62,056 nucleotides of DNA, taken from assembly GCA_044338255.1 (NCBI GenBank), contig JBIILZ010000006.1, positions 1 to 62,056 of the forward strand. Direction: 5' to 3'. Source of the stretch: Planctomycetota bacterium (GTDB taxonomy: Bacteria > Planctomycetota > UBA11346). Every line of letters begins with the position of its first letter. The first letter of the stretch is position 1. Below the pieces are notes generated by a model that worked only from the letters and a program-made list of their open reading frames with translations, ran no database searches and was not told the DNA's origin. This document shows, in pieces, positions 1 through 62,056 of the stretch. The position numbers were made by a program, and so were the translations under genes.

Positions 1-126
1 GAACGGGGTCGACCCGTGCGCTGCCATCGCCCTGGCGCTGGCCGGGAGGCCGTGGTTGCCGAAGGTGCCGATGACGACAAAAGCCAAGTCTTCAAAGGAT
101 TATCGGAAGGCCGCCTGAGCTGTTAC
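1..126 (+). mobile_element. Right end of probable IS66-family (ISBst12-like) insertion sequence: transposase C-terminus plus terminal inverted repeat
   Basis: Frame 2..118 reads NGVDPCAAIALALAGRPWLP...*, like the C-terminal ALxGxPW(L/M)P of IS66/ISBst12 transposases. It is followed by CTGAGCTGTTAC (115-126), matching the TTAC end of IS66 elements. Truncated by the window edge. Confidence 0.65.
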
Positions 127-133
127 CGGATCT

Positions 134-1438
134 TTAGGAACGGTCGAAGCTCACCTGCGGATGGGCCGCCAGTTCATTGAGCAATCGCTCATCGCCGGCG
201 ATGGTCAACAGGACCTGATCGCCATCGAAGTCCTCGGCGTGGATCGCCGCCCGCGAACGGATGTGCGCATCCAAGGCTCCATCAGTTGCCGGATAGCGGA
301 TGGTGACCTTCTTGATCGCGCTCTGGATGACCTCGGCGATCATCGTCCGCAACTGGTCGAGGCCTTCGCCGCTGAGCGCGCTCACCGCCACGCTGTGCTT
401 ATGCCGGCGACGCACCGCCGAGAGCACCGTCTTGCTCGGACAGCAATCGACCTTGTTGAAGACCACCACCACCGGGATGTCGCCGGCGGCGATCGTGGAG
501 AGCACCGTGTCGACGGCACGCATCTGCTCTTCCATCACCGGACTGGCGCTGTCGACAACATGCAGCAGCAGGTCGGCCTCGCGGACTTCCGACAAGGTCG
601 CGTGGAAGCTGGCGATGAGGCTGTGCGGCAGATTGCGGATGAAGCCGACGGTATCCGAAAGCACAACGTTCTTGTGAGCCTCGATGTGCAGCCGCGCGGT
701 GCGCGTATCAAGCGTCGCGAAGAGCCGATTCTCAGCCAAGACGCCGGCATTGGTCAGAGCGTTCATCAACGTCGATTTGCCGGCATTGGTGTAGCCGACG
801 AGGGCAATGGTGAAGGCATCCTTGCGCGCCTTTACCGTACGATCGCTACGCTCGGCGATTTCATCGAGCTTGCCCTTGAGATCCTGGATGCGCTTCTTCA
901 GCTGCCGGCGATCCATCTCGATCTGCTTTTCGCCGGTGCCCGACAAGAAGCCCGAGCCCGAACCGGAATTGCCACCGACCGTCTGCCGGTCGAGATGGGT
1001 CCACATCCGCCGCAAGCGGCCCTTGGTGTATTCCATTTTCGCCAGCTCGACCGCGAGCATGGCTTGATGCGTCCGCGCATTGCCGGCGAAGATCTCGAGG
1101 ATCAGCTCGTCGTAGTCGAGCACGCGGACTGCCGTCTCCTCTTCGATGTTGCGCTGCTGACGCGGCGACAACTGGACATCGAAGACTACTTCTTTGGCAT
1201 CGTGACCGGCGAGGAGGGCCTTGATCTCGTCGATCTTGCCGCTGCCGATGTAGGTGCCGGCAACCGGCTTGGCGAGATGCTGGGCGATCGTCGCCACCAC
1301 CGTCCTGCCCGCGGTATCGAGGAGGCTGATCATTTCCTGGGTGCGGTCGGCCTCCAGCTCGCGCTCATGCGCGCAGCCGGCGATGACCAGCACCACAGGG
1401 ATGGTGGCGGAAATAGTAGGTTTGAGGACTGCCTTCAT
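134..1438 (-). CDS. hflX: Ribosome-splitting GTPase HflX
   Basis: GYTNAGKST, LFATLD, SDTVGFI, NKVD and SA G-motifs; N-terminal IGSGK..E and LSPRQQRN. Start set at ATG 1438. Confidence 0.95.
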   Translation of the reverse strand: MKAVLKPTISATIPVVLVIAGCAHERELEADRTQEMISLLDTAGRTVVATIAQHLAKPVAGTYIGSGKIDEIKALLAGHDAKEVVFDVQLSPRQQRNIEEETAVRVLDYDELILEIFAGNARTHQAMLAVELAKMEYTKGRLRRMWTHLDRQTVGGNSGSGSGFLSGTGEKQIEMDRRQLKKRIQDLKGKLDEIAERSDRTVKARKDAFTIALVGYTNAGKSTLMNALTNAGVLAENRLFATLDTRTARLHIEAHKNVVLSDTVGFIRNLPHSLIASFHATLSEVREADLLLHVVDSASPVMEEQMRAVDTVLSTIAAGDIPVVVVFNKVDCCPSKTVLSAVRRRHKHSVAVSALSGEGLDQLRTMIAEVIQSAIKKVTIRYPATDGALDAHIRSRAAIHAEDFDGDQVLLTIAGDERLLNELAAHPQVSFDRS

Positions 1439-1517
1439 GCGGTGGGTACATTGGAGCGCGGGGATGATCTGGGGCAACCTCCCAACTCCCTTCTTGCCGT
1501 GGCGCGTTCAGGTGCTC

Positions 1518-1580
1518 GACTGTGCCCCCCCAAGGACTGTGCCCTCCCAAGGACTGGTGCCCCACCAAGGACTGTGCCCC
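1518..1580 (+). repeat. Imperfect 17-18 bp tandem repeat, about 3.6 copies of GACTGTGCCC..CCAAG
   Basis: Units start at 1518, 1535, 1552 and 1570; the last partial copy abuts ATG 1581. Confidence 0.85.
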
Positions 1581-1880
1581 ATGAACGACTCGCCGAAGGT
1601 CATCCGCTTCCCTGGACTTGGCGGACGCAAGGCGGATATCGAACCAGCGGCGAAAACCGCGAAAGCCCCCGAAATCGGTGCCGACGGCCTGACCGACGAC
1701 CAACGCAAAGCGATCCAGGTGATCCTCAGCGGCATGACCTTCGTCCTCGTCGGCATCAAGCCCACCGAGCGGGGCGCCGATTTCTTCACTTCGGTGCACG
1801 GGGATGCCGGTGAATTACGCAATGCCCAGGAGCACCTCGACGGGGTCATCGCCCGCGCCTTCAGCAAAAAAGGCATCTGA
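1581..1880 (+). CDS. Hypothetical protein, 99 aa
   Basis: MNDSPKVIRFPG...; strong GC3 codon bias; fills the gap between hflX and the response regulator. Confidence 0.75.
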   Translation: MNDSPKVIRFPGLGGRKADIEPAAKTAKAPEIGADGLTDDQRKAIQVILSGMTFVLVGIKPTERGADFFTSVHGDAGELRNAQEHLDGVIARAFSKKGI

Positions 1881-1915
1881 GGCCAAGAATCTCAGCCCCC
1901 GGCCGGACTAGCCGT

Positions 1916-2842
1916 CTACGACGGCAAATCGTTCACCGAACGGTAATAGCCCGAGGCCTCGGCGCGTTCGCGGGTCAGGTACTTGATGGCCACGACGCGA
2001 TTGCCGCGGGCATTGTAGACGACCTTGTCCATGAGGTGACGGATGAGGTGGATGCCGTAGCCGCCCATGCGCTTGCCGCTGGAACGACGTTGATCGATGT
2101 GGCCCAGGGGATCCTGGCTCGGATCGGGCACCGCCACCGGGTCAAAGCCAGTGCCTTCGTCCTCGATATAGACGATGACCTTACCCGGCAGGATGCGGCA
2201 GCCGAAAGTCACCCTCTTCGACTTGTCGTTGCGGTTGCCCCATTCGATAGCGTTGCGACCGAGCTCCTCGAGGGCCAGACGGACTTCGCTGGCGGCCGGC
2301 TCGGGCATGCTGAATTTTTCCAGCAGACCGATGAATTTGCGATACTTGAAGAGCACCGAGGCATCAGTCTCGCCGCTGACCTCGAACCAGCCATGAGGAT
2401 CGAATTCGACATCCAGATGGGTGGTCAGCAACGGCATATGCTGCAGGGCATTGGTCGCCGACTGGACGAGATCATCTATGGTCACCGGCTTGACCAGATA
2501 ATCGCAGGCGCCCAGACGCAGGCAGCGGATGATGGTGTCATCCTGGCCGAGAGCAGTGAGCATGATCACTGCCGCTTGATACTGACGGCGATTCAATTCC
2601 GCGAGCAGGCCTTCGCCATCGAGACGAGGCATGATGATATCGCTGACGATGAGATGGAAGCCCTCGGGATTGGCCTCGATCTTGGCGATCGCATCCAGGC
2701 CATCCACCGCCGTCGTGACCTTGATCTGATCGCTGATTTCAGCGATGGTCTCGGCGGTGTGGCGGCGCAGCGCGGGCATGTCCTCGACCACCAGGACGCG
2801 GGCGATCTGCTCTGGACGGTAGTCAGGGATGAGCTTGGTCAT
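1916..2842 (-). CDS. Response regulator receiver fused to RsbW-like anti-sigma/Ser kinase (HATPase_c_2) domain
   Basis: REC motifs VLVVED, IVSDIIMPRLDG, MLTA, LVKP; C-terminal EELGRNAIEWGN, EDEGTGFDP, GGYGIHLIRHLMD. ATGA overlap with the upstream kinase. Confidence 0.88.
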   Translation of the reverse strand: MTKLIPDYRPEQIARVLVVEDMPALRRHTAETIAEISDQIKVTTAVDGLDAIAKIEANPEGFHLIVSDIIMPRLDGEGLLAELNRRQYQAAVIMLTALGQDDTIIRCLRLGACDYLVKPVTIDDLVQSATNALQHMPLLTTHLDVEFDPHGWFEVSGETDASVLFKYRKFIGLLEKFSMPEPAASEVRLALEELGRNAIEWGNRNDKSKRVTFGCRILPGKVIVYIEDEGTGFDPVAVPDPSQDPLGHIDQRRSSGKRMGGYGIHLIRHLMDKVVYNARGNRVVAIKYLTRERAEASGYYRSVNDLPS

Positions 2843-3699
2843 GCGGATATCGCTTCCGAGATGAGTTCGGCTTGATGCGGGATGCGGACTCGGAATGAAC
2901 AGCCGCATCCGTGCGAGCCATCGACCAAGGCGACCGAGCCGCCATGCAAATCGACGATCGCCTTGACGATCGCCAGGCCCAGCCCCACGCCTTCGCCACG
3001 GGCGGCGGCCAGTCCACGGTGGGCAAAGGGCAGGAAGATGCGCGCCCGATCGGCTTCCGGAATCCCGGGGCCGGTATCGCTGATGGTGAAACGCGTTTCC
3101 TCTTCATCGGCGTCGATGGTCACCGCCACATGTCCCCCTTTGGGCGTGAATTTGCGGGCATTGTCCACGAGGTTGATCAGCACCTGGAGGATGCGCCGAC
3201 GATCGAGGTTGGCCATCTTGCCGGCCAGCGACGCATCCGATTGCCAGCCCACCTGCAGGCCGGCCTGGCGCAGCACCGGCTCGGTCGCTGCGCGCAGATC
3301 CGCGACCAACTCGGTCAAGGCGATCGGACTACGGCGGATCGCCATCTGCCGGGCATCGAGGGTCGAGAGATCGAGGAGGTCGTTGATCAGCGCCAACAGC
3401 TGGTGGCCATTGCGATTGATGGCCTGGATGAAGTCCTGATGGCGCTTGTTCACCTTACCGCCCTCGCCGGTGAGGATCAGGTCGCTGAAGCCGATGATGC
3501 TCGACAGCGGCGTGCGCAGATCATGGCTGATGCGGGCGAGGAACTCGGTGCGCTGATGATCGATCTCCAGCAGGTGCTGTTTCTCATGTTCGAGACGCTC
3601 CTTTTCAGCCAACAATTGCACATTGGCTTGGAGGACATCGAGCGTGAGGGAATCGGGCGTTGGATTAAGCACGGGCAAGCATCGCAGTGGGGTGAACAT
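2839..3699 (-). CDS. Soluble sensor histidine kinase (HisKA + HATPase_c)
   Basis: H box ISHDLRTPL, N box NLVDNARKFT, DTGPGI, GVGLGLAI. Start uncertain. Confidence 0.9.
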   Translation of the reverse strand: MFTPLRCLPVLNPTPDSLTLDVLQANVQLLAEKERLEHEKQHLLEIDHQRTEFLARISHDLRTPLSSIIGFSDLILTGEGGKVNKRHQDFIQAINRNGHQLLALINDLLDLSTLDARQMAIRRSPIALTELVADLRAATEPVLRQAGLQVGWQSDASLAGKMANLDRRRILQVLINLVDNARKFTPKGGHVAVTIDADEEETRFTISDTGPGIPEADRARIFLPFAHRGLAAARGEGVGLGLAIVKAIVDLHGGSVALVDGSHGCGCSFRVRIPHQAELISEAISA

Positions 3700-3891
3700 A
3701 CACCGGTAATGGTGTCTTGCGCAATCCCGGTTCTGTTCGCTAAATTGCCGTGTTACGACGGTAGTCCAGCGCCGGAATCAGCAGAGAAACTCGACTTCCC
3801 GCGCACTTGAAGCATTTGCACCGCTTGCACTGCCGGACGCTGCCGAACGGGTTCATCAAGGGCGGCAACGTACGCGTTAGTGGGTTGACGT

Positions 3892-4836
3892 TCAGCCGAG
3901 CGGCGGCGGGACGGGCGCGCGCACCAACGCCCGCGGGTGGAAGCGGCGATGGATCTCGACCAGGCGCTTGCCATCGACATGCGTGTAGCGCTGGGTGGTG
4001 GTGAGATTGGCGTGGCCCAGCAATTCCTGAACCGCCCTCAGATCAGCGCCATTCTGCAGCAGGTGCGTGGCGAAGCTGTGACGCAGCAGATGGGTATACA
4101 CCGGTCGTCCGAGGCCGGCCAATTCCGCGGTCTGCCTGACGATCGACCACAGCACTTGGCGCGACAGGGGCAGTCCGCGAGCCGACAGCAGCAGGGCGTC
4201 CTGACGCGGTGAACGCAACAACGTCGGACGCAATTCAACGAGGTAGCGCTTGAGGTAATAGCGCGCCTTGTCGCCGATCGGGACCATGCGTTCCTTGCGG
4301 CCCTTGCCCTGCAGACGCACCAGCGCCCGGCCTTCCTTGAAGTCACCGACGCCGATGGCGCAGACTTCAGAGGCCCGCCCGCCACAGGCATAAAGCAGTT
4401 CGAGGGCCAAGCGGTCGCGCAGCCGCAGCGGGCCATCGCCGACCGACTCCAGCAGCAGTTCGACTTCGGCCGGCGAGAGTACCTCGGGCAGCTCGTTCCA
4501 GATGTGCGGCAGCGGGGCCAAGGCCACCCGGTCGCGTTCGAGCCGGCGCTCAAGCACCAGCCAGCGCACGAACATGCGCAAGGCGACGAGGGTCCGCGCG
4601 AGACTCGCCGGGGCATTGTCGCGCTCATCGCGCAACCACCCCAGTATCCGTCCGACCTCATCCGGGCCGACCGTGGCGATGGTCAGCCCCAAGGCGGTGA
4701 AGGCCGCATGGACTTTGGTCAGATCATGGTTGTAGCTGGTCAGGGTATTGGACGAGAGCCCGAGTTCGAGCCGGCAATACGCCAGGAAGCCGGCGACGTC
4801 AGCGTTCACCGCTGGTATTTTCCCAGGCTTGGGCAT
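3892..4836 (-). CDS. xerD: Site-specific tyrosine recombinase XerD
   Basis: GLSSNTLTSYNHDL N-terminus; LELLYACGGRASE, GKGRKERMVP, HLLRHSFATHLL, VQELLGHANLTTTQRYTHV; C-terminal FHPRA. Confidence 0.85.
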   Translation of the reverse strand: MPKPGKIPAVNADVAGFLAYCRLELGLSSNTLTSYNHDLTKVHAAFTALGLTIATVGPDEVGRILGWLRDERDNAPASLARTLVALRMFVRWLVLERRLERDRVALAPLPHIWNELPEVLSPAEVELLLESVGDGPLRLRDRLALELLYACGGRASEVCAIGVGDFKEGRALVRLQGKGRKERMVPIGDKARYYLKRYLVELRPTLLRSPRQDALLLSARGLPLSRQVLWSIVRQTAELAGLGRPVYTHLLRHSFATHLLQNGADLRAVQELLGHANLTTTQRYTHVDGKRLVEIHRRFHPRALVRAPVPPPLG

Positions 4837-4845
4837 GCCTGCAGC

Positions 4846-5688
4846 GTGCGACGTTTCCGCCTCCATGCCATCACCGCGCTGCTCGCCGCCAGCCTCCTGC
4901 TCAGCGGCTGCGTGTGGCTGCGCCTACTTGACCTTAAGAATCAATTTGCCGATTTCGATCGCTTCATCGACGTCCCTCCCGGATCGGGCATCGAACTGCG
5001 CTTCCGCCATCCGCTGCTGTTCGCCGAGGATCTCGACACCTTGATCCGCGCCCAACCGACGGCGACGGCGACCTCCGGCAGCGGCGCCGAGACGCTCACC
5101 GTGCGCAGCTATGCCTTCACGCACGTGCCGGCCGCCGATGCCGATCCCGCCAGCGCCGAAACCATCCTCGTGCTCACCGCCGGCATCGTGCACGGGAAGC
5201 TGACCTTCGTCGACCTGCCAGAGGAGATCTTCCGCGTCCTGCCGCGCGAGCTGGTGCTGCGTGCGATGCGTTCGCTGGGCCGGGCGACCATCGATCGCAC
5301 GACGCGCAGCGCCGCCAGCACCGTCGATCTGCATGACCTGGCGACACCGCTGCCCACCGGCGCCGCCCTGGTGGCGCTCTTCGGCCAGCCCAACCAACTG
5401 GCCCTGCACGACGGGAAGATCCGCGCCCTGTGGCGCTATCGCCTGGAAGGGACTTCGCTGCGCGACGACCATCAGCCGGTGGTGGCGGCGATGGCCTTTT
5501 CCTTCCTCCCCGGTCCCCGGCCGTTCACCGAACAGACACCGCTACGCTTCCAGGTCAACGTCAGCGGGATGTGGCTGTACCTGAACCTTCCGCCCCAGTC
5601 CCAACCTTCTCCTGCACCAGCGCCGCTTGCAGCTCCTCAGCCGCCTCGAGCAGACGCGGCCCCGGATCTTCCAGCAGGTCCCCGGTGA
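4846..5688 (+). CDS. Hypothetical lipoprotein
   Basis: GTG 4846, basic N-terminus, hydrophobic stretch and lipobox LLSG-C; coding-like codon use. Confidence 0.7.
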   Translation: MRRFRLHAITALLAASLLLSGCVWLRLLDLKNQFADFDRFIDVPPGSGIELRFRHPLLFAEDLDTLIRAQPTATATSGSGAETLTVRSYAFTHVPAADADPASAETILVLTAGIVHGKLTFVDLPEEIFRVLPRELVLRAMRSLGRATIDRTTRSAASTVDLHDLATPLPTGAALVALFGQPNQLALHDGKIRALWRYRLEGTSLRDDHQPVVAAMAFSFLPGPRPFTEQTPLRFQVNVSGMWLYLNLPPQSQPSPAPAPLAAPQPPRADAAPDLPAGPR

Positions 5689-6481
5689 TCTCCAGATAAC
5701 GCGTGTGCGTCAAGGCCGCGAGCCCGGTGAGGCGGCGCAGGCCGTCGGCCATGCCGCGCTTGGTGACGATGATCTCGGGGTTGAGGGTCAACAGCTGCTC
5801 GACGCTGTACTGCGGCCAACCGGCATAAGCGGTGGCCGCTATATCCTCGCAGCCGGCGGCTTCGAGCACCTCATGGTAACTGGTGCCGATGGTACCGCCG
5901 AACAGCGTCCCCGAGAAAGCCCCGACGTAGATCGCCTTCGGCCGCACGCCGACATGCGCCGCGCGCAGACGAGCAAGGCGTTCATGCAAGCGCTGCCCCA
6001 TCAGCCGGGCCTCGTCACCGCGTCCGAGCAGGGTTCCGATGCGCGCCAGGTCCTTGGTATACGTTGTCAGACCGCGCATCGGGCCGAGGGTCTCGACGCG
6101 CACGCCGGCGGCGCGCAGACGGGCGATGCGCTCTCCTTCAGTGCCGCCGCTGCCGTCAGCGGTGGCGGTGCTCACTAGCGCCAGATCGGGGTGCAGGGCG
6201 ATGATCGCCTCCAGATCGTCGAGTCCGGACAGACGCGGCTTGGCGCTCCACTGCCGGGCCACCGGCCCCGTGCACCAGGCGCTGACCGCGACCACCCGCG
6301 GAGGCTCGCAGAGCTCGGCCAAGGCCGCATCCGCGACCAGACCAAGACTGACGATGCGTTGGAAGCCGAGCTCCGGTATGGCTACCGGCAGCGGTGGCTG
6401 GCGGACGCCGGCGCCGGCCACCGCCACCACCGTCAAAACCAGTGCGAGCAGCAGTGCTCCGAGATTGAGCGAGGTGCTCAT
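5561..6481 (-). CDS. ABC transporter substrate-binding protein, BtuF-like (cobalamin/siderophore class)
   Basis: Signal peptide, RIVSL, DLEAIIALHPDL, SVEQLLTLNPEII, PGPRL; coupled to the ABC ATPase; next to cob genes. Confidence 0.8.
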   Translation of the reverse strand: MSTSLNLGALLLALVLTVVAVAGAGVRQPPLPVAIPELGFQRIVSLGLVADAALAELCEPPRVVAVSAWCTGPVARQWSAKPRLSGLDDLEAIIALHPDLALVSTATADGSGGTEGERIARLRAAGVRVETLGPMRGLTTYTKDLARIGTLLGRGDEARLMGQRLHERLARLRAAHVGVRPKAIYVGAFSGTLFGGTIGTSYHEVLEAAGCEDIAATAYAGWPQYSVEQLLTLNPEIIVTKRGMADGLRRLTGLAALTHTRYLEITGDLLEDPGPRLLEAAEELQAALVQEKVGTGAEGSGTATSR

Positions 6482-7230
6482 GCCGTCGCGCTCACGAAGC
6501 CGAGCGCCCCGCCGACCACCGGCGTGACCCCAAAGACCGCGCGCAGATGCGCCGAGGTAAAAACCTCGGCCACCGTCCCGCGCGCATGCACGAATCCTTG
6601 ATGGAGCAGGATCACCTGGGTGGCGATGCGCGCGACCTGTTCAAGATCATGGAGCACGACCACGATCGCCTTGCCATCGTCCGCCAGGGAGCGCAACAGG
6701 GCCAGGGAATCCAGCGCATGACCAATGTCGAGGGCCGCGGTCGGCTCATCGAGCAGGACCACCGGCGCCTCGGTGGCCAGGGCCCGCGCCAGCAGCACGC
6801 GCTGCTGCTCGCCCACCGACAACTGCGAAAACGGCCGGGCGGCGAATTCGCTCGCCGCGCAACGCTGCAGCGCGCGCTCGATCGCCTGCGCATCCACGCC
6901 TGAGAGTCGCGCCAGATCGCCATGATGGGCGAAGCGCCCCAAGGCCACGACATTGCGCACGTCCATCTCCGCCGCCAGCTGACTACGTTGGGGGACGTAG
7001 GCGAGACTGCGTGCGCGCTGACGGGGCGTCATATCGGCCACTGACTGCCCGCCGACGCGTACCGTCCCGCGATGCGGGATGAGCCCCAGGGCGGCCTTGA
7101 GTGCCGTCGACTTGCCGGCGCCATTGGGGCCGACGATAGCCACGATCTCGCCGGCGGCGGCGGTCAACGACAGGTCGGCGAGCACCGTCAGCGGCCCACG
7201 GTGCACGGTGAGTTGGGAGATCGTCAGCAT
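6478..7230 (-). CDS. ABC transporter ATP-binding protein, BtuD/FecE-like
   Basis: GPNGAGKS, YVPQ, LSVGEQQRVLLARAL, LLDEPTAALD, VLHD. Confidence 0.9.
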   Translation of the reverse strand: MLTISQLTVHRGPLTVLADLSLTAAAGEIVAIVGPNGAGKSTALKAALGLIPHRGTVRVGGQSVADMTPRQRARSLAYVPQRSQLAAEMDVRNVVALGRFAHHGDLARLSGVDAQAIERALQRCAASEFAARPFSQLSVGEQQRVLLARALATEAPVVLLDEPTAALDIGHALDSLALLRSLADDGKAIVVVLHDLEQVARIATQVILLHQGFVHARGTVAEVFTSAHLRAVFGVTPVVGGALGFVSATA

Positions 7231-7319
7231 CGGCGCATATGAGAGCCTTCAGCAGCGCCAAGGCGAGAAGAAAGAACGAGTCGGATTGCCCCGCCGCCGG
7301 CCATGGACAGGCTGTGCGC

Positions 7320-7871
7320 ATGCCTACGTCACATCTGGTACTCGGCGGCGCGCGCTCGGGAAAGTCTCGCCATGCCGCCGAGTGGGTGCTCGCCCACCCT
7401 GGGCCGCACACCTACCTGGCCACTGCCCACCACGAGCCCAGCGACCCGGAGATGCACGCACGCATCGCACATCATCGCCAGGATCGCGCCCACCAGGGCT
7501 GGCTAACCGTCGAAGAACCCCTGGACATCATGCAACTGGTCCGCGATGCGGTCCTCGGCGCGGTGCTCATCGACTGCGCCACGCTGTGGCTGACTAACCT
7601 CGCGCTCAAGCACGCCTGGGATGAAAGAGCGGTGCTCGCCGAGGTCGACCTGCTGTGCGCCGTGCTCGCGTATCCGTCCGTGGATATCGCCGTGGTCAGC
7701 AATGAAGTCGGTCACGGCATCGTCCCCGTCAGCGAACAGGGACGCGCCTTCCGCGACCTGCAGGGCTTCGCCAATCAGCGCCTGGCGGCGGCCTGCGCGC
7801 ACGTCACCTTACTCGTCGCCGGCCTCCCCCTGTCGCTGAAACCGCGCTCGCGGCTCGCACATCACCGATGA
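7320..7871 (+). CDS. cobU: Adenosylcobinamide kinase / cobinamide-phosphate guanylyltransferase
   Basis: LGGARSGKS, EMHARIAHH, TVEEP, IDCATLWLTN, VSNEVGHGIVP, FRD. Confidence 0.95.
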   Translation: MPTSHLVLGGARSGKSRHAAEWVLAHPGPHTYLATAHHEPSDPEMHARIAHHRQDRAHQGWLTVEEPLDIMQLVRDAVLGAVLIDCATLWLTNLALKHAWDERAVLAEVDLLCAVLAYPSVDIAVVSNEVGHGIVPVSEQGRAFRDLQGFANQRLAAACAHVTLLVAGLPLSLKPRSRLAHHR

Positions 7872-8929
7872 TCCCCTTGCCCTCAGACGCCGCCCGCGCC
7901 GCCGCCGCCGCCCGCCAGCTGGAGTTGACCAAGCCCCCCGGCGCGCTCGGTCGCCTGGAAGACCTGTCCCTGACCCTGGCGGCGATCCAGGATCGCGCGC
8001 TGCCGCGCTGCGAACGAGCGCTAGTGCTGGTCGCCGCCGCCGATCACGGGGTCTGCGCCCAGGGCGTCAGCGCCTTTCCCAGCGCCGTCACCGCCCAGAT
8101 GTGCGTGAACTTCTGCGCCGGGGGCGCGGCGATCAATGTCCTCGCCCGCCACGCCCAGGCCAAGGTCGAGGTCCTCGATGTCGGCGTCGCCGGCGATCTG
8201 CCGGCGCTGCCGGGCCTGATCGCCGCCAAGGTCGCTCGCGGCACGGCCGATTTCACCACCGCACCGGCGATGACCCTCGCCCAGGTCCGGGCGGCGATGG
8301 CCGCCGGGGCCGCCCGCGCCACCGTCCATGCCGCGACCTGCGATGCTCTGGTCCTGGGCGAGATGGGCATCGGCAATACCACGTCCGCCGCCGCCCTGAC
8401 GGCGGCCTTCACGGGTCAGGCGGCGAGCGCGATCTGCGGGCGCGGCACCGGCATCGATGACGCCGGTTTGGCGCGAAAAATCGCTGCTGTCAGCGCCGGC
8501 TTGGCGCGGCATCGGAACTGCCTCGGCGATCCACTGATGACCCTGGCGGCACTCGGCGGCCTGGAGATCGCGGCCCTCGCCGGAGCCGCCTTGCGGGCGG
8601 CGGAACTGCGCCTGGCGATCGTCGTCGATGGCTACATCAGCACCGCCGCCGTGCTCGCGGCGGCGGCCATCGACCCGCGTCTGCGGCCCTACCTGATCTT
8701 CGCCCATCGCGGGGCCGAGCCCGGTCATCAGTTGGCCTTGGCCCACCTCCAGGCCCAGCCGCTGCTCGATCTCGAACTGCGTCTCGGCGAAGGCAGCGGC
8801 GGAGTCCTAGCCCTGCACTTGTTGCGCGCCGCTTGTCAAACCCTCGCCGAGATGGCGACCTTCAGCGAGGCCGCAGTCTCAGGAAAACTGCTCGCGGAAG
8901 CTGCTCATGGAAGCGCATGCGTAGCCTGA
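7868..8929 (+). CDS. cobT: Nicotinate-nucleotide--dimethylbenzimidazole phosphoribosyltransferase
   Basis: LTKPPGALGRLE, AADHGV, GEMGIGNTT, GRGTG, RLGEGSG, EMATF. Confidence 0.95.
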   Translation: MIPLPSDAARAAAAARQLELTKPPGALGRLEDLSLTLAAIQDRALPRCERALVLVAAADHGVCAQGVSAFPSAVTAQMCVNFCAGGAAINVLARHAQAKVEVLDVGVAGDLPALPGLIAAKVARGTADFTTAPAMTLAQVRAAMAAGAARATVHAATCDALVLGEMGIGNTTSAAALTAAFTGQAASAICGRGTGIDDAGLARKIAAVSAGLARHRNCLGDPLMTLAALGGLEIAALAGAALRAAELRLAIVVDGYISTAAVLAAAAIDPRLRPYLIFAHRGAEPGHQLALAHLQAQPLLDLELRLGEGSGGVLALHLLRAACQTLAEMATFSEAAVSGKLLAEAAHGSACVA

Positions 8930-9663
8930 TTGCAGCAGTGCGTTTCCTGACCCGCATCCCGATGCCTGGTCGGGCCAGCGAAGCCCACCACTTGCACGGT
9001 GCGCTGACCTGGTTTCCACTCGTGGGCGCGGGGGTCGGCGCCGCCGTCGGCTTGATCGTGGTCGGACTGGTGCCGTGGTGGGGCGTGACCCTCGCGACCG
9101 TGCTTGCGATCGCGGTCGGACTGCTGCTGACGGGCGGCTTCCACGAAGACGCCGCCAGCGACGCCGCCGATGGCCTGGGCGGTGGCTTCACCACCGAAAA
9201 AGTCCTCGCGATCATGCGCGATTCGCGCATCGGCGCCTACGGTGCGATGAGCCTGTGGGTGGTACTGACCTTGCGTCTGGGGCTGTTGTGCCGGGCCTAT
9301 GAACAGCTGCCGCCGTGGCAGCTGCCGCTCGCCTATGGCTTGGCTTGCGCCTGGGGCCGCTGGAGCGCCGCACCGCTGCTCGCCGCCTTGCCGCCGCTCA
9401 GCGATGGCTTGGCCAAGGACATCGCCCGCCAGGCCAGCCTGGCGCCGTTGGCGGGCGCTTCGCTGCTGATGATGGCGGCGACCGCCGCCGCCTGGTGGTG
9501 GGAAATTCCCCAGTGGTGGCAGGCCGCCGTGGTCGCGATCGCCACCTGTGGCATCTGGGGCCTTTACCTGCAGCGCCGCCTGGGCGGCCAGAGCGGCGAT
9601 CTGCTCGGAGCCGGGAATCAGCTCGTCGAGCTGGCGGTGCTCCTGACTTTGACCCTCGCATAG
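8917..9663 (+). CDS. cobS: Adenosylcobinamide-GDP ribazoletransferase (cobalamin synthase)
   Basis: FLTRIP, LTGGFHED..SDAADG, IMRDSRIGAYG, GGQSGDLLGA. Confidence 0.95.
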   Translation: MRSLIAAVRFLTRIPMPGRASEAHHLHGALTWFPLVGAGVGAAVGLIVVGLVPWWGVTLATVLAIAVGLLLTGGFHEDAASDAADGLGGGFTTEKVLAIMRDSRIGAYGAMSLWVVLTLRLGLLCRAYEQLPPWQLPLAYGLACAWGRWSAAPLLAALPPLSDGLAKDIARQASLAPLAGASLLMMAATAAAWWWEIPQWWQAAVVAIATCGIWGLYLQRRLGGQSGDLLGAGNQLVELAVLLTLTLA

Positions 9664-9667
9664 CGGC

Positions 9668-11350
9668 TCAGAGTTTGTCGACGGCGCGGCGGATGATCAT
9701 CGTCGCCCGCACATCTCCGCGTTTTTCACAGGCTTCAGCAGCCTGGGCGAAAGCCTGCCTGGCTTCCTCGGTCAAGCCGAGCATGGCTTTGGCATTGCCG
9801 ATATCGACCAGCACCTTGGCCAGGGCCGACTCATCGCCGACCTCGATCAGCAGGCGTTCGGCCTGACGCAGGTGCCCGATGGCGAACTGCAGACATTCAG
9901 ATGGAGCGCTGCCGGCCATTGTCTCGCCGACCTTCAGCAACGCATCGGCCTGCTGCAGGCCGATGTGCCCGAGTTGCGCCACCAATCCGGCACGGGTTTC
10001 GACGGTGGCGTCGGCCATCGCTTCGACGGCTTCGGTGAGGTGCGCGCGGGCCTCGGCCCAGGCCCCTCGCCGGGCCTCGGCGGTGCTCAGCTGGCGCAAG
10101 GCCCGGGCATGCAGATCGCGATCGGCGGGCGTGGTGGTGACGCGCACCAGCCGCTGAAGATGGGCCTCGGCTTCCTCCCAGGCGCCCTTGTCCTGATAGA
10201 TCTCGGCGATCGAGCCCAGAACCTGCAGCGCGTCGCTACGATCACCCTGCTTCTTGAGGACCTCGACCCATTGCTGCATCGCCGCCAGGGCGGCGTCATG
10301 TTCACCACGACTGCGATGGACGCGGGCGATAGCCGCGTAAGCCGGTTCGAGCAGACCCGGGAGATTGGCCTGATGAGCGGCGGCGATGCTCGCCTGGAGC
10401 TGCGCCAGGCCTTCATCGATACGTCCACTGCGGATGTCGGCGGCGCCCAGCAGATACAAAGTGCGGCTGATGCCGTCGTGATCGTTCAGACTGCGGCAGA
10501 GTTCGAGGCTGCGGGTATAGCGCTGCGCGGCCTTGTCGACCTCGCCGCGCTTGGCATGGATCGTCCCCAGGCGGCGCAGGGTATGCGCGACCAGGCCGTT
10601 CTTGCCGGTCTGAGTATAGAGTGCCAATGCCCGTTCGAGCACTGCCTCGGCAGCCGGTAGATCGTTGTGATCGCGATGCCAGTTGGCCAATCGCCCAAGC
10701 ACTTCGCCGGCCTCGACCGGGTGCGCCAGCTCGCCGTAGAGCTGGGCGGCGGCCTCGAAATGGCGCACCGCTTCCTGGGGATTGCTGTTGATGGTGTGGG
10801 CATGGGCGAACAGCTCATGACAGCGTGCGACTTCGCCACGGCGCTTGAAGCTCTCGAAGATCTGCATCGCACGCGCGGCGGCGGCCAGTGCGGCGGCGGC
10901 ATTGCCGGCCGCGACCTGCGCCCGGCCGAGGTCGATCTGCACCGCCGCGATGCGCAGATGATCATTGCGTTCATCCGCCAAGCCGGCGGCGCGCGTGAGA
11001 ATCTCGAGGGCCTCGGCCTGCTGGTTGACCTCAAGGCAGGTTGTGCCGGCGAGGATCGCGGCATCGATGGCGCGCTCGTCATTGGCGCCGGCGAAAATGC
11101 TGAATCCCTCGCGGAAGGCTTTCGCGGCTTCCGCACAATTACCGGCCTTGCGATGCAATTGTCCGAGATCGACGTGCAGCTCGGCGATGCGCGTCGGCCA
11201 CGACAGCTGCCGCCAGATGTCGAGCGCCGCCTGCAGGTGCGGAATCCCGGAAGCAAGCGCGGCGCCGTCCTTGTTCTCGAGGATCATCAACCCCAGGCGG
11301 CGTTCGCTGAAGGCTCGATCCTGGAGCTGCAGATCTGTCGTGGTCGCCAT
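9668..11350 (-). CDS. Tetratricopeptide-repeat protein
   Basis: About 40-aa helical repeats with LG..H...G....A.....AL pattern along the whole length; GGAGG RBS. Confidence 0.85.
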   Translation of the reverse strand: MATTTDLQLQDRAFSERRLGLMILENKDGAALASGIPHLQAALDIWRQLSWPTRIAELHVDLGQLHRKAGNCAEAAKAFREGFSIFAGANDERAIDAAILAGTTCLEVNQQAEALEILTRAAGLADERNDHLRIAAVQIDLGRAQVAAGNAAAALAAAARAMQIFESFKRRGEVARCHELFAHAHTINSNPQEAVRHFEAAAQLYGELAHPVEAGEVLGRLANWHRDHNDLPAAEAVLERALALYTQTGKNGLVAHTLRRLGTIHAKRGEVDKAAQRYTRSLELCRSLNDHDGISRTLYLLGAADIRSGRIDEGLAQLQASIAAAHQANLPGLLEPAYAAIARVHRSRGEHDAALAAMQQWVEVLKKQGDRSDALQVLGSIAEIYQDKGAWEEAEAHLQRLVRVTTTPADRDLHARALRQLSTAEARRGAWAEARAHLTEAVEAMADATVETRAGLVAQLGHIGLQQADALLKVGETMAGSAPSECLQFAIGHLRQAERLLIEVGDESALAKVLVDIGNAKAMLGLTEEARQAFAQAAEACEKRGDVRATMIIRRAVDKL

Positions 11351-11411
11351 GTCGCCTCCGCTGGCAGCCCATAGTAGGCGGCCAGCAGCCGGGAAGAAAG
11401 AGCGAGACGAC

Positions 11412-11669
11412 TTACATCAGAAATGCCGTAGCGCCCACGATCGCGCCACCGACACCGACTGCCAAACCCGCAAACCACACAGCAGCAGGCTCGCGAGATC
11501 GCAGCGATCGTTGATGCGGATGCCGTGGGCGGCCTCCTCTTGGTACTGCGTGGCGCTGATCACCGGCGCCCCCGATAAAACTGATACACACGGCCAGCAG
11601 CGCGATGGAAATGGCGATACGTTTGCCGAAAGGATCTTCGACTTCGGGAATTTTTGGAGTTTCGGCCAT
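11412..11669 (-). pseudogene. Internally deleted/frameshifted remnant of a DUF4337-like membrane protein
   Basis: N-terminal DPFGKRIAISIALLAV and C-terminal WFAGLAVGVGGAIVGATAFLM are in one frame; the plausible middle QYQEEAAHGIRINDRCDLASLLL is in another frame; much shorter than the family. Confidence 0.55.
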
Positions 11670-11740
11670 GGGAACCTTTGTGGTTAAGATCGCTGAAGGG
11701 TTATCAGGCAACGCGCAGGGCGCTAATTGCAGTCATCGTC

Positions 11741-11769
11741 TTGACGGTCTTTGTTTTAACGAATAATTT
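11741..11769 (+). promoter_or_regulatory. Sigma70-type promoter with overlapping imperfect palindrome (putative MarR operator)
   Basis: TTGACG-N17-TAATTT ending 6 nt before ATG 11776; TTTGTT-tt-AACGAA dyad in the spacer. Confidence 0.55.
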
Positions 11770-11775
11770 CCCGCC

Positions 11776-12309
11776 ATGACCGGACGACTCGCTAAGGACA
11801 TCAAGCAGACCAAGCCGTTTTTCAGCACGCCACTTGAGGTCTATTTCAATCTCCTGCGCACCACCGATGTCCTGAGCCGGGCGGCAAGCGGCTTGCTCAA
11901 AGCCTACGACCTCAGCGGCACCCAGTACAATGTCCTGCGCATCCTGCGCGGCACCGCCGCCGATGCTGGACCGGGAACTGCTGGACCAGGAACTGAAGAG
12001 AGCGCCAACCGTCGTCAAAGTCGTGGCGGTCTGCCCTGCAGCGAGATCGGCGCGCGCCTGATCACCCACGACCCGGACGTGACGCGCCTGCTCGACCGCC
12101 TCGAAAAGCGCGGCCTAGTCGAGCGCACCCGCGGCGACAGCGATCGGCGCGTGGTCATGGTCCGCATCACGCCCGCGGGCTCGGCCCTGGTTGAGGCCTG
12201 CGACCTCGACCGCCGCACGACCGAAGCCTTCGCCACGCACTTCGCGGCACTTTCCTCCAGCGATTGCCAAATCCTCATCACCCTTCTCGAAAATCTTCGC
12301 CACCCCTAG
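11776..12309 (+). CDS. MarR family transcriptional regulator
   Basis: LSGTQYNVLRILRG, PDVTRLLDRLEKRGLV, DRRVV.V.IT; contains a loop insertion with a duplicated 15-mer (AGPGT x2). Confidence 0.92.
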   Translation: MTGRLAKDIKQTKPFFSTPLEVYFNLLRTTDVLSRAASGLLKAYDLSGTQYNVLRILRGTAADAGPGTAGPGTEESANRRQSRGGLPCSEIGARLITHDPDVTRLLDRLEKRGLVERTRGDSDRRVVMVRITPAGSALVEACDLDRRTTEAFATHFAALSSSDCQILITLLENLRHP

Positions 12310-12319
12310 GAGCCTGCCC

Positions 12320-12877
12320 ATGCGTCATCTTCTCATTCCCCTCATCGCCATCGTCGCCGTTCCCGCCTTCGGCGCCGATAGCTACACCGTCGATCCCACG
12401 CACAGCGCGGCGCTGTTCAGCGTCTCGCACCTCGGCATCAGCAACACCCACGGCCGATTCAACGGCATCGATGGCAGCCTGACCTGGGACGCCGCCGAGG
12501 CGGCGAAATCCTCGATCAACGTGATCATCAAGACCGACACCATCGATTCCGCCCTCGAAAAGCGCGATCAGCACTTGCGTGGCTCGGACTTCTTCAACAC
12601 CAAGCAGATGCCGACGGCGACCTTCGTCTCGAAGTCCTTCACCAAGGTCGATGATGCGACCTACACCGTCACCGGCGACCTGACCCTGGTCGGCACCACC
12701 AAGCCGGTCACCGCCACGGTTAAGAAGATCGGCGAAGGCAAGGATCCCTGGGGCGGCTACCGCATCGGCTTCGAGACCACTTTCGTACTCAAGCGCAGCG
12801 ACTTCAACATCAAGGGCGTCCCCGGCGTAGGCGATGACGTGACGCTGACCTTCGCCCTCGAAGGGATCAAGAAATAA
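12320..12877 (+). CDS. YceI family periplasmic polyisoprenoid-binding protein
   Basis: Signal peptide, YTVDPTHS, HLG, GRF, RDQHLRGSDFF, GDLTL.G.TKPV, DPWG, RSDF. Confidence 0.93.
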   Translation: MRHLLIPLIAIVAVPAFGADSYTVDPTHSAALFSVSHLGISNTHGRFNGIDGSLTWDAAEAAKSSINVIIKTDTIDSALEKRDQHLRGSDFFNTKQMPTATFVSKSFTKVDDATYTVTGDLTLVGTTKPVTATVKKIGEGKDPWGGYRIGFETTFVLKRSDFNIKGVPGVGDDVTLTFALEGIKK

Positions 12878-12907
12878 GCCATCAAGAAATAAGGCCTCAA
12901 GAAATAA
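12867..12907 (+). repeat. Triplicated gene-end motif TCAAGAAATAA
   Basis: Copies at 12867, 12882 and 12897. The first holds the yceI stop; the third forms TAATG with the next start. Confidence 0.9.
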
Positions 12908-13821
12908 TGTTCACCGTCCCCCAACTGCTGTGCGCCCTGCTCCTATCGAGCGGCTTGGCGGCATTGCTGACCTGCATGGCCCGTGAGCTGAGTGCGCCCT
13001 TCGGCGGCTCGGCGCGCGGCGGTGTGGGGGGCCTGATGTTGGTGGTGACGGTGATGGTGGCGCATGCCGCCACCGCCGTCGCCGTCGATGCCTGCCTGGT
13101 GCCGCCGCTGCTCGGCTGGCACTGGTTGCCGTGGGCCGAACTGGCGGCGGTACCGCTGCTGCTCGTGGCCCTGCCACGTCGCCTCGCAACCCTCTCGTAC
13201 ACCCCGGCCCCGACTGCCGAAGTCTGGCGCTGGTCGGCAGTGGCCCTCGTCGCCGCCGGCGGTGCCTGGTTGCTCTTGCAGCCGCTCCCTTTTTCGACCA
13301 CATTCACCCCAGCCCACCTGCTCGGTGGTGCGCTTGCAGCAGCCGTCATCAGCGTCGTCGCCGGCCTCGCCAGCGTCCCGACGCTCGACGCATCACCCCT
13401 CCTGCAGCGCATGACCGCACTGCTCAGCAGCGCCGGCATCGCCGCCGGGATTCTCGCCACCGGCTCGAAGGATCTCGCGTTGCTCGCCGGGATCCTGCCG
13501 TTGGCGATCCTCGGTGGCGGCCTCGCCGCCTGGGCAGTGGATCGCGGTCCGTGGTCGGGTGGCGTGCTGGTGACGGCGATGATCTCGAGCTGGCATCTGT
13601 TGCTGGCCGCCTCGTACTCGGAATTGCCGTGGTGGAATGCGCCGGTCTTCGCCCTCGCCCTGCCCCTCGGCCTAGCCGCCGGCCGGATTGGCCGCACTCC
13701 CCGCCGTCGAGCGGTCGGGCAGCTCGCCGTGACGTCGCTGATCATCATCATCGCCCTCGCTCTGGCGACGACCCTCGGACAGCCGGCGGGCTCCAACAAC
13801 ACGTATGGTAATTCTTATTGA
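12907..13821 (+). CDS. Hypothetical multi-pass membrane protein
   Basis: About ten hydrophobic Leu/Ala/Gly-rich segments; co-oriented with marR-yceI. Confidence 0.7.
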   Translation: MFTVPQLLCALLLSSGLAALLTCMARELSAPFGGSARGGVGGLMLVVTVMVAHAATAVAVDACLVPPLLGWHWLPWAELAAVPLLLVALPRRLATLSYTPAPTAEVWRWSAVALVAAGGAWLLLQPLPFSTTFTPAHLLGGALAAAVISVVAGLASVPTLDASPLLQRMTALLSSAGIAAGILATGSKDLALLAGILPLAILGGGLAAWAVDRGPWSGGVLVTAMISSWHLLLAASYSELPWWNAPVFALALPLGLAAGRIGRTPRRRAVGQLAVTSLIIIIALALATTLGQPAGSNNTYGNSY

Positions 13822-13902
13822 GGCGTGGTGTGGCACACCGCTGGCAGCCTCCATTTTTGATAGATACCTACCATTTATGAGCCTAGGGGCATACTTCCGC
13901 CC

Positions 13903-15288
13903 ATGACGGCTTCCGGAAATTTCATCTTCATCTGTCCCGCCTGCGGCTACAAGGCCCGTGTCCCAGATCAATTTGCCGGCTGCTCGATCAAATGCCCAGG
14001 CTGTCAGACTCCGCAAGTCGCCACCGCCCCGCTCAATAACGAGCATAAAACCGCCTCTTTCATCCGCGTCGCAGCGACGCCCATGCCGTTCACCATGCCC
14101 CAGGAGCAGATCGACGCGCTCACCGGCGCCCCGGTGCCCGCCGTCGATACCAGGCCGCAGACCGCGAGGCATGCCGCGACGCATGCCGCGACGCATGCCG
14201 CGACGCATGCCGCGACGCATGCCGCGAAGAGCTTCCCGTCGCCCTTGCCGGGAGCCGTCCGTGTGAGCACCGACCACATCACCAAGCAGAACACGACGGT
14301 TCCTTCCGAAGCCGCACCCTTGGCCAAGGCCGTTCGCGGCGGCACCGTCGATTTCACCTGCACGGCCTGCACCGCCCGCCTGCGCCTGCCCGGACAATAC
14401 GCCGGCAAGTCGATCCTCTGCCCCAAATGTAGTCAGCCGCAGAAGGTGCTGCTGACAAGCCTCACCGTGCCCATGGATACAACGCGTTCGATCGCAGCCG
14501 CGGCGTCACCCATACCGGGCACCTCGACGGGGATGCGCGTACGCATCACGCCCCTGCCGGCGACCTATCCGACGCCGCTGCCGACGGCCATGACCGTGCC
14601 GACCACCGCCGTGCAAGGCGCGCTCAAGCCGCTGGCGACGCCTCCACCGATCGAACCCGCAGCCCCGGAACCGGCGGCCCCAGATTTGGATCTCGCGGGT
14701 GACATCGATGCCATCGTCGCCGATGCCGCACCCGCCGCCGCAGCTCCCGTCAAGCCCCACCCCTCGCGTGGCAACCTCAGCACCGAGGCCATCAAGCGCT
14801 CGCCAGTGGAAGCGAACGTTGCGACTTCAGCCTCGGCCTCGCTCGCCATCCGCGCGCGTTCGCGCGGACCGTCGACGGTCAAGTTCATCGCCATCTCCGG
14901 TGGCTTACTGGTGCTGACCATCGCCCTCGGCGCGGGCCTGACCTACTATGCCCTGGCCCTGCGCGAAACACGCCAGCGCCTGGTCGAGGCGCAACGCGCC
15001 ACCGCCGCCGAAGCCGAAGTCACCGCCGCCCGTGAGCTGGCGGCCAAGGCGCGTATCGCTGAGCTCGAAGCCGCACTCCTCGCCGCCCACGCCGCCGCGG
15101 CCACCACCCCTCCCGCAGCCACCGCAGAAGGCGCAGCCCCGGTGACCGCCGCTTCCGTCGAGCCCATCGCCCCGGCTCCCGCGCCCGTCGTAGCTGCAGA
15201 GCCGGTGCCGGTAGATCCGGCACCTGTAGATCCGGCACCCGCAGCTCCAGCTCCAGCTCCAGCACCAGCCGAGCAACCGCCGAAATAG
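13903..15288 (+). CDS. Double zinc-ribbon, single-TM, Pro/Ala-rich membrane protein
   Basis: CPACG...CPGC and CTACT...CPKC; TM FIAISGGLLVLTIALGAGLTYYAL; coiled coil then Pro-Ala tail. Confidence 0.8.
   Translation: MTASGNFIFICPACGYKARVPDQFAGCSIKCPGCQTPQVATAPLNNEHKTASFIRVAATPMPFTMPQEQIDALTGAPVPAVDTRPQTARHAATHAATHAATHAATHAAKSFPSPLPGAVRVSTDHITKQNTTVPSEAAPLAKAVRGGTVDFTCTACTARLRLPGQYAGKSILCPKCSQPQKVLLTSLTVPMDTTRSIAAAASPIPGTSTGMRVRITPLPATYPTPLPTAMTVPTTAVQGALKPLATPPPIEPAAPEPAAPDLDLAGDIDAIVADAAPAAAAPVKPHPSRGNLSTEAIKRSPVEANVATSASASLAIRARSRGPSTVKFIAISGGLLVLTIALGAGLTYYALALRETRQRLVEAQRATAAEAEVTAARELAAKARIAELEAALLAAHAAAATTPPAATAEGAAPVTAASVEPIAPAPAPVVAAEPVPVDPAPVDPAPAAPAPAPAPAEQPPK
14169..14227 (+). repeat. 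12-bp coding tandem repeat GCATGCCGCGAC x about 5 (HAAT)
   Basis: Four exact copies and a near-complete fifth. Confidence 0.95.
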
Positions 15289-15380
15289 TTCATTGCCGGT
15301 GCTTCGTTGAGCTGCCTTGCCCCTCGCGGGCACGGCATAACTTCCGCCACGTCTTCTCATCGCCTTCGCTTGGAGTCCTC

Positions 15381-17033
15381 ATGTCGCTCTCGCTCGCCAC
15401 GTCCGCTTTTCACGGTCAACGCAAAGGCCCCGTGGTCATCGTCGTCATGGATGGCGTGGGCATCGGACCTGACTACGCGGGCAATGCCGTCAAGGCCGCG
15501 CACACCCCAGTGCTCGCCAAGCTGATGGCCGAATATCCCCACGTCGCCCTGCGTGCGCATGGTACCGCCGTGGGCATGCCTAGCGACGCCGACATGGGCA
15601 ATTCCGAAGTCGGCCACAACGCCCTGGGCGCCGGACGGATCTTCGATCAGGGCGCCAAGCTGGTGCAGGAAGCCATCGATTCGGGAGCCCTGTTCGGCGG
15701 CGCCGGGTGGACCGACATCGTCACCAACGCGACCACCAAGCAGTCGACGTTGCACCTCATCGGTCTGCTGAGCGACGGCAACGTCCACTCGCACATCAAC
15801 CACCTCAAGGCCCTGATCCTCGACGCCAAGAAGCGCGGCGTGACCAAGGTCGCGGTCCATGCCCTGCTCGATGGCCGCGATGTCGGCGAGACCACCGCTC
15901 TCGAATTCACCGAGCCCTTCGAAGCCTGGCTGACCAGCGTCGATCCGCGCTACGGCATCGCCTCCGGCGGCGGTCGCATGTGGCTGACCATGGACCGCTA
16001 TGACGCCGATTGGTCGATGGTCGAACGCGGTTGGCAGACCCACGTCCTCGCCGAAGGCCGGCGCTTCCCCTCGGCCTCGGCGGCGGTGAAGGCCTTCCGT
16101 GCCGAGAAGCCCGGGGTCATCGACCAGGATCTGCCGGCGTTCGTCGTCGAGCGCGACGGCCAGGCTTTCGCGCCGGTAGGTGATGGCGATTCGGTGGTGT
16201 TCTTCAATTTCCGTGGCGATCGTTCGATCGAGATCAGCAAAGCCTTTCTCGAGCGCAAGGCCGAGGGCGTGCCCTTCGACCGCAAGCACCTCCCAGAGGT
16301 CTGCTATGCCGGGATGATGACCTACGACGGCGACACCAATCTGCCGCCGCGCATCCTCGTCGCCCCGCCGGTGATCGATCGCACCCTCGGCCAATACCTC
16401 GCCGGTTCGGGCGTGCGCCAGCTGGCCTGCAGCGAGACGCAGAAGTACGGCCATGTGACCTTCTTCTGGAACGGCAACCGCTCGGGCTACATCGACCCCA
16501 AGCTTGAACGCTACATCGAAGTCCCCAGCGACCGCGTCAGCTTCGACGAACGTCCGTGGATGAAATCGGCTGAGATCACCGACGCCGTTGCCGCCGAGCT
16601 GCGCGCCAATCCCTATGGGCTGGCGCGTCTTAACTATCCCAACGGCGACATGGTCGGCCACACCGGCAATTTCAACTCGACGCGAATGGCGGTCGAAGCC
16701 GTCGATCTGTCGCTCGGCCGGCTGTTGCCGGTGATCAAGGAACTCGGGGGCGTGGCCCTGATCACCGCCGACCATGGCAACGCCGACGAGATGTATGAGA
16801 TCGACAAGAAGGGCGGGGTTAAAACCGAGAACGGCAGGCCCAAGGCCAAGACCAGCCACACCCTCAACCACGTGCCGTTCATCGTCTACGATCCGCAATT
16901 CAAGGGCGAATACGCCATCGACACCAGCGTCGCCCAGCCCGGCCTCGCCAATGTCGCCGCCACCGCCCTGGCCCTGATGGGCTATCAGGCGCCCAGCGAC
17001 TACGAGCGCTCGATCATCGCGTTCAACAAGTAG
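15381..17033 (+). CDS. gpmI: 2,3-bisphosphoglycerate-independent phosphoglycerate mutase
   Basis: MDGVG, MGNSEVGH, LSDGNVHSH, DGRD, NFRGDR, SETQKYGHVTFF, DMVGHTG, TADHGNA, TSHT. Confidence 0.96.
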   Translation: MSLSLATSAFHGQRKGPVVIVVMDGVGIGPDYAGNAVKAAHTPVLAKLMAEYPHVALRAHGTAVGMPSDADMGNSEVGHNALGAGRIFDQGAKLVQEAIDSGALFGGAGWTDIVTNATTKQSTLHLIGLLSDGNVHSHINHLKALILDAKKRGVTKVAVHALLDGRDVGETTALEFTEPFEAWLTSVDPRYGIASGGGRMWLTMDRYDADWSMVERGWQTHVLAEGRRFPSASAAVKAFRAEKPGVIDQDLPAFVVERDGQAFAPVGDGDSVVFFNFRGDRSIEISKAFLERKAEGVPFDRKHLPEVCYAGMMTYDGDTNLPPRILVAPPVIDRTLGQYLAGSGVRQLACSETQKYGHVTFFWNGNRSGYIDPKLERYIEVPSDRVSFDERPWMKSAEITDAVAAELRANPYGLARLNYPNGDMVGHTGNFNSTRMAVEAVDLSLGRLLPVIKELGGVALITADHGNADEMYEIDKKGGVKTENGRPKAKTSHTLNHVPFIVYDPQFKGEYAIDTSVAQPGLANVAATALALMGYQAPSDYERSIIAFNK

Positions 17034-17062
17034 CAAGTAAGACCCTGGCACCGCGCCCAGCC

Positions 17063-17749
17063 ATGCGCCTGGCGATCATCGGAACCGATACCGGCGTGGG
17101 CAAAACCCACGTCACCGTGCTGCTGGCCGCGAGCCTGCGGGCCCTCGGGCGACGCGTCTGGCTGCACAAGCCAGTGGCTTGCGGGGATTGGGATGGGACC
17201 AGCGCCGACGATGGCCGGCGACTGCGCACCGTCGTCGGCGATGGCCAGGATCCGGCCACCGTCTGTCCGTACGAATTCGCTGAACCGATCTCTCCGCATC
17301 TGGCCGCTGCCGCCGCCGGCGTGCAGCTGACGGCAGAGGCCTTCACCGCCCATCTCGCGCGCGTCGCTGGCGACCACGACCTGCTCGTCGAGGGTGCCGG
17401 CGGCCTGCTCGCGCCGCTGACCCATGATCGGCTGAGCTTCGCCGAATTATTACCACGCTGGCAGCTGCCAGCGCTGATCGTTACGCGACCGGATCTCGGT
17501 ACGCTCAACCACACGGCGTTGACCGTGCGTTGCGCGCGCGCCGCCGGCATCCCCCTGCTTGGGCTGATCATCTCCCACGCCCGGCCACCAAGCGCGAGCC
17601 CGGCGATCGCCTATGCCGCCCGCGAACTATCGACGCTGACGGGTTTGGCGGTGCTTGCCGAAATCCCCCATGCCAACGGCATGGCCGCGGGCATGGACCT
17701 GAACCCCGACATGGCGCACACGGTACTGGCAGCCTATCCCTGTCCCTGA
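17063..17749 (+). CDS. bioD: Dethiobiotin synthase
   Basis: GTDTGVGKT, KPVACG, SPHLAA, VEGAGGL, LGTLNHTALT. Confidence 0.93.
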   Translation: MRLAIIGTDTGVGKTHVTVLLAASLRALGRRVWLHKPVACGDWDGTSADDGRRLRTVVGDGQDPATVCPYEFAEPISPHLAAAAAGVQLTAEAFTAHLARVAGDHDLLVEGAGGLLAPLTHDRLSFAELLPRWQLPALIVTRPDLGTLNHTALTVRCARAAGIPLLGLIISHARPPSASPAIAYAARELSTLTGLAVLAEIPHANGMAAGMDLNPDMAHTVLAAYPCP

Positions 17750-17798
17750 CTTGTGAACGTCCGCCGGGTAACGACGTTCTCCGGGCGGAGCATGCCTG

Positions 17799-18581
17799 AT
17801 GCGCTGGTTTCTCTTACTCCTGTGCGCGGTGCTGGTCAGCACTGCAGAACTCGAAAACGCCAACGTCAGCGATCCGCAGACCGCGCCGGTGTTTGCCGAG
17901 CACACCCCCTTCGCGACCACCATCACCGTCCGCAATCCCCATGATCGGGCGGTGCGCATCGAACGGCTCGATGCCAGCTGCGCGTGCATGCATCTGGAGA
18001 TCGGCGAGCGCTTCGTCCTCCCGCATCAGAGCACGACCCTCGCGGTCAGCGTCGACAATCGCAAGCGCTCGGGCCCGCAGCGCATGGGCGTGACCATTTA
18101 TCTCACCGATCCCGACCTCGAGGCGATCGATGTGCAGCTGTGGTGGACGGTGACTCCCGATGTCACGGTCGATGCCATCGCCCCGCGCTCCGAAACCACC
18201 CTCGGCCGGCCCACCGATATCGTCTGGCGCGATATCTACAAATTCGTCGCCAACGAACGTCCCGATGAATTGCAGCGTCTCTCCAAGCGGATGTTGCTGA
18301 CCAGCCCGCAGACAGACTTCGCGGTCCTGGGCATCGACTATACAGGTCCGCTGTGGACCTTCACCCCGCTCAAGCAGAGCGATGGTTCGTGGCTGATCAC
18401 CGCCTCCGCCAAGGATCCGCAGGCGCAATTGGCGGAGAAACTCTACGACGAGACCGTCACCATCCGCACCAACCATCCGCAAAAGGCCGAGATCACAGTG
18501 CAGTTCGTGGTCAACCTCACGCGCAAGGCCGGGAGCACCGATTTCGATCGCAACGCCATCCCCCCGCCGCCGCTCGAATAA
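17799..18581 (+). CDS. Secreted DUF1573-like Ig-fold protein
   Basis: Signal peptide; TVRN...I....ASCACM...LP..S..L pattern; late TIRTNHP strand. Confidence 0.7.
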   Translation: MRWFLLLLCAVLVSTAELENANVSDPQTAPVFAEHTPFATTITVRNPHDRAVRIERLDASCACMHLEIGERFVLPHQSTTLAVSVDNRKRSGPQRMGVTIYLTDPDLEAIDVQLWWTVTPDVTVDAIAPRSETTLGRPTDIVWRDIYKFVANERPDELQRLSKRMLLTSPQTDFAVLGIDYTGPLWTFTPLKQSDGSWLITASAKDPQAQLAEKLYDETVTIRTNHPQKAEITVQFVVNLTRKAGSTDFDRNAIPPPPLE

Positions 18582-18596
18582 CCAGGGGCTAGGGCC

Positions 18597-18626
18597 TTGC
18601 CAGCACATGGGATCATAGGGTAGACT
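18597..18626 (+). promoter_or_regulatory. Putative sigma70 promoter of the kinase gene
   Basis: TTGCCA-N18-TAGACT, 8 nt before ATG 18635; no Shine-Dalgarno. Confidence 0.5.
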
Positions 18627-18634
18627 GCGGCATC

Positions 18635-19324
18635 ATGCTTGCCGTCCCTACGATTCTTGATGCCGCGGCCCTGACGGCCGAACTTGAGCGGCTCAAGCCC
18701 TTGGCGGAAATGGGCCGCATGGCTGCGACCGTGGCCCATGAGATCCGCAATCCGCTCACCGGTATCAGCGCCAACGCCGAGCTGCTGCGCGAGAATCTCG
18801 ACAACCGCGACGATCTCGAATCGGTCGACATCATCCTCGGGGAGGTCGAACGCCTCAGCCGGCTGGTGACCGATCTGCTGTACTACAGCCGCGAGCGCGT
18901 CGCCGAGCGCAAGCTCCTCGACCTCGGCTGGCTGGCCCGGGCGAGTTGCGAGCTCTCGGTCGCGGAGGCCGAAAACGCCGGCATCCGCCTGAACTGGCAT
19001 GGCCAGGGGCGCGGCCAGGGCGACAGCGAACTATCGCGGCAAGCGCTGCTGAATGTCGTGCGCAACGCCATCCAGGCCTGCTCCCGTGGCGGCGAAGTCA
19101 CGATCACCGTCGCCGGCAATGCCATCCGCGTCACCGATACCGGTTCGGGTGTGCCGCAGGCCCTGCGCGAGCGCTTGTTCGAGCCCTTCGTCACCGGCCG
19201 CACGCGCGGCCTGGGGATCGGTGCGACCGTTGCCAAACGCTGTCAGCAACGCCAGGACGGCGACCTCCTGCTTGAGAGCACCGGGCCGGGTGGCAGCGTG
19301 TTCATGCTCACCTGGATGAGTTGA
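18635..19324 (+). CDS. Minimal histidine kinase core without a sensor domain (NtrB-like H box)
   Basis: GRMAATVAHEIRNPL, NVVRNAIQA, DTGSG, LFEPF, GLGIG. Confidence 0.88.
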   Translation: MLAVPTILDAAALTAELERLKPLAEMGRMAATVAHEIRNPLTGISANAELLRENLDNRDDLESVDIILGEVERLSRLVTDLLYYSRERVAERKLLDLGWLARASCELSVAEAENAGIRLNWHGQGRGQGDSELSRQALLNVVRNAIQACSRGGEVTITVAGNAIRVTDTGSGVPQALRERLFEPFVTGRTRGLGIGATVAKRCQQRQDGDLLLESTGPGGSVFMLTWMS

Positions 19325-19354
19325 AGCGCCCTCTTTTACGCTGCCGAGCCCACC

Positions 19355-19933
19355 ATGCATGATCTCTCCACCATCGCCTCGAGTTGTGGCGTGCTCCTCG
19401 GCCAGAATGAGGACGGCCAGTTCGAGCATATGGCCACCGCCTGGAGCGTCGGCCCCGATGAATGGGTCACCGCTTGGCCCGCTGATAAACCGTCCACCGA
19501 CCTCCGCCTGCTGTACACCAACACCGGCGCCGTTGATCAGGTGCAAGGCTGGGAGTGGGAAGACGGCATCGCCGGCTTCCGCGCCCATGTCGCTACCAGC
19601 GTGCCGGCGCTTCCTCTGCGCCGCGGCAAGGATCTGCACAAACGCGATCAGCTGTGGGCCCTCGGTTATCCGTCGATGATCGATCATCCGGCCTTCCGCC
19701 TGCACCGCGGCTCGCTCGATGCCGAGCGCTATTTCCCCTACCTCTGCCCGTGGGTCATGCAGGGTCATCTGGCGCTTTTTTCAGCCAAAGACGGCTACCT
19801 CACGGGACGCTGCTACGCGGGCATGGCCGGCGGCCCGGTGCTCGATCCCGACGGGCATGTCGTCGGCGTGATCCTCGATGGCGAGGTCGCCCCCGATCAT
19901 CCGGCGCTGACGCGGTTTCACCGCCTGATCTGA
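19355..19933 (+). CDS. Trypsin-like peptidase-fold protein, probably catalytically inactive
   Basis: LWALGYP and GMAGGPVLDPDGHVVGV match the GxSGGP..xxG.VVG motif with Ser replaced by Ala; VTAW replaces VTAxH. Confidence 0.65.
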   Translation: MHDLSTIASSCGVLLGQNEDGQFEHMATAWSVGPDEWVTAWPADKPSTDLRLLYTNTGAVDQVQGWEWEDGIAGFRAHVATSVPALPLRRGKDLHKRDQLWALGYPSMIDHPAFRLHRGSLDAERYFPYLCPWVMQGHLALFSAKDGYLTGRCYAGMAGGPVLDPDGHVVGVILDGEVAPDHPALTRFHRLI

Positions 19934-22209
19934 TCCTCGTTGTCATTGAACGGCTGCCAGGCAGTGGCGATCACCACCGCCAGCAGTGAGCTCACCGGCA
20001 TACCGACGGCGCAGATCAGCGGCCCCCACCATCCAGCTACCGCCGCGCCCACCGCCATGGCGTTGTAGAGGACGGTCGCGGCCAAGAGCAGGCGTTCGCG
20101 ACGCTGCAGGCGTTCGCTGGCCAAAAGCAGATCGCTGAGCGCCGCCAGCGGCGCCGCCTCATCGGTGACCACCACATCCGCGCAGGCCAGCCCGGCGGCA
20201 AGGCCGCCGCGCACCGCCACCGAAAAGCCGGCGGCGGCGAGGGCGGCGGCGTCATTGACGCCATCGCCGACCATCAGCGTCCGGGCATCCACGAGGCGTG
20301 CCTTGTCCTCGGGCAACTGCGCCGCCTGTGCGTCGCTGATCGCGAGGGTCTGGGCCACCGCCCGCACCGCCTCGGGAGCATCACCGCTGGCGAGGGTCAG
20401 GCGCCATCCGCGCCGGCGCATCGCCGCCAGCACCGTCGACGCATCGGGACGGATGCCATCGGTGACGCGGATCTCGGCCACAACTTCGCCAGCGCAGCGT
20501 ACCACGATGCCGCCGGCACCCGGCCCCAAGGACATCGCGCGGCCCGCCCAGCGCGCCGTGACTCCCCGCCCCGGCAACTCGACGACTTCCTCGACGCTGA
20601 CCTCCGGGGCCAGGAACTGCTCGCGCACATGGCGTTCGATGGCCAGGGCCAGCGGATGGCGGCATTGCCTTTCGATGGCCAGGATCGCGCCCGCCAATAA
20701 CGGACGCTCGGCTTCTGGGACCAGCCAGCGCCAAGCGACGACGGTCATCTGTCCGGTGGTCAAGGTCCCGGTCTTGTCGAAGACCGCTGCCGTGATCCCG
20801 CGCAGGCGCAGCAACGCCGCACCCGAGCGGATCAGCAATCCGCGCTGACGGGCGGCGGCGAGCAGACGTGCACGCGCCAACGGCAGGGCCAGGCCGATGG
20901 CGCAGGGACAGGCCGCCATCACCACCGCCACCGCGCGATCGACTCCCGACCACCAGCCGGCGGCCACCGCCAGCAGGACCAGGGCCGCGCCGTACCAGCG
21001 CTCCCACCAGGCATCCTCGACGCCGGGCGCAGCAGCCTTGTTGACCTCAGCAGCCATGAGCATCTTGCCCACCCGGCTGTGACTCCCGGTGGCGGCGATG
21101 CGCACCGTGCAGGTGCCGGTAACCAGCAGCGTCCCGGCGTAGACAGTCTGCCCGATGGCTAGCGGCTGGGGTCGGCTTTCGCCGGTGAGCACCGCCACAT
21201 CCACGGCCGCCTCGGGGCTCGCCGCGACCACCACGCCATCGCCACCGAGACGCTGGCCGCGGGCATACGGAGCATCGCTGTCGAGCGCCGGCACCTCATC
21301 GGGAAGTATCCCGCCGAGGTGCGAGGCCTGCACCGCCAAGCGATCCTGGATGCGATGCAAAGCCAGGCGCCCGACCAGCAGCAGAGCGCAGAACATCGCC
21401 ACCGCATCGGCATAGGTCGCATTCGATCCACGCACCAGGTTCGCCGCCGAAGCGCCCAGCCCGACCGTCACCACCGCCGCCGCCGTCGCATCCAAGGACC
21501 AGCGCCCGTGGCGCAGCGCCCGTCCCAGGGCCCGCCACCACGGCCCCACCGCCCAGGTCCCGGCGGGCAGGGCGAGGAGTAGAGCCCCGAGGCCGAAATA
21601 CCAGCGGAAGCGCGGCTCGAGGTCACCGGTGAGTTCGCCGGCGGCGAGGTTCATCGCCAACTGCATCGAGCCCACCGCGCAGGCCAGGGCAATGGCCGCG
21701 CGCAGGGCCTCGGCCCGCGCCGCCAAGCGCCGCTGACGATCATCGACGGCGCCCGTCCACGGCCGTAGGCGATACCCGAGCTGCGCCGCGAGCGTGGCGA
21801 TGCGCGCCGGATCGGTGCGTGCGGCGTGGTGCACGGTCCGCAGCACGCCGCGTCCGACATCGACCTCGGCGCGTTCAATGCCGGGGTCGATAAACGACAG
21901 GCGCTCCAGCACCCAGGTGCAGGCCGGGCAGTGCAGGCCCTCGACCGCCCAGGCGATGGCGTGACGCCCGCCGCCGAGGTCCGCCGCCACCCGCGCCAGG
22001 AACTCCGGCGCGGCCCAAGCGCGGTGCTCGGCGGTGATCGCCGGCACCGGCCGGGGCGCGGCTCCTGCCGCCAGGGCGGCCTCGCGCAGGGCGACGTAGG
22101 AACCCAGGCCGCAACGCGATAACAAGTCATGGGCGATGGCGCAACCATGACAGCAGAAGCGCGCCTGATCCTGGCTCAGGAGCGTGCCGCAATGAACGCA
22201 GGCGCTCAT
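19918..22209 (-). CDS. ccoI: Heavy-metal (Cu) P1B-type ATPase, CcoI/FixI type
   Basis: N-terminal CVHCG...FCCHGC, HMA GLHCPAC, TGES, ACPCA, DKTGTLT, GDGVND; beside the cbb3 operon. Confidence 0.9.
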   Translation of the reverse strand: MSACVHCGTLLSQDQARFCCHGCAIAHDLLSRCGLGSYVALREAALAAGAAPRPVPAITAEHRAWAAPEFLARVAADLGGGRHAIAWAVEGLHCPACTWVLERLSFIDPGIERAEVDVGRGVLRTVHHAARTDPARIATLAAQLGYRLRPWTGAVDDRQRRLAARAEALRAAIALACAVGSMQLAMNLAAGELTGDLEPRFRWYFGLGALLLALPAGTWAVGPWWRALGRALRHGRWSLDATAAAVVTVGLGASAANLVRGSNATYADAVAMFCALLLVGRLALHRIQDRLAVQASHLGGILPDEVPALDSDAPYARGQRLGGDGVVVAASPEAAVDVAVLTGESRPQPLAIGQTVYAGTLLVTGTCTVRIAATGSHSRVGKMLMAAEVNKAAAPGVEDAWWERWYGAALVLLAVAAGWWSGVDRAVAVVMAACPCAIGLALPLARARLLAAARQRGLLIRSGAALLRLRGITAAVFDKTGTLTTGQMTVVAWRWLVPEAERPLLAGAILAIERQCRHPLALAIERHVREQFLAPEVSVEEVVELPGRGVTARWAGRAMSLGPGAGGIVVRCAGEVVAEIRVTDGIRPDASTVLAAMRRRGWRLTLASGDAPEAVRAVAQTLAISDAQAAQLPEDKARLVDARTLMVGDGVNDAAALAAAGFSVAVRGGLAAGLACADVVVTDEAAPLAALSDLLLASERLQRRERLLLAATVLYNAMAVGAAVAGWWGPLICAVGMPVSSLLAVVIATAWQPFNDNEDQIRR

Positions 22210-22877
22210 GTCCGACAACCCGGAGCACCGACCGAGAACGCCAGCCACCCCAGCCACGCGCCCGCCACCAGCAGGCCGAGCGCCGGCAGCCAGCGCAGGC
22301 GTCGGCGCACGCCCGCCAACCACGCCGCCGCTCCCAGGACATGCGCCGCCATCAGGATCGGGGTATTCAGCAGCACCAAGCCGACCATCAGCAGAGCACC
22401 GTGCAGCGGGCTGGCTGAGGCCACTGCCAGGCCCAGGGCCCAGATGACGACGGCACAAGGCAGCAACGCCAGGATGACCCCGAGACAAAAGACCTGCCCG
22501 TGGCTGGTCGAGGCCGCAGCCCCAGCGCTCCAGCGTTGCACCGCCCGCGCCAGCCATCCCGGCACCTGGGCGCCGACCACTCCCCGACTGAACAAGGATC
22601 GCAGTCCCAGTCCGATCATCAGCGCCGCCGTCAACCCCAACACCCAGGGCGCATAGCTGCGCAGGGCGAGGATGGCGACTCCGCCCACACCCCCGGCGAG
22701 GGCTCCCAGAAGGGCGTAGGTCACAGCCTTGCCGGTCTGATAGGCGAGCACGCCGCTGAGGCCATGAAAACGCAAGGCCACTACCAACGGACCGCACATC
22801 GCCGGACAATGGCCGAGGACCCAGATCAGACCCTGGGTGGCGAGCACGCCATAGAGCTGCGCCTGCAGAGCATCCAT
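22206..22877 (-). CDS. DsbD_2 / TauE-like membrane protein associated with cbb3 assembly
   Basis: HCPAMCGP, YQTGKAVTYALLG, LLPC; ATGA overlap with ccoI. Confidence 0.85.
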   Translation of the reverse strand: MDALQAQLYGVLATQGLIWVLGHCPAMCGPLVVALRFHGLSGVLAYQTGKAVTYALLGALAGGVGGVAILALRSYAPWVLGLTAALMIGLGLRSLFSRGVVGAQVPGWLARAVQRWSAGAAASTSHGQVFCLGVILALLPCAVVIWALGLAVASASPLHGALLMVGLVLLNTPILMAAHVLGAAAWLAGVRRRLRWLPALGLLVAGAWLGWLAFSVGAPGCRT

Positions 22878-22970
22878 GGGCAACACCATACGCCGAATTT
22901 GCGGTGCAATACACCATTTCAGGACAAACATATCCATTTACATTTATAACAACCTTATTTATTGGCAGGC

Positions 22971-23144
22971 ATGGGCACCGTCTTCCTCCTTACCGGCCTC
23001 GCCTGCGCCCTCTTCCTGGTCGGAGCCTTGCTCCTGACCTGGGGGGTGCGGGCCGGCCAGTGGGATGATCTCGATACCCCTGCCGAGCGCATGCTCGGCG
23101 ATGACCCACCCGCGCCGAAACCTCCGAAGGTACCCCAGCCGTGA
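22971..23144 (+). CDS. ccoS: cbb3 oxidase assembly protein CcoS
   Basis: Hydrophobic N-terminus then WGVRAGQWDDLDTPAERMLGDD. Confidence 0.92.
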   Translation: MGTVFLLTGLACALFLVGALLLTWGVRAGQWDDLDTPAERMLGDDPPAPKPPKVPQP

Positions 23145-25390
23145 CCGACTCCACGACGTCTCCGCTCCCGCCACCGGCTTTTAACCCGGTGGCTCTCGAC
23201 ACCGTGGCCTACGACAACGCCATCGTCGCCAAGTTCCTCATCGCGACCCTCATCTGGGGCGTGGTCGGAATGCTCGTGGGGGTCATCGTCGCCAGCCAGC
23301 TGCTGGTGCCCGGCCTGACGCTGGACATCCCCTGGCTGAGCTACGGCCGACTGCGCCCGCTACACACCAATGCCGTGATCTTCGCCTTCGCCGGCAATGC
23401 GATCTTCGCCGGGGTCTATTACTCGGCGCAGCGCGTGCTGAAGACGCGGCTGTTCTCTGACGCCCTGGGCAACATCCATTTCTGGGGCTGGCAGCTGATC
23501 ATCGTCCTGGCGGCAGTGACCTTGCCCTTGGGCATCACCACCTCGAAGGAATACGCCGAGCTGGAATGGCCGATCAAGCTGCTCATCGCCGTGATCTGGG
23601 TGATCTTCGGCGCCAACCTCATCGGCACCCTGTTCAAGCGCCGTGAGCGGCACCTCTACGTCGCGCTGTGGTTCTACATCGCGACGTGGATCGCGGTGAC
23701 CCTGCTGCACGTGGTCAACTCGGCGTCGATCCCGGTGACCCTGACCAAGAGCTATTCGCTGTATGCCGGCATCCAGGATGCCCTGGTGCAATGGTGGTAT
23801 GGCCACAACGCGGTGGCGTTCTTCCTGACCACGCCGTTCCTCGGCCTGCTGTACTATTTCCTGCCCAAGGCCACCGGCACGCCGATCTACAGCTATCGCC
23901 TGTCGATCCTGCACTTCTGGTCGCTGATCTTCATCTACATCTGGGCCGGTCCGCATCATCTGCTGAACTCCAGCACGCCCGAATGGGCCCAGACTCTGGG
24001 CGTGATGTTCAGCCTGATGCTGATCATCCCCAGCTGGGGCGGGGCGGTGAACGGCTACATGACCATCTTCGCGAAAGGCGCGCCTTCGATCCGCCATAAT
24101 CCCATCATCTGGTTCTGGTTGGCGAGCATCACCAGCTACGCCATCACCACCTTCGAGGGCTGCATGCTCTCGCTGCGCGACATCAACGCCTTGTCGCACA
24201 ATACCGATTGGACCATCGGCCACGTGCACAACGGGGCCTTGGGTTGGGTCGGGCTGATGATCTTCGCGATCTTCTACTGGCTGGTGCCGCGGATGTGGAA
24301 GACCACGCTGTGGTCGACGCGCTTGATGAAAGTGCACTTCTGGTTGGCGGTCAGTGGCCTGGTCGGCTATGTCGTGGCGCTGTGGATCGCCGGCATCATC
24401 CAGGGCGTCAAGCAGCTGGCCTTCACCGAGACCGGCCATCTCGCGACGACCTCGTTCATGGACATCGTCCATGCCACCGTGCCCTGGTACTGGGTGCGCC
24501 TGATCGCCGGCATCCTGTACTTCCTGGGCATGATCATCTGCGCCTATAACCTCCTGCGGACGATCGCCGCCGCGCCCAAGATCGCCGATGATGTGGTGCT
24601 CGTGGCGCCGTTGCCGGCCGAGCCGCTGATCGTCAAGGACGCCCAAGCCGCCAACGAAAAAGCCGCCAGCGAAAAAGCCCCCCGCGAATCCGTGCACAGC
24701 ATGATCGAGCGCTGGCCGGTGGCGATGCTGGTGCTGGCGACCGTCGCCTTGTCGATCGGCAGCGTCATCGAGATCGTTCCGCATCTCGTGCAGGGCGCCT
24801 TCACGCCCCCGATCAGCTCGGTGAAACCGTATACCCCGCTCGAACTGCACGGCCGTGACCTGTACATCAAGGAAGGCTGCAGCGGCTGCCATACGCAGCT
24901 GATCCGCACCCTGCGCGCCGAGACCGAACGCTACGGCCATTACACCATGCCCGGCGAACACGTCTACGATCGTCCGTTCCTATGGGGCAGCAAACGCACC
25001 GGCCCGGATCTCGCCCGCGAAGGCGTCCTGCGCCCGAGCGCGGCCTGGCAATACGCGCATCTGGTCAAACCCAATGCCGTCTCGCCGGGCACGATGATGC
25101 CGGCCTACCCCTGGCTGGCCCAGGACGACATGGATCTGTCGACGCTCTCGGCCAAGCTCGACGTGCTGGCGGCACCGCCGCTGTACACGCCCTACACCAA
25201 GGTCGAGATCAGCACCGCGGTCGAGCTGGCGCGCGCCCAAGCCAAGCTGGTTGGCGCGGAATTGCGCAAGCAACCTGAATACGCCAACGTTCCCGACCTT
25301 GAGAACAAGGACATCATCGCCGTCATCGCCTATCTGCAGCGCATGGGTACCGATCTCGGCAAGGGTGAACCGACCGCAGGAGACAAGTGA
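23141..25390 (+). CDS. ccoN: cbb3-type cytochrome c oxidase, fused subunits I and II (CcoN-CcoO)
   Basis: GRLRPLHTN, WWYGHN, WAGPHHL, GHVH; C-terminal part YIKEGCSGCHTQ.IR, WGSKRTGPDLAR, MPAYPWL. Confidence 0.97.
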   Translation: MTDSTTSPLPPPAFNPVALDTVAYDNAIVAKFLIATLIWGVVGMLVGVIVASQLLVPGLTLDIPWLSYGRLRPLHTNAVIFAFAGNAIFAGVYYSAQRVLKTRLFSDALGNIHFWGWQLIIVLAAVTLPLGITTSKEYAELEWPIKLLIAVIWVIFGANLIGTLFKRRERHLYVALWFYIATWIAVTLLHVVNSASIPVTLTKSYSLYAGIQDALVQWWYGHNAVAFFLTTPFLGLLYYFLPKATGTPIYSYRLSILHFWSLIFIYIWAGPHHLLNSSTPEWAQTLGVMFSLMLIIPSWGGAVNGYMTIFAKGAPSIRHNPIIWFWLASITSYAITTFEGCMLSLRDINALSHNTDWTIGHVHNGALGWVGLMIFAIFYWLVPRMWKTTLWSTRLMKVHFWLAVSGLVGYVVALWIAGIIQGVKQLAFTETGHLATTSFMDIVHATVPWYWVRLIAGILYFLGMIICAYNLLRTIAAAPKIADDVVLVAPLPAEPLIVKDAQAANEKAASEKAPRESVHSMIERWPVAMLVLATVALSIGSVIEIVPHLVQGAFTPPISSVKPYTPLELHGRDLYIKEGCSGCHTQLIRTLRAETERYGHYTMPGEHVYDRPFLWGSKRTGPDLAREGVLRPSAAWQYAHLVKPNAVSPGTMMPAYPWLAQDDMDLSTLSAKLDVLAAPPLYTPYTKVEISTAVELARAQAKLVGAELRKQPEYANVPDLENKDIIAVIAYLQRMGTDLGKGEPTAGDK

Positions 25391-25578
25391 TGTTCCGCCA
25401 ATTCCTCGGCCCCCAGGCACCCTTGTGGATCGGATATCTGGCGACCATCGTCACGGTCTTCTCCTCGGCGGTGTTCGGCCTCGTGTTGTGGTATGTGGCC
25501 AGTGATCGGCGCCGGCCGTACCGTGAGCGCATGAGCAACCTTCCTCTTGATGATGGCCAGGAGTCCCGCCATGTCTGA
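25390..25578 (+). CDS. CcoQ-like small subunit
   Basis: One TM helix, MSNLPLDD motif, position between ccoNO and ccoP with overlapping ends. Confidence 0.75.
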   Translation: MFRQFLGPQAPLWIGYLATIVTVFSSAVFGLVLWYVASDRRRPYRERMSNLPLDDGQESRHV

Positions 25579-26173
25579 GCTGCCACCGAAGCCACCTGCC
25601 AAAGATGACGAAGTACCGCTGCTGCCGCATGATTTCGACGGCATCCGCGAAGCCGACAATCCCGTACCGCTGTGGTTCACGGTGGTCTTCTGGGTCACCG
25701 TCCTGTGGGGCGCGGTGTACTTCCTGCACTTCACCATGGGACCCGGCAATAGCGGGGCCCTGGCGTGGAAACGCGACGACATCGCCCTGCAAGAGCGCAA
25801 GGCGGCGCACGCCAGCGGTCCGCTCACGGAAGAGCAGCTACGCGGTCTCAGCAACAACCCAGAGCGCATCGCTCTCGGTCAGAAGTTGTACCTCTCAGCC
25901 AATTGCGCGACCTGCCATGGCCCGGAGGCCCTCGGCGCAGTCGGTCCCAATCTGCGTGATCGCTTCTGGATGAACGGCTCGAACATGGCACAGATCGCCG
26001 ACGTCCTCACCAATGGCGCCAACAACAACGCCATGCCCGCGCAGAAGAACCTCCTCGCTGGCGATGACATCACCAACCTGACCATCTATGTGGTGTCCTT
26101 GAATCGTTCCGGGCTGAAAGACGGCAAAGCCATCGATCCAGCGCGCGAACTCCCGGCCCCGATCACCTACTGA
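25571..26173 (+). CDS. ccoP: cbb3 oxidase subunit III, monoheme CcoP-like
   Basis: HDFDGIREADNPVPLWF, single CATCH, GPNLRDRFW, MPA. Confidence 0.9.
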   Translation: MSELPPKPPAKDDEVPLLPHDFDGIREADNPVPLWFTVVFWVTVLWGAVYFLHFTMGPGNSGALAWKRDDIALQERKAAHASGPLTEEQLRGLSNNPERIALGQKLYLSANCATCHGPEALGAVGPNLRDRFWMNGSNMAQIADVLTNGANNNAMPAQKNLLAGDDITNLTIYVVSLNRSGLKDGKAIDPARELPAPITY

Positions 26174-26613
26174 TGGCCCTTACCTCGCGGACCCTGCCGC
26201 TGCTCGCCGCCGGCGTGGTCCTTGCCGGCATCATCCCCAGCGTGGTGATGCTGGTCCTCGCTCGCGGCCTGCATATCGCCAAGGTCGATGATCGTCCGTA
26301 TGTGGTCTCGTCGACCATCGATACTGATCGCCGAGCGGTGGCCAGCCTGCGTGCGCGCGGCTTCAGCTATGCGACCGCGGTCAGCGGCGACGAGATCATC
26401 ATCACCCTGCAGGGTCCGGTACCCGAACCGATAACGGTGGTCCTGCAACGACCAGATGACGTCAGCGCCGATCAGCGCCATGCCTGGGTGACGACCGCAG
26501 AACCCCTGCGCCTGCGTCCAGGACGCACCGGGCCCTGGCATGTGCGTCTGGAAGGCTTCGTTGATGGCGTCGGCGTGCGCCTGGGCGAAACCGCCATCGA
26601 CCTCGGAAAGTGA
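26173..26613 (+). CDS. FixH/CcoH-like protein
   Basis: N-terminal TM, VDDRPY, LQRPDDVSAD, GPW.V.L; operon position. Confidence 0.7.
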   Translation: MALTSRTLPLLAAGVVLAGIIPSVVMLVLARGLHIAKVDDRPYVVSSTIDTDRRAVASLRARGFSYATAVSGDEIIITLQGPVPEPITVVLQRPDDVSADQRHAWVTTAEPLRLRPGRTGPWHVRLEGFVDGVGVRLGETAIDLGK

Positions 26614-26616
26614 TCC

Positions 26617-27102
26617 ATGCTCTCGCAAACCGCTGAATACGCCCTGCGCGCCGTGGTCCACCTCGCCCGTCATCCGGGCGAGCCCTGCACCGTCGATTCG
26701 ATCGCCAAGGCCACCAAGGTGCCGCTGAGCTACCTCGCCAAGATCATGCAGCAGCTCTCGCGCGCCGGACTGACCACCTCGCAACGCGGCCTGCACGGCG
26801 GCTTCGTCCTCAACAAGGATGCGGCGGCGATCTCGCTATTCGAGCCGGTCGATGCCGTCGACCCCTTCCGCCGCATCCTGAGTTGTCCGATGGGCATCCC
26901 CGAGCACGGCCAAGGCCTGTGCTCGCTGCACAAGGAACTCGACGCGACCCTCGAGAGCGTCGAAAAGCGGCTACGCGCCACCTCGATCGCGGAGATGCTC
27001 GCGGTCAGCGGTCGTCCGCTGTGCCCGGTCCCCCTGCTCCCCCTGCTCCCCCTGCTCCCCCTGCCTGCCAACAAAACCACCGACAAATCCCTCGCCGGCT
27101 GA
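26617..27102 (+). CDS. Rrf2 family transcriptional regulator
   Basis: SQTAEYALRA, VPLSYLAKI, SQRGLHGGF, CPMG...H...LC.LH. Confidence 0.92.
   Translation: MLSQTAEYALRAVVHLARHPGEPCTVDSIAKATKVPLSYLAKIMQQLSRAGLTTSQRGLHGGFVLNKDAAAISLFEPVDAVDPFRRILSCPMGIPEHGQGLCSLHKELDATLESVEKRLRATSIAEMLAVSGRPLCPVPLLPLLPLLPLPANKTTDKSLAG
27030..27064 (+). repeat. 9-bp coding repeat CCCCCTGCT x about 4 (PLL)
   Basis: Seen directly in the Rrf2 tail. Confidence 0.9.
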
Positions 27103-27113
27103 GCGTCATCGGC

Positions 27114-27890
27114 TCAATGCCGGAGGACGCGTTGGGTGAGCGCCACCGCCAAGCGCCGAGGGATGAGGCGCAGACCCACGATCGCCAGCTTGTTGGCGAG
27201 GCCGGGAATGGCGACGCGCTTGCCGGCATAGAGGGCGCGTACCGCATAGCCGGCGACGGCGATCGAACTGGCGGCAATCGGGGGCGTGAATAACCAGGAA
27301 TCTTCGGGAAATCCCGCGACGCTGTGGAATTTCGTAATCGTCGACCCGGGACACAGGGCAGTGATGGTAACTCCACTCCCGGCGCATTCCTGGGCGACGG
27401 CTTCGCTGAGATGCAGGACATAGGCCTTGGTCGCGAAATAGACCGCCATCAAGGGTCCGGCGCTGAAGCCTGCACAGCTGGCGACATTCATGATCCGGCC
27501 CTGGCCGCAACCGCGCATCTCAGCCAGGACCAGACGCATGAGCTGGGTCAGGGCCATGATGTTGACCTGCACCATGCGCTCGATCACCGCCGCATCACCC
27601 GCGTGGAAATCACCGTAGGCGCCGAACCCGGCATTGTTGATCAAGACCTCGGGCACCGGCATGGTCGCGCGCACCTGCGCATAAAGCGCCGCCGCTGCCT
27701 GCGGCTGGGAGAGATCGCAGGCGATGATCGTCACCGCCACGGCAGAGGTCGCACGCAGCTCGGCCTGTAGAGTCTGCAAGGCCGCTTCATCGCGGGCCAC
27801 GAGCAGTACGTCGAGCCCCCTGGCAGCGAGTGCATGGGCCAGATGGCGGCCGATTCCGCTCGAGGCGCCGGTAATTAAGGCATATGCCAT
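27114..27890 (-). CDS. SDR family oxidoreductase
   Basis: ITGASSGIG, NNAGFG, NVAS, YFATK, LCPG. Confidence 0.93.
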   Translation of the reverse strand: MAYALITGASSGIGRHLAHALAARGLDVLLVARDEAALQTLQAELRATSAVAVTIIACDLSQPQAAAALYAQVRATMPVPEVLINNAGFGAYGDFHAGDAAVIERMVQVNIMALTQLMRLVLAEMRGCGQGRIMNVASCAGFSAGPLMAVYFATKAYVLHLSEAVAQECAGSGVTITALCPGSTITKFHSVAGFPEDSWLFTPPIAASSIAVAGYAVRALYAGKRVAIPGLANKLAIVGLRLIPRRLAVALTQRVLRH

Positions 27891-27999
27891 AGGCATGCTA
27901 TGATGTCACCCCTAGATCACCTGCCAACCCCGCGCTTGAGCGGCTCTTTACAGAGGGATGCCGAGAATGCCGAGGGCTGCCGTGGGATGCAGAATCTGC

Positions 28000-30717
28000 C
28001 TACAATCCGGCCAGGGTCTCGCGCACATTGGCCAACTCGATCTGCTCCTTAAGTACTAATTCGCGGGTCTCGACCACCTGGGTGGCCGGAGCACGTGCCA
28101 GATAGTCGGCATTCTCCAGGCGGCTGAGCTTGCCGTTGATGCTCTTTTCGAGACCCGTGACGCGCCGCGTGAGCTGCTCGCTGAGCTTGGCGATGTCGGC
28201 GATGCCGCTCACCGGGATGTGGATCTTCATCCCCCCCACCGCCGTGCTCACACTCGCTGCCGGCTTGCTGCCGCTGGCGGCGATGGTCAGCGCCGAGAGA
28301 TTGGCGCGATTGCTGACGAACTCGCGATTGGCTTCGAGGAGCCGGCGCTCGGCGTCCACCGGCGCATGGATCTCGACGGCGAGCTGGATGCCATCGCCAA
28401 GCTGTAGCAGATTGCGCGCGTTGCGCACCGCCACGACCACCGCCTGGAGCTCGCCCATCTCGCGGCCGAGGTCGGGATTGCGATGCGCGGCCACCGGCTC
28501 GGGCCAAGCATCAGTCATCAGGTAGGTGCCCGACCACGGCGTGCCGCCGGTGGTGCCCTGCAGCTGCTGCCAGAGGAATTCGGTGATGAAGGGCATGCCC
28601 GGATGGAGCAGGCGCAGCACCTGATCGACGCAGAACGAGAGCACCCGTCCGGCATCGGCGGCTTCGCTGCCGCCCTGCTTGAACTGGCGCTTGGCCCACT
28701 CGAGGTACCAGTCGCAGAGGTCGTCGCGGAAGAAGCGGTAGGCGCCGTTGGAATAATCGTTGAAGCGGAAGGCGGTCAGGGCCTGGGTGCAGGCCTCGGT
28801 GGTCTGCGCCAGGCGCTCAAGGATCCACTGCTCGGCGAAACCCAGCTGCGCCGGCACCAGGTCGTCGGCGCGGACCGCTGCTGGCAAGGGCCGCTCGTTA
28901 AGGTTCATGAGCAGGAAGCGCCCGGCATTCCACACCTTGTTGGCGAAATTGCGGCCGGTCTCGAACTTCGCCGGCGAGAGCTTGAGGTCCTGGCCCTCGG
29001 TGGTCATGTCGAGCAGGGTGTAGCGGATGGCATCGGCACCGTAGCCCGGGCACTGGTAGTCCTTGCCGAGGTAGTTCTGCGTGCCGCCATCGATCATGAT
29101 GATCGGATCGATGCCGTTGCCGAGCGACTTCGACATCTTCACGCCGCGCTCGTCGAGCACCGTGCCATGGATGTAGACATCGCTGAAGGGCTTCTGTTCG
29201 AGGGCGAAGCACGAGGCCATGACCATGCGCGCGACCCAGAAGAAAATGATGCCTCTATCAGTCACCAGGGTCGAGGTCGGGAAATAGCGCGCCATTTCGG
29301 AGGTCTGTTCCGGCCAACCGAGGGTCGAGAACGGCCACAGCGCCGAGCTGAACCACGTATCGAGAACATCGGTTTCCTGGGCGAGCGCGGTCCCCGCGCA
29401 ATGTTCGCAGGCGGTCGGCGTGGTCTCCGCCACGGTGTATTTTCCGCAGCTCGCGCAGCGCCACGCGGGAATGCGATGGCCCCACCAGATCTGCCGCGAG
29501 ATGCACCAGTCGCGGGTGTTCTCCAGCCAGTGGGCATAGACCTTGGTCCAGCGCTCGGGGTGGAATTCGACGCCACCGGGATGGTTGTATTCGAGGGCCT
29601 TCTTGGCCAACGAATCCATCTTCACGAACCATTGTTCGGTGACCATCGGCTCGATCGGGGCATTGCTGCGATAGCTATGGCCGACGGCATGTTTGATCTC
29701 GGTACTGCCGAGGAGCACGCCGGTGGCTTCGAATTCCTTGAGCAGCGCCTTGCGCGCCGCAAAGCGTTCGAGCCCGGCGAACTGCGCGCAGTCCTTGGTC
29801 ATCGTGCCATCGAAATCGATGACGCGGATCAGTGGCAGGTTGTGGCGCTTGCCGAGCTCGTAGTCGTTGGGGTCGTGCGCGGGGGTGATCTTCACCGCCC
29901 CCGAACCCTTTTCGGGATTGGCGTAGCTGTCGGCGACGATAGGGATCTCGCGACCGATGATCGGCAGGCGCACCATCTTGCCGATGAGGTGTTGATAGCG
30001 CGCATCATCGGGATTGACGGCGACGGCGGTGTCGCCAAAGAAGGTTTCAGGGCGCGTGGTCTCGACCGTGATCGAGCCGCTGCCATCGGCGAAATCGTAC
30101 TTCAGCGCCCATAAAAAGCCCTGCTTCTCGATGACTTCGACCTCGTCATCGGCAAGCGCGGTCTTCTGCACCGGGCACCAATTCACCATGCGCGTGCCGC
30201 GATAAATCAGGCCCGCCTCGTAGAGCTTGGTGAACTGCACGCGCACGGCGTGCGACAGGCCCTCGTCCATGGTGAAGCGTTCGCGCGACCAGTCGCACGA
30301 CGAGCCGAGCTTGCGCAGCTGTTGGGTGATGGCGCCTCCGGACTGCTCCTTCCACGCCCACACGCGCTTGAGGAAGGCTTCGCGGCCGAGACCGTCGCGA
30401 GTAAGCCCCTCGGCCTGGATGTGCTTGACCACCACCGATTCGGTGGCGATGCCGGCATGATCGGTGCCGGGCTGCCAGAGGGTGTCGTAGCCCTGCATGC
30501 GCCGCCAGCGGATGAGGGTGTCCTGCAACGTGTTGTTGAGCGCGTGGCCCATGTGCAGCACGCCGGTGACATTCGGCGGCGGAATAGCGATGGTGTAGCT
30601 CGGCTTGCCGTCGCGTCTTCCGGCCCCGGCCTTGAAGCAACCGGCGGTTTCCCAGCGCCGATAGACATCGGCTTCGACGGTGGCGGCACTGTAGGACGAC
30701 GGCAGATCAAGCGGCAT
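28000..30717 (-). CDS. valS: Valine--tRNA ligase
   Basis: PPPNVTGVLHMGH, DHAGIAT, DWCISRQ.WWGH, KMSKS, C-terminal coiled coil. Confidence 0.98.
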   Translation of the reverse strand: MPLDLPSSYSAATVEADVYRRWETAGCFKAGAGRRDGKPSYTIAIPPPNVTGVLHMGHALNNTLQDTLIRWRRMQGYDTLWQPGTDHAGIATESVVVKHIQAEGLTRDGLGREAFLKRVWAWKEQSGGAITQQLRKLGSSCDWSRERFTMDEGLSHAVRVQFTKLYEAGLIYRGTRMVNWCPVQKTALADDEVEVIEKQGFLWALKYDFADGSGSITVETTRPETFFGDTAVAVNPDDARYQHLIGKMVRLPIIGREIPIVADSYANPEKGSGAVKITPAHDPNDYELGKRHNLPLIRVIDFDGTMTKDCAQFAGLERFAARKALLKEFEATGVLLGSTEIKHAVGHSYRSNAPIEPMVTEQWFVKMDSLAKKALEYNHPGGVEFHPERWTKVYAHWLENTRDWCISRQIWWGHRIPAWRCASCGKYTVAETTPTACEHCAGTALAQETDVLDTWFSSALWPFSTLGWPEQTSEMARYFPTSTLVTDRGIIFFWVARMVMASCFALEQKPFSDVYIHGTVLDERGVKMSKSLGNGIDPIIMIDGGTQNYLGKDYQCPGYGADAIRYTLLDMTTEGQDLKLSPAKFETGRNFANKVWNAGRFLLMNLNERPLPAAVRADDLVPAQLGFAEQWILERLAQTTEACTQALTAFRFNDYSNGAYRFFRDDLCDWYLEWAKRQFKQGGSEAADAGRVLSFCVDQVLRLLHPGMPFITEFLWQQLQGTTGGTPWSGTYLMTDAWPEPVAAHRNPDLGREMGELQAVVVAVRNARNLLQLGDGIQLAVEIHAPVDAERRLLEANREFVSNRANLSALTIAASGSKPAASVSTAVGGMKIHIPVSGIADIAKLSEQLTRRVTGLEKSINGKLSRLENADYLARAPATQVVETRELVLKEQIELANVRETLAGL

Positions 30718-30771
30718 GGGCAACCTCGCGGCGTAACAGCGTAGGACTCTCGTCGAGGAGTGAAGCGCTCA

Positions 30772-30805
30772 CGTGAGCTTTGTCGTGAGCTTTGTCGTGA
30801 CTTTG
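30772..30805. repeat. 12-bp intergenic repeat CGTGAGCTTTGT x about 3
   Basis: Two exact copies and one degenerate copy in the valS/riboswitch divergent promoter region. Confidence 0.85.
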
Positions 30806-30832
30806 GGCAAAGCCGCCCACAGTCCCGCCCGT

Positions 30833-31014
30833 CCAAGGTGCCCCAGGCTGTTGATCAGCGCTGGGGATAATCGGGAAGCCGGTGGCCTCGCATGCGAGGG
30901 AATCCGGCACTGACCCGCAACGGTGACTGGGGACTGACTGGCAATAACCACTGCTGATTCATCAGCGGGAAGGTGCCAGAAGGGTTGATCCAGGAGTCCG
31001 GAGACCGGCCTTGG
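30833..31014 (+). promoter_or_regulatory. Cobalamin (B12) riboswitch
   Basis: AAGGTG...AATCGGGAAGCCGGTG...AATCCGGCACTGACCCGCAACGGTGA...CCACTG...GGGAAGG...AGTCCGGAGACCGGCC (B12 box); P1 CCAAGG/CCTTGG; upstream of btuB. Confidence 0.93.
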
Positions 31015-31164
31015 CCACGCATGGTTGCCCTCGGGAGCTGGGGCACGACTGCTGACCGCTTTCCGTTGGAAAGCCGGCAGTGGTCGCAGCTCTACTGGTA
31101 ACCAGGTGTGCTCGTGGGAGCGCGGTGCTTCCATGGGTCGTTGCCATCTGCCCGGAGACGCCCC

Positions 31165-33087
31165 ATGCGTCGTTTGGTTCCTTCCCTCCTCCTGGTCGCC
31201 AGCGCGACCATCACTCTTGTCGCTGAAGCCGCTGAAGCCGCTGAGGCCGCCGAGGCCGCTGACGCCGCTGACTCCACCGAGGCCACCGCGACGGTGGTCC
31301 CGCTCATCGTCACCGCCGATCGCCAACCCACAGAAGCCTGGCGCTCGACCGCCACCACCGCCGTCGTCACCACTGACGATGACCGCGAACGCGGCTACAC
31401 CAGCAACCTCACCGAACGTATCGATGGTCTTCCCGGGGTCAGCGCCCTGGGCGTGAATGGCAACGTCGATGGCGGACTTTCGAGCATCCGCATCCGCGGC
31501 GGGAATTCCTACGATACGCGCATTCTGCTCGATGGGATCCCGGTCATCGATCCGACCGGCACCCAGGGCCAGGCCAACGCCGCGTTCATCGATGGCTCGG
31601 GCATCACCAGCATCGAAGTCGTCAATGGCGCCCAGAGCGGGCTGTACGGCAGCAATTCCGGCGGCGGCGTGGTCAACCTGCTGACGGTACGCCCGACGGC
31701 GGTACCGACCACCACCGCGCGCATCGAAGCCGGTTCGTTTGGCACCGCGCGCGTGAACGGCACCACCACCGGTCCCCTCGGTGAATCCTTTGGCTACGCG
31801 GTGGCGGTGGGCGCCATGCACAGCGATGGCATCTCCAGCGCCAGTCTGCCGAAAGACCACGGACGCAGTGCCGATCACGAGCGCGATCCGCTGAATCGCC
31901 TGGGGGTCACCGCCCGCGTCGAAGCCCGTCCGGCACCGAGGACCACGCTGTACGTCGGTGCCCGTGGGGATCTTTCGAATCAGGATTTCGACGCCGGCTT
32001 CCCCACCGATCCGGAGGACGCCAGCGCCAACAACAAGTTCCGTTCGCTGCGCGGCACCGCCGGCGGTGCGGTGCAGCTGGAGAAGACGTCGTTCAGTGCC
32101 GACGCCGCTCACACCGCCAGCAAGCGCGTCTACGACACCGCCGGCTATGCCGCCGACTACCGTGGCCGAGAGGACTACCTCGCCGGCAAGGTCACCACGC
32201 ATGTACTCACCCCCGGCAGCCGGCGAGATTGGGCCCTCGACCGCGTCGATCTGACGCTCGGCGGCGATGTCCAACGCGATCAGGCCACGATCAGTGACGG
32301 CAACCCTGAATTCTCCGAGAGCGCTTCGCTGACCGGCGGCTGGGCCCAGGCCCTGATTGGCGACCGCTATGTGGAGGCCAGCGTCAGCGGGCGCATCGAC
32401 CACCACAGTCAGGAAGGCGACAACGGCACCTGGCGCTGCGGCTTGGCGGTGTTTCCGCTCGACGAGCTTAAACTCCATGCCGCTCTCGGTACCGGCTTCC
32501 GCGCCCCCAGCCTGTATGAGTTGTATGATCCGTTCGCCGGCAATCCCGCACTCGCCGCCCAGCGTTCACGCAGCAGCGAAGTCGGTCAAGAAACCCGCCT
32601 GCCGGGCGGCTTGACGTTCTCGAACGTGGCCTTCCGCACGGACTACCTGCAGTCCATCGATTACGACTTCTCGACCAACGCGTATGTCAACACCGGGGCC
32701 TACCATAACGATGGCGTCGAAAGCGCCCTCGCCTGGAAGCCCGAAGCCAGCGGTCCCCGCGTGCTGGTGGCATGGACCTGGCAACACGCGAATCCCGACA
32801 GCGAGGCCCACCTGCTGCTCATTCCCCGCAATCGCGTGGTGGTGCAGCCGGCGTGGTACTTCGACAAGGCCTGGGCATCCCTGCGACTCGACGCCGTCAG
32901 CAGCCGTCCCTTCGGCAAGGAGCTGCCCGGGTATGCGCTGTTGGGCGCCGCTGTCGGCTATACCCTCACCCCCATCTGGGAGGTCTACATGCGCGGCGAG
33001 AACCTGACCAACACCGCCTATGAAGTGAACCCTGGCTATGCCACGCCGGGAGCTTCCTGCTACGGCGGCGTGACGGCGACCTTCTGA
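31165..33087 (+). CDS. btuB: TonB-dependent outer-membrane receptor, cobalamin (BtuB-like)
   Basis: Signal peptide, IVTADR, IRGG...LLDG, IEVVNG..S.LYGS...GGVVN, GFRAPSL..LY, ENL, terminal Phe; under the B12 riboswitch. Confidence 0.88.
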   Translation: MRRLVPSLLLVASATITLVAEAAEAAEAAEAADAADSTEATATVVPLIVTADRQPTEAWRSTATTAVVTTDDDRERGYTSNLTERIDGLPGVSALGVNGNVDGGLSSIRIRGGNSYDTRILLDGIPVIDPTGTQGQANAAFIDGSGITSIEVVNGAQSGLYGSNSGGGVVNLLTVRPTAVPTTTARIEAGSFGTARVNGTTTGPLGESFGYAVAVGAMHSDGISSASLPKDHGRSADHERDPLNRLGVTARVEARPAPRTTLYVGARGDLSNQDFDAGFPTDPEDASANNKFRSLRGTAGGAVQLEKTSFSADAAHTASKRVYDTAGYAADYRGREDYLAGKVTTHVLTPGSRRDWALDRVDLTLGGDVQRDQATISDGNPEFSESASLTGGWAQALIGDRYVEASVSGRIDHHSQEGDNGTWRCGLAVFPLDELKLHAALGTGFRAPSLYELYDPFAGNPALAAQRSRSSEVGQETRLPGGLTFSNVAFRTDYLQSIDYDFSTNAYVNTGAYHNDGVESALAWKPEASGPRVLVAWTWQHANPDSEAHLLLIPRNRVVVQPAWYFDKAWASLRLDAVSSRPFGKELPGYALLGAAVGYTLTPIWEVYMRGENLTNTAYEVNPGYATPGASCYGGVTATF

Positions 33088-33123
33088 TGCGATTGTGGGC
33101 GATCTGATGCGACTGTGGGCGAT
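33084..33123 (+). repeat. 20-bp tandem duplication of the btuB stop / btuC start junction
   Basis: CTGATGCGATTGTGGGCGAT then CTGATGCGACTGTGGGCGAT. Confidence 0.92.
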
Positions 33124-34084
33124 CCTCGGTGCTGCCCTGGTGTTCGCCCTGGCCCTCGGCCTGGGCCTCGGCCACGGCTCGCTCGCGGATGCGACGAGCC
33201 GTGGCGTCTTCCTTGAGCTGCGCGGTCTGCGCGTGGTCTGCGCCGGCCTCGCCGGGGCGGCCCTGGCCATCGCCGGGGTGCTCATGCAGGGGCTCTTCCG
33301 CAATCCGCTGGCGAGTCCGTCGGTGCTCGGCACCACCGCCGGGGCCGCGCTCGGCGGCCAGGCGGTGCTGCTCGGCCATACCGCCCTTGCCGGATTCTTG
33401 CCCTGGTGGCTGGCGGCTGAGATGGTCCTGCCCCTGGGCTGCCTGAGCGGTGCCGCCGCCGCCTTGGCGCTGCTGCTGGTGGTCGCCCGCGCAGTGCAGC
33501 AGCGCGGCGGCGATCAGACCCTCGGCGTGCTGCTCACCGGCTTCCTCTTGTCATCGGCGTGTGCCAGCATCGCCGCCCTGCTCACCTGGCTGGCGCAGGC
33601 CAACTGGGAAATCGGACGTATGCTGGTGGCTTTTTCCCTCGGTGGCGTCGACGGCAAGGGCCTGCGCCACGTCGCCCTGGCGACGCCCTTGGTGGTCATC
33701 GGCGGGCTCGCCGCCTGGGCCTGGGGCCGGCAACTCGATGTGCTGCTGGCCGGTGATGACGAAGCCGCCGCCCTCGGCATCGAGGTCCGCAGCGCGCGCT
33801 TCTGGATCCTCGCCTGGACTGCCGTGCTCACCGCCGCCGCCACCGCCATCGGCGGTGGCGTGGCCTTCGTCGGCCTGATCGTGCCCCATGCCCTGCGCCC
33901 CTTCACCGGCGTCAGCCACCGCCGGCTGATCCCCGCCGCCGCTATCGGCGGCGCGGCCTTCGTCATCGCCTGCGATGCGCTCTGCCGCCTCGCCCCGGGT
34001 GGAGAACTGCCCCTGGGAGTGGTCACCGGGCTGATCGGTGCCCCGGTCTTCGGGATCCTGGTCCTGCGCCTGCACCGCGTCTGA
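33107..34084 (+). CDS. ABC transporter permease, BtuC/FecCD family
   Basis: MQGLFRNPLASP, GDDEAAALGI, GGVAFVGLIVPH, ELPLGVVTGLIGAP. Confidence 0.92.
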   Translation: MRLWAILGAALVFALALGLGLGHGSLADATSRGVFLELRGLRVVCAGLAGAALAIAGVLMQGLFRNPLASPSVLGTTAGAALGGQAVLLGHTALAGFLPWWLAAEMVLPLGCLSGAAAALALLLVVARAVQQRGGDQTLGVLLTGFLLSSACASIAALLTWLAQANWEIGRMLVAFSLGGVDGKGLRHVALATPLVVIGGLAAWAWGRQLDVLLAGDDEAAALGIEVRSARFWILAWTAVLTAAATAIGGGVAFVGLIVPHALRPFTGVSHRRLIPAAAIGGAAFVIACDALCRLAPGGELPLGVVTGLIGAPVFGILVLRLHRV

Positions 34085-34201
34085 AAATGTCATGCGCCGC
34101 ACGAAACAACCCACCTAGGAGTCCGTCGGAGATAGGCGCCCGAGGATGGCGAAGGGATCGTGCGGCAGATCCAAGGCGGCAAAGCGGGCGGATAGCGAGA
34201 G

Positions 34202-37123
34202 CTATCTGACCGTTTTGCCAACGCCGGAGCTGTCGTCGAGCAGGGAGATCGCCGTCTGCAACAGCGAGTGCTGGGCAACCACCGCTCCCGGGCTGGCGAA
34301 GGACGCGCGCTCGTCAGCGTACGAATGCCAGCGCTTGATCTGCGCCGGTTTCGTCGGCTTGGGCATCGTCAATACCGGCCGAGGTGCCAGACGGATCCCC
34401 TCGGCATGTGCCGCGACGAGGGTGAAGAGCGCCCCGAGATCGCGGATCTGGTCCACCGCTACCTGGTGATGATGGTGGCCAGGATCCAGGCGCATGAGCG
34501 CCAGCGCCAAGCGTTCGCGCTCGGCACGCGGAAGGCGCAGCTCGCCATCGAGTTCGAGCAGGTGAGAGATGGCATTGAAGTAATCGGGGTCGAGGGCGAT
34601 GGCGGCGCGAAATGCGCTGGCGGCATCGGCATGGCGCTCCTGTTGCGAGCGTAGGTAACCGAGGAGGTACTGATGGCGGGGATTCTTCGGCTCGCGCTCG
34701 ACGAGGCCGGTGAAGACCTCCTCGGCAATGCGCTTGGCATCGACGCCGCCGAAGACCCCCTCGCATCCGAAGCAGTGGCTCTCCATCCGTCCGAAAGCCT
34801 TGGGCATAAGCTCGAACGCACGGCGGAAATGGACCGCGGCCTCCTTATCGCGGCCGAGCTTGGCGAGGGTCACCGCCATGCGCGATTGCACACAATAGGT
34901 GCGATCGAGGATCGCCTCCGAGACGCGATAGGCCTCCGCAGCGCGCGTCGCCAGCCCGGCGCGCAGGAGCACATCGGCGGCTTCGCCAGCGCGGATCGCG
35001 GCGATTACCGTATGTAAGGGCTTGGCCTCGTCCGCACGCCCGAGCTTCGCCAAGGCTTCTGCCAACACCGCCCGCGCACGCATGCGGTCGCCCGGCCCTT
35101 GATCGCCGTCACTGGGATCCATTTCCATCGCCAACCGCGCGAGCTTCTCGGCCGCCGCCGGCTGACCGGCATCGAGCTGGAGTTGCGCGAGCCAGATCAA
35201 TGGCCGCTCCTCGAGAGCATCGCTACGCCGCAGACGCTCGCAGACCTCGCCCGCTTGCGCGCCATCGAGGCGCCGCAGCAAGACATAGGCGGCGTCACAA
35301 GCGGGCTCCTGATCGAGGGCCAGCAGCGCCAAGCGGCGAGCCTCGACGGGTTTGCCGACCTCGGCGAAAGCCGTGCCGGCAACCACCGCCAAGGGCGGAC
35401 GACCTTCATGGCTATCGGCGCCATCTTGGAGTTGAGAAAAGTCCTCGACGCCCCAGCCCTCGGCACTGGTGAGCAGCGTCACCGCGTCCGCCGATCGGCC
35501 CACCGCGACATACAAACGGACGAGCCCGGCGAGGGCCCCGTCGACGGCGGCATTGTCCCATTCATGCTTGGCCGGCAGCGCCAACGAGGCTGCCAACAGC
35601 TGTTCGGCCAACACCGCTTGGCCATTGGTGACCAGCAGCTGCGTGCGTCGCGAAGCTTCCTGATCCCAGGCATTTATGGGGCTTGCAGGAAGCACGCCGT
35701 AAGCAGCGACGGCTTCGCTGACCAGTTCCGGCCGCTTCAACACCGTGCCCAGCGTCAACAGGCGCATCGCCAACTCATTGCCCCCGGGCCTGCTCTCTGT
35801 CGACTGATCCTCGTCCTCGTCCGTCGCCGCCGCCGCATCCTCGATCTTCGGCGTCACGAGCACAGGCGGATGCAGCTGCGCTTCGAGCTGAGCGCGAATC
35901 GCCACCACTGCACCATCGACCTCGTCGGCGGCCAGCAGCAGTTCGATCAATTGACCTTGATGGGCCGCCGCCGCGCGGTGGTCATGAAGCATCTGCTGCA
36001 GCTCCTCGTCGCGACCCAGCTGGCCGGCGAGCTGACCGTAGATCGACCATAACGGACGCTCGGGCTCCTTGCGCAACAGATCGCGCAGCAGGTCGCAGAG
36101 TTCCTGCGGACGATGTTCGGCGAGGTCGTCCAACGGCAGTTGCTGCAGCAACCGCTCACTGCGCTTGCCGGCCTGTTCGAGGCGGGCCACCACATCGGCG
36201 TTGCGCTGGCCGATGACCAATTGCGTGAGATAGGCGGCCTCGGCCTGCTCACGATACCAGCGATTAGAGCGCTCGGCAGTCGTCGACGGAAACTTCTTTT
36301 CCAAGGCTTCGAACAAGGGCACGGAATCGGCATCGTGGATCAAACCCCAGGGGACGAACTTCAAAGTGTCGATGCGCGCGAGCGCTTCACGCACCGCCAA
36401 TGCGCGGGTGCGGCGGCCCGTCACCTTGAAATCCTGGAGATTCAAAGACAAGGCGCTGCGGATCACCGCCAAGGTCCGTGGCTCGCCGACCAACGGCAGC
36501 AGATCCGGCAATTCGAGTGAGGCGTAGACATTTTTAGCGACGGCCTTCACCTGCCGCTCAACTGCCTGGACCACCGCCTGCGGATCGTCTTCGCTATCGA
36601 TGAGTGCGACGTCGGCCCGCCCCAGATTGCCGCCGCCATGGCGCCCGCTGGCAGCGTGCGCCATGGCCAGCGCCTCATGTTGAGCGGGAAGGTCCATGGC
36701 CAGGGTGGCGGCGATCAGTCGCCAAGCCGCCGCCTGGCAGGCCTGAGCCGCCGGCAAGGTCTCGGCGTGGGCGCGCAGACCGGTGACGATGGCCGGCCAA
36801 TACGCCGGCACCGGCAAGGCTGCGAGCAGCTCGGCTGAGCTTGCGGGCGAGGTTTGCGAATCGCGATTTTCGCCTTGGAATTGAACGGGTGTCAGACGCC
36901 GAGCGAACTCCAACCAGCCGGCGGCGTCGCGTGCCGGGTTGGCGGCAAAGGCCGTCACCTCGCTGGACGTGAGCACGGCCTTGCCGACCGCATCGGCCTT
37001 CACTGCCGGCGCATGGAGATCGGCGAGGATCGCCGCCGCGCCGCGCAGGCCGTCGCCTTCGGCCGCAGGTCCCAGACCGCAGGCGAGCACGAGCAGGGAA
37101 TAAACGATTGCAGAGGTACGCAT
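34202..37123 (-). CDS. Large exported helical/TPR-repeat protein with Cys motif
   Basis: Signal peptide; TPR-like C-terminal half; YCVQSR and ESHCFGCEG motifs. Confidence 0.8.
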   Translation of the reverse strand: MRTSAIVYSLLVLACGLGPAAEGDGLRGAAAILADLHAPAVKADAVGKAVLTSSEVTAFAANPARDAAGWLEFARRLTPVQFQGENRDSQTSPASSAELLAALPVPAYWPAIVTGLRAHAETLPAAQACQAAAWRLIAATLAMDLPAQHEALAMAHAASGRHGGGNLGRADVALIDSEDDPQAVVQAVERQVKAVAKNVYASLELPDLLPLVGEPRTLAVIRSALSLNLQDFKVTGRRTRALAVREALARIDTLKFVPWGLIHDADSVPLFEALEKKFPSTTAERSNRWYREQAEAAYLTQLVIGQRNADVVARLEQAGKRSERLLQQLPLDDLAEHRPQELCDLLRDLLRKEPERPLWSIYGQLAGQLGRDEELQQMLHDHRAAAAHQGQLIELLLAADEVDGAVVAIRAQLEAQLHPPVLVTPKIEDAAAATDEDEDQSTESRPGGNELAMRLLTLGTVLKRPELVSEAVAAYGVLPASPINAWDQEASRRTQLLVTNGQAVLAEQLLAASLALPAKHEWDNAAVDGALAGLVRLYVAVGRSADAVTLLTSAEGWGVEDFSQLQDGADSHEGRPPLAVVAGTAFAEVGKPVEARRLALLALDQEPACDAAYVLLRRLDGAQAGEVCERLRRSDALEERPLIWLAQLQLDAGQPAAAEKLARLAMEMDPSDGDQGPGDRMRARAVLAEALAKLGRADEAKPLHTVIAAIRAGEAADVLLRAGLATRAAEAYRVSEAILDRTYCVQSRMAVTLAKLGRDKEAAVHFRRAFELMPKAFGRMESHCFGCEGVFGGVDAKRIAEEVFTGLVEREPKNPRHQYLLGYLRSQQERHADAASAFRAAIALDPDYFNAISHLLELDGELRLPRAERERLALALMRLDPGHHHHQVAVDQIRDLGALFTLVAAHAEGIRLAPRPVLTMPKPTKPAQIKRWHSYADERASFASPGAVVAQHSLLQTAISLLDDSSGVGKTVR

Positions 37124-37335
37124 GATGCGCGAGTAGAGCAACGATATCATGATGCACAATCCTTAGCCAAGCTGCCTATCCGCATTTCTACGGCGGTAGA
37201 CTGACGCGGCAAATCGTTCATCTACAGCATTGCATTATACAACGATTATTTGTCATTTGCATGCGGCATATTCATTAAAAATCCATTTGCCTGATGAGGA
37301 TAAAAGTAAACGTTTTAGAGGTAGGAATCGAACCC

Positions 37336-37662
37336 ATGAACAATCACTTGCGCCAATATTTGCGACTGCCCTTGGGCCAGCCGGCACCGGCGATTGAAAA
37401 GGCGAAGACCCCGGTCAACCCCTTCAGCAATGCTGTCGATCCGAGTAAGCTGTACCCCCTGCATCTCGAGCTGCTAATGCGCGATCTGCACACCATTGGC
37501 GAGGTTCCCGAGAAGTGGCGCGTGCTCGATGCCACCGAGACGCGTTTGGATGAACACGGTATGGAGATCGAATTCACCCTAGTACGCAAAGGCACCGATT
37601 TGGTGTGGCGGCGCAGCGTGCTAATCAGTGGGGGCCGTCTGGTGCGGATCAAGGCACTCTAA
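37336..37662 (+). CDS. Hypothetical protein, 108 aa
   Basis: GAGGTAGG upstream of ATG 37336; AT-rich promoter-like region upstream. Confidence 0.65.
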   Translation: MNNHLRQYLRLPLGQPAPAIEKAKTPVNPFSNAVDPSKLYPLHLELLMRDLHTIGEVPEKWRVLDATETRLDEHGMEIEFTLVRKGTDLVWRRSVLISGGRLVRIKAL

Positions 37663-37746
37663 AAAATCGATCCTCCGTCCTCTGAATACAAATAGTTCTC
37701 TCGGACGGTAAGGCCCAGCCAAGTAGCGGACATCTACTTCGACGAG

Positions 37747-37811
37747 GTGCCGCTGATAGTGCCGCTGATAGTGCCGCTGATAGTGCCGCTGATAGTGCCG
37801 CTGATAGTGCC
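37747..37811. repeat. 12-bp intergenic tandem repeat GTGCCGCTGATA x5
   Basis: Five exact copies plus GTGCC; no spacers. Confidence 0.97.
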
Positions 37812-37878
37812 CATCAGCGCCGGCAGCCGTCCATGCGCGCGTGTGGGGCGGTGGAGCCAGCGCGCTGAGGCGCGGAGG

Positions 37879-39495
37879 CTAACGCGGTAACGGCTGATCG
37901 TAGATGCGCGTCGGCGGCAGGGGCTGATCCGCCGGTAGCAGATCCGCGCCCCAGGTACGCAGGCGGCCCTGCCAACCGACCAGCGGCAGCACTGTGCGCC
38001 CGATATCGAGAAACGACGCCAGACGCGGATCCCGCCGCGCAGGCGCGCCGCTGTTGAGGAACACTAGGGGCACGTACTCGCGTTGGCCTTCGGGCCCGCG
38101 GGTGCGATCGCTGGTGGGCAGGCCCGCCGCGTGATCTCCAAACAACACCACCACGCCCTGCGGTGAGCGGGCGAGGAAGGCGCTGATTAGGCGTTCGAGC
38201 TGAGCATCGGTGGCCGCCAACGCGTTGTCGTAATCGCTGCCTCGATCGGGACCGCGCCACCAACTGCGATATTGTACGAAGGGCGTGTGGCTGCTCATGG
38301 TCACGACATGGAGTACGAACGGCGAGGGCAAGGCCGTCAGGCGCGGAATCAGCGCCTCTACCAGTTCGTTGTCGCGAGCCCCGAATTCTCCGGGATGCTG
38401 TTGCAGCCCGAGGTCGTGGATATCCCACAGCTCATAGCCAAGCCGCGGCATGACCTGGGCGAAATTGAAATACATCCCCGGCAGGCCATGCGCCAGGGCC
38501 GTCTGCCATCCTGCCCGGCGCAAGCGCATGATCCATGAATTCGGCCATAGGCAGGCCGGCTGATCGAAGCTCACCGCCATCCACAACGGTTCGACGCCTT
38601 CGATGACAGCGACATCGCAGTCCGAGGATCCGCCCGGCCCGTGGTAGCTCAGACAACGCGGAAACCACACGCCTCCGGCGGCGCGTTGCGCGAGGTGCGG
38701 CATCGCTCTCTCGATGCCGCCGACATCGAGGGACTCAACCTGGATCACCAGCAGGTCGCGCCGCGCGGTGCTTGGGGTGCTTGAGGTGCTTGAGGTGCTT
38801 GAGGTGCTTGGGGTGCTTAAGGGGACAGGTGCGACGATTTCGGTCTCAGGGCCGTAGCGCAGGGACGGCGCCGAAGGCGCCCGCCAGGCCTCCTGCAGCT
38901 GCAGCGGCAGAAGTCCATATTGACGCACGAACACCGCCTGGGCGGTATAGCGATCATCGCGTTCGCGGGCCGCCCACTGCAACGCGGCATCGACCTGCCA
39001 CACCAGCCAGGCAGTGGAGCTCAGCAGCAGGACGGCAGCAGCCGCCGACCAGCGCCCTGGCCAGCGCCGGCCATCGCACCAGCACCACCACAGCAGGGCC
39101 GGCACATCGGCAAGCAGCCAGAGCATGCCCAGGCTCAGCGGGACCACGCCGAAGCTCACGGCGGTGGCGCCTTCGCGGCCGACACTAAGGGCCGTGGCCC
39201 AGGTTAGGTGCAGACCGAAATAGGAGAAATAGCTCCAGCACAGCGCGAGGTAGAGCGTTTGCAGGCCCCACCCCAGGCCGACGCCGACGACCCCCAGGCC
39301 GCGCCACGCTGTCCACCAGCACAACGCCTGACCGAAACAGATCAGCGCTCCGAGGAGAACCTTGTGGGCATCCGAATACGCGAAGGACAGGGCCGTCGCG
39401 AAGGCCACGGTCTTGGCGGTGGAAAGACCAATGACCATGGCCCAGGCCCACCAGGCCGCGAACGTCTGGCGGCGAGGTGGGGGCACTGTCGACAC
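37879..39495 (-). CDS. LTA synthase / phosphoglycerol transferase-like sulfatase-fold membrane protein
   Basis: About 5 N-terminal TMs; IQVESL, GGSSDCD, AHG, TMSSHTPF, FGDH. Confidence 0.8.
   Translation of the reverse strand: MSTVPPPRRQTFAAWWAWAMVIGLSTAKTVAFATALSFAYSDAHKVLLGALICFGQALCWWTAWRGLGVVGVGLGWGLQTLYLALCWSYFSYFGLHLTWATALSVGREGATAVSFGVVPLSLGMLWLLADVPALLWWCWCDGRRWPGRWSAAAAVLLLSSTAWLVWQVDAALQWAARERDDRYTAQAVFVRQYGLLPLQLQEAWRAPSAPSLRYGPETEIVAPVPLSTPSTSSTSSTSSTPSTARRDLLVIQVESLDVGGIERAMPHLAQRAAGGVWFPRCLSYHGPGGSSDCDVAVIEGVEPLWMAVSFDQPACLWPNSWIMRLRRAGWQTALAHGLPGMYFNFAQVMPRLGYELWDIHDLGLQQHPGEFGARDNELVEALIPRLTALPSPFVLHVVTMSSHTPFVQYRSWWRGPDRGSDYDNALAATDAQLERLISAFLARSPQGVVVLFGDHAAGLPTSDRTRGPEGQREYVPLVFLNSGAPARRDPRLASFLDIGRTVLPLVGWQGRLRTWGADLLPADQPLPPTRIYDQPLPR
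38767..38818 (-). repeat. 9-bp coding repeat x about 6 (STS/STP linker)
   Basis: GGTGCTTG(A/G) units on the + strand. Confidence 0.9.
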
Positions 39496-39499
39496 CGGC

Positions 39500-40993
39500 T
39501 TACTTGAGCTTCATCATCGCCGCGCCGAGGCGTTCAAGCACCAGCATCTGACCGATCTGCGCCAGGGTATCGAACAGCGGCGGGGTCTCGCGACGACCAG
39601 TAGCGGCCACGCGCAGCAGCGAGAAGATAGTCTTGTTCTGCCACAGGGCCGCGGCCGCGACCTGTTCCGGAGTCGCGCCGATGGCCGGCGCCTGACTGCG
39701 ATCAGTGATGATCCCGCGCACCAGGGCTTCCAGCGAGGGCGCGTCCCACACTGCCTGTTCACCGGCAGCGAAATTCTTGAGATCCTTGTGCAAGGTCTCG
39801 ATGAGGGCCTTGGCCTGGGCCTTGTCGAGACCCTTGGGCACGAGGTCCTCGACGTGGTGGGTCACGGCGGTGGCGTAGAACGGCTCGGCCTGGGCGAGGA
39901 AATCGCCGCCGCAGGTCATGCGCTCGTTGAGCAGCGGGAAGAGCCCGGCGAAGCGGCTTTCGACAGCGCGCATGACCTCCTGTTTGGCGCGTTCCGGAGA
40001 CAGCTCGCGGAAATAAAGGCCCTGTAGATGGCGCAGCTTGGCGAGGTCGAAGACCGGCCCGGCGACGTTGATACGATCGAGATCGAAGAAGCCGATCATC
40101 TCGTCGAGCGGGAACTTCTCCTTGCCCTCGGGATGCGAATGCCCGAGCAGGGCGAGGAAGTTCAACAGCGCCTCGGGCAAGAAGCCCTGAGCCTGGTACC
40201 ACTTCAATGACGTGGGGTTCTTGCGCTTGCTGATCTTCGACTTGTCAGCATTGCGCAGCAGGCCGACGTGCACGTATTCGGGCGGCGTGAAGCCGAGCTT
40301 CTCGTTGAGCCAGATGTGCTTGGGCAGCGAATTGAGCCATTCCTCGGCACGGATCACGTGGGTGATCTTCATCAGGTGGTCATCGACCACCGCCGCCAAG
40401 TGGTAGGTCGGCCAGCCGTCGCTCTTAAGCAGCACCTGATCGTCGATGTCCTTCCAGGCCTTGACCACCGGCTGCTTGCGCAGGCGGTCCTTGTACACGA
40501 ACTCGCCCTCGATGGGGGTCTTCATGCGGATGACGTAGGCTTCGCCAGTGGCGGCGCGCTTGAGGGCCTCTTGGTGATCGTAGCCACGGTAGCGGCGATC
40601 GTACATGATCGGCTCATTGGCGGCACGCTGACGGGCCTTCATCGCCTCCAGTTCACGGGCCGTCGCAAAGCAGTAATAAGCGTCGCCCTGGGCGATGAGC
40701 TGATCGGCGAATTTGCGGTAAAGGCCAAGCTTCACGCGCTCGCTCTGGACATACGGCCCATGCTCGCCGCCGACATCCGGACCCTCGTCGTAATTGAGGC
40801 CCATCCATTTCATCGCCGCGTAGATGTTCTGCGCCGATTCCTCGGTGCAGCGCGTCTGATCGGTGTCCTCGATGCGCAGGACGAACTTTCCCCCGTGGTG
40901 CTTGGCGAAACAGTAATTCATCAACCCGATGTAGGCCGTGCCTACGTGCGGGTCGCCGGTGGGAGAAGGAGCAATGCGGACGCGTACAGTCAT
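39500..40993 (-). CDS. gltX: Glutamate--tRNA ligase
   Basis: RIAPSPTGDPHVG, LRIEDTD, PTYH.A.VVDD, KISKR. Confidence 0.97.
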   Translation of the reverse strand: MTVRVRIAPSPTGDPHVGTAYIGLMNYCFAKHHGGKFVLRIEDTDQTRCTEESAQNIYAAMKWMGLNYDEGPDVGGEHGPYVQSERVKLGLYRKFADQLIAQGDAYYCFATARELEAMKARQRAANEPIMYDRRYRGYDHQEALKRAATGEAYVIRMKTPIEGEFVYKDRLRKQPVVKAWKDIDDQVLLKSDGWPTYHLAAVVDDHLMKITHVIRAEEWLNSLPKHIWLNEKLGFTPPEYVHVGLLRNADKSKISKRKNPTSLKWYQAQGFLPEALLNFLALLGHSHPEGKEKFPLDEMIGFFDLDRINVAGPVFDLAKLRHLQGLYFRELSPERAKQEVMRAVESRFAGLFPLLNERMTCGGDFLAQAEPFYATAVTHHVEDLVPKGLDKAQAKALIETLHKDLKNFAAGEQAVWDAPSLEALVRGIITDRSQAPAIGATPEQVAAAALWQNKTIFSLLRVAATGRRETPPLFDTLAQIGQMLVLERLGAAMMKLK

Positions 40994-41191
40994 GAGGGCG
41001 AGGAGGATCGCCAACTGCCGGAAAATGGGAAGGGAGAGTGTCCCGCAAGAGTGTCGAGCAAGGGTGTCGCGGGGGAGCCCCGGCGCAGGCCGGTATCAAC
41101 AAATTCACTTCTCCATACCATGCCTGCCATTGTTTTTTTCGCGAACGGGCATATTTCATGCAGTGGTTCGCCAACGTCATGGAGTTCTACG

Positions 41192-42805
41192 ATGCCTCGT
41201 TCACCTCTCATTCCCTTATTTTCACGCGCCTTGCAGCAGCTGCGCCGAAGTCGCGCGCAAGGCCTACCGGTTGCGGAATTGATCGAAATGGAGGCCGAAC
41301 GCGCACGTTCGCGTCGCAAATTTCTACAAGGTGTCGCGGTCGCTGGCGCGGCTCTCGCCTTCGCCCCCCTGGCCCAGGCCAGCGATAATCTGCGGACCTT
41401 CGCCGCCGTGAGCCGACCGCCGTGCCGACCGCCGGTAGTGGCGATCATCGGCGGCGGCACCGCCGGACTGCATTGCGCTTATCGTCTGAAGAAAAAGGGC
41501 CTCCGTGCCACCGTCTACGAGGCCACCGCGCGCACCGGCGGGCGGATGCTCTCGAACCGCACGACCTTCGCCAGCAGCGGACAGACCTGCGAGCTGGGCG
41601 GCGAGTTCATCGATACCTCGCATAGGACCATGCGCCAACTGGCCCATGAATTCGGCCTGACCCTCGAGGACAAACGCACCGACCGGCCGGGGCTCACCGA
41701 CCTCGTCGGCTACTTCAATGGTCGCAAGGTGCCCTACAGCGAACTGCTGACCTTGTTCGCACCGATCGCGGCGGCCATCGACGATTCATTGGCGACCCTC
41801 ACCGTGCCCGACAATGGCATCACCTATGCCGACCCCAACGGTGGCGAATGGCTGGATAATCTCTCACTCACGCAGTGGTTTGATCGCGAAGGCATTCACG
41901 GCATCGGCCGTGAACTGGTCGAGACCGCCCACGTCATCGAGTGGGGCCTCGATGCCGATGAGATGAACGCCTACGACATGCTCGGCCTGATCTCGACCGG
42001 CACCAAGAAGATCGAACCCTTCGGCGACAGCGATGAACGCTTCCACGTCAAGAACGGCAACGATCAGATCCCGCGCAAGCTCGCAGAAGGCATCGACGGT
42101 CAGATCGAGACCGGCCGCGTCCTCGAATGCGTTACCCAACGTGCCGATGGCAAATACGTGGTCGCCTTCGCCTGTGGGCGGCAGGTGATCGCTGATCACG
42201 TGGTCAGCGCCATCCCCTTCAAATTACTGCGCGAAGTACAGCTCAGGGTCGATCTCCCGCAGCTCAAGCGGGTGGCGATCAACGAACTCGGCTACGGTCA
42301 GAACAGCAAGTGCATGACCGGCTATCGCAGTCGTCCGTGGCGTGCGCAAGGTTCCGATGGCCAATCGTTCTCCGATCTGCCCTTCCAGAATTCCTGGGAT
42401 ACGGCACAGATGCAGGCCGGGGTCCACGGCATCCTCACCGAGTACACCGGCGGCAGCCGGGCGCTGGCGGCAGGCAACGGCACGACCAGCGCGCATGCCG
42501 GGGCATTCGTCAGCCAAATCGATCGCGTGTATCCCGGCGCCGCCGCCGCCTATGACGGCAAGGCGATCCGTCAGAACTGGCATCGCATGCCCTTCAACCG
42601 CGCTTCCTACAGTGCGTACCTGGTGGGCCAATATACGAAATTCGCCGGTACCGAAGGCGATCGCGTCGGCAATTTCCACTTCGCCGGCGAACACACCGAC
42701 TTCGACAATCAAGGCTACATGGAAGGTGCCGCCCGCAGCGGCACGCGCGTGGCCAAGGAGATCCTTGCCGGCAGCGTGGCCAACACGCTTTCCGCCGCCG
42801 GTTGA
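41192..42805 (+). CDS. Flavin monoamine oxidase family protein with twin-arginine motif
   Basis: SRRKFLQG plus hydrophobic stretch and AQA; IIGGGTAGL, EA..RTGGR, ELGGEFID, FAGEHT, GYMEGA. Confidence 0.9.
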   Translation: MPRSPLIPLFSRALQQLRRSRAQGLPVAELIEMEAERARSRRKFLQGVAVAGAALAFAPLAQASDNLRTFAAVSRPPCRPPVVAIIGGGTAGLHCAYRLKKKGLRATVYEATARTGGRMLSNRTTFASSGQTCELGGEFIDTSHRTMRQLAHEFGLTLEDKRTDRPGLTDLVGYFNGRKVPYSELLTLFAPIAAAIDDSLATLTVPDNGITYADPNGGEWLDNLSLTQWFDREGIHGIGRELVETAHVIEWGLDADEMNAYDMLGLISTGTKKIEPFGDSDERFHVKNGNDQIPRKLAEGIDGQIETGRVLECVTQRADGKYVVAFACGRQVIADHVVSAIPFKLLREVQLRVDLPQLKRVAINELGYGQNSKCMTGYRSRPWRAQGSDGQSFSDLPFQNSWDTAQMQAGVHGILTEYTGGSRALAAGNGTTSAHAGAFVSQIDRVYPGAAAAYDGKAIRQNWHRMPFNRASYSAYLVGQYTKFAGTEGDRVGNFHFAGEHTDFDNQGYMEGAARSGTRVAKEILAGSVANTLSAAG

Positions 42806-42828
42806 GCAACAGCTGCCATTGGCTTCTC

Positions 42829-42859
42829 GCCGCCGGTCAACCACCGGCGGCTTTTTTTT
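42829..42859 (+). terminator. Rho-independent terminator
   Basis: GCCGCCGGT-caacc-ACCGGCGGC followed by T8. Confidence 0.9.
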
Positions 42860-42905
42860 ATACTTTTTACCACCCTTCACGGTGAACCCTTCGCCTTGCC
42901 GCGGC

Positions 42906-42929
42906 ACTGAATCCAGTACCGTATTCAGT
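42906..42929. promoter_or_regulatory. Putative toxin-antitoxin operator
   Basis: ACTGAAT-N10-ATTCAGT inverted repeat, with a CAGTACCG direct repeat, just upstream of the antitoxin. Confidence 0.55.
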
Positions 42930-42942
42930 ACCGAGGCATGCC

Positions 42943-43242
42943 ATGGTCGTCCGCACCCAATCCATCAGCTACGTCAAAGCTCATCTCGCGCGGGTGATCG
43001 ACGAGGTCCGCGATGGCGGCGGCCCGCTGATCGTCACGCAAAACGGCTCGACCGCTGCCATCATCCAGGATCCCGAGTCCTACGAACGCACGCAGCAGGC
43101 CATGGTCATGCTCAAGCTCGTGGCCATGGCGGATGAGGATCTCCGCCACGGCCGCACCCACACCCATGCGGAAGTCTTCGCCGCTGCCCGTAAACGGCTC
43201 GCCCTGGGTAAAAAGCCCGTCCGCAGAAAAGCCGGCGCGTGA
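42943..43242 (+). CDS. Phd/YefM family antitoxin
   Basis: ISYVKAHLARVIDEV...PLIVTQNG...IQD.ESYE. Confidence 0.9.
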   Translation: MVVRTQSISYVKAHLARVIDEVRDGGGPLIVTQNGSTAAIIQDPESYERTQQAMVMLKLVAMADEDLRHGRTHTHAEVFAAARKRLALGKKPVRRKAGA

Positions 43243-43568
43243 AGCGCTGGCGGGTCATCTACGGTGACGGAGCCAAGGGCGACATCCTCGGGATCGTGGA
43301 CTACATCCTCGCCCGAGACAACCTCATCAATGCCGCTAAGGCACTCGCGCGACTGGAAGATCGTATCGGCACCTTAACGACGCTGCCGGATCGCGGCCGG
43401 GTCGTGCCCGAACTCTCCTGGCACGGCATTACCAACGTCCGTGAAATCCTCGAGAAGCCGTGGCGCATCTTATATCAGGTCAAAGCCAGTGAGGTCCTGA
43501 TCCTGGCGGTCTATGATGGCCGCCGCCATCTGAACGACGTTCTCCTCGAGCGCTTCCTGCGCTCTTGA
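43239..43568 (+). CDS. RelE/ParE family toxin
   Basis: A..DI..I.DYI, P.RGRVVPEL, RE....WRILY, ILAVYDGRR; GTGA overlap with the antitoxin. Confidence 0.9.
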   Translation: MKRWRVIYGDGAKGDILGIVDYILARDNLINAAKALARLEDRIGTLTTLPDRGRVVPELSWHGITNVREILEKPWRILYQVKASEVLILAVYDGRRHLNDVLLERFLRS

Positions 43569-43665
43569 TCATATCTGTTTCGAGTTCCCCGACAGCGGTG
43601 TTAACGCAGACGGTTTGGCGAACCTCAACCTTGTGCCCGGTGCGATGGCGGCTCGACTCGTTGCG

Positions 43666-44319
43666 ATGCGTATCTGCCAATGCTGGGATGATGGGAACCT
43701 CGACGACCTCCGGCTCTGCGCGTTGTTGCGCCGACATGGAGCGACGGCGAGCTTCAATCTCAATCCCGGCCTGATCCGTGCGGAGCGCTATTTCGGCTGG
43801 AATTATCGCGAGACCAAGGCGGTGTGGAAATTGTCGCGGGCGGAATTGACGACCGTGTATGCGGGCTTCGACATCGCCAACCATACCGACACCCATCCGC
43901 ATCTCCCGACCCTCGGCGATGCCGACGTGCAGCGCGAGATCCGCGACGGCCGCGACCGTCTCGAGCAGCTCTTCGAGGCTCCCGTCACCGGCTTCGCCTA
44001 TCCTTTCGGTGAATACGATCAGCGCATCATGGCGGCGGTCCAGGCTGCCGGGCACACCTATGCGCGGACCTGCCTCACGGCTCCCGACGTGCTCGCCGCG
44101 CCCGAGCGCATGGCCCAGCCGACCAGCACCTTCCATCTCGCCGAGGATTTCTGGGCAGTGTTCGAACGCGTGCGCGCCGCCGATGGCGTGTTCTGGTTCT
44201 GGGGCCATTCCTACGAGTTCATCACCGAGGACGACTGGCTCGCCTTCGACGCCAAGCTCACGCGCATCAATGCCACGCCCGGCGTCGAATGGGTGCGTCT
44301 GCCCGAGCTTTTCGCCTGA
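43666..44319 (+). CDS. Polysaccharide deacetylase family protein (NodB fold)
   Basis: WDDG, HTDTHP, FAYPFG, WGHSYE. Confidence 0.88.
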   Translation: MRICQCWDDGNLDDLRLCALLRRHGATASFNLNPGLIRAERYFGWNYRETKAVWKLSRAELTTVYAGFDIANHTDTHPHLPTLGDADVQREIRDGRDRLEQLFEAPVTGFAYPFGEYDQRIMAAVQAAGHTYARTCLTAPDVLAAPERMAQPTSTFHLAEDFWAVFERVRAADGVFWFWGHSYEFITEDDWLAFDAKLTRINATPGVEWVRLPELFA

Positions 44320-44326
44320 CGGGTGT

Positions 44327-46126
44327 TCAGGCGTTGATGATCTCCGACAGGCCCAGCCATTCCTCTTCGCAGGCGGCGATCTTGGCCTGGACCTCGGCGA
44401 GTTCGAGGGCTTCCGCCTCCTGATAGACGGCGGGGTTCTTGGCGAGCATTGCTTCGAGCTGCTTCTTCCGTTCATCGAGACGCTTGAGGTCGCGTTCGAC
44501 GCCCTTGATACGCTTGCCGGCATCGCGGGTGTCCTGGGCACTGACCGGCTTGGCCGCGGCCTTGCCGGCATCGGCGGTCTTGGTCGGTGCCGGAGCGCCG
44601 GTCTCTGCCCGGGCTTCGAATTCCAGGCGCCAGCAATAGGCCGCGTAGCCATCGGGGAACAAGGTCGCGCGACCGTCCTTGACCTCGATCACCTGGGTGG
44701 CGATGCGTTCGACGAAGGTGCGATCGTGACTGACCAGGAACAAGGTACCGTTGTAGGCCTTGAGGGCATCGGCGAGGGCCTCGACGGTCTCGAAGTCGAG
44801 GTGATTGGTGGGCTCGTCGAGAAGCAGGGCGGGATAGCGTCCGAGCAGCAGGCCGCACAGCAGCAGACGCGAACGCTCGCCGCCCGAGAGGACCTTGATG
44901 TGCTTGTCGACTTCGTCGCCGCGGAACAGGAAGGTGCCGGCGAGGTCGAGCACATCCTGGGTACGGATGTGCGGACCGGGGGCGGCGGAGGCCTGCTTCT
45001 CCAACCAATGGCGCACGGTCTGGTTGTCCGGCAGCGACTGGAAGACGTGCTGCGCGTAGGTGCCGATGCGCATCTCATAGCCCCACTTCTGGGTGCCGGC
45101 CAAAGGCGGCAGGGCGCCGGCAATGGTCTTGAGGAAAGTCGATTTTCCTTGGCCGTTATCGCCCACCACCGCCACGTGGCTGCCGCGATCGAGATCGAAG
45201 GTGATGCCCTCGGCGATCACTACCGGCTTGCCACCGGGACTCGCCGGCGGGTAGCCGATGGTGATGTCCTTCATCAGCAGCGCCGTGCCGCTGCGCGTTT
45301 CGGAATTGGGCAGGCGCATCTCGAGCACCGCCTCGCTCTGATCGAGCTCGACCTCTTCGAGCTTCTCAAGCTGCTTGCGCCGCGACTCGGCCTGCGTGGC
45401 CTTGCTGGCGGTGGCCTTGTTGCGGGCGATCCAGTCGGTGAGCTCGGCGCGCTTCTCGCGCACTTCGATGTTCAACTTCTCGGCCTGCTCGCGGCGGGCC
45501 TTCTGATAGGCGAGGTATTCGGTGACCCGCCCGGGATAGATGGTCATCTTTCCGCGCGCCACCTCCAAGGTGTCGGTGCAGGTGCGCATGAGGAATTCGC
45601 GATCATGCGAGACCACCAGGTAGCCACCGGGGAAGGTCAGCAGGAACTGCTCGAGCAGCAGCAGAGTCTTCAGATCGAGGTAGTTGGTGGGCTCGTCGAG
45701 GATCAGGAAGTTGGGCTCTGAGAGGAGCATCGAAGCCAGGCGCACACGGGTCTGGAAACCACCCGAGAGCGCCAGCGCGGTGCGCCCGAGCAGCTCCTGG
45801 TTGAGCAGGAATTTTCCCGCCAGTTCACCGCAGCGCCATTCCGCGGCGCCGCTCTTGCGCACCAGAAACTGGAGGACGGTCTCATCGGCGCCGAAGGGAT
45901 CCTTCTGTTCCAGGTACGAGAGGCGCAGATCGGCATGCAACTTGATCGAGCCGGCATCGGGCTCCTCTTCGCCGAGGATCATCTTGCAGAAGGTCGATTT
46001 ACCGGCGCCATTGCGGCCGATCACGCCGACGCGCTGCGACTCGCCGATCGCGACTTCGGCGTCCTCGAGAATGGCCTTAGGGCCGTAGTGTTTATGAAGA
46101 CCGGAAGCTTGGATGACCGTACGCAT
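44327..46126 (-). CDS. ABC-F family ATP-binding protein
   Basis: Two ABC domains (GRNGAGKS/LSGG/LDEPTN; GDNGQGKS/LSGGE/LDEPTNHLD), no TM, C-terminal coiled coil. Confidence 0.95.
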   Translation of the reverse strand: MRTVIQASGLHKHYGPKAILEDAEVAIGESQRVGVIGRNGAGKSTFCKMILGEEEPDAGSIKLHADLRLSYLEQKDPFGADETVLQFLVRKSGAAEWRCGELAGKFLLNQELLGRTALALSGGFQTRVRLASMLLSEPNFLILDEPTNYLDLKTLLLLEQFLLTFPGGYLVVSHDREFLMRTCTDTLEVARGKMTIYPGRVTEYLAYQKARREQAEKLNIEVREKRAELTDWIARNKATASKATQAESRRKQLEKLEEVELDQSEAVLEMRLPNSETRSGTALLMKDITIGYPPASPGGKPVVIAEGITFDLDRGSHVAVVGDNGQGKSTFLKTIAGALPPLAGTQKWGYEMRIGTYAQHVFQSLPDNQTVRHWLEKQASAAPGPHIRTQDVLDLAGTFLFRGDEVDKHIKVLSGGERSRLLLCGLLLGRYPALLLDEPTNHLDFETVEALADALKAYNGTLFLVSHDRTFVERIATQVIEVKDGRATLFPDGYAAYCWRLEFEARAETGAPAPTKTADAGKAAAKPVSAQDTRDAGKRIKGVERDLKRLDERKKQLEAMLAKNPAVYQEAEALELAEVQAKIAACEEEWLGLSEIINA

Positions 46127-46245
46127 GGGCGGGGCAGAGTCGTCACCCGGCGCGAGGCTCAAGTGGCGCCCTGCAGTCGACGAAGTAGGGTAAGGGGATG
46201 GGCCCCCCCTTGGCGTTTCTTCAGCACTACCGTCGAACCTCCTTG

Positions 46246-47655
46246 ATGTTACCAAGGTTGGCGACCCTGGCGCTGGCCGCGGGCTTCACCACTACCCTGC
46301 AATTTGTCGGTGTTCCGGCATTTTTAACCACCTTCCTGGTGCTCTGCTGGGGCCTGCTGGGCGGCCTGGTCCTGGGCATGGCGGGCTTTATTGCGGCGCT
46401 CGTTCCGTTGTGCACGCTGGTCCCGACACTTTTCAACGATGCTGACAGTAGCCCGCTGGCGGTGATCGGCTGGACTGCGGCCTCGGGAAGCTTGGCCTTG
46501 CTGTGGCACCTCTTAGAGGTCGCGCACTGGCGCCACGCCACCCGCGACCTGCGCGATCTGCTACGCCAGAGCCAACATCAGCAGCGTCACCTGGCCAACA
46601 GCGTGGGGCGTTACCCAGCACTGCAGGAGGCCAGCTTGGCCCTCGCCGGGGTGCGCGACATCGACCATTTGGCGGAAGAGCTCTGCCGACAGATCCGGGC
46701 CGTGGTCCCCGATTGCCTCGTCGCCCAAGTGCACATCGGTCTCGCCAACCAACTCAGCTGCCGCGCGAGCGCCGATTCCGAGGGCAGCCCGGTGCCCACC
46801 GAGCCCACCGAGGATGAGTGCTATGTTGCAACCGAGGCGCGCATCCTCACCCGCCGTGCTCCCGAACACATCCGCGTGATGCTGCCCTTACGCGGCGAAC
46901 GCCGAGGCAACCATTCCCGCGATGCCTTGTGCGGCGTTCTGGTGGTTGCCCTGCCCAACGATATCCAGGCCGAGCAGCTGCATGTCGAGATGCTGACCGC
47001 CCTCGCGCAGCTCGGCGGCATCGGCCTGGCCGCCGTCGATCTCGTCGGGCGAGCACGGGCCCTGGCCTTGCGCGATGACCTCACCGAACTGTTCGGCCAA
47101 TTCGAATTCCTGCGTCGCCTCGATGAACAGGTGGCGAGCGCCCGTCGTCAGCAGCAACCCCTCGGCCTGGTGATGTGCGACCTCGACCATCTTAAGCGCT
47201 TCAATGATTCATGGGGCCACGCGGCTGGCGATGTCGCCCTCAAGACCGTAGCCCGCGCCATCCAGCGCGTGGTTGAACCGATTTCCGGCGGCATCGCCTG
47301 CCGCTATGGCGGCGAGGAATTCGCGCTCTGCCTCCCCGGCTGCTCCGAGGCGTCGCTGAAGGCCATCGCCGAACGCCTGCGGATGGATATCGCCAGCGCC
47401 ATTTCCGATCCCCTGCATCCCCATCGCCGGGTCAGCGCCTCGTTGGGCATCGCCTCGCTGCGACCGCTGGAAACCAGCCGCGCCATGCTCGTCCGCGCCG
47501 ATGCCGCGACCTATCGCGCCAAGGCCAATGGACGCGACTGCGTCGAGAGCGCCAACGATATCGGGGAGCTCGACCCGGCGCAGCCGCTGCCCACCGTGAC
47601 CCAGCATTTTTTCGCCGCCAGCGTGCCCCTCCACAGCGGCCCGGCCGACTCATGA
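46246..47655 (+). CDS. Membrane diguanylate cyclase (GGEEF) with GAF-like middle region
   Basis: N-terminal TMs; DDLT, DLDHLKRFNDSWGHAAGD, RYGGEEF, ADAATYRAK..GR. Confidence 0.9.
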   Translation: MLPRLATLALAAGFTTTLQFVGVPAFLTTFLVLCWGLLGGLVLGMAGFIAALVPLCTLVPTLFNDADSSPLAVIGWTAASGSLALLWHLLEVAHWRHATRDLRDLLRQSQHQQRHLANSVGRYPALQEASLALAGVRDIDHLAEELCRQIRAVVPDCLVAQVHIGLANQLSCRASADSEGSPVPTEPTEDECYVATEARILTRRAPEHIRVMLPLRGERRGNHSRDALCGVLVVALPNDIQAEQLHVEMLTALAQLGGIGLAAVDLVGRARALALRDDLTELFGQFEFLRRLDEQVASARRQQQPLGLVMCDLDHLKRFNDSWGHAAGDVALKTVARAIQRVVEPISGGIACRYGGEEFALCLPGCSEASLKAIAERLRMDIASAISDPLHPHRRVSASLGIASLRPLETSRAMLVRADAATYRAKANGRDCVESANDIGELDPAQPLPTVTQHFFAASVPLHSGPADS

Positions 47656-48845
47656 AGGCCGCGACGTGGGTGATCGTCGCCTTACTCTTGGGCGCGGGTT
47701 GCATGTTCTGGCTCGGCATGGCGGGCATGGCGGTACTTAGCACCCTCGCCATCGGCAGCGGAGCCTGGGCGTTGTTGGCGTCCCCGGCGAAAGATGACTC
47801 CGTGCCGTCGACCGCCCAACGCTTCAATCCCGCTAAGCTCGCCGAACAGCACCAGACAGTCCTGTTGCAGCTCGCGACCCTCGCCGATGAACGCGAACTG
47901 CATCGCGGCCTGTTCGAGGTCAGCACCGAGTTGGTCGGCTGTGTCACCGAGGACGACGCGCGCGTACGCTTCGCGGCGGCGGTGCGCCGCTATTGGGAAG
48001 GCCGCTTTGCCGATCTGATGGTCTGGAACAAGGGCGCTTGGCGCAGCCTCGGCGGCCCCGCCAGCGGCCTGCCGCCGGTGCTCGATCATCCGGTGCAGCT
48101 GCCCAACGGCCTCGCTCATGAAGGCGACCTGATCCTCGATCTCTCTCCGGGAGTCGTCGGCCATGCAGCGCTCATCCTGCGCCGTGCCCGCACCCAGCCG
48201 AGCCTCGCCGGTCGCTCCTTTTCCGCGCAATTGGCGATCGCTGAGATCCTCCGCGCCCAGCTCGCCCTGTCCTTGCGCCGCGTCCTGCTTTACAGCGAGC
48301 TCCAGGATCTGGCGCGCAGCGATCCCCTGACCACCACCCATCGCCGCTGGTACGGCGAAGGCCGCCTCGCGGAACTGGTCGACGGCGGCAAGGTGGTGAC
48401 CGTGGCGATGATCGACATCGACCACTTCAAGCTGGTCAACGACACCTACGGCCACAGCGCCGGTGACTACGTTTTGACCGCAGTCGGGCGGACCTTGTCC
48501 GAGGCCCTGCGCACCAACGACCTCGTCTGCCGCTGGGGTGGCGAGGAATTCCTCGTGGTGCTCCCCGACACCTTGCCGGACGGGGCCTTCCTCGTCGCCC
48601 AGCGCCTGCGCCAAGCGATCGCGGATCTACAGGACCTCCCGACCCCGGTCACGGTCTCGATCGGGGTCGCCGCCTGCACCCAGGACGATGCCTGCGCCAA
48701 GCTCATCGCCCGGGCCGACGAGGCGCTCTACCTGGCGAAGAAGAGCGGGCGCGATTGCGTGATGATGGCGCCGATGACCAGCGCTCCCGGCAGCCTGCGG
48801 CTGCTCTCCCGGCAGCCCAAGGAGCGCAGCCGGTCGCCGGTATGA
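47652..48845 (+). CDS. Membrane diguanylate cyclase (GGEEF) with RxxD I-site
   Basis: DPLT, DIDHFKLVNDTYGHSAGD, RTND..CRWGGEEF, ADEALYLAK..GR; ATGA overlap. Confidence 0.92.
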   Translation: MKAATWVIVALLLGAGCMFWLGMAGMAVLSTLAIGSGAWALLASPAKDDSVPSTAQRFNPAKLAEQHQTVLLQLATLADERELHRGLFEVSTELVGCVTEDDARVRFAAAVRRYWEGRFADLMVWNKGAWRSLGGPASGLPPVLDHPVQLPNGLAHEGDLILDLSPGVVGHAALILRRARTQPSLAGRSFSAQLAIAEILRAQLALSLRRVLLYSELQDLARSDPLTTTHRRWYGEGRLAELVDGGKVVTVAMIDIDHFKLVNDTYGHSAGDYVLTAVGRTLSEALRTNDLVCRWGGEEFLVVLPDTLPDGAFLVAQRLRQAIADLQDLPTPVTVSIGVAACTQDDACAKLIARADEALYLAKKSGRDCVMMAPMTSAPGSLRLLSRQPKERSRSPV

Positions 48846-48852
48846 GCCGACC

Positions 48853-50520
48853 TCAGCCAGCGATATAGCGCTCGATGAGGCGGGTGGTCGCGGGATTGAA
48901 CCCGCGCACCGCGACCGGCTGCTTCTTCGACGCGCCACGGCTGGCGGTGAGCTGGGTGCGCACCTGCTTGGCGAGGACCTTGCCCAATTCCACGCCCCAT
49001 TGATCGAAGCTGTTGATGCCCCAGATGAAGCCCTGCACCGCCGTGCGGTGCTCATACAACGCCAGCAGCTGGCCGGTGGTGTAGGGATTGAGCACCGGCA
49101 GCAGCAGCACCTGCGACGGCCGGTTGCCGGGGAATTCCTTGTGCGGCACGAGGGCCTCAGGCACGCCTTCAGCGCGCAGCTCGGCGGCGGTCTTGCCATA
49201 GGCCAAGGCATCCGGCTGGGCGAAGAAATTCGACATCAGTTCATCGTGGTTGCTGACCGGCTCGCCGGGCAGGCCGATCGGCTGCTGGCTGTGCAGGAAG
49301 CCGATGAAATCAGCGGGGACCACGCGTCCCTGATGCACCAGCTGATAGAACGAATGCTGGCCGTTGGTGCCGGGCTCACCGAAATTGATCTCGCCGGCTT
49401 CGAACGGCAGCACGCTGCCATCGAGGGCCACGCGCTTGCCGTTGGACTCCATGTCGACCTGCTGGATATGCGGCGCGAGCTTCATCAGCGCCTGGCAATA
49501 GGGCAGCAGGGCGCGGGTGGAATGGCCGAGGAAGGTCGAATTCCACACTCCGAAGAGGCCCATCTGCACCGGCAGGTTCTTCTCCAGGGGCGCGGTCAAC
49601 AGGTGCTGATCGATGGCACGCGCGCCGGCCAGGAACTGCTCGACGGCTTTCCAGCCATACTGCAAAGCGAGGGGCACCAGGCCCACCGCCGAACACACGC
49701 TGTAACGCCCACCGACCCAATCCCAGAAGCCGAAGGCATTCTTGGGATCGATGCCGAACTTCTCGACTTCCGGGAGGTTCGTCGACACCGCCACCATCTG
49801 CTTGGCCACCGCCGCCGCCCCGAGGTGCTTGCTCAGCCAGCTGCGCAAGGTGCGCGCGTTGAGCATCGTCTCGGCGGTGGTGAAGGTCTTCGAGATCACC
49901 ACCACCAGGGTCGTTTCGGGATCGAGATCGTCGAGTGCGCGAGTGACATCGATGGGATCGACGTTGGCCAGGAAGCGCAGCCGGCGACCGTCGGCAGCCT
50001 TGGCGCAAGCTGGATCAGTCTTCAGCGATTCGTAGACGAACTCCGGGCCAAGATAGCTACCTCCGATGCCGATGGCGACGACATCGGTCAGGGGCTTGCC
50101 GGTGACGCCCAGCCATTTGCCGCTGCGGATCTGCTCGCTGAAGCGCTTGATGCGTTTCTGCACGGCATGGACCTCGGCGACCACGTCCTGACCATCGACG
50201 ACGATACGGCTGTCGGCGGCAGCGCGCAAGGCGATGTGCAAAACGCTGCGATTCTCAGTGGTGTTGAGCTTGGCACCGGCGGCCATGGACTTGAGCTTTT
50301 TCGGCAGGTCGGCGGCCTTGGCCAAGGCCAGCAGCAGCTTCTTGGTTTCCACGGTCGCGTTCTGGCGGCTCGAATCGAGGATCATGCCATCGTGCTCGAT
50401 GGTCAGCGCAGTCGCCCGCCGACCATCGCTGAGCAACTCGCGCAGGTGCAGTTTCTTGACCGCGGCAGCATGCGTGACGAGGGCCTTCCAGGCAGGGGAC
50501 GAAACAATGGCAGTGGTCAT
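48853..50520 (-). CDS. pgi: Glucose-6-phosphate isomerase
   Basis: [59 protein letters not shown]. Confidence 0.98.
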
Positions 50521-50584
50521 GGCGGACTCCGGTGGGCCAGAGCATGTAACGCCAGATGTTACTGCCAAGAGGCAGCGCGCAGCC

Positions 50585-52651
50585 TCACCGCCGGGCCCCG
50601 CGCCGCCGCGGTTTCCCGCCACGCGCCGGTTTATCGCTGACGGCAGCGCCGTCGTGGCCTTCGCCGCCGGCCTCGATGGCCTTGATCACATCGCGCAGGC
50701 GCGCGGCCTCCTCGAAGCGCAGATTCTCGGCAGCTTCGATCATGCGCCGAGTAAGATCGGGGAGATCGACAGCGGTTTTGACCTCGCCATCGGCGCGATA
50801 GACCACGCCCGCCTCGGCGGCCTTACGGCCCGAGAGCTGCTCGGCGAAGGTCCCGCCGAGACTGCCGACCTTGTGCGCGGTGCGCGGGACGATGCCGTGG
50901 GCGGTATTGAAGGCGAACTGCCGTTCGCGACGGCGGGCGGTCTCTTCGATCGCCGCCGCCATTCCCGGCGATGAACCGTCGGCGTAGAGCACCACCTGGC
51001 CGGCGACGTGGCGCGCGGCGCGGCCGATGGTCTGGATCAGACTGGTCTTCGAGCGCAGGAAGCCCTCCTTGTCGGCGTCGAAGATCGCCACCAGTGAAAC
51101 CTCGGGCAGATCCAGGCCTTCGCGCAGGAGGTTCACCCCGATCAGGCACTGCGTCTCACCGCTGCGCAGACCGCTGAGCACCTCGATGCGTTCGATGGCG
51201 TCGAGGTCGCTATGCAGGTAGGTGGCGCTGATGCCAGCCTCGCTGAGGTATTCGGCGAGGTCTTCGGCAAGGCGCTTGGTGATTGTCGTCACCAGGGTGC
51301 GCTCGTCGCGAGCACAGCGCAGCTTGACCTCGGCGATGAGATCCTCGACCTGGCCGGAGGTCGGACGCACCATAACCACCGGATCGATGATGCCGGTCGG
51401 GCGGATGAGCTGTTCGGTACGCGCGACTTCGGTCTTGGCCTCGTACACCGAGGGCGTGGCGCTGACGAAGAGCAGCTGCGGGACCAAGGCCTCCCACTCG
51501 GCGAAGGTGCACGGACGATTGTCGATCGCGCTCGGCAGGCGGAAACCGTGCTGGACGAGGGTCTCCTTGCGGCTGCGGTCACCGGCATACATGCCGCCGA
51601 TCTGCGGGATGGTGACGTGGCTCTCGTCGACCACGCAGAGGAAATCCGGCGGGAAGAAATCGTACAGGCAGTACGGCCGTTCCCCGGGCTTGCGGCCGGT
51701 GAGGTGGCGCGAGTAGTTCTCGATGCCCTGGCAGGTGCCGACCTCCTCAAGCATCTCGAGGTCGTAGGTGGTGCGCGATTGCAGGCGTTGGGCCTCGAGC
51801 AGCGCCCCTTGCACCAGCAGCTCGGAATGGCGTTGCGCAAGTTCGTCGCGGATGCCGGCCAAGGCGCGCTCGACGGTCGGCTCGTCGACGACAAAGTGTT
51901 TCGCCGGGTAGATGTTCATCTGCTCGTGACGCCCAAGGATTTCGCCGGTGAGGGTATGGATGGTGGCGATCTCCTCGATCTGATCTCCGAAGAAGACCAC
52001 GCGGATGGCGCTGTCATCGTAGGCCGGCCAGAGATCGACGACATCGCCGCGCACGCGGAATTTTCCGCGCTGGAAGGACAGGTCGCCGCGGTTGTACTGG
52101 ATCGCCACCAGGCTCGCGAGGAAGGCATCGCGCTCGAGGGTATTGCCCACCGCCAGGACCACCGTCAGGTCCTGATACGAACGCGGCGAACCCAGGCCGT
52201 AGATGCTCGAGACGCTGGCGATGATGATCACATCGCGACGCGAGAGCAGCGAGCGGGTCGCCGAGAGGCGCAGCTTGTCGATCTCCTCGTTGATCGAGGA
52301 CTCCTTCTCGATGTAGAGATCCTTGCCCGGGACGTAGGCCTCGGGCTGGTAGTAGTCGTAGTAGCTGACGAAGTACTCCACCGCATTGTCGGGAAAGAAA
52401 CCCTTGAACTCAGCGTATAATTGCGCTGCCAAGGTCTTGTTGTGCGAGAGCACGAGGGTCGGCCGCTGGAGGTTCTGGATGACGTTGGCGACGGTGAAGG
52501 TCTTGCCGCTGCCGGTCACACCGAGCAGCGTCGCGGCCCGGTCGCCGCGCTGCAGCGACTCGGTCAGCGCGGCGATTGCCGTCGGCTGGTCGCCCATCGG
52601 GGCGTAGGGAGCGGCAAGGCGGAAACCGGCGGGCTCGAAGGCTGGCGACAT
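50585..52651 (-). CDS. uvrB: Excinuclease ABC subunit B
   Basis: [57 protein letters not shown]. Confidence 0.98.
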
Positions 52652-52737
52652 GCGGCGACGGTATACCCGCCTGCGCAGATGCATCAGCTCATTGAGGCCC
52701 CCGTTTCGCCGGCCGGCATCAGCCATAGGCTGATCCC

Positions 52738-54771
52738 ATGGTGGCCGCGCCGCATCCCTTTGCCAAGCATCGCCCTGCCAACCGCCGGCTGGGATTGCGA
52801 CTGCTCGCACTGGGGCTCGCCTGGGCATCTCTCGCCAGTGCCGCCGAGGGCTTGTCCCTGCCACTGCCCCAGCCACTGCCACTGCCCCAAACCCAGCCCC
52901 AGCCCTTGCCAACCGCTGGCAGCGAGCACGCGGCGGTGGTCCACGCCTTGCAGGCCCTGGCCCGCGGCGACAGCCAGCCGCTGCTGGCACTGCCCGGACA
53001 TAATCTCGCCGAAGCCCCGGCGATCACTGATCCCGAGGATGCGGCCTTGGCGCGGCGGTGGACGACACTCTTGCCGCTGACCATCGCCCGCCTGCCGACC
53101 GCGCGGCAGGCGCCCGTGCTCGCAGCCCTCGATGAGCTCTATGCCCAGGCCAGCGCCCAGGCCAGCGCCCAGGCCAGCGCCCACGACAGCACCCACGCCA
53201 GCACCCAGCCCTGGGATTATCTTCCGGCACCGGCGGCGAGCCGGGCGGTGGCGCAGGCTGCAGCCCGGGCCTTCGATCAGGGGCGTCTGCGGCTGGCACT
53301 CAGCCTGCTCGCTGATGGCCCACGGGCGCAGGCCGCGCGCGCACTGCTCGACCTCCCCCTGCCGCGCCCGGCCCTGCCCGTCGCCAGTCGTCGACAAGCC
53401 CCCACGCCCAGGCTCCTCCAGCCTGGCGACGGCTGGCTCTTCGGACTCGATCCCGCCGGACGGGTGCGCTGGCAGCGACGCTGCGAACGCCAGGCGCAGG
53501 TCGTCGTCGGCGAGCAATCGGCGGTGATCGTCGAGACCGCCGGCGCCGCGGTGATCGACAGCGAAGGCCGCGCCCGAGCCTTACCGCCCTTGCCCGGTTT
53601 TGCCAAACCGTGGGCGATCACTGCCCAATGCGTGTGGTTCGTAGCCGGCACCCATGCCTGGCGGGTGGTGCTCGGTACACCCCTTGCGGTCACCGACATG
53701 ACCCTCCCGGCGGCCCCCCTCGGCGCACCGCTGCTGCGCGGTGACGATGCCTGGTGGTTGACCCGTGAAAAACTGGTGATGACGCATGGCACCACTATCA
53801 GCACCACTATCACGGAATCTTTGCCGCATCTCCTGGCGCTCTCGCCCTATGCCAGCCTGGTCGCGCATCCGCAGGGCGGTGAGATCCGCGATGGCCAGGA
53901 CTCCTGGCTGGTCGCTGACCGCCAGGCGGTGCCGCCGCTGAAGCAGGGCGAGGCGTGGTTGCTCGCCGGTGCGCCGGTGCAGGCCGCGACTTTTGCTGCC
54001 GCCAGTGCCGCCACCAGTGCCGCCGCCACTAGTGCCGCCGCCAGTGCCGATAGCGAAAGCCGTGATCTGGCTTTCCGCTGCGCGCTGGCACTGCCGGCAA
54101 GCACCTCGGCAGCACTGTCAGCAGCAGCCACCACGCCTCAGCAGCAGGTCAGCGCGTGGTTGGCGCGCGCCCGTCTCGGCGAAGGCGAAGAGGCTTTGGC
54201 CACCGCCGCTCTCACGACCTTCGCCGAGCACGAACCGGCGCTCCTGGTCACCGACGCGCACACCGATCTGACCTGGCCGACGTCGGTATGGCCGGTGCAG
54301 ACCACGCTACGCGCCTGGGCGCTGCGCGACGACGCGCAAGCGCCACAGATCAGCCTGAACTCGGATGCCCGGCAGGTGCGCGTGCGGGCGACGTGGCCGG
54401 ATGGGTTACGCTGGTGGCAACGAAGTTGGCCGACCCGGCCACTCATCGATGCACCGAGCCGCAGCTGGGCGGTGCAGCAAGGGATGTTGGTGATCGCCGA
54501 TGGCGCCGAGCACCTGATGGTATTGAGCGCCACAACCGGCGAGCTCCTGGTGGATGCCGAGGTCCCCGCCGACCTCGATCCGGGCCTGGTGGTACGCTGC
54601 GGAGCGCGGCAGGTGGCCCTGCTCAGCGATCAAGGACGGACCTTGCTGGTGGTCCGTGGCTCGACCGTGCAGCGCCGGCCGCTGGCCGTGGTCGGACGCA
54701 GCCTACGCGGGGCGGATAACGCCGTGATCGTGGTCACCTCCGAAGGCGAGCAGCGCGTGGCGCTGCCGTGA
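52738..54771 (+). CDS. Hypothetical exported protein with degenerate beta-propeller-like segments and internal repeats
   Basis: Signal-like N-terminus; LFGLDPAGRVRWQ and LSATTGELL resemble PQQ/BamB blades; AQAS, ATSAA and PLPQ repeats. Start uncertain. Confidence 0.65.
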   Translation: MVAAPHPFAKHRPANRRLGLRLLALGLAWASLASAAEGLSLPLPQPLPLPQTQPQPLPTAGSEHAAVVHALQALARGDSQPLLALPGHNLAEAPAITDPEDAALARRWTTLLPLTIARLPTARQAPVLAALDELYAQASAQASAQASAHDSTHASTQPWDYLPAPAASRAVAQAAARAFDQGRLRLALSLLADGPRAQAARALLDLPLPRPALPVASRRQAPTPRLLQPGDGWLFGLDPAGRVRWQRRCERQAQVVVGEQSAVIVETAGAAVIDSEGRARALPPLPGFAKPWAITAQCVWFVAGTHAWRVVLGTPLAVTDMTLPAAPLGAPLLRGDDAWWLTREKLVMTHGTTISTTITESLPHLLALSPYASLVAHPQGGEIRDGQDSWLVADRQAVPPLKQGEAWLLAGAPVQAATFAAASAATSAAATSAAASADSESRDLAFRCALALPASTSAALSAAATTPQQQVSAWLARARLGEGEEALATAALTTFAEHEPALLVTDAHTDLTWPTSVWPVQTTLRAWALRDDAQAPQISLNSDARQVRVRATWPDGLRWWQRSWPTRPLIDAPSRSWAVQQGMLVIADGAEHLMVLSATTGELLVDAEVPADLDPGLVVRCGARQVALLSDQGRTLLVVRGSTVQRRPLAVVGRSLRGADNAVIVVTSEGEQRVALP

Positions 54772-54786
54772 TGCAATTCGACGATT

Positions 54787-54854
54787 CCTGGGGGAGCGGG
54801 CGACTCGCCCGCTGATTAGGTCAGATAAGCGGGCGAGTCGCCCGCTCCCCCAGG
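54787..54854. repeat. REP-like inverted doublet (27-bp arms, 14-bp spacer); possible bidirectional terminator
   Basis: CCTGGGGGAGCGGGCGACTCGCCCGCT...AGCGGGCGAGTCGCCCGCTCCCCCAGG; each arm is itself palindromic; lies between convergent genes. Confidence 0.85.
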
Positions 54855-54877
54855 GCGACGGCCCACACACTTTTACG

Positions 54878-55150
54878 TTACGACGCCTTCAGCAGACGAT
54901 CGCTGAGGTCGGCGAGCATCGTCCCCAGGTACTGGTCTTCTTCCGCAGTTCGGTGGCCTTCGGTCTTGGCCTTGAGCACCGTCAGCAACTGCACGGTGTA
55001 GCGTGCGTAGGGCAGGTTCAGACTGCGCTCACCGCTCAGCGGATTGGGCAAGGCGCCCAATTGCATCAGCCCCTGCGAGCCGAGACCACTGAGGAAGTTC
55101 AACAAGGTCGCTTCCGGCACCTGGCTCGCCGCACTCTCTGCATCAGCCAT
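54878..55150 (-). CDS. DUF1844 family protein
   Basis: L..Q.LM.LG..PNP..G....NL..A......L..L..KT.G..T.EE...L...L..L pattern. Confidence 0.85.
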   Translation of the reverse strand: MADAESAASQVPEATLLNFLSGLGSQGLMQLGALPNPLSGERSLNLPYARYTVQLLTVLKAKTEGHRTAEEDQYLGTMLADLSDRLLKAS

Positions 55151-55152
55151 GG

Positions 55153-55338
55153 TCATTTTCCCTGCGTCGCCTGGTTCAGATCACGGGCACCGCTGTCGGC
55201 GGCACGATTGGCTTCCGCCTGGCCCTGGTGGCGGATCTGCTGGCGTTCCTCGTATTTGGCGCGCTCTTCACGATCCGAACTGCAACCGGCGAGAGCGAGG
55301 CCGACGAAGGCCGCGATGACAAGGGCGAAACGTGACAT
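55153..55338 (-). CDS. Small lipoprotein
   Basis: Lipobox LAG-C; AGGAG RBS. Confidence 0.8.
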   Translation of the reverse strand: MSRFALVIAAFVGLALAGCSSDREERAKYEERQQIRHQGQAEANRAADSGARDLNQATQGK

Positions 55339-55558
55339 GGAAGCGTCTCCTTTTTCTAGCCTCGGCCAGCCCCAGCTGAGGCAAGATCACATTATTTGTC
55401 AACTACTATTCACAATAATAGTTCTGTATCAGAAGCCATCCCGAGGCTCTCCCCGTAAGAGTGGATCATCTATTGACAAGCTTTAGGTTTCCCCCGTCCG
55501 GCAGATTTATTCCATTCCGCCGAATTGATTAAAACCAGCCTACCATACGGAGGCTTCC

Positions 55559-56383
55559 ATGCGTATCTCTTCCCCTCGTCAGGGCTTTACCCTGATCGAA
55601 CTGCTGGTGGTGATCTCGATCATCGCCATCCTCTCCGGCATGCTCCTGCCCGCGATCAACATGGTCCGCGAAGGCGCCCGCAAGGCCAACTGTAGCAACA
55701 ATCAGCGCCAAATCGTTTTAGGCATGAATGTCTATGCGAATGATAACGACCAGTCATGGCCGGTGTTGTGGTCGTCTACGAACGGAAGCGGCACGGCCTC
55801 CGGAACAACCATTGCTTATGCAACAACTATCTCAAGCAACATAACTGCCAGCGCTGTGACTATGAATTCCTTCGAATATCTCGCCTACACCACCGGTGGC
55901 GACATTACTAGCAAGGTATTCGCCTGCCCATCGAATCCGACCCAGAAACCGATCGCCGCGTGCACCTCGGCAGCAAACATCACCGCCGCTAGTGCCGCTG
56001 GTGCCGGAGCCACCTGGTCTAAGGCTTTGGCCACAACTGAGCTGGCCAATGTCGGCGCCTATGCCTACGATTGGACGGCTCCCTCAAACAGCTCATCCAT
56101 ACGTGTAGTTACGGCTGATCGGCCTAGAAATGGAGCTGCAACGGGGGATATGACCACCCATAAGTCGGTCGCGATGGCGGCTTTTGCCGATGGTCACGTC
56201 AGCAACGTCAATAAAGCGACGGGAACCATCGCAGGAACGGCGACTACCGCTATCGATGCCGTGACCAATACCTGGATCTGCATCAACAAGGAGGCCGGAA
56301 CCGACAATATTTATGATGGTGGCTCGGATGGCGCAGAATACACAGCAGCAGGCGGTTCCACCACCCGTGCGTGGGTGAAGTAA
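55559..56383 (+). CDS. Prepilin-type N-terminal cleavage/methylation protein (DUF1559-like, H-X9-DG)
   Basis: [22 protein letters not shown]...RE.AR...C.NN.RQI; FACPS; [14 protein letters not shown]; GGAGG RBS. Confidence 0.92.
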
Positions 56384-56411
56384 GCGTTCGGACTCTGTTC
56401 ACGATCGCCTC

Positions 56412-56444
56412 AAACCTCCGTCACTCCGTGACGGAGGTTTTTTT
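56412..56444 (+). terminator. Rho-independent terminator
   Basis: AAACCTCCGTCAC-tcc-GTGACGGAGG followed by T7. Confidence 0.92.
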
Positions 56445-56558
56445 GCGTCCTGCCCTCGGGTCAAAGGCTCGTTCCAGCTCAACCGGCCTGCACATCCTAG
56501 CAGAGGTCCGTAGCGATGGATGACGCATAGTTGGCACACCTTGTAACCGTCAAATAGC

Positions 56559-57425
56559 TCAGAATTCACTGATATTACCGTCCGCCACCACCTGCAAATC
56601 CCAGTGGGTAGCGGACGGCCACCAGCCCGGCACCACGACTTTCACCAACTCCTGCGTCAAGATGCGGTTGGTCGCTGATTGCAGCGTCGGCATCAGCGGC
56701 GCGAGCGCACCTAACGGAGTCGTGCCGCGCAACTCGTTAAGCATGACCTGTGCCGCGAGCGCAAACTTCCGTGTCGGCTGCTGCGTCAGCGTCGTCGTCA
56801 GGGTCAGGTCGAGGTGCTCGACGCTGATCGGCAGGGATTGTTCCCAGAGGTACAACTGCGCGCTGCCGCCGAGCTGGACCTGCCAGACCGCGTGCCGATC
56901 CGCGCGCGGTTCGCCGCTCACCCGCATCTCCTGGACCTTCACCTGCGATAGCGGAGCCCGCTGACGCGTCAGATAGCTAGCCAACTCGCGCTCGACGATG
57001 CCCCGCGGAAGGCGACCGGTGATCACCGGCTCACTGGCGGTAGCGTCGACCTCAAGACGCCAGGTGACGTCGGGCATCTCAGTAAAGGTCCCCCAGACCT
57101 GCTGACCATCGCGGAGCAGGATCCGCGGCAGCCAGCGTCCGCTGGCGCCCTCAATGATCTGCTGCAAGGTCGCCGGCGAGCAACGCCCAACGACCATCGC
57201 CGAGGTTGTCGAAGCACCACCGAAGCCGGCTCCGCGCAGGACCACCATCTCCGTTTTGAGCGGTGCTTGCCATCGCAACAGAAAACAGGCGAGATGGCCT
57301 GCATACCACCCTGAAAGACCCACCACGAGAGCCGCTGCGAGGGTCACGCCAAACCAGAGGCGACGGCGGCGACGGCGACGGCTGACAGAGATCGCCGCAT
57401 CGCATGAGGTCTGAGCTGGAGGCAT
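56559..57425 (-). CDS. Hypothetical membrane-anchored protein
   Basis: Poly-Arg then one TM helix then a soluble domain; start uncertain. Confidence 0.65.
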   Translation of the reverse strand: MPPAQTSCDAAISVSRRRRRRRLWFGVTLAAALVVGLSGWYAGHLACFLLRWQAPLKTEMVVLRGAGFGGASTTSAMVVGRCSPATLQQIIEGASGRWLPRILLRDGQQVWGTFTEMPDVTWRLEVDATASEPVITGRLPRGIVERELASYLTRQRAPLSQVKVQEMRVSGEPRADRHAVWQVQLGGSAQLYLWEQSLPISVEHLDLTLTTTLTQQPTRKFALAAQVMLNELRGTTPLGALAPLMPTLQSATNRILTQELVKVVVPGWWPSATHWDLQVVADGNISEF

Positions 57426-57522
57426 GGTCATATGCACCGGTTCCGGAAGAAGTTCGCACGGCGCATATCACCTTGCTGCGAGGGGAAATTTAAAGCTCCA
57501 CGATGTTCCTGCCAGCCCTCCT

Positions 57523-57592
57523 CCACTCTTCCACTCTTCCACTCTTCCACTCTTCCACTCTTCCACTCTTCCACTCTTCCACTCTTCCACTC
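57523..57592. repeat. 8-bp tandem repeat CCACTCTT x8 plus a partial copy
   Basis: Exact copies in the divergent intergenic region upstream of fabH. Confidence 0.97.
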
Positions 57593-57732
57593 CTCCTCGC
57601 CTCCGCGTCCGCGGCCGGAGGGCTCAACGGCTGGCCTGGTATCATCCTCGCGCGGCCGCTTCCCCCAGGGTTGTCGTACGTCATTCCGCTTCTAACCTGT
57701 ATAGCCCTCGCAATCAGGCTTCCGGAGCGCCC

Positions 57733-58740
57733 ATGCTGCACCCTCGTGCGACCGCCCAATGCGTGGCCGTCGGCACCTTTCTCCCCGAGCGCCGGCTGAC
57801 CAATGCCGAGCTTGCGGCACGTGTCGACACCACTGATGAATGGATCGTTTCACGCACCGGCATTCGTGAACGGCGCCTGGTCGAACCGGGCACGCCGTGT
57901 TCCGTGATCGCCACTGCCGCCGGCCGTGATTGCCTGACGCGCGCCGGAGTCAGCGCCGAGACCCTTGATGGGATCATCGTCGCGACCATTACCGGCGATC
58001 AGCGCATGCCGGCAACCGCCAATATCGTCCAGCATGCGTTGGGTGCGACCACCGCCTGGGGCTATGATCTGCTGAATGCCTGCAATGGCTTCCTCGCCGC
58101 CCTAACCACCGCCGCCTCGATGATCGAGGCCGGTCGGGCCAAGCGCATCCTGGTGATCGGCGCCGATGTGATGAGCTCGATCATCAACCACCATGATCGC
58201 AACACCTGCATCCTCTTCGGCGATGGCGCGGGGGCGGTGCTTCTCGAAGCCGGGCCTGAAGACGCTGCCACCGGCGTGCGTGGCTGGGAGATGCATTCCG
58301 ATGGTGCTGGCGGCGATGAACTGATTCTGCCCTGCACCGGCTCGGCGCCCTCGTCGCCGGGACAGCTGCCGGTGGTCTACCAGAATGGTCGCACGGTGTT
58401 CGCCCATGCTGTTCGCCGCATGGCCGAAGTCGCCGACCACTGCCTGACCAGCCAGGGACTGACCGGCCGCGATGTCGATCTGATCATCCCCCATCAGGCC
58501 AATATCCGCATCATCGAAGCCACTGCCGAACGTCTGCACGTGCCGATGTCGCAGGTCGTGGTCAACATCGCCGAGGTCGGCAATACCACGGCCGCGACAC
58601 TGCCCCTGGCCCTGGCCCAAGCCGCCAGCGATGGCCGCCTGACCACCGGCACGCGCGTCCTGCTGGTGGCCTTCGGCGGCGGCTTCACGTGGGGTGCGTG
58701 CTACCTGCAATGGGGCCGTGGGCAGGTGCCCGCTTCATGA
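57733..58740 (+). CDS. fabH: 3-oxoacyl-ACP synthase III
   Basis: DTTDEWIVSRTGIRERR, NAC.GF, LFGDGAGA, PHQAN.RI, GNT, FGGGFTWG. Confidence 0.95.
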   Translation: MLHPRATAQCVAVGTFLPERRLTNAELAARVDTTDEWIVSRTGIRERRLVEPGTPCSVIATAAGRDCLTRAGVSAETLDGIIVATITGDQRMPATANIVQHALGATTAWGYDLLNACNGFLAALTTAASMIEAGRAKRILVIGADVMSSIINHHDRNTCILFGDGAGAVLLEAGPEDAATGVRGWEMHSDGAGGDELILPCTGSAPSSPGQLPVVYQNGRTVFAHAVRRMAEVADHCLTSQGLTGRDVDLIIPHQANIRIIEATAERLHVPMSQVVVNIAEVGNTTAATLPLALAQAASDGRLTTGTRVLLVAFGGGFTWGACYLQWGRGQVPAS

Positions 58741-59720
58741 TCGATCGGCTCGATCATTTCCGTTGGATGGTGCTCGCCCGCGCGCTCGATGAGCGCTTGG
58801 CGGCGCTCTATCGCCAGGACCACATCCGTGGCGGCAGCGTCTTCAGCGGCAAAGGCCAAGAGGCGTATTCGGCAGCCGCCGCCCTCAGCCTGCGCCAATG
58901 GACCGCAGACACGCCGGGCGATTTCTTCGCACCGTTGATCCGCGACAGCGCCGGTCGCCTCGCCTTCGGCGAGCCGATCCTCGATGCCGTGCGCACCTAT
59001 TGCGGCCGCCGCACCGGCCCGATGCGCGGCCGCGACGGCAATGTCCACCGTGGTGATCTCAGCCTCGGCCAGCTGCCGATGATCTCGCATCTCGGGGCCT
59101 CGGTCAGCGTCATCAGCGGCATGCTCATGGCTCGCCGCCACCTCGGCACCCTCGCCGACAGCGTCGGTATCGTCAGCCTCGGCGACGGTGCGATGCAGAC
59201 CGGCGCCAGCCATGAAGGCATCAACGTCGCGGCGGTCGAACGCCTGCCGCTGATCATCCTCGTGGCCGACAACCAGGTCAGCTATTCGACGTTCCGCGAT
59301 CGCTCGTTTGCCTGCCGCAGCTTGGTTGATCGCGCCATCGGCTATGGCTGCGGCGCGCACTCCTGCGACGGCACCGATTTCGACGCCTGCCGCCTCACCG
59401 TCGAAGCCGCGGTGGCGGCGGCCCGCGCCGGGAAGGGCCCGCAGATGGTGGTGGCCTCCCTGCTGCGCCTCGCCGGCCACGGCGAGCACGACGACAATTC
59501 CTATATCGGCGCCGAGCTGCGCGCGCGCTTCGGTGATTGCGTCGCCCTTGCCGAGGCCCGGCTCACGAGCGAAGGCGTGGCCACCGCGCCCTATTGGGAA
59601 GCCGCGAAAAGCGCCATCGCCGCCGCCGTGACCCAGGCCCTGTCCGAGCCCGGTCCGGATGTGGCGGCCGAAGATTGGACGGCGCGCAGCCTGAAGAATC
59701 TCACGGAATTCCGCGCATGA
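58737..59720 (+). CDS. 2-oxoacid dehydrogenase E1 alpha subunit
   Basis: G.GQEA, TPP motif GDGA...G..HEG.N.A....LP......N, RL.GH..HD. Confidence 0.92.
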   Translation: MIDRLDHFRWMVLARALDERLAALYRQDHIRGGSVFSGKGQEAYSAAAALSLRQWTADTPGDFFAPLIRDSAGRLAFGEPILDAVRTYCGRRTGPMRGRDGNVHRGDLSLGQLPMISHLGASVSVISGMLMARRHLGTLADSVGIVSLGDGAMQTGASHEGINVAAVERLPLIILVADNQVSYSTFRDRSFACRSLVDRAIGYGCGAHSCDGTDFDACRLTVEAAVAAARAGKGPQMVVASLLRLAGHGEHDDNSYIGAELRARFGDCVALAEARLTSEGVATAPYWEAAKSAIAAAVTQALSEPGPDVAAEDWTARSLKNLTEFRA

Positions 59721-60703
59721 GCCTGCCCGTCCTGACCTACATGGACGCCATCCGCCTGGCGCTCGGCGACAGCCTCGCCGCCGATGCCCGAGTCTTCATC
59801 TATGGTCAGGATATCGCCGGCGCCTTCGGCGGTGCCTTTAAGGCCACCAAGGGCCTTTCGGAGCGCTTCCCCGGACGGGTACTGAATTCGCCGATCTCGG
59901 AAGACGCGATGACCGGCATCGCCATCGGCGCGGCTCTCGAAGGCGCCCGCCCGATCATCGAATTCCAGTTCGCCGATTTCGCGTCGATCGCCTTCAATCA
60001 GCTGGTCAACCATGCGGCGACCTATTACTGGCGCACCGGCCGCAGCGTGCCGGCGGTGTTCCGCTTTCCTGGCGGCGGCACTCCCGGCGGCGGCCCGTTC
60101 CACTCGCAGATGCCCGAGGCCTGGCTCACCCATCATCCCGGGCTGGTGGTGGTCTCGCCGTCGACCGTGGCCGACGCGTACTTCATGCTTCGTGACGCCG
60201 TCGCCTGTCCGGATCCGGTGATCTACGTCGAGCACAAGGGGCTCTACAACCACCTCAAGGCCGAGTTCGATCCTCAGCTCAGCGAGCATCTGCCGCTGGG
60301 CGCAGCCGCCATCCGCCGCCCCGGACGCGACTGCACGCTGATCAGCTACAGCGCCATGGTCCATACCTGCATGGCTGCTGCCGAGCGTTTGGCGAGCGAG
60401 CATCAGCTCGATGTCGAAGTCATCGACCTGCGCTGCCTGCGGCCGCTCGATACGCGCACCATCCTCGATTCGATCGCGCGCACCAATCGCGTGGTGATGG
60501 TCACCGAGTCGTGGCCGTTCGGCGGCATCGCCGCTGAGATCCTCGCGACCGTGGCCACCGAGGCCTTCCAATATCTCGATGCTCCGCCGCGGCGGTTGTG
60601 CGCTGAAGACACCCCGATCCCCTATCATCCCGACCTATTCCACGCCCACCATCCGGATGCCGACCGGATCGTGCAGGCGGTGCTCGAAACCGTGGATTTC
60701 TAA
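59717..60703 (+). CDS. 2-oxoacid dehydrogenase E1 beta subunit
   Basis: GQDI...GGAFKAT.GL, PISE, EFQFADF, HSQ..E, EHK.LY, IDLR.L.PLD. Confidence 0.95.
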   Translation: MSLPVLTYMDAIRLALGDSLAADARVFIYGQDIAGAFGGAFKATKGLSERFPGRVLNSPISEDAMTGIAIGAALEGARPIIEFQFADFASIAFNQLVNHAATYYWRTGRSVPAVFRFPGGGTPGGGPFHSQMPEAWLTHHPGLVVVSPSTVADAYFMLRDAVACPDPVIYVEHKGLYNHLKAEFDPQLSEHLPLGAAAIRRPGRDCTLISYSAMVHTCMAAAERLASEHQLDVEVIDLRCLRPLDTRTILDSIARTNRVVMVTESWPFGGIAAEILATVATEAFQYLDAPPRRLCAEDTPIPYHPDLFHAHHPDADRIVQAVLETVDF

Positions 60704-61878
60704 TGAAGCTCGATGTCCGCATGCCGCAATTTGGCGAGTCTGCCGCCGAAGCCACCGTCGTCGCCTGGTTGGTGCAACCGGGTACAGCGGTGGCGGCCGA
60801 ACAGGAGATCGTCGAAGTCCAGACCGAGAAATCGCTGCTGACCGTCGCCGCCCCGGCCGCCGGCATCCTCTCCGAACATCGCGCCGCCGCCGGTGACAAG
60901 GTCGCCGTCGGTGATGTCATCGCCCTGCTCGATGTCGCCGAAGGCACCCTCACACCGAGCCGGCCCCTGCCGGTGATTTCCGCCAACACGCCCCCGGCGA
61001 GCACGTCGGCCGCCAGCAATGGTGCCGGCGAAACCCGCGCCCCGCGGACCCGGCCACCACGCGGCGAAGCCACCCTGCGCGCGGCGATGGGCGACGCCGC
61101 CTTCATCAGCCCGGCGGTGCGCGTGCGGCTCATCGAAGCCGGCCTGACCATCTCCGATCTCGCCACCATCCATGGCACCGGTCTGAGCGGCCGCGTCACG
61201 GTCGATGATCTCGATGCCTACCTCGCCCACGGCGAACCCATGAGTGGCGTGCGCCAAGCCGTGGCCCTGGCGATGTCGCGCTCGTGGCAACGGCCGCTGG
61301 CGACCGTCGCCCGCCCGGCGCGCATGGACGCCCTCCTCGCCCACCGCCGGACCATCGAAGGCCGGCCGAGCGCGACCATCTACGCCCTGCGCGCCCTGGC
61401 GGTGGCGATGGTCGCCCAGCCGACTCTCGCCTGCCGCTTGTACGGCAACCGCCTGCTCAAGGCCCAATCCATCGATCTGGCGGTGGCGGTCGAGATCGAC
61501 GACGGCGTGTTGACGCCGGTGATCCGTGGCGTCGACAAGCTCAGTCTGGCGCAGCTGACAATCGCCTTCGATCAGCTGATCGAGCGCGCCCGTGCCGGAC
61601 GGGTCAGCGATGCCGGCAGCGCCGTGGCCACGGTCAGCAACTATGGCACCTTCGGCCTGACCTGGGCCACGCCCATCCCCCTGCCCGGCCAAGCCTCGAT
61701 CCTCGGCCTGGGCTCGGTGGAAAACGTCCCCGAGTGGGACCCCGCGATCAAGGGCTGGGGTCGCGCGCGCCAGGCCGAGCTGACCTTGACCTTCGACCAT
61801 CGCATCGCCGATGGCGGGGCGGCCGGTCGTCTGCTGCAGCAGGTGGCTGATTTGCTTGAGCACCCCGAGAAGCTGTAA
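60703..61878 (+). CDS. 2-oxoacid dehydrogenase E2 dihydrolipoamide acyltransferase
   Basis: Lipoyl domain EVQTEK, E3-binding SPAVR...GTG..GRVT..D, catalytic FDHRIADG. Confidence 0.93.
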   Translation: MKLDVRMPQFGESAAEATVVAWLVQPGTAVAAEQEIVEVQTEKSLLTVAAPAAGILSEHRAAAGDKVAVGDVIALLDVAEGTLTPSRPLPVISANTPPASTSAASNGAGETRAPRTRPPRGEATLRAAMGDAAFISPAVRVRLIEAGLTISDLATIHGTGLSGRVTVDDLDAYLAHGEPMSGVRQAVALAMSRSWQRPLATVARPARMDALLAHRRTIEGRPSATIYALRALAVAMVAQPTLACRLYGNRLLKAQSIDLAVAVEIDDGVLTPVIRGVDKLSLAQLTIAFDQLIERARAGRVSDAGSAVATVSNYGTFGLTWATPIPLPGQASILGLGSVENVPEWDPAIKGWGRARQAELTLTFDHRIADGGAAGRLLQQVADLLEHPEKL

Positions 61879-61897
61879 TCGCAGGGGCTTTTAGCTC

Positions 61898-62025
61898 AGG
61901 GGCTTCGCCCCTACGGCCTGGCGGCCTACCCCCGGCCTTTGTCGCGGCTCGTTTTCAGCGGAACGCTGAAAACGTGGCGGGATCGGCTGCGCCGATTTTA
62001 TCCCGCCAACGCCGCTCGGCGGCCG
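61898..62025. other. Highly structured intergenic element (nested hairpins)
   Basis: AGGGGC/GCCCCT, CGTTTTCAGCG/CGCTGAAAACG, GGCGGGAT...ATCCCGCC enclosing ATCGGC/GCCGAT, closed by GCGGC/GCCGC. Confidence 0.6.
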
Positions 62026-62056
62026 TTTAATTCAGTGGGCGGGATGAGCTGAGTTC

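What the first reader, a model, noticed from the sequence alone, without database searches (positions are those of the whole stretch)
48853..50520. Bacterial PGI closely resembling plant/protist cytosolic PGI
Seen: [159 protein letters not shown] and GFN..TT.L. As I recall them, these track land-plant PgiC almost motif for motif and differ from E. coli Pgi. The gene has host-like codons, no introns and bacterial neighbours. Inference: an old eukaryote-to-bacterium transfer, or a bacterial sister/donor lineage for plant cytosolic PGI.
Basis: partly seen in the sequence, partly recalled or inferred. Interest (0 to 1): 0.75.

Follow-up and report, generated by a model that had tools for sequence, protein, structure and literature searches.

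The report
Plant-type sugar isomerase in Planctomycete bacteria
This bacterium's working glucose-6-phosphate isomerase is about as similar to the cytosolic enzyme of plants and red algae as those two are to each other, so the gene crossed between bacteria and eukaryotes long ago, but which way it went is still unresolved.

Summary
Window 48853-50520 (-) is an intact 555-aa glucose-6-phosphate isomerase (PGI). Its best solved relative is wheat cytosolic PGI (789 bits, against 469 for E. coli). It is 64-68% identical to land-plant and red-algal PGIs and about 50% to ordinary bacterial long PGIs.

It is not a one-off. The same type occurs in 24 of 24 sampled genomes of its own Planctomycete family and 4 of 6 of a second family. 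It was not found in the other 96 families sampled. It also occurs in a Permianibacter group (7 of 26) and a high-GC lineage (2 of 26).

Trees place these bacteria firmly inside the clade of plant, red-algal, chlorarachniophyte, stramenopile and alveolate PGIs. Ordinary Planctomycete long PGIs sit with Actinomycetota instead. Whether the bacteria are nested among the eukaryotes or are their sister is not resolved: results changed with outgroup sampling (p-AU 0.08-0.58).

Codon usage is host-like, so the event is old.

In this family the native short PGI paralogue has lost its catalytic glutamate (21 of 21 genomes). The plant-type enzyme is therefore the only catalytically intact PGI found. This is a new member of a known kind, of moderate interest.

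The parts
48853..50520 (-). Glucose-6-phosphate isomerase (PGI) coding sequence, 555 codons plus stop; plant/algal cytosolic type
   Evidence: ORF and translation P0001. PF00342 scores 654 bits (cut-off 22). NCBIfam NF001211 scores 666.1 bits (cut-off 492). It aligns end to end with wheat cytosolic PGI 7E77.
50521..50622 (-). Upstream part of the open frame back to a GTG at 50622; probably not translated. It contains an SD-like GGAG at 50527-50530, 6 nt before the ATG at 50520.
   Evidence: Read from the sequence. Homologues align from residue 2-5 of P0001 onward. The uvrB stop lies at 50585-50587, inside this stretch.
50585..52990 (-). uvrB ORF directly upstream on the same strand, 64 nt from the PGI start; co-transcription is possible but not shown
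   Evidence: Pfam UvrB_inter, Helicase_C, UvrB, ResIII and UVR. No sigma-70-like promoter or intrinsic terminator was found in 48600-50900.
47652..48845 (+). GGDEF diguanylate-cyclase gene converging on the PGI stop with a 7-nt gap; a neighbour, not part of the PGI story
   Evidence: PF00990 scores 126.7 bits. This neighbourhood is shared only with the closest relative L004.

Best explanation
[quoted passage not shown] It belongs to the PGI lineage otherwise known as the cytosolic enzyme of plants, red algae, chlorarachniophytes, stramenopiles and alveolates.

My preferred history is as follows. An ancestor of a small set of bacteria took the gene from a eukaryote, most likely an early alga of the plant/red-algal group, long enough ago for codon usage to become fully host-like. 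The gene then spread among a few bacterial lineages: two Planctomycete families, a Permianibacter group and one high-GC lineage. In this window's family it took over from the native short PGI, whose surviving paralogue has lost the catalytic glutamate.

Shown: enzyme family, intact active site, clade membership, patchy bacterial distribution and the Glu-to-Val paralogue. Inferred: direction of transfer, functional take-over and enzymatic activity itself.
For: Enzyme. PF00342 and NF001211 score above their cut-offs. All ten active-site residues that PMC9436075 lists for wheat PGIc (G156, S157, S212, K213, T214, T217, Q356, E360, H391, K516) are identical in the HMMER alignment.

Clade. PDB ranking. 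Group identities are 66% to red algae, 64% to plants, 53% to stramenopiles, 49% to alveolates, 51% to Actinomycetota and 50% to other Planctomycete long PGIs; red algae versus plants is 65%. The joint clade has support 98/92 (89 rows, LG+G4), 99/99 and 92/97 (52 rows, PMSF C20) and 97-98 (53 rows).

Direction. In the 52-row careful tree the 12 bacteria sit in a 26-row clade with green plants, red algae and chlorarachniophytes, excluding all named stramenopiles and alveolates (97/94).

Distribution. The bacterial distribution is narrow. Matches of 66% identity or more occur in 15 of 16 genomes of family f1 (G000 included) and 4 of 6 of f22. No genome of the other 96 families had one in a sample of 301 Planctomycete genomes. 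In the separate relatives sample, 24 of 24 f1 genomes have it. It is also in 7 of 26 Permianibacter relatives and 2 of 26 relatives of L014's genome. The bacterial clade is shallow (59-73% internal identity), while the eukaryotic one is deep (42-65%).

Published intron data. Santana-Molina et al. 2025 place Arabidopsis NP_199088.1 and the stramenopile and alveolate PGIs in one tentative LECA orthogroup (supplement 7). They list intron positions 2146 and 2316 as shared between animals, fungi, Acanthamoeba and a streptophyte/chlorophyte gene set (supplement 8).

Take-over. The short paralogue has Val in place of the catalytic Glu in 21 of 21 f1 genomes examined, while 7 of 7 other families keep Glu. 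No cupin-type or PGI/PMI-type gene was found in G000, which is 89% complete. In f22 the plant-type gene is the only PF00342 match in 4 of 5 genomes.
Against: Nesting is not statistically secured. Holding the named eukaryotes together with the bacteria outside costs 41.9 lnL (p-AU 0.134, LG+G4) and 16.8 lnL (p-AU 0.079, PMSF). Neither rejects the alternative.

With eight Margulisbacteria-type outgroup sequences added, that constrained tree was 7.7 lnL better than the quick free tree (p-AU 0.58 against 0.42). The careful free search on that set did not finish. Its best likelihood so far (-34737.30) is 12.1 above the constrained tree, but I never saw its topology.

The named stramenopile and alveolate rows have long branches, so attraction to the outgroup could fake the nesting.

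The nearest outgroup of the whole clade is bacterial. A bacteria-to-eukaryote history therefore needs only one interdomain transfer.

L013 and L014 move between trees.

My reading of which Arabidopsis identifier in supplement 8 is the cytosolic gene is an inference from the main text. Activity was not measured.
Confidence: 0.45

Rival explanations
1. Same enzyme and same clade, but the direction is reversed. These bacteria, or an unsampled bacterial lineage from which they took the gene, are the closest living relatives of the donor of the cytosolic PGI of plants, algae, stramenopiles and alveolates. The eukaryotic clade then arose from within bacterial diversity: Margulisbacteria type, then Planctomycete type, then eukaryotes.
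For: The nearest outgroup, P0141, has relatives named Margulisiibacteriota, Saganbacteria, Omnitrophota and a Bacteroidetes MAG. With that outgroup sampled by 8 rows, the tree (Margulis type, (plant-type bacteria, eukaryotes)) was 7.7 lnL better than the quick free tree. AU tests never rejected this arrangement (p 0.134, 0.079, 0.58). It needs one interdomain transfer rather than two. Santana-Molina et al. label the orthogroup as of bacterial, unresolved origin. In their main text they name Planctomycetota-Verrucomicrobiota as possible donors of PGK, G6PD and RPE.
Against: The careful site-heterogeneous tree supports nesting with Archaeplastida at 97/94. Rooting on the bacterial branch places stramenopiles and alveolates inside the plant/red-algal group. 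Only 2 of 98 sampled Planctomycete families carry the gene, and the phylum's common PGIs are of other types, so Planctomycetes themselves acquired it. The bacterial clade is shallow and its stem very short. Published shared intron positions point to a LECA-age eukaryotic gene.
Confidence: 0.35
2. There is no special relationship. The gene is an ordinary, slowly evolving bacterial PGI that looks plant-like only because both have kept ancestral residues (short-branch attraction).
For: Both the Planctomycete and the plant/red-algal sequences have short branches.
Against: The joint clade excludes all other bacterial long PGIs with 98/92 to 99/99 support under two models and three taxon sets. Identity drops from 64-68% to about 50% outside the clade. 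Other Planctomycete long PGIs group with Actinomycetota at 98/98.
Confidence: 0.03
3. The gene is eukaryotic contamination or a mis-binned contig in a metagenome-assembled genome.
For: The genome is a 219-contig MAG. One relative, L014, carries an implausible species label (71% GC).
Against: The gene lies mid-contig in a 62-kb window between uvrB and GGDEF genes and has host codon usage. It recurs in 24 of 24 family genomes, in named Tautonia isolates on contigs of 310-635 kb and on a 1.5-Mb contig of G215. It has no introns.
Confidence: 0.01

Closest known systems
Wheat cytosolic PGI, TaPGIc (PDB 7E77/7E78; PMC9436075)
   Same: It is the best solved relative (789 bits). The alignment covers query 6-554, including the C-terminal domain that the paper shows is needed for dimer formation and activity. 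All ten listed active-site residues are identical.
   Different: P0001 is bacterial, intron-less, has high GC3 and sits next to uvrB. It is about 64-66% identical to land-plant PGIc, measured on four other plants.
Arabidopsis thaliana NP_199088.1, in orthogroup 'Gpi_K01810-LECA-B-U' of Santana-Molina et al. 2025 (PMC11976288). That this record is PGIC is my recall.
   Same: Same PGI lineage. The close A. halleri protein is 66% identical to P0001. The orthogroup also holds the stramenopile and alveolate sequences that flank P0001 in my trees.
   Different: The paper treats the orthogroup as eukaryotic, tentatively LECA-derived, and says its prokaryotic sister groups are unresolved. The text I could read does not mention Planctomycete members.
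Annotated PGIs of Tautonia marina, T. rosea and Tautonia sp. JC769, and of Isosphaeraceae and Planctomycetes MAGs (names from NCBI/UniRef)
   Same: 69-72% identical over 99% of the length, in the same bacterial subclade.
   Different: They are annotated only as 'glucose-6-phosphate isomerase'. They belong to a different Planctomycete lineage from the window. Four of five genomes of family f22 have no second PGI-family gene, and the fifth has no PF00342 match at all. That f22 is the Isosphaeraceae/Tautonia family is my guess from the named hits, not a call result.
E. coli Pgi (PDB 3NBU) and ordinary bacterial long PGIs (NF001211)
   Same: Same fold, family and reaction. P0001 passes the same NCBIfam equivalog model.
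   Different: Only 469 bits, against 789 for the wheat enzyme. Unnamed bacterial-type representatives are 41-49% identical and lie in a separate part of the tree.

Membership tests
Glucose-6-phosphate isomerase, long type (Pfam PF00342; NCBIfam NF001211; EC 5.3.1.9) | Profile score above the curated cut-offs | tested here: met
   PF00342 scores 654 bits against a cut-off of 22. NF001211 scores 666.1 against 492.
Glucose-6-phosphate isomerase, long type (Pfam PF00342; NCBIfam NF001211; EC 5.3.1.9) | Catalytic and substrate-binding residues (TaPGIc G156, S157, S212, K213, T214, T217, Q356, E360, H391, K516) | tested here: met
   All ten are identical in the alignment to 7E77. The residue list comes from PMC9436075, passages read.
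Glucose-6-phosphate isomerase, long type (Pfam PF00342; NCBIfam NF001211; EC 5.3.1.9) | Full length, including the C-terminal domain required for the active dimer | tested here: met
   Query 6-554 aligns to chain 8-552 of 567. The role of the C-terminal domain is from PMC9436075. Dimer formation itself was not modelled.
Glucose-6-phosphate isomerase, long type (Pfam PF00342; NCBIfam NF001211; EC 5.3.1.9) | [quoted passage not shown] | not testable with these tools
   Needs an enzyme assay or complementation of a pgi mutant.
Cytosolic-type PGI clade of Archaeplastida, stramenopiles, alveolates and chlorarachniophytes | Closer to named members of the clade than to any other PGI group | tested here: met
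   64-68% identity to plants and red algae against about 50% to Actinomycetota and other Planctomycete long PGIs. PDB ranking.
Cytosolic-type PGI clade of Archaeplastida, stramenopiles, alveolates and chlorarachniophytes | Forms one supported clade with them, excluding ordinary bacterial PGIs | tested here: met
   Support 98/92, 99/99 and 92/97, and 97-98 SH-aLRT.
Cytosolic-type PGI clade of Archaeplastida, stramenopiles, alveolates and chlorarachniophytes | Position inside eukaryotic diversity, meaning derived from a eukaryotic gene | tested here: inconclusive
   Nested at 97/94, but p-AU for the alternative is 0.134, 0.079 and 0.58. The last careful search did not finish.
Cytosolic-type PGI clade of Archaeplastida, stramenopiles, alveolates and chlorarachniophytes | Encoded in a eukaryotic nuclear genome (introns, eukaryotic neighbours) | tested here: not met
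   The ORF is continuous, the neighbours are bacterial and codon usage matches the host. It is a bacterial member of the clade, not a eukaryotic gene.

The most novel reading that the evidence does not exclude
The Planctomycete and Permianibacter PGIs are the closest living bacterial relatives of the donor that gave the common ancestor of plants, algae, stramenopiles and alveolates its cytosolic PGI. That would add PGI to the central-carbon enzymes (PGK, G6PD, RPE) for which a Planctomycetota-Verrucomicrobiota donor has been proposed. It would also mean this part of eukaryotic glycolysis was replaced after the last eukaryotic common ancestor.
Probability: 0.3. Interest if true: 0.7.

Novelty: new member of a known kind. 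Interest (0 to 1): 0.45.

Why it matters
PGI is one of the glycolytic enzymes whose eukaryotic history is openly unresolved. Santana-Molina et al. [quoted passage not shown]

A compact bacterial group whose PGI is as close to red algae and plants as those are to each other gives that question a concrete handle. It is either a clean, old case of a eukaryotic housekeeping gene moving into free-living bacteria, or the nearest living relative of the bacterial source of the plant/algal enzyme.

The family-wide loss of the catalytic glutamate in the native paralogue also offers a natural example of a foreign enzyme displacing the resident one while the resident is kept for some other role.

For annotation nothing changes: the gene is a PGI.

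Tried and rejected
- **Cluster names.** Organism names came instead from the search for homologous proteins, record titles, and look-ups of short peptides in supplement 7 of PMC11976288.
- **Peptide look-ups.** 4 of 18 peptides found a row, and the one Arabidopsis peptide did.
- **PDB naming.** PDB look-ups named only P0145 (1008 bits to 3PR3). P0135 and P0159 stayed unclear.
- **Protein atlas and earlier findings.** The atlas gave only generic PGI clusters for P0141. The search of earlier findings returned three unrelated windows.
- **Synteny.** Only the closest relative, L004, shares the GGDEF neighbours. 13 other loci share none within about 3 kb.
- **Promoter and terminator scan.** It found nothing.
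- **Unfinished or failed tree runs.** The 89-row site-heterogeneous tree made no progress in the time allowed. treekit's own AU step under the full mixture could not finish. I ran the same two-tree test with the stored PMSF site frequencies instead.
- **Literature.** Four full-text searches found no statement that Planctomycete PGIs belong to the plant/algal clade. They were: PGI with Planctomycetes and cytosolic; PGI with horizontal transfer and Apicomplexa; PGI with Grauvogel; and Planctomycetes with eukaryote-to-bacteria and glycolysis. The supplementary PDF of PMC11976288 (its PGI tree and Supplementary Discussion) was too large to read and may show it.
- **Recalled paper.** Grauvogel et al. 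2007 is recalled, not read.

Full report
**1. What is there**

The minus strand of the window carries an open frame at 48853..50622. From the ATG at 50520 it encodes a 555-residue protein, P0001. That ATG is the likely start for three reasons:
- A GGAG sits 6 nt upstream of it.
- The uvrB stop codon lies at 50585-50587, inside the longer frame.
- Homologues align from residue 2-5 onward.

The protein is a full-length glucose-6-phosphate isomerase. PF00342 scores 654 bits (cut-off 22) and NCBIfam NF001211 scores 666.1 bits (cut-off 492). The neighbours are an ABC-F ATPase, two GGDEF proteins and uvrB.

The genome is a metagenome-assembled one of 4.04 Mb in 219 contigs, 89% complete and 1.9% contaminated. 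From the named relatives it is a Planctomycete. One same-family genome coincides with record BJHQ01. A published table files that record under GTDB class/order/family UBA11346.

**2. Is it really plant-like?**

Yes. Against all PDB sequences the best match is 7E77 at 789 bits, aligned end to end. Then come 3UJH (673), 2WU8 (542) and 3PR3 (515). E. coli 3NBU scores 469 and human 1IAT 461.

PMC9436075 (passages read) identifies 7E77 as wheat cytosolic PGI, 7E76 as the plastid isozyme, 3UJH as Toxoplasma gondii and 3NBU as E. coli. That 3PR3 is from Plasmodium and 2Q8N from Thermotoga is my recall.

BLASTP identities of P0001:
- 64-66% to Arabidopsis halleri, Actinidia, Carex and Tripterygium
- 67-68% to four red algae
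- 60% to Haematococcus
- 41-49% to the ordinary bacterial representatives

Group means make the point. The window's family is 66% identical to red algae and 64% to plants, while red algae and plants are 65% identical to each other. The same family is 53% identical to stramenopiles, 49% to alveolates, 51% to Actinomycetota and 50% to the long PGIs of other Planctomycetes.

**3. How it works**

The ten residues that PMC9436075 lists as the active site of wheat PGIc are identical in the alignment. They include the catalytic Glu360, His391 from the partner subunit, Lys516 and the phosphate-binding Ser/Thr/Lys cluster. The C-terminal domain needed for the active dimer is also present. I therefore read the protein as an active, dimeric PGI. 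Activity itself is inferred.

**4. It is not a single odd gene**

The protein search returned, among its best 120 hits, proteins of 68-97% identity. The named ones are Planctomycetes MAGs, an Isosphaeraceae MAG and three Tautonia species.

Whole-genome searches gave these counts:

| Group searched | Genomes with the plant type |
|---|---|
| Window's family f1 (relatives sample) | 24 of 24, some cut by contig ends |
| f1, G000 included (301-genome phylum sample, 98 families) | 15 of 16, at 66% identity or more |
| Family f22 (same phylum sample) | 4 of 6, at 66% identity or more |
| Other 96 families (same sample) | none; 48 genomes have a long PGI of 45-54% identity and 234 have no match at E 1e-100 |
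| Relatives of the Permianibacter genome (Gammaproteobacteria) | 7 of 26, at 61-66% |
| Relatives of the genome holding L014 | 2 of 26 |

Across one genome per prokaryote species, the 14 best loci (61-86%) are 12 Planctomycetota, one Permianibacter and L014, a contig labelled Klebsiella MAG. The next 66 loci are 47-53% identical and almost all Actinomycetota. The L014 contig has 71% GC, so its label is doubtful.

**5. The native PGI of this family is catalytically dead**

G000 has a second PGI-family gene of 464 aa on contig C191. It falls below every NCBIfam PGI cut-off.

Aligned to the short PGI 2Q8N, its catalytic Glu is Val and, in this genus, the catalytic His is Gln. Across the family the Glu-to-Val change is present in 21 of 21 genomes examined. 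Seven of seven other Planctomycete families keep the Glu in the same motif.

G000 has no cupin-type or PGI/PMI-type gene. In f22 the plant-type gene is the only PF00342 match in 4 of 5 genomes, and the fifth has none.

The plant-type enzyme is thus the only catalytically intact PGI I could find. The simplest reading is that it displaced the resident enzyme.

**6. Phylogeny**

Names for eukaryotic rows came from source names and from matching short peptides to the sequence table of Santana-Molina et al. 2025. These gave:
- P0157 is the Pelagomonas sequence.
- P0136 is the Amoebophrya sequence.
- P0151 is the Aureococcus sequence.
- P0126 is close to the Triparma sequence.
- All are in their orthogroup 'Gpi_K01810-LECA-B-U', as is Arabidopsis NP_199088.1.

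Fifteen in-clade representatives remain unnamed.

Three results are stable across a 161-row FastTree, an 89-row LG+G4 tree and 52- and 53-row site-heterogeneous trees:
- (a) The plant-type bacteria fall in one clade with green plants, red algae, chlorarachniophytes, stramenopiles and alveolates. Support is 98/92, 99/99 with 92/97, and 97-98.
- (b) The ordinary long PGIs of seven other Planctomycete genomes fall elsewhere. Five sit with Actinomycetota (98/98) and two with other bacteria.
- (c) The Planctomycete sequences stay together: 96 SH-aLRT, 97/70 and 95.

The positions of L013 and L014 are unstable.

**7. Direction of transfer**

*For nesting in eukaryotes.* The careful 52-row tree puts all 12 bacteria in a 26-row clade with green plants, red algae and chlorarachniophytes, excluding every named stramenopile and alveolate (97/94). 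Other points agree with this:
- The bacterial distribution is narrow and patchy.
- The bacterial clade is shallow while the eukaryotic clade is deep.
- Rooting on the bacterial branch forces stramenopiles and alveolates inside the plant/red-algal group.
- Published intron positions are shared between animals, fungi, Acanthamoeba and a streptophyte/chlorophyte gene set (supplement 8).

I infer that this gene set is the cytosolic one, because the main text assigns the other Arabidopsis entries to the chloroplast clade.

*Against nesting.* The alternative was never rejected (p-AU 0.134; 0.079). The nearest outgroup turned out to be bacterial: relatives are named Margulisiibacteriota, Saganbacteria, Omnitrophota and a Bacteroidetes MAG.

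When I sampled that outgroup with eight rows, the tree (Margulis type, (plant-type bacteria, eukaryotes)) was 7.7 lnL better than the quick free tree. The careful free search then found a tree 12.1 lnL better still, but it did not finish and I did not see its topology.

Long stramenopile and alveolate branches may also be pulled toward the outgroup.

I conclude that membership in the clade is firm and the direction is open. I put about 0.45 on alga-to-bacterium and 0.35 on a bacterial sister or donor lineage. In either case the Planctomycetes themselves acquired the gene, because the rest of the phylum uses other PGI types.

**8. Age**

Codon usage and GC3 are those of the host. The neighbourhood is shared only with the closest relative. 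The gene is fixed in whole families. The event is therefore old.

**9. Comparison with what is known**

A joint subtree of alveolate, stramenopile and plant/red-algal cytosolic PGIs was described by Grauvogel et al. 2007 (recalled, not read here).

Santana-Molina et al. 2025 (main text and preprint passages read) state that eukaryotic and prokaryotic PGI sequences branch paraphyletically and that the origin is unresolved.

I found no text naming Planctomycetes in this clade. Their supplementary PDF, which holds the PGI tree and Supplementary Discussion, could not be read and may show it.

I therefore file this as a new member of a known kind: an ordinary enzyme with an unusual, old interdomain history.

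**10. Verdict**

Interest is moderate (0.45). The Glu-to-Val native paralogue is the most tangible new lead.

Noticed in passing
G000 contig C191:12633-14024 (locus L099/L003), outside the window: A second, short PGI-family gene (464 aa) has the catalytic Glu replaced by Val. In this genus the catalytic His is also replaced by Gln. The Glu-to-Val change is in 21 of 21 family genomes examined, while 7 of 7 other Planctomycete families keep Glu. The gene is conserved and intact, so it probably has a new, non-catalytic or different role.
   Followed up: partly
window 46198-47655 and 47652-48845 (+): Two tandem GGDEF diguanylate-cyclase genes overlap by 4 nt. Their N-terminal regions have no Pfam match. 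The pair is shared with the closest relative, L004.
   Followed up: no
window 52738-54771 (+): A 677-aa ORF has no Pfam match. Its N-terminus is rich in Ala/Pro/Gln short repeats and it lies divergent from uvrB.
   Followed up: no
L013 (Permianibacter sp. MAG) and its relatives G317-G323: A gammaproteobacterial group also carries the plant-type PGI (7 of 26 relatives, 61-66% identity). One genome, G319, holds both this type and an ordinary 44% type.
   Followed up: partly
L014 (contig CAMCWU010000035.1, labelled Klebsiella pneumoniae MAG): The stretch has 71% GC and a plant-type PGI, and only 2 of 26 relatives of its genome share the gene. The species label of the record looks wrong.
   Followed up: partly
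G045 (family f22, 94% complete): No PF00342 match at all, although four sister genomes have the plant-type PGI as their only one. This genome may use another PGI type or lack the step.
   Followed up: no
Proteins P0157 (Pelagomonas) and P0151 (Aureococcus) in supplement 7 of PMC11976288: Both pelagophyte PGIs of this clade are predicted to be mitochondrion-targeted in the published table. The Pelagomonas-type clade has a very long stem and moves between trees.
   Followed up: no
Proteins P0028, P0039, P0149, P0272: Several relatives are 738-1180 aa and contain more than one PGI copy or part-copy. Examples are the Haematococcus protein of 1178 aa and a metagenome protein that starts with the C-terminal half of a PGI. 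These are either real tandem fusions or assembly or gene-model artefacts.
   Followed up: no
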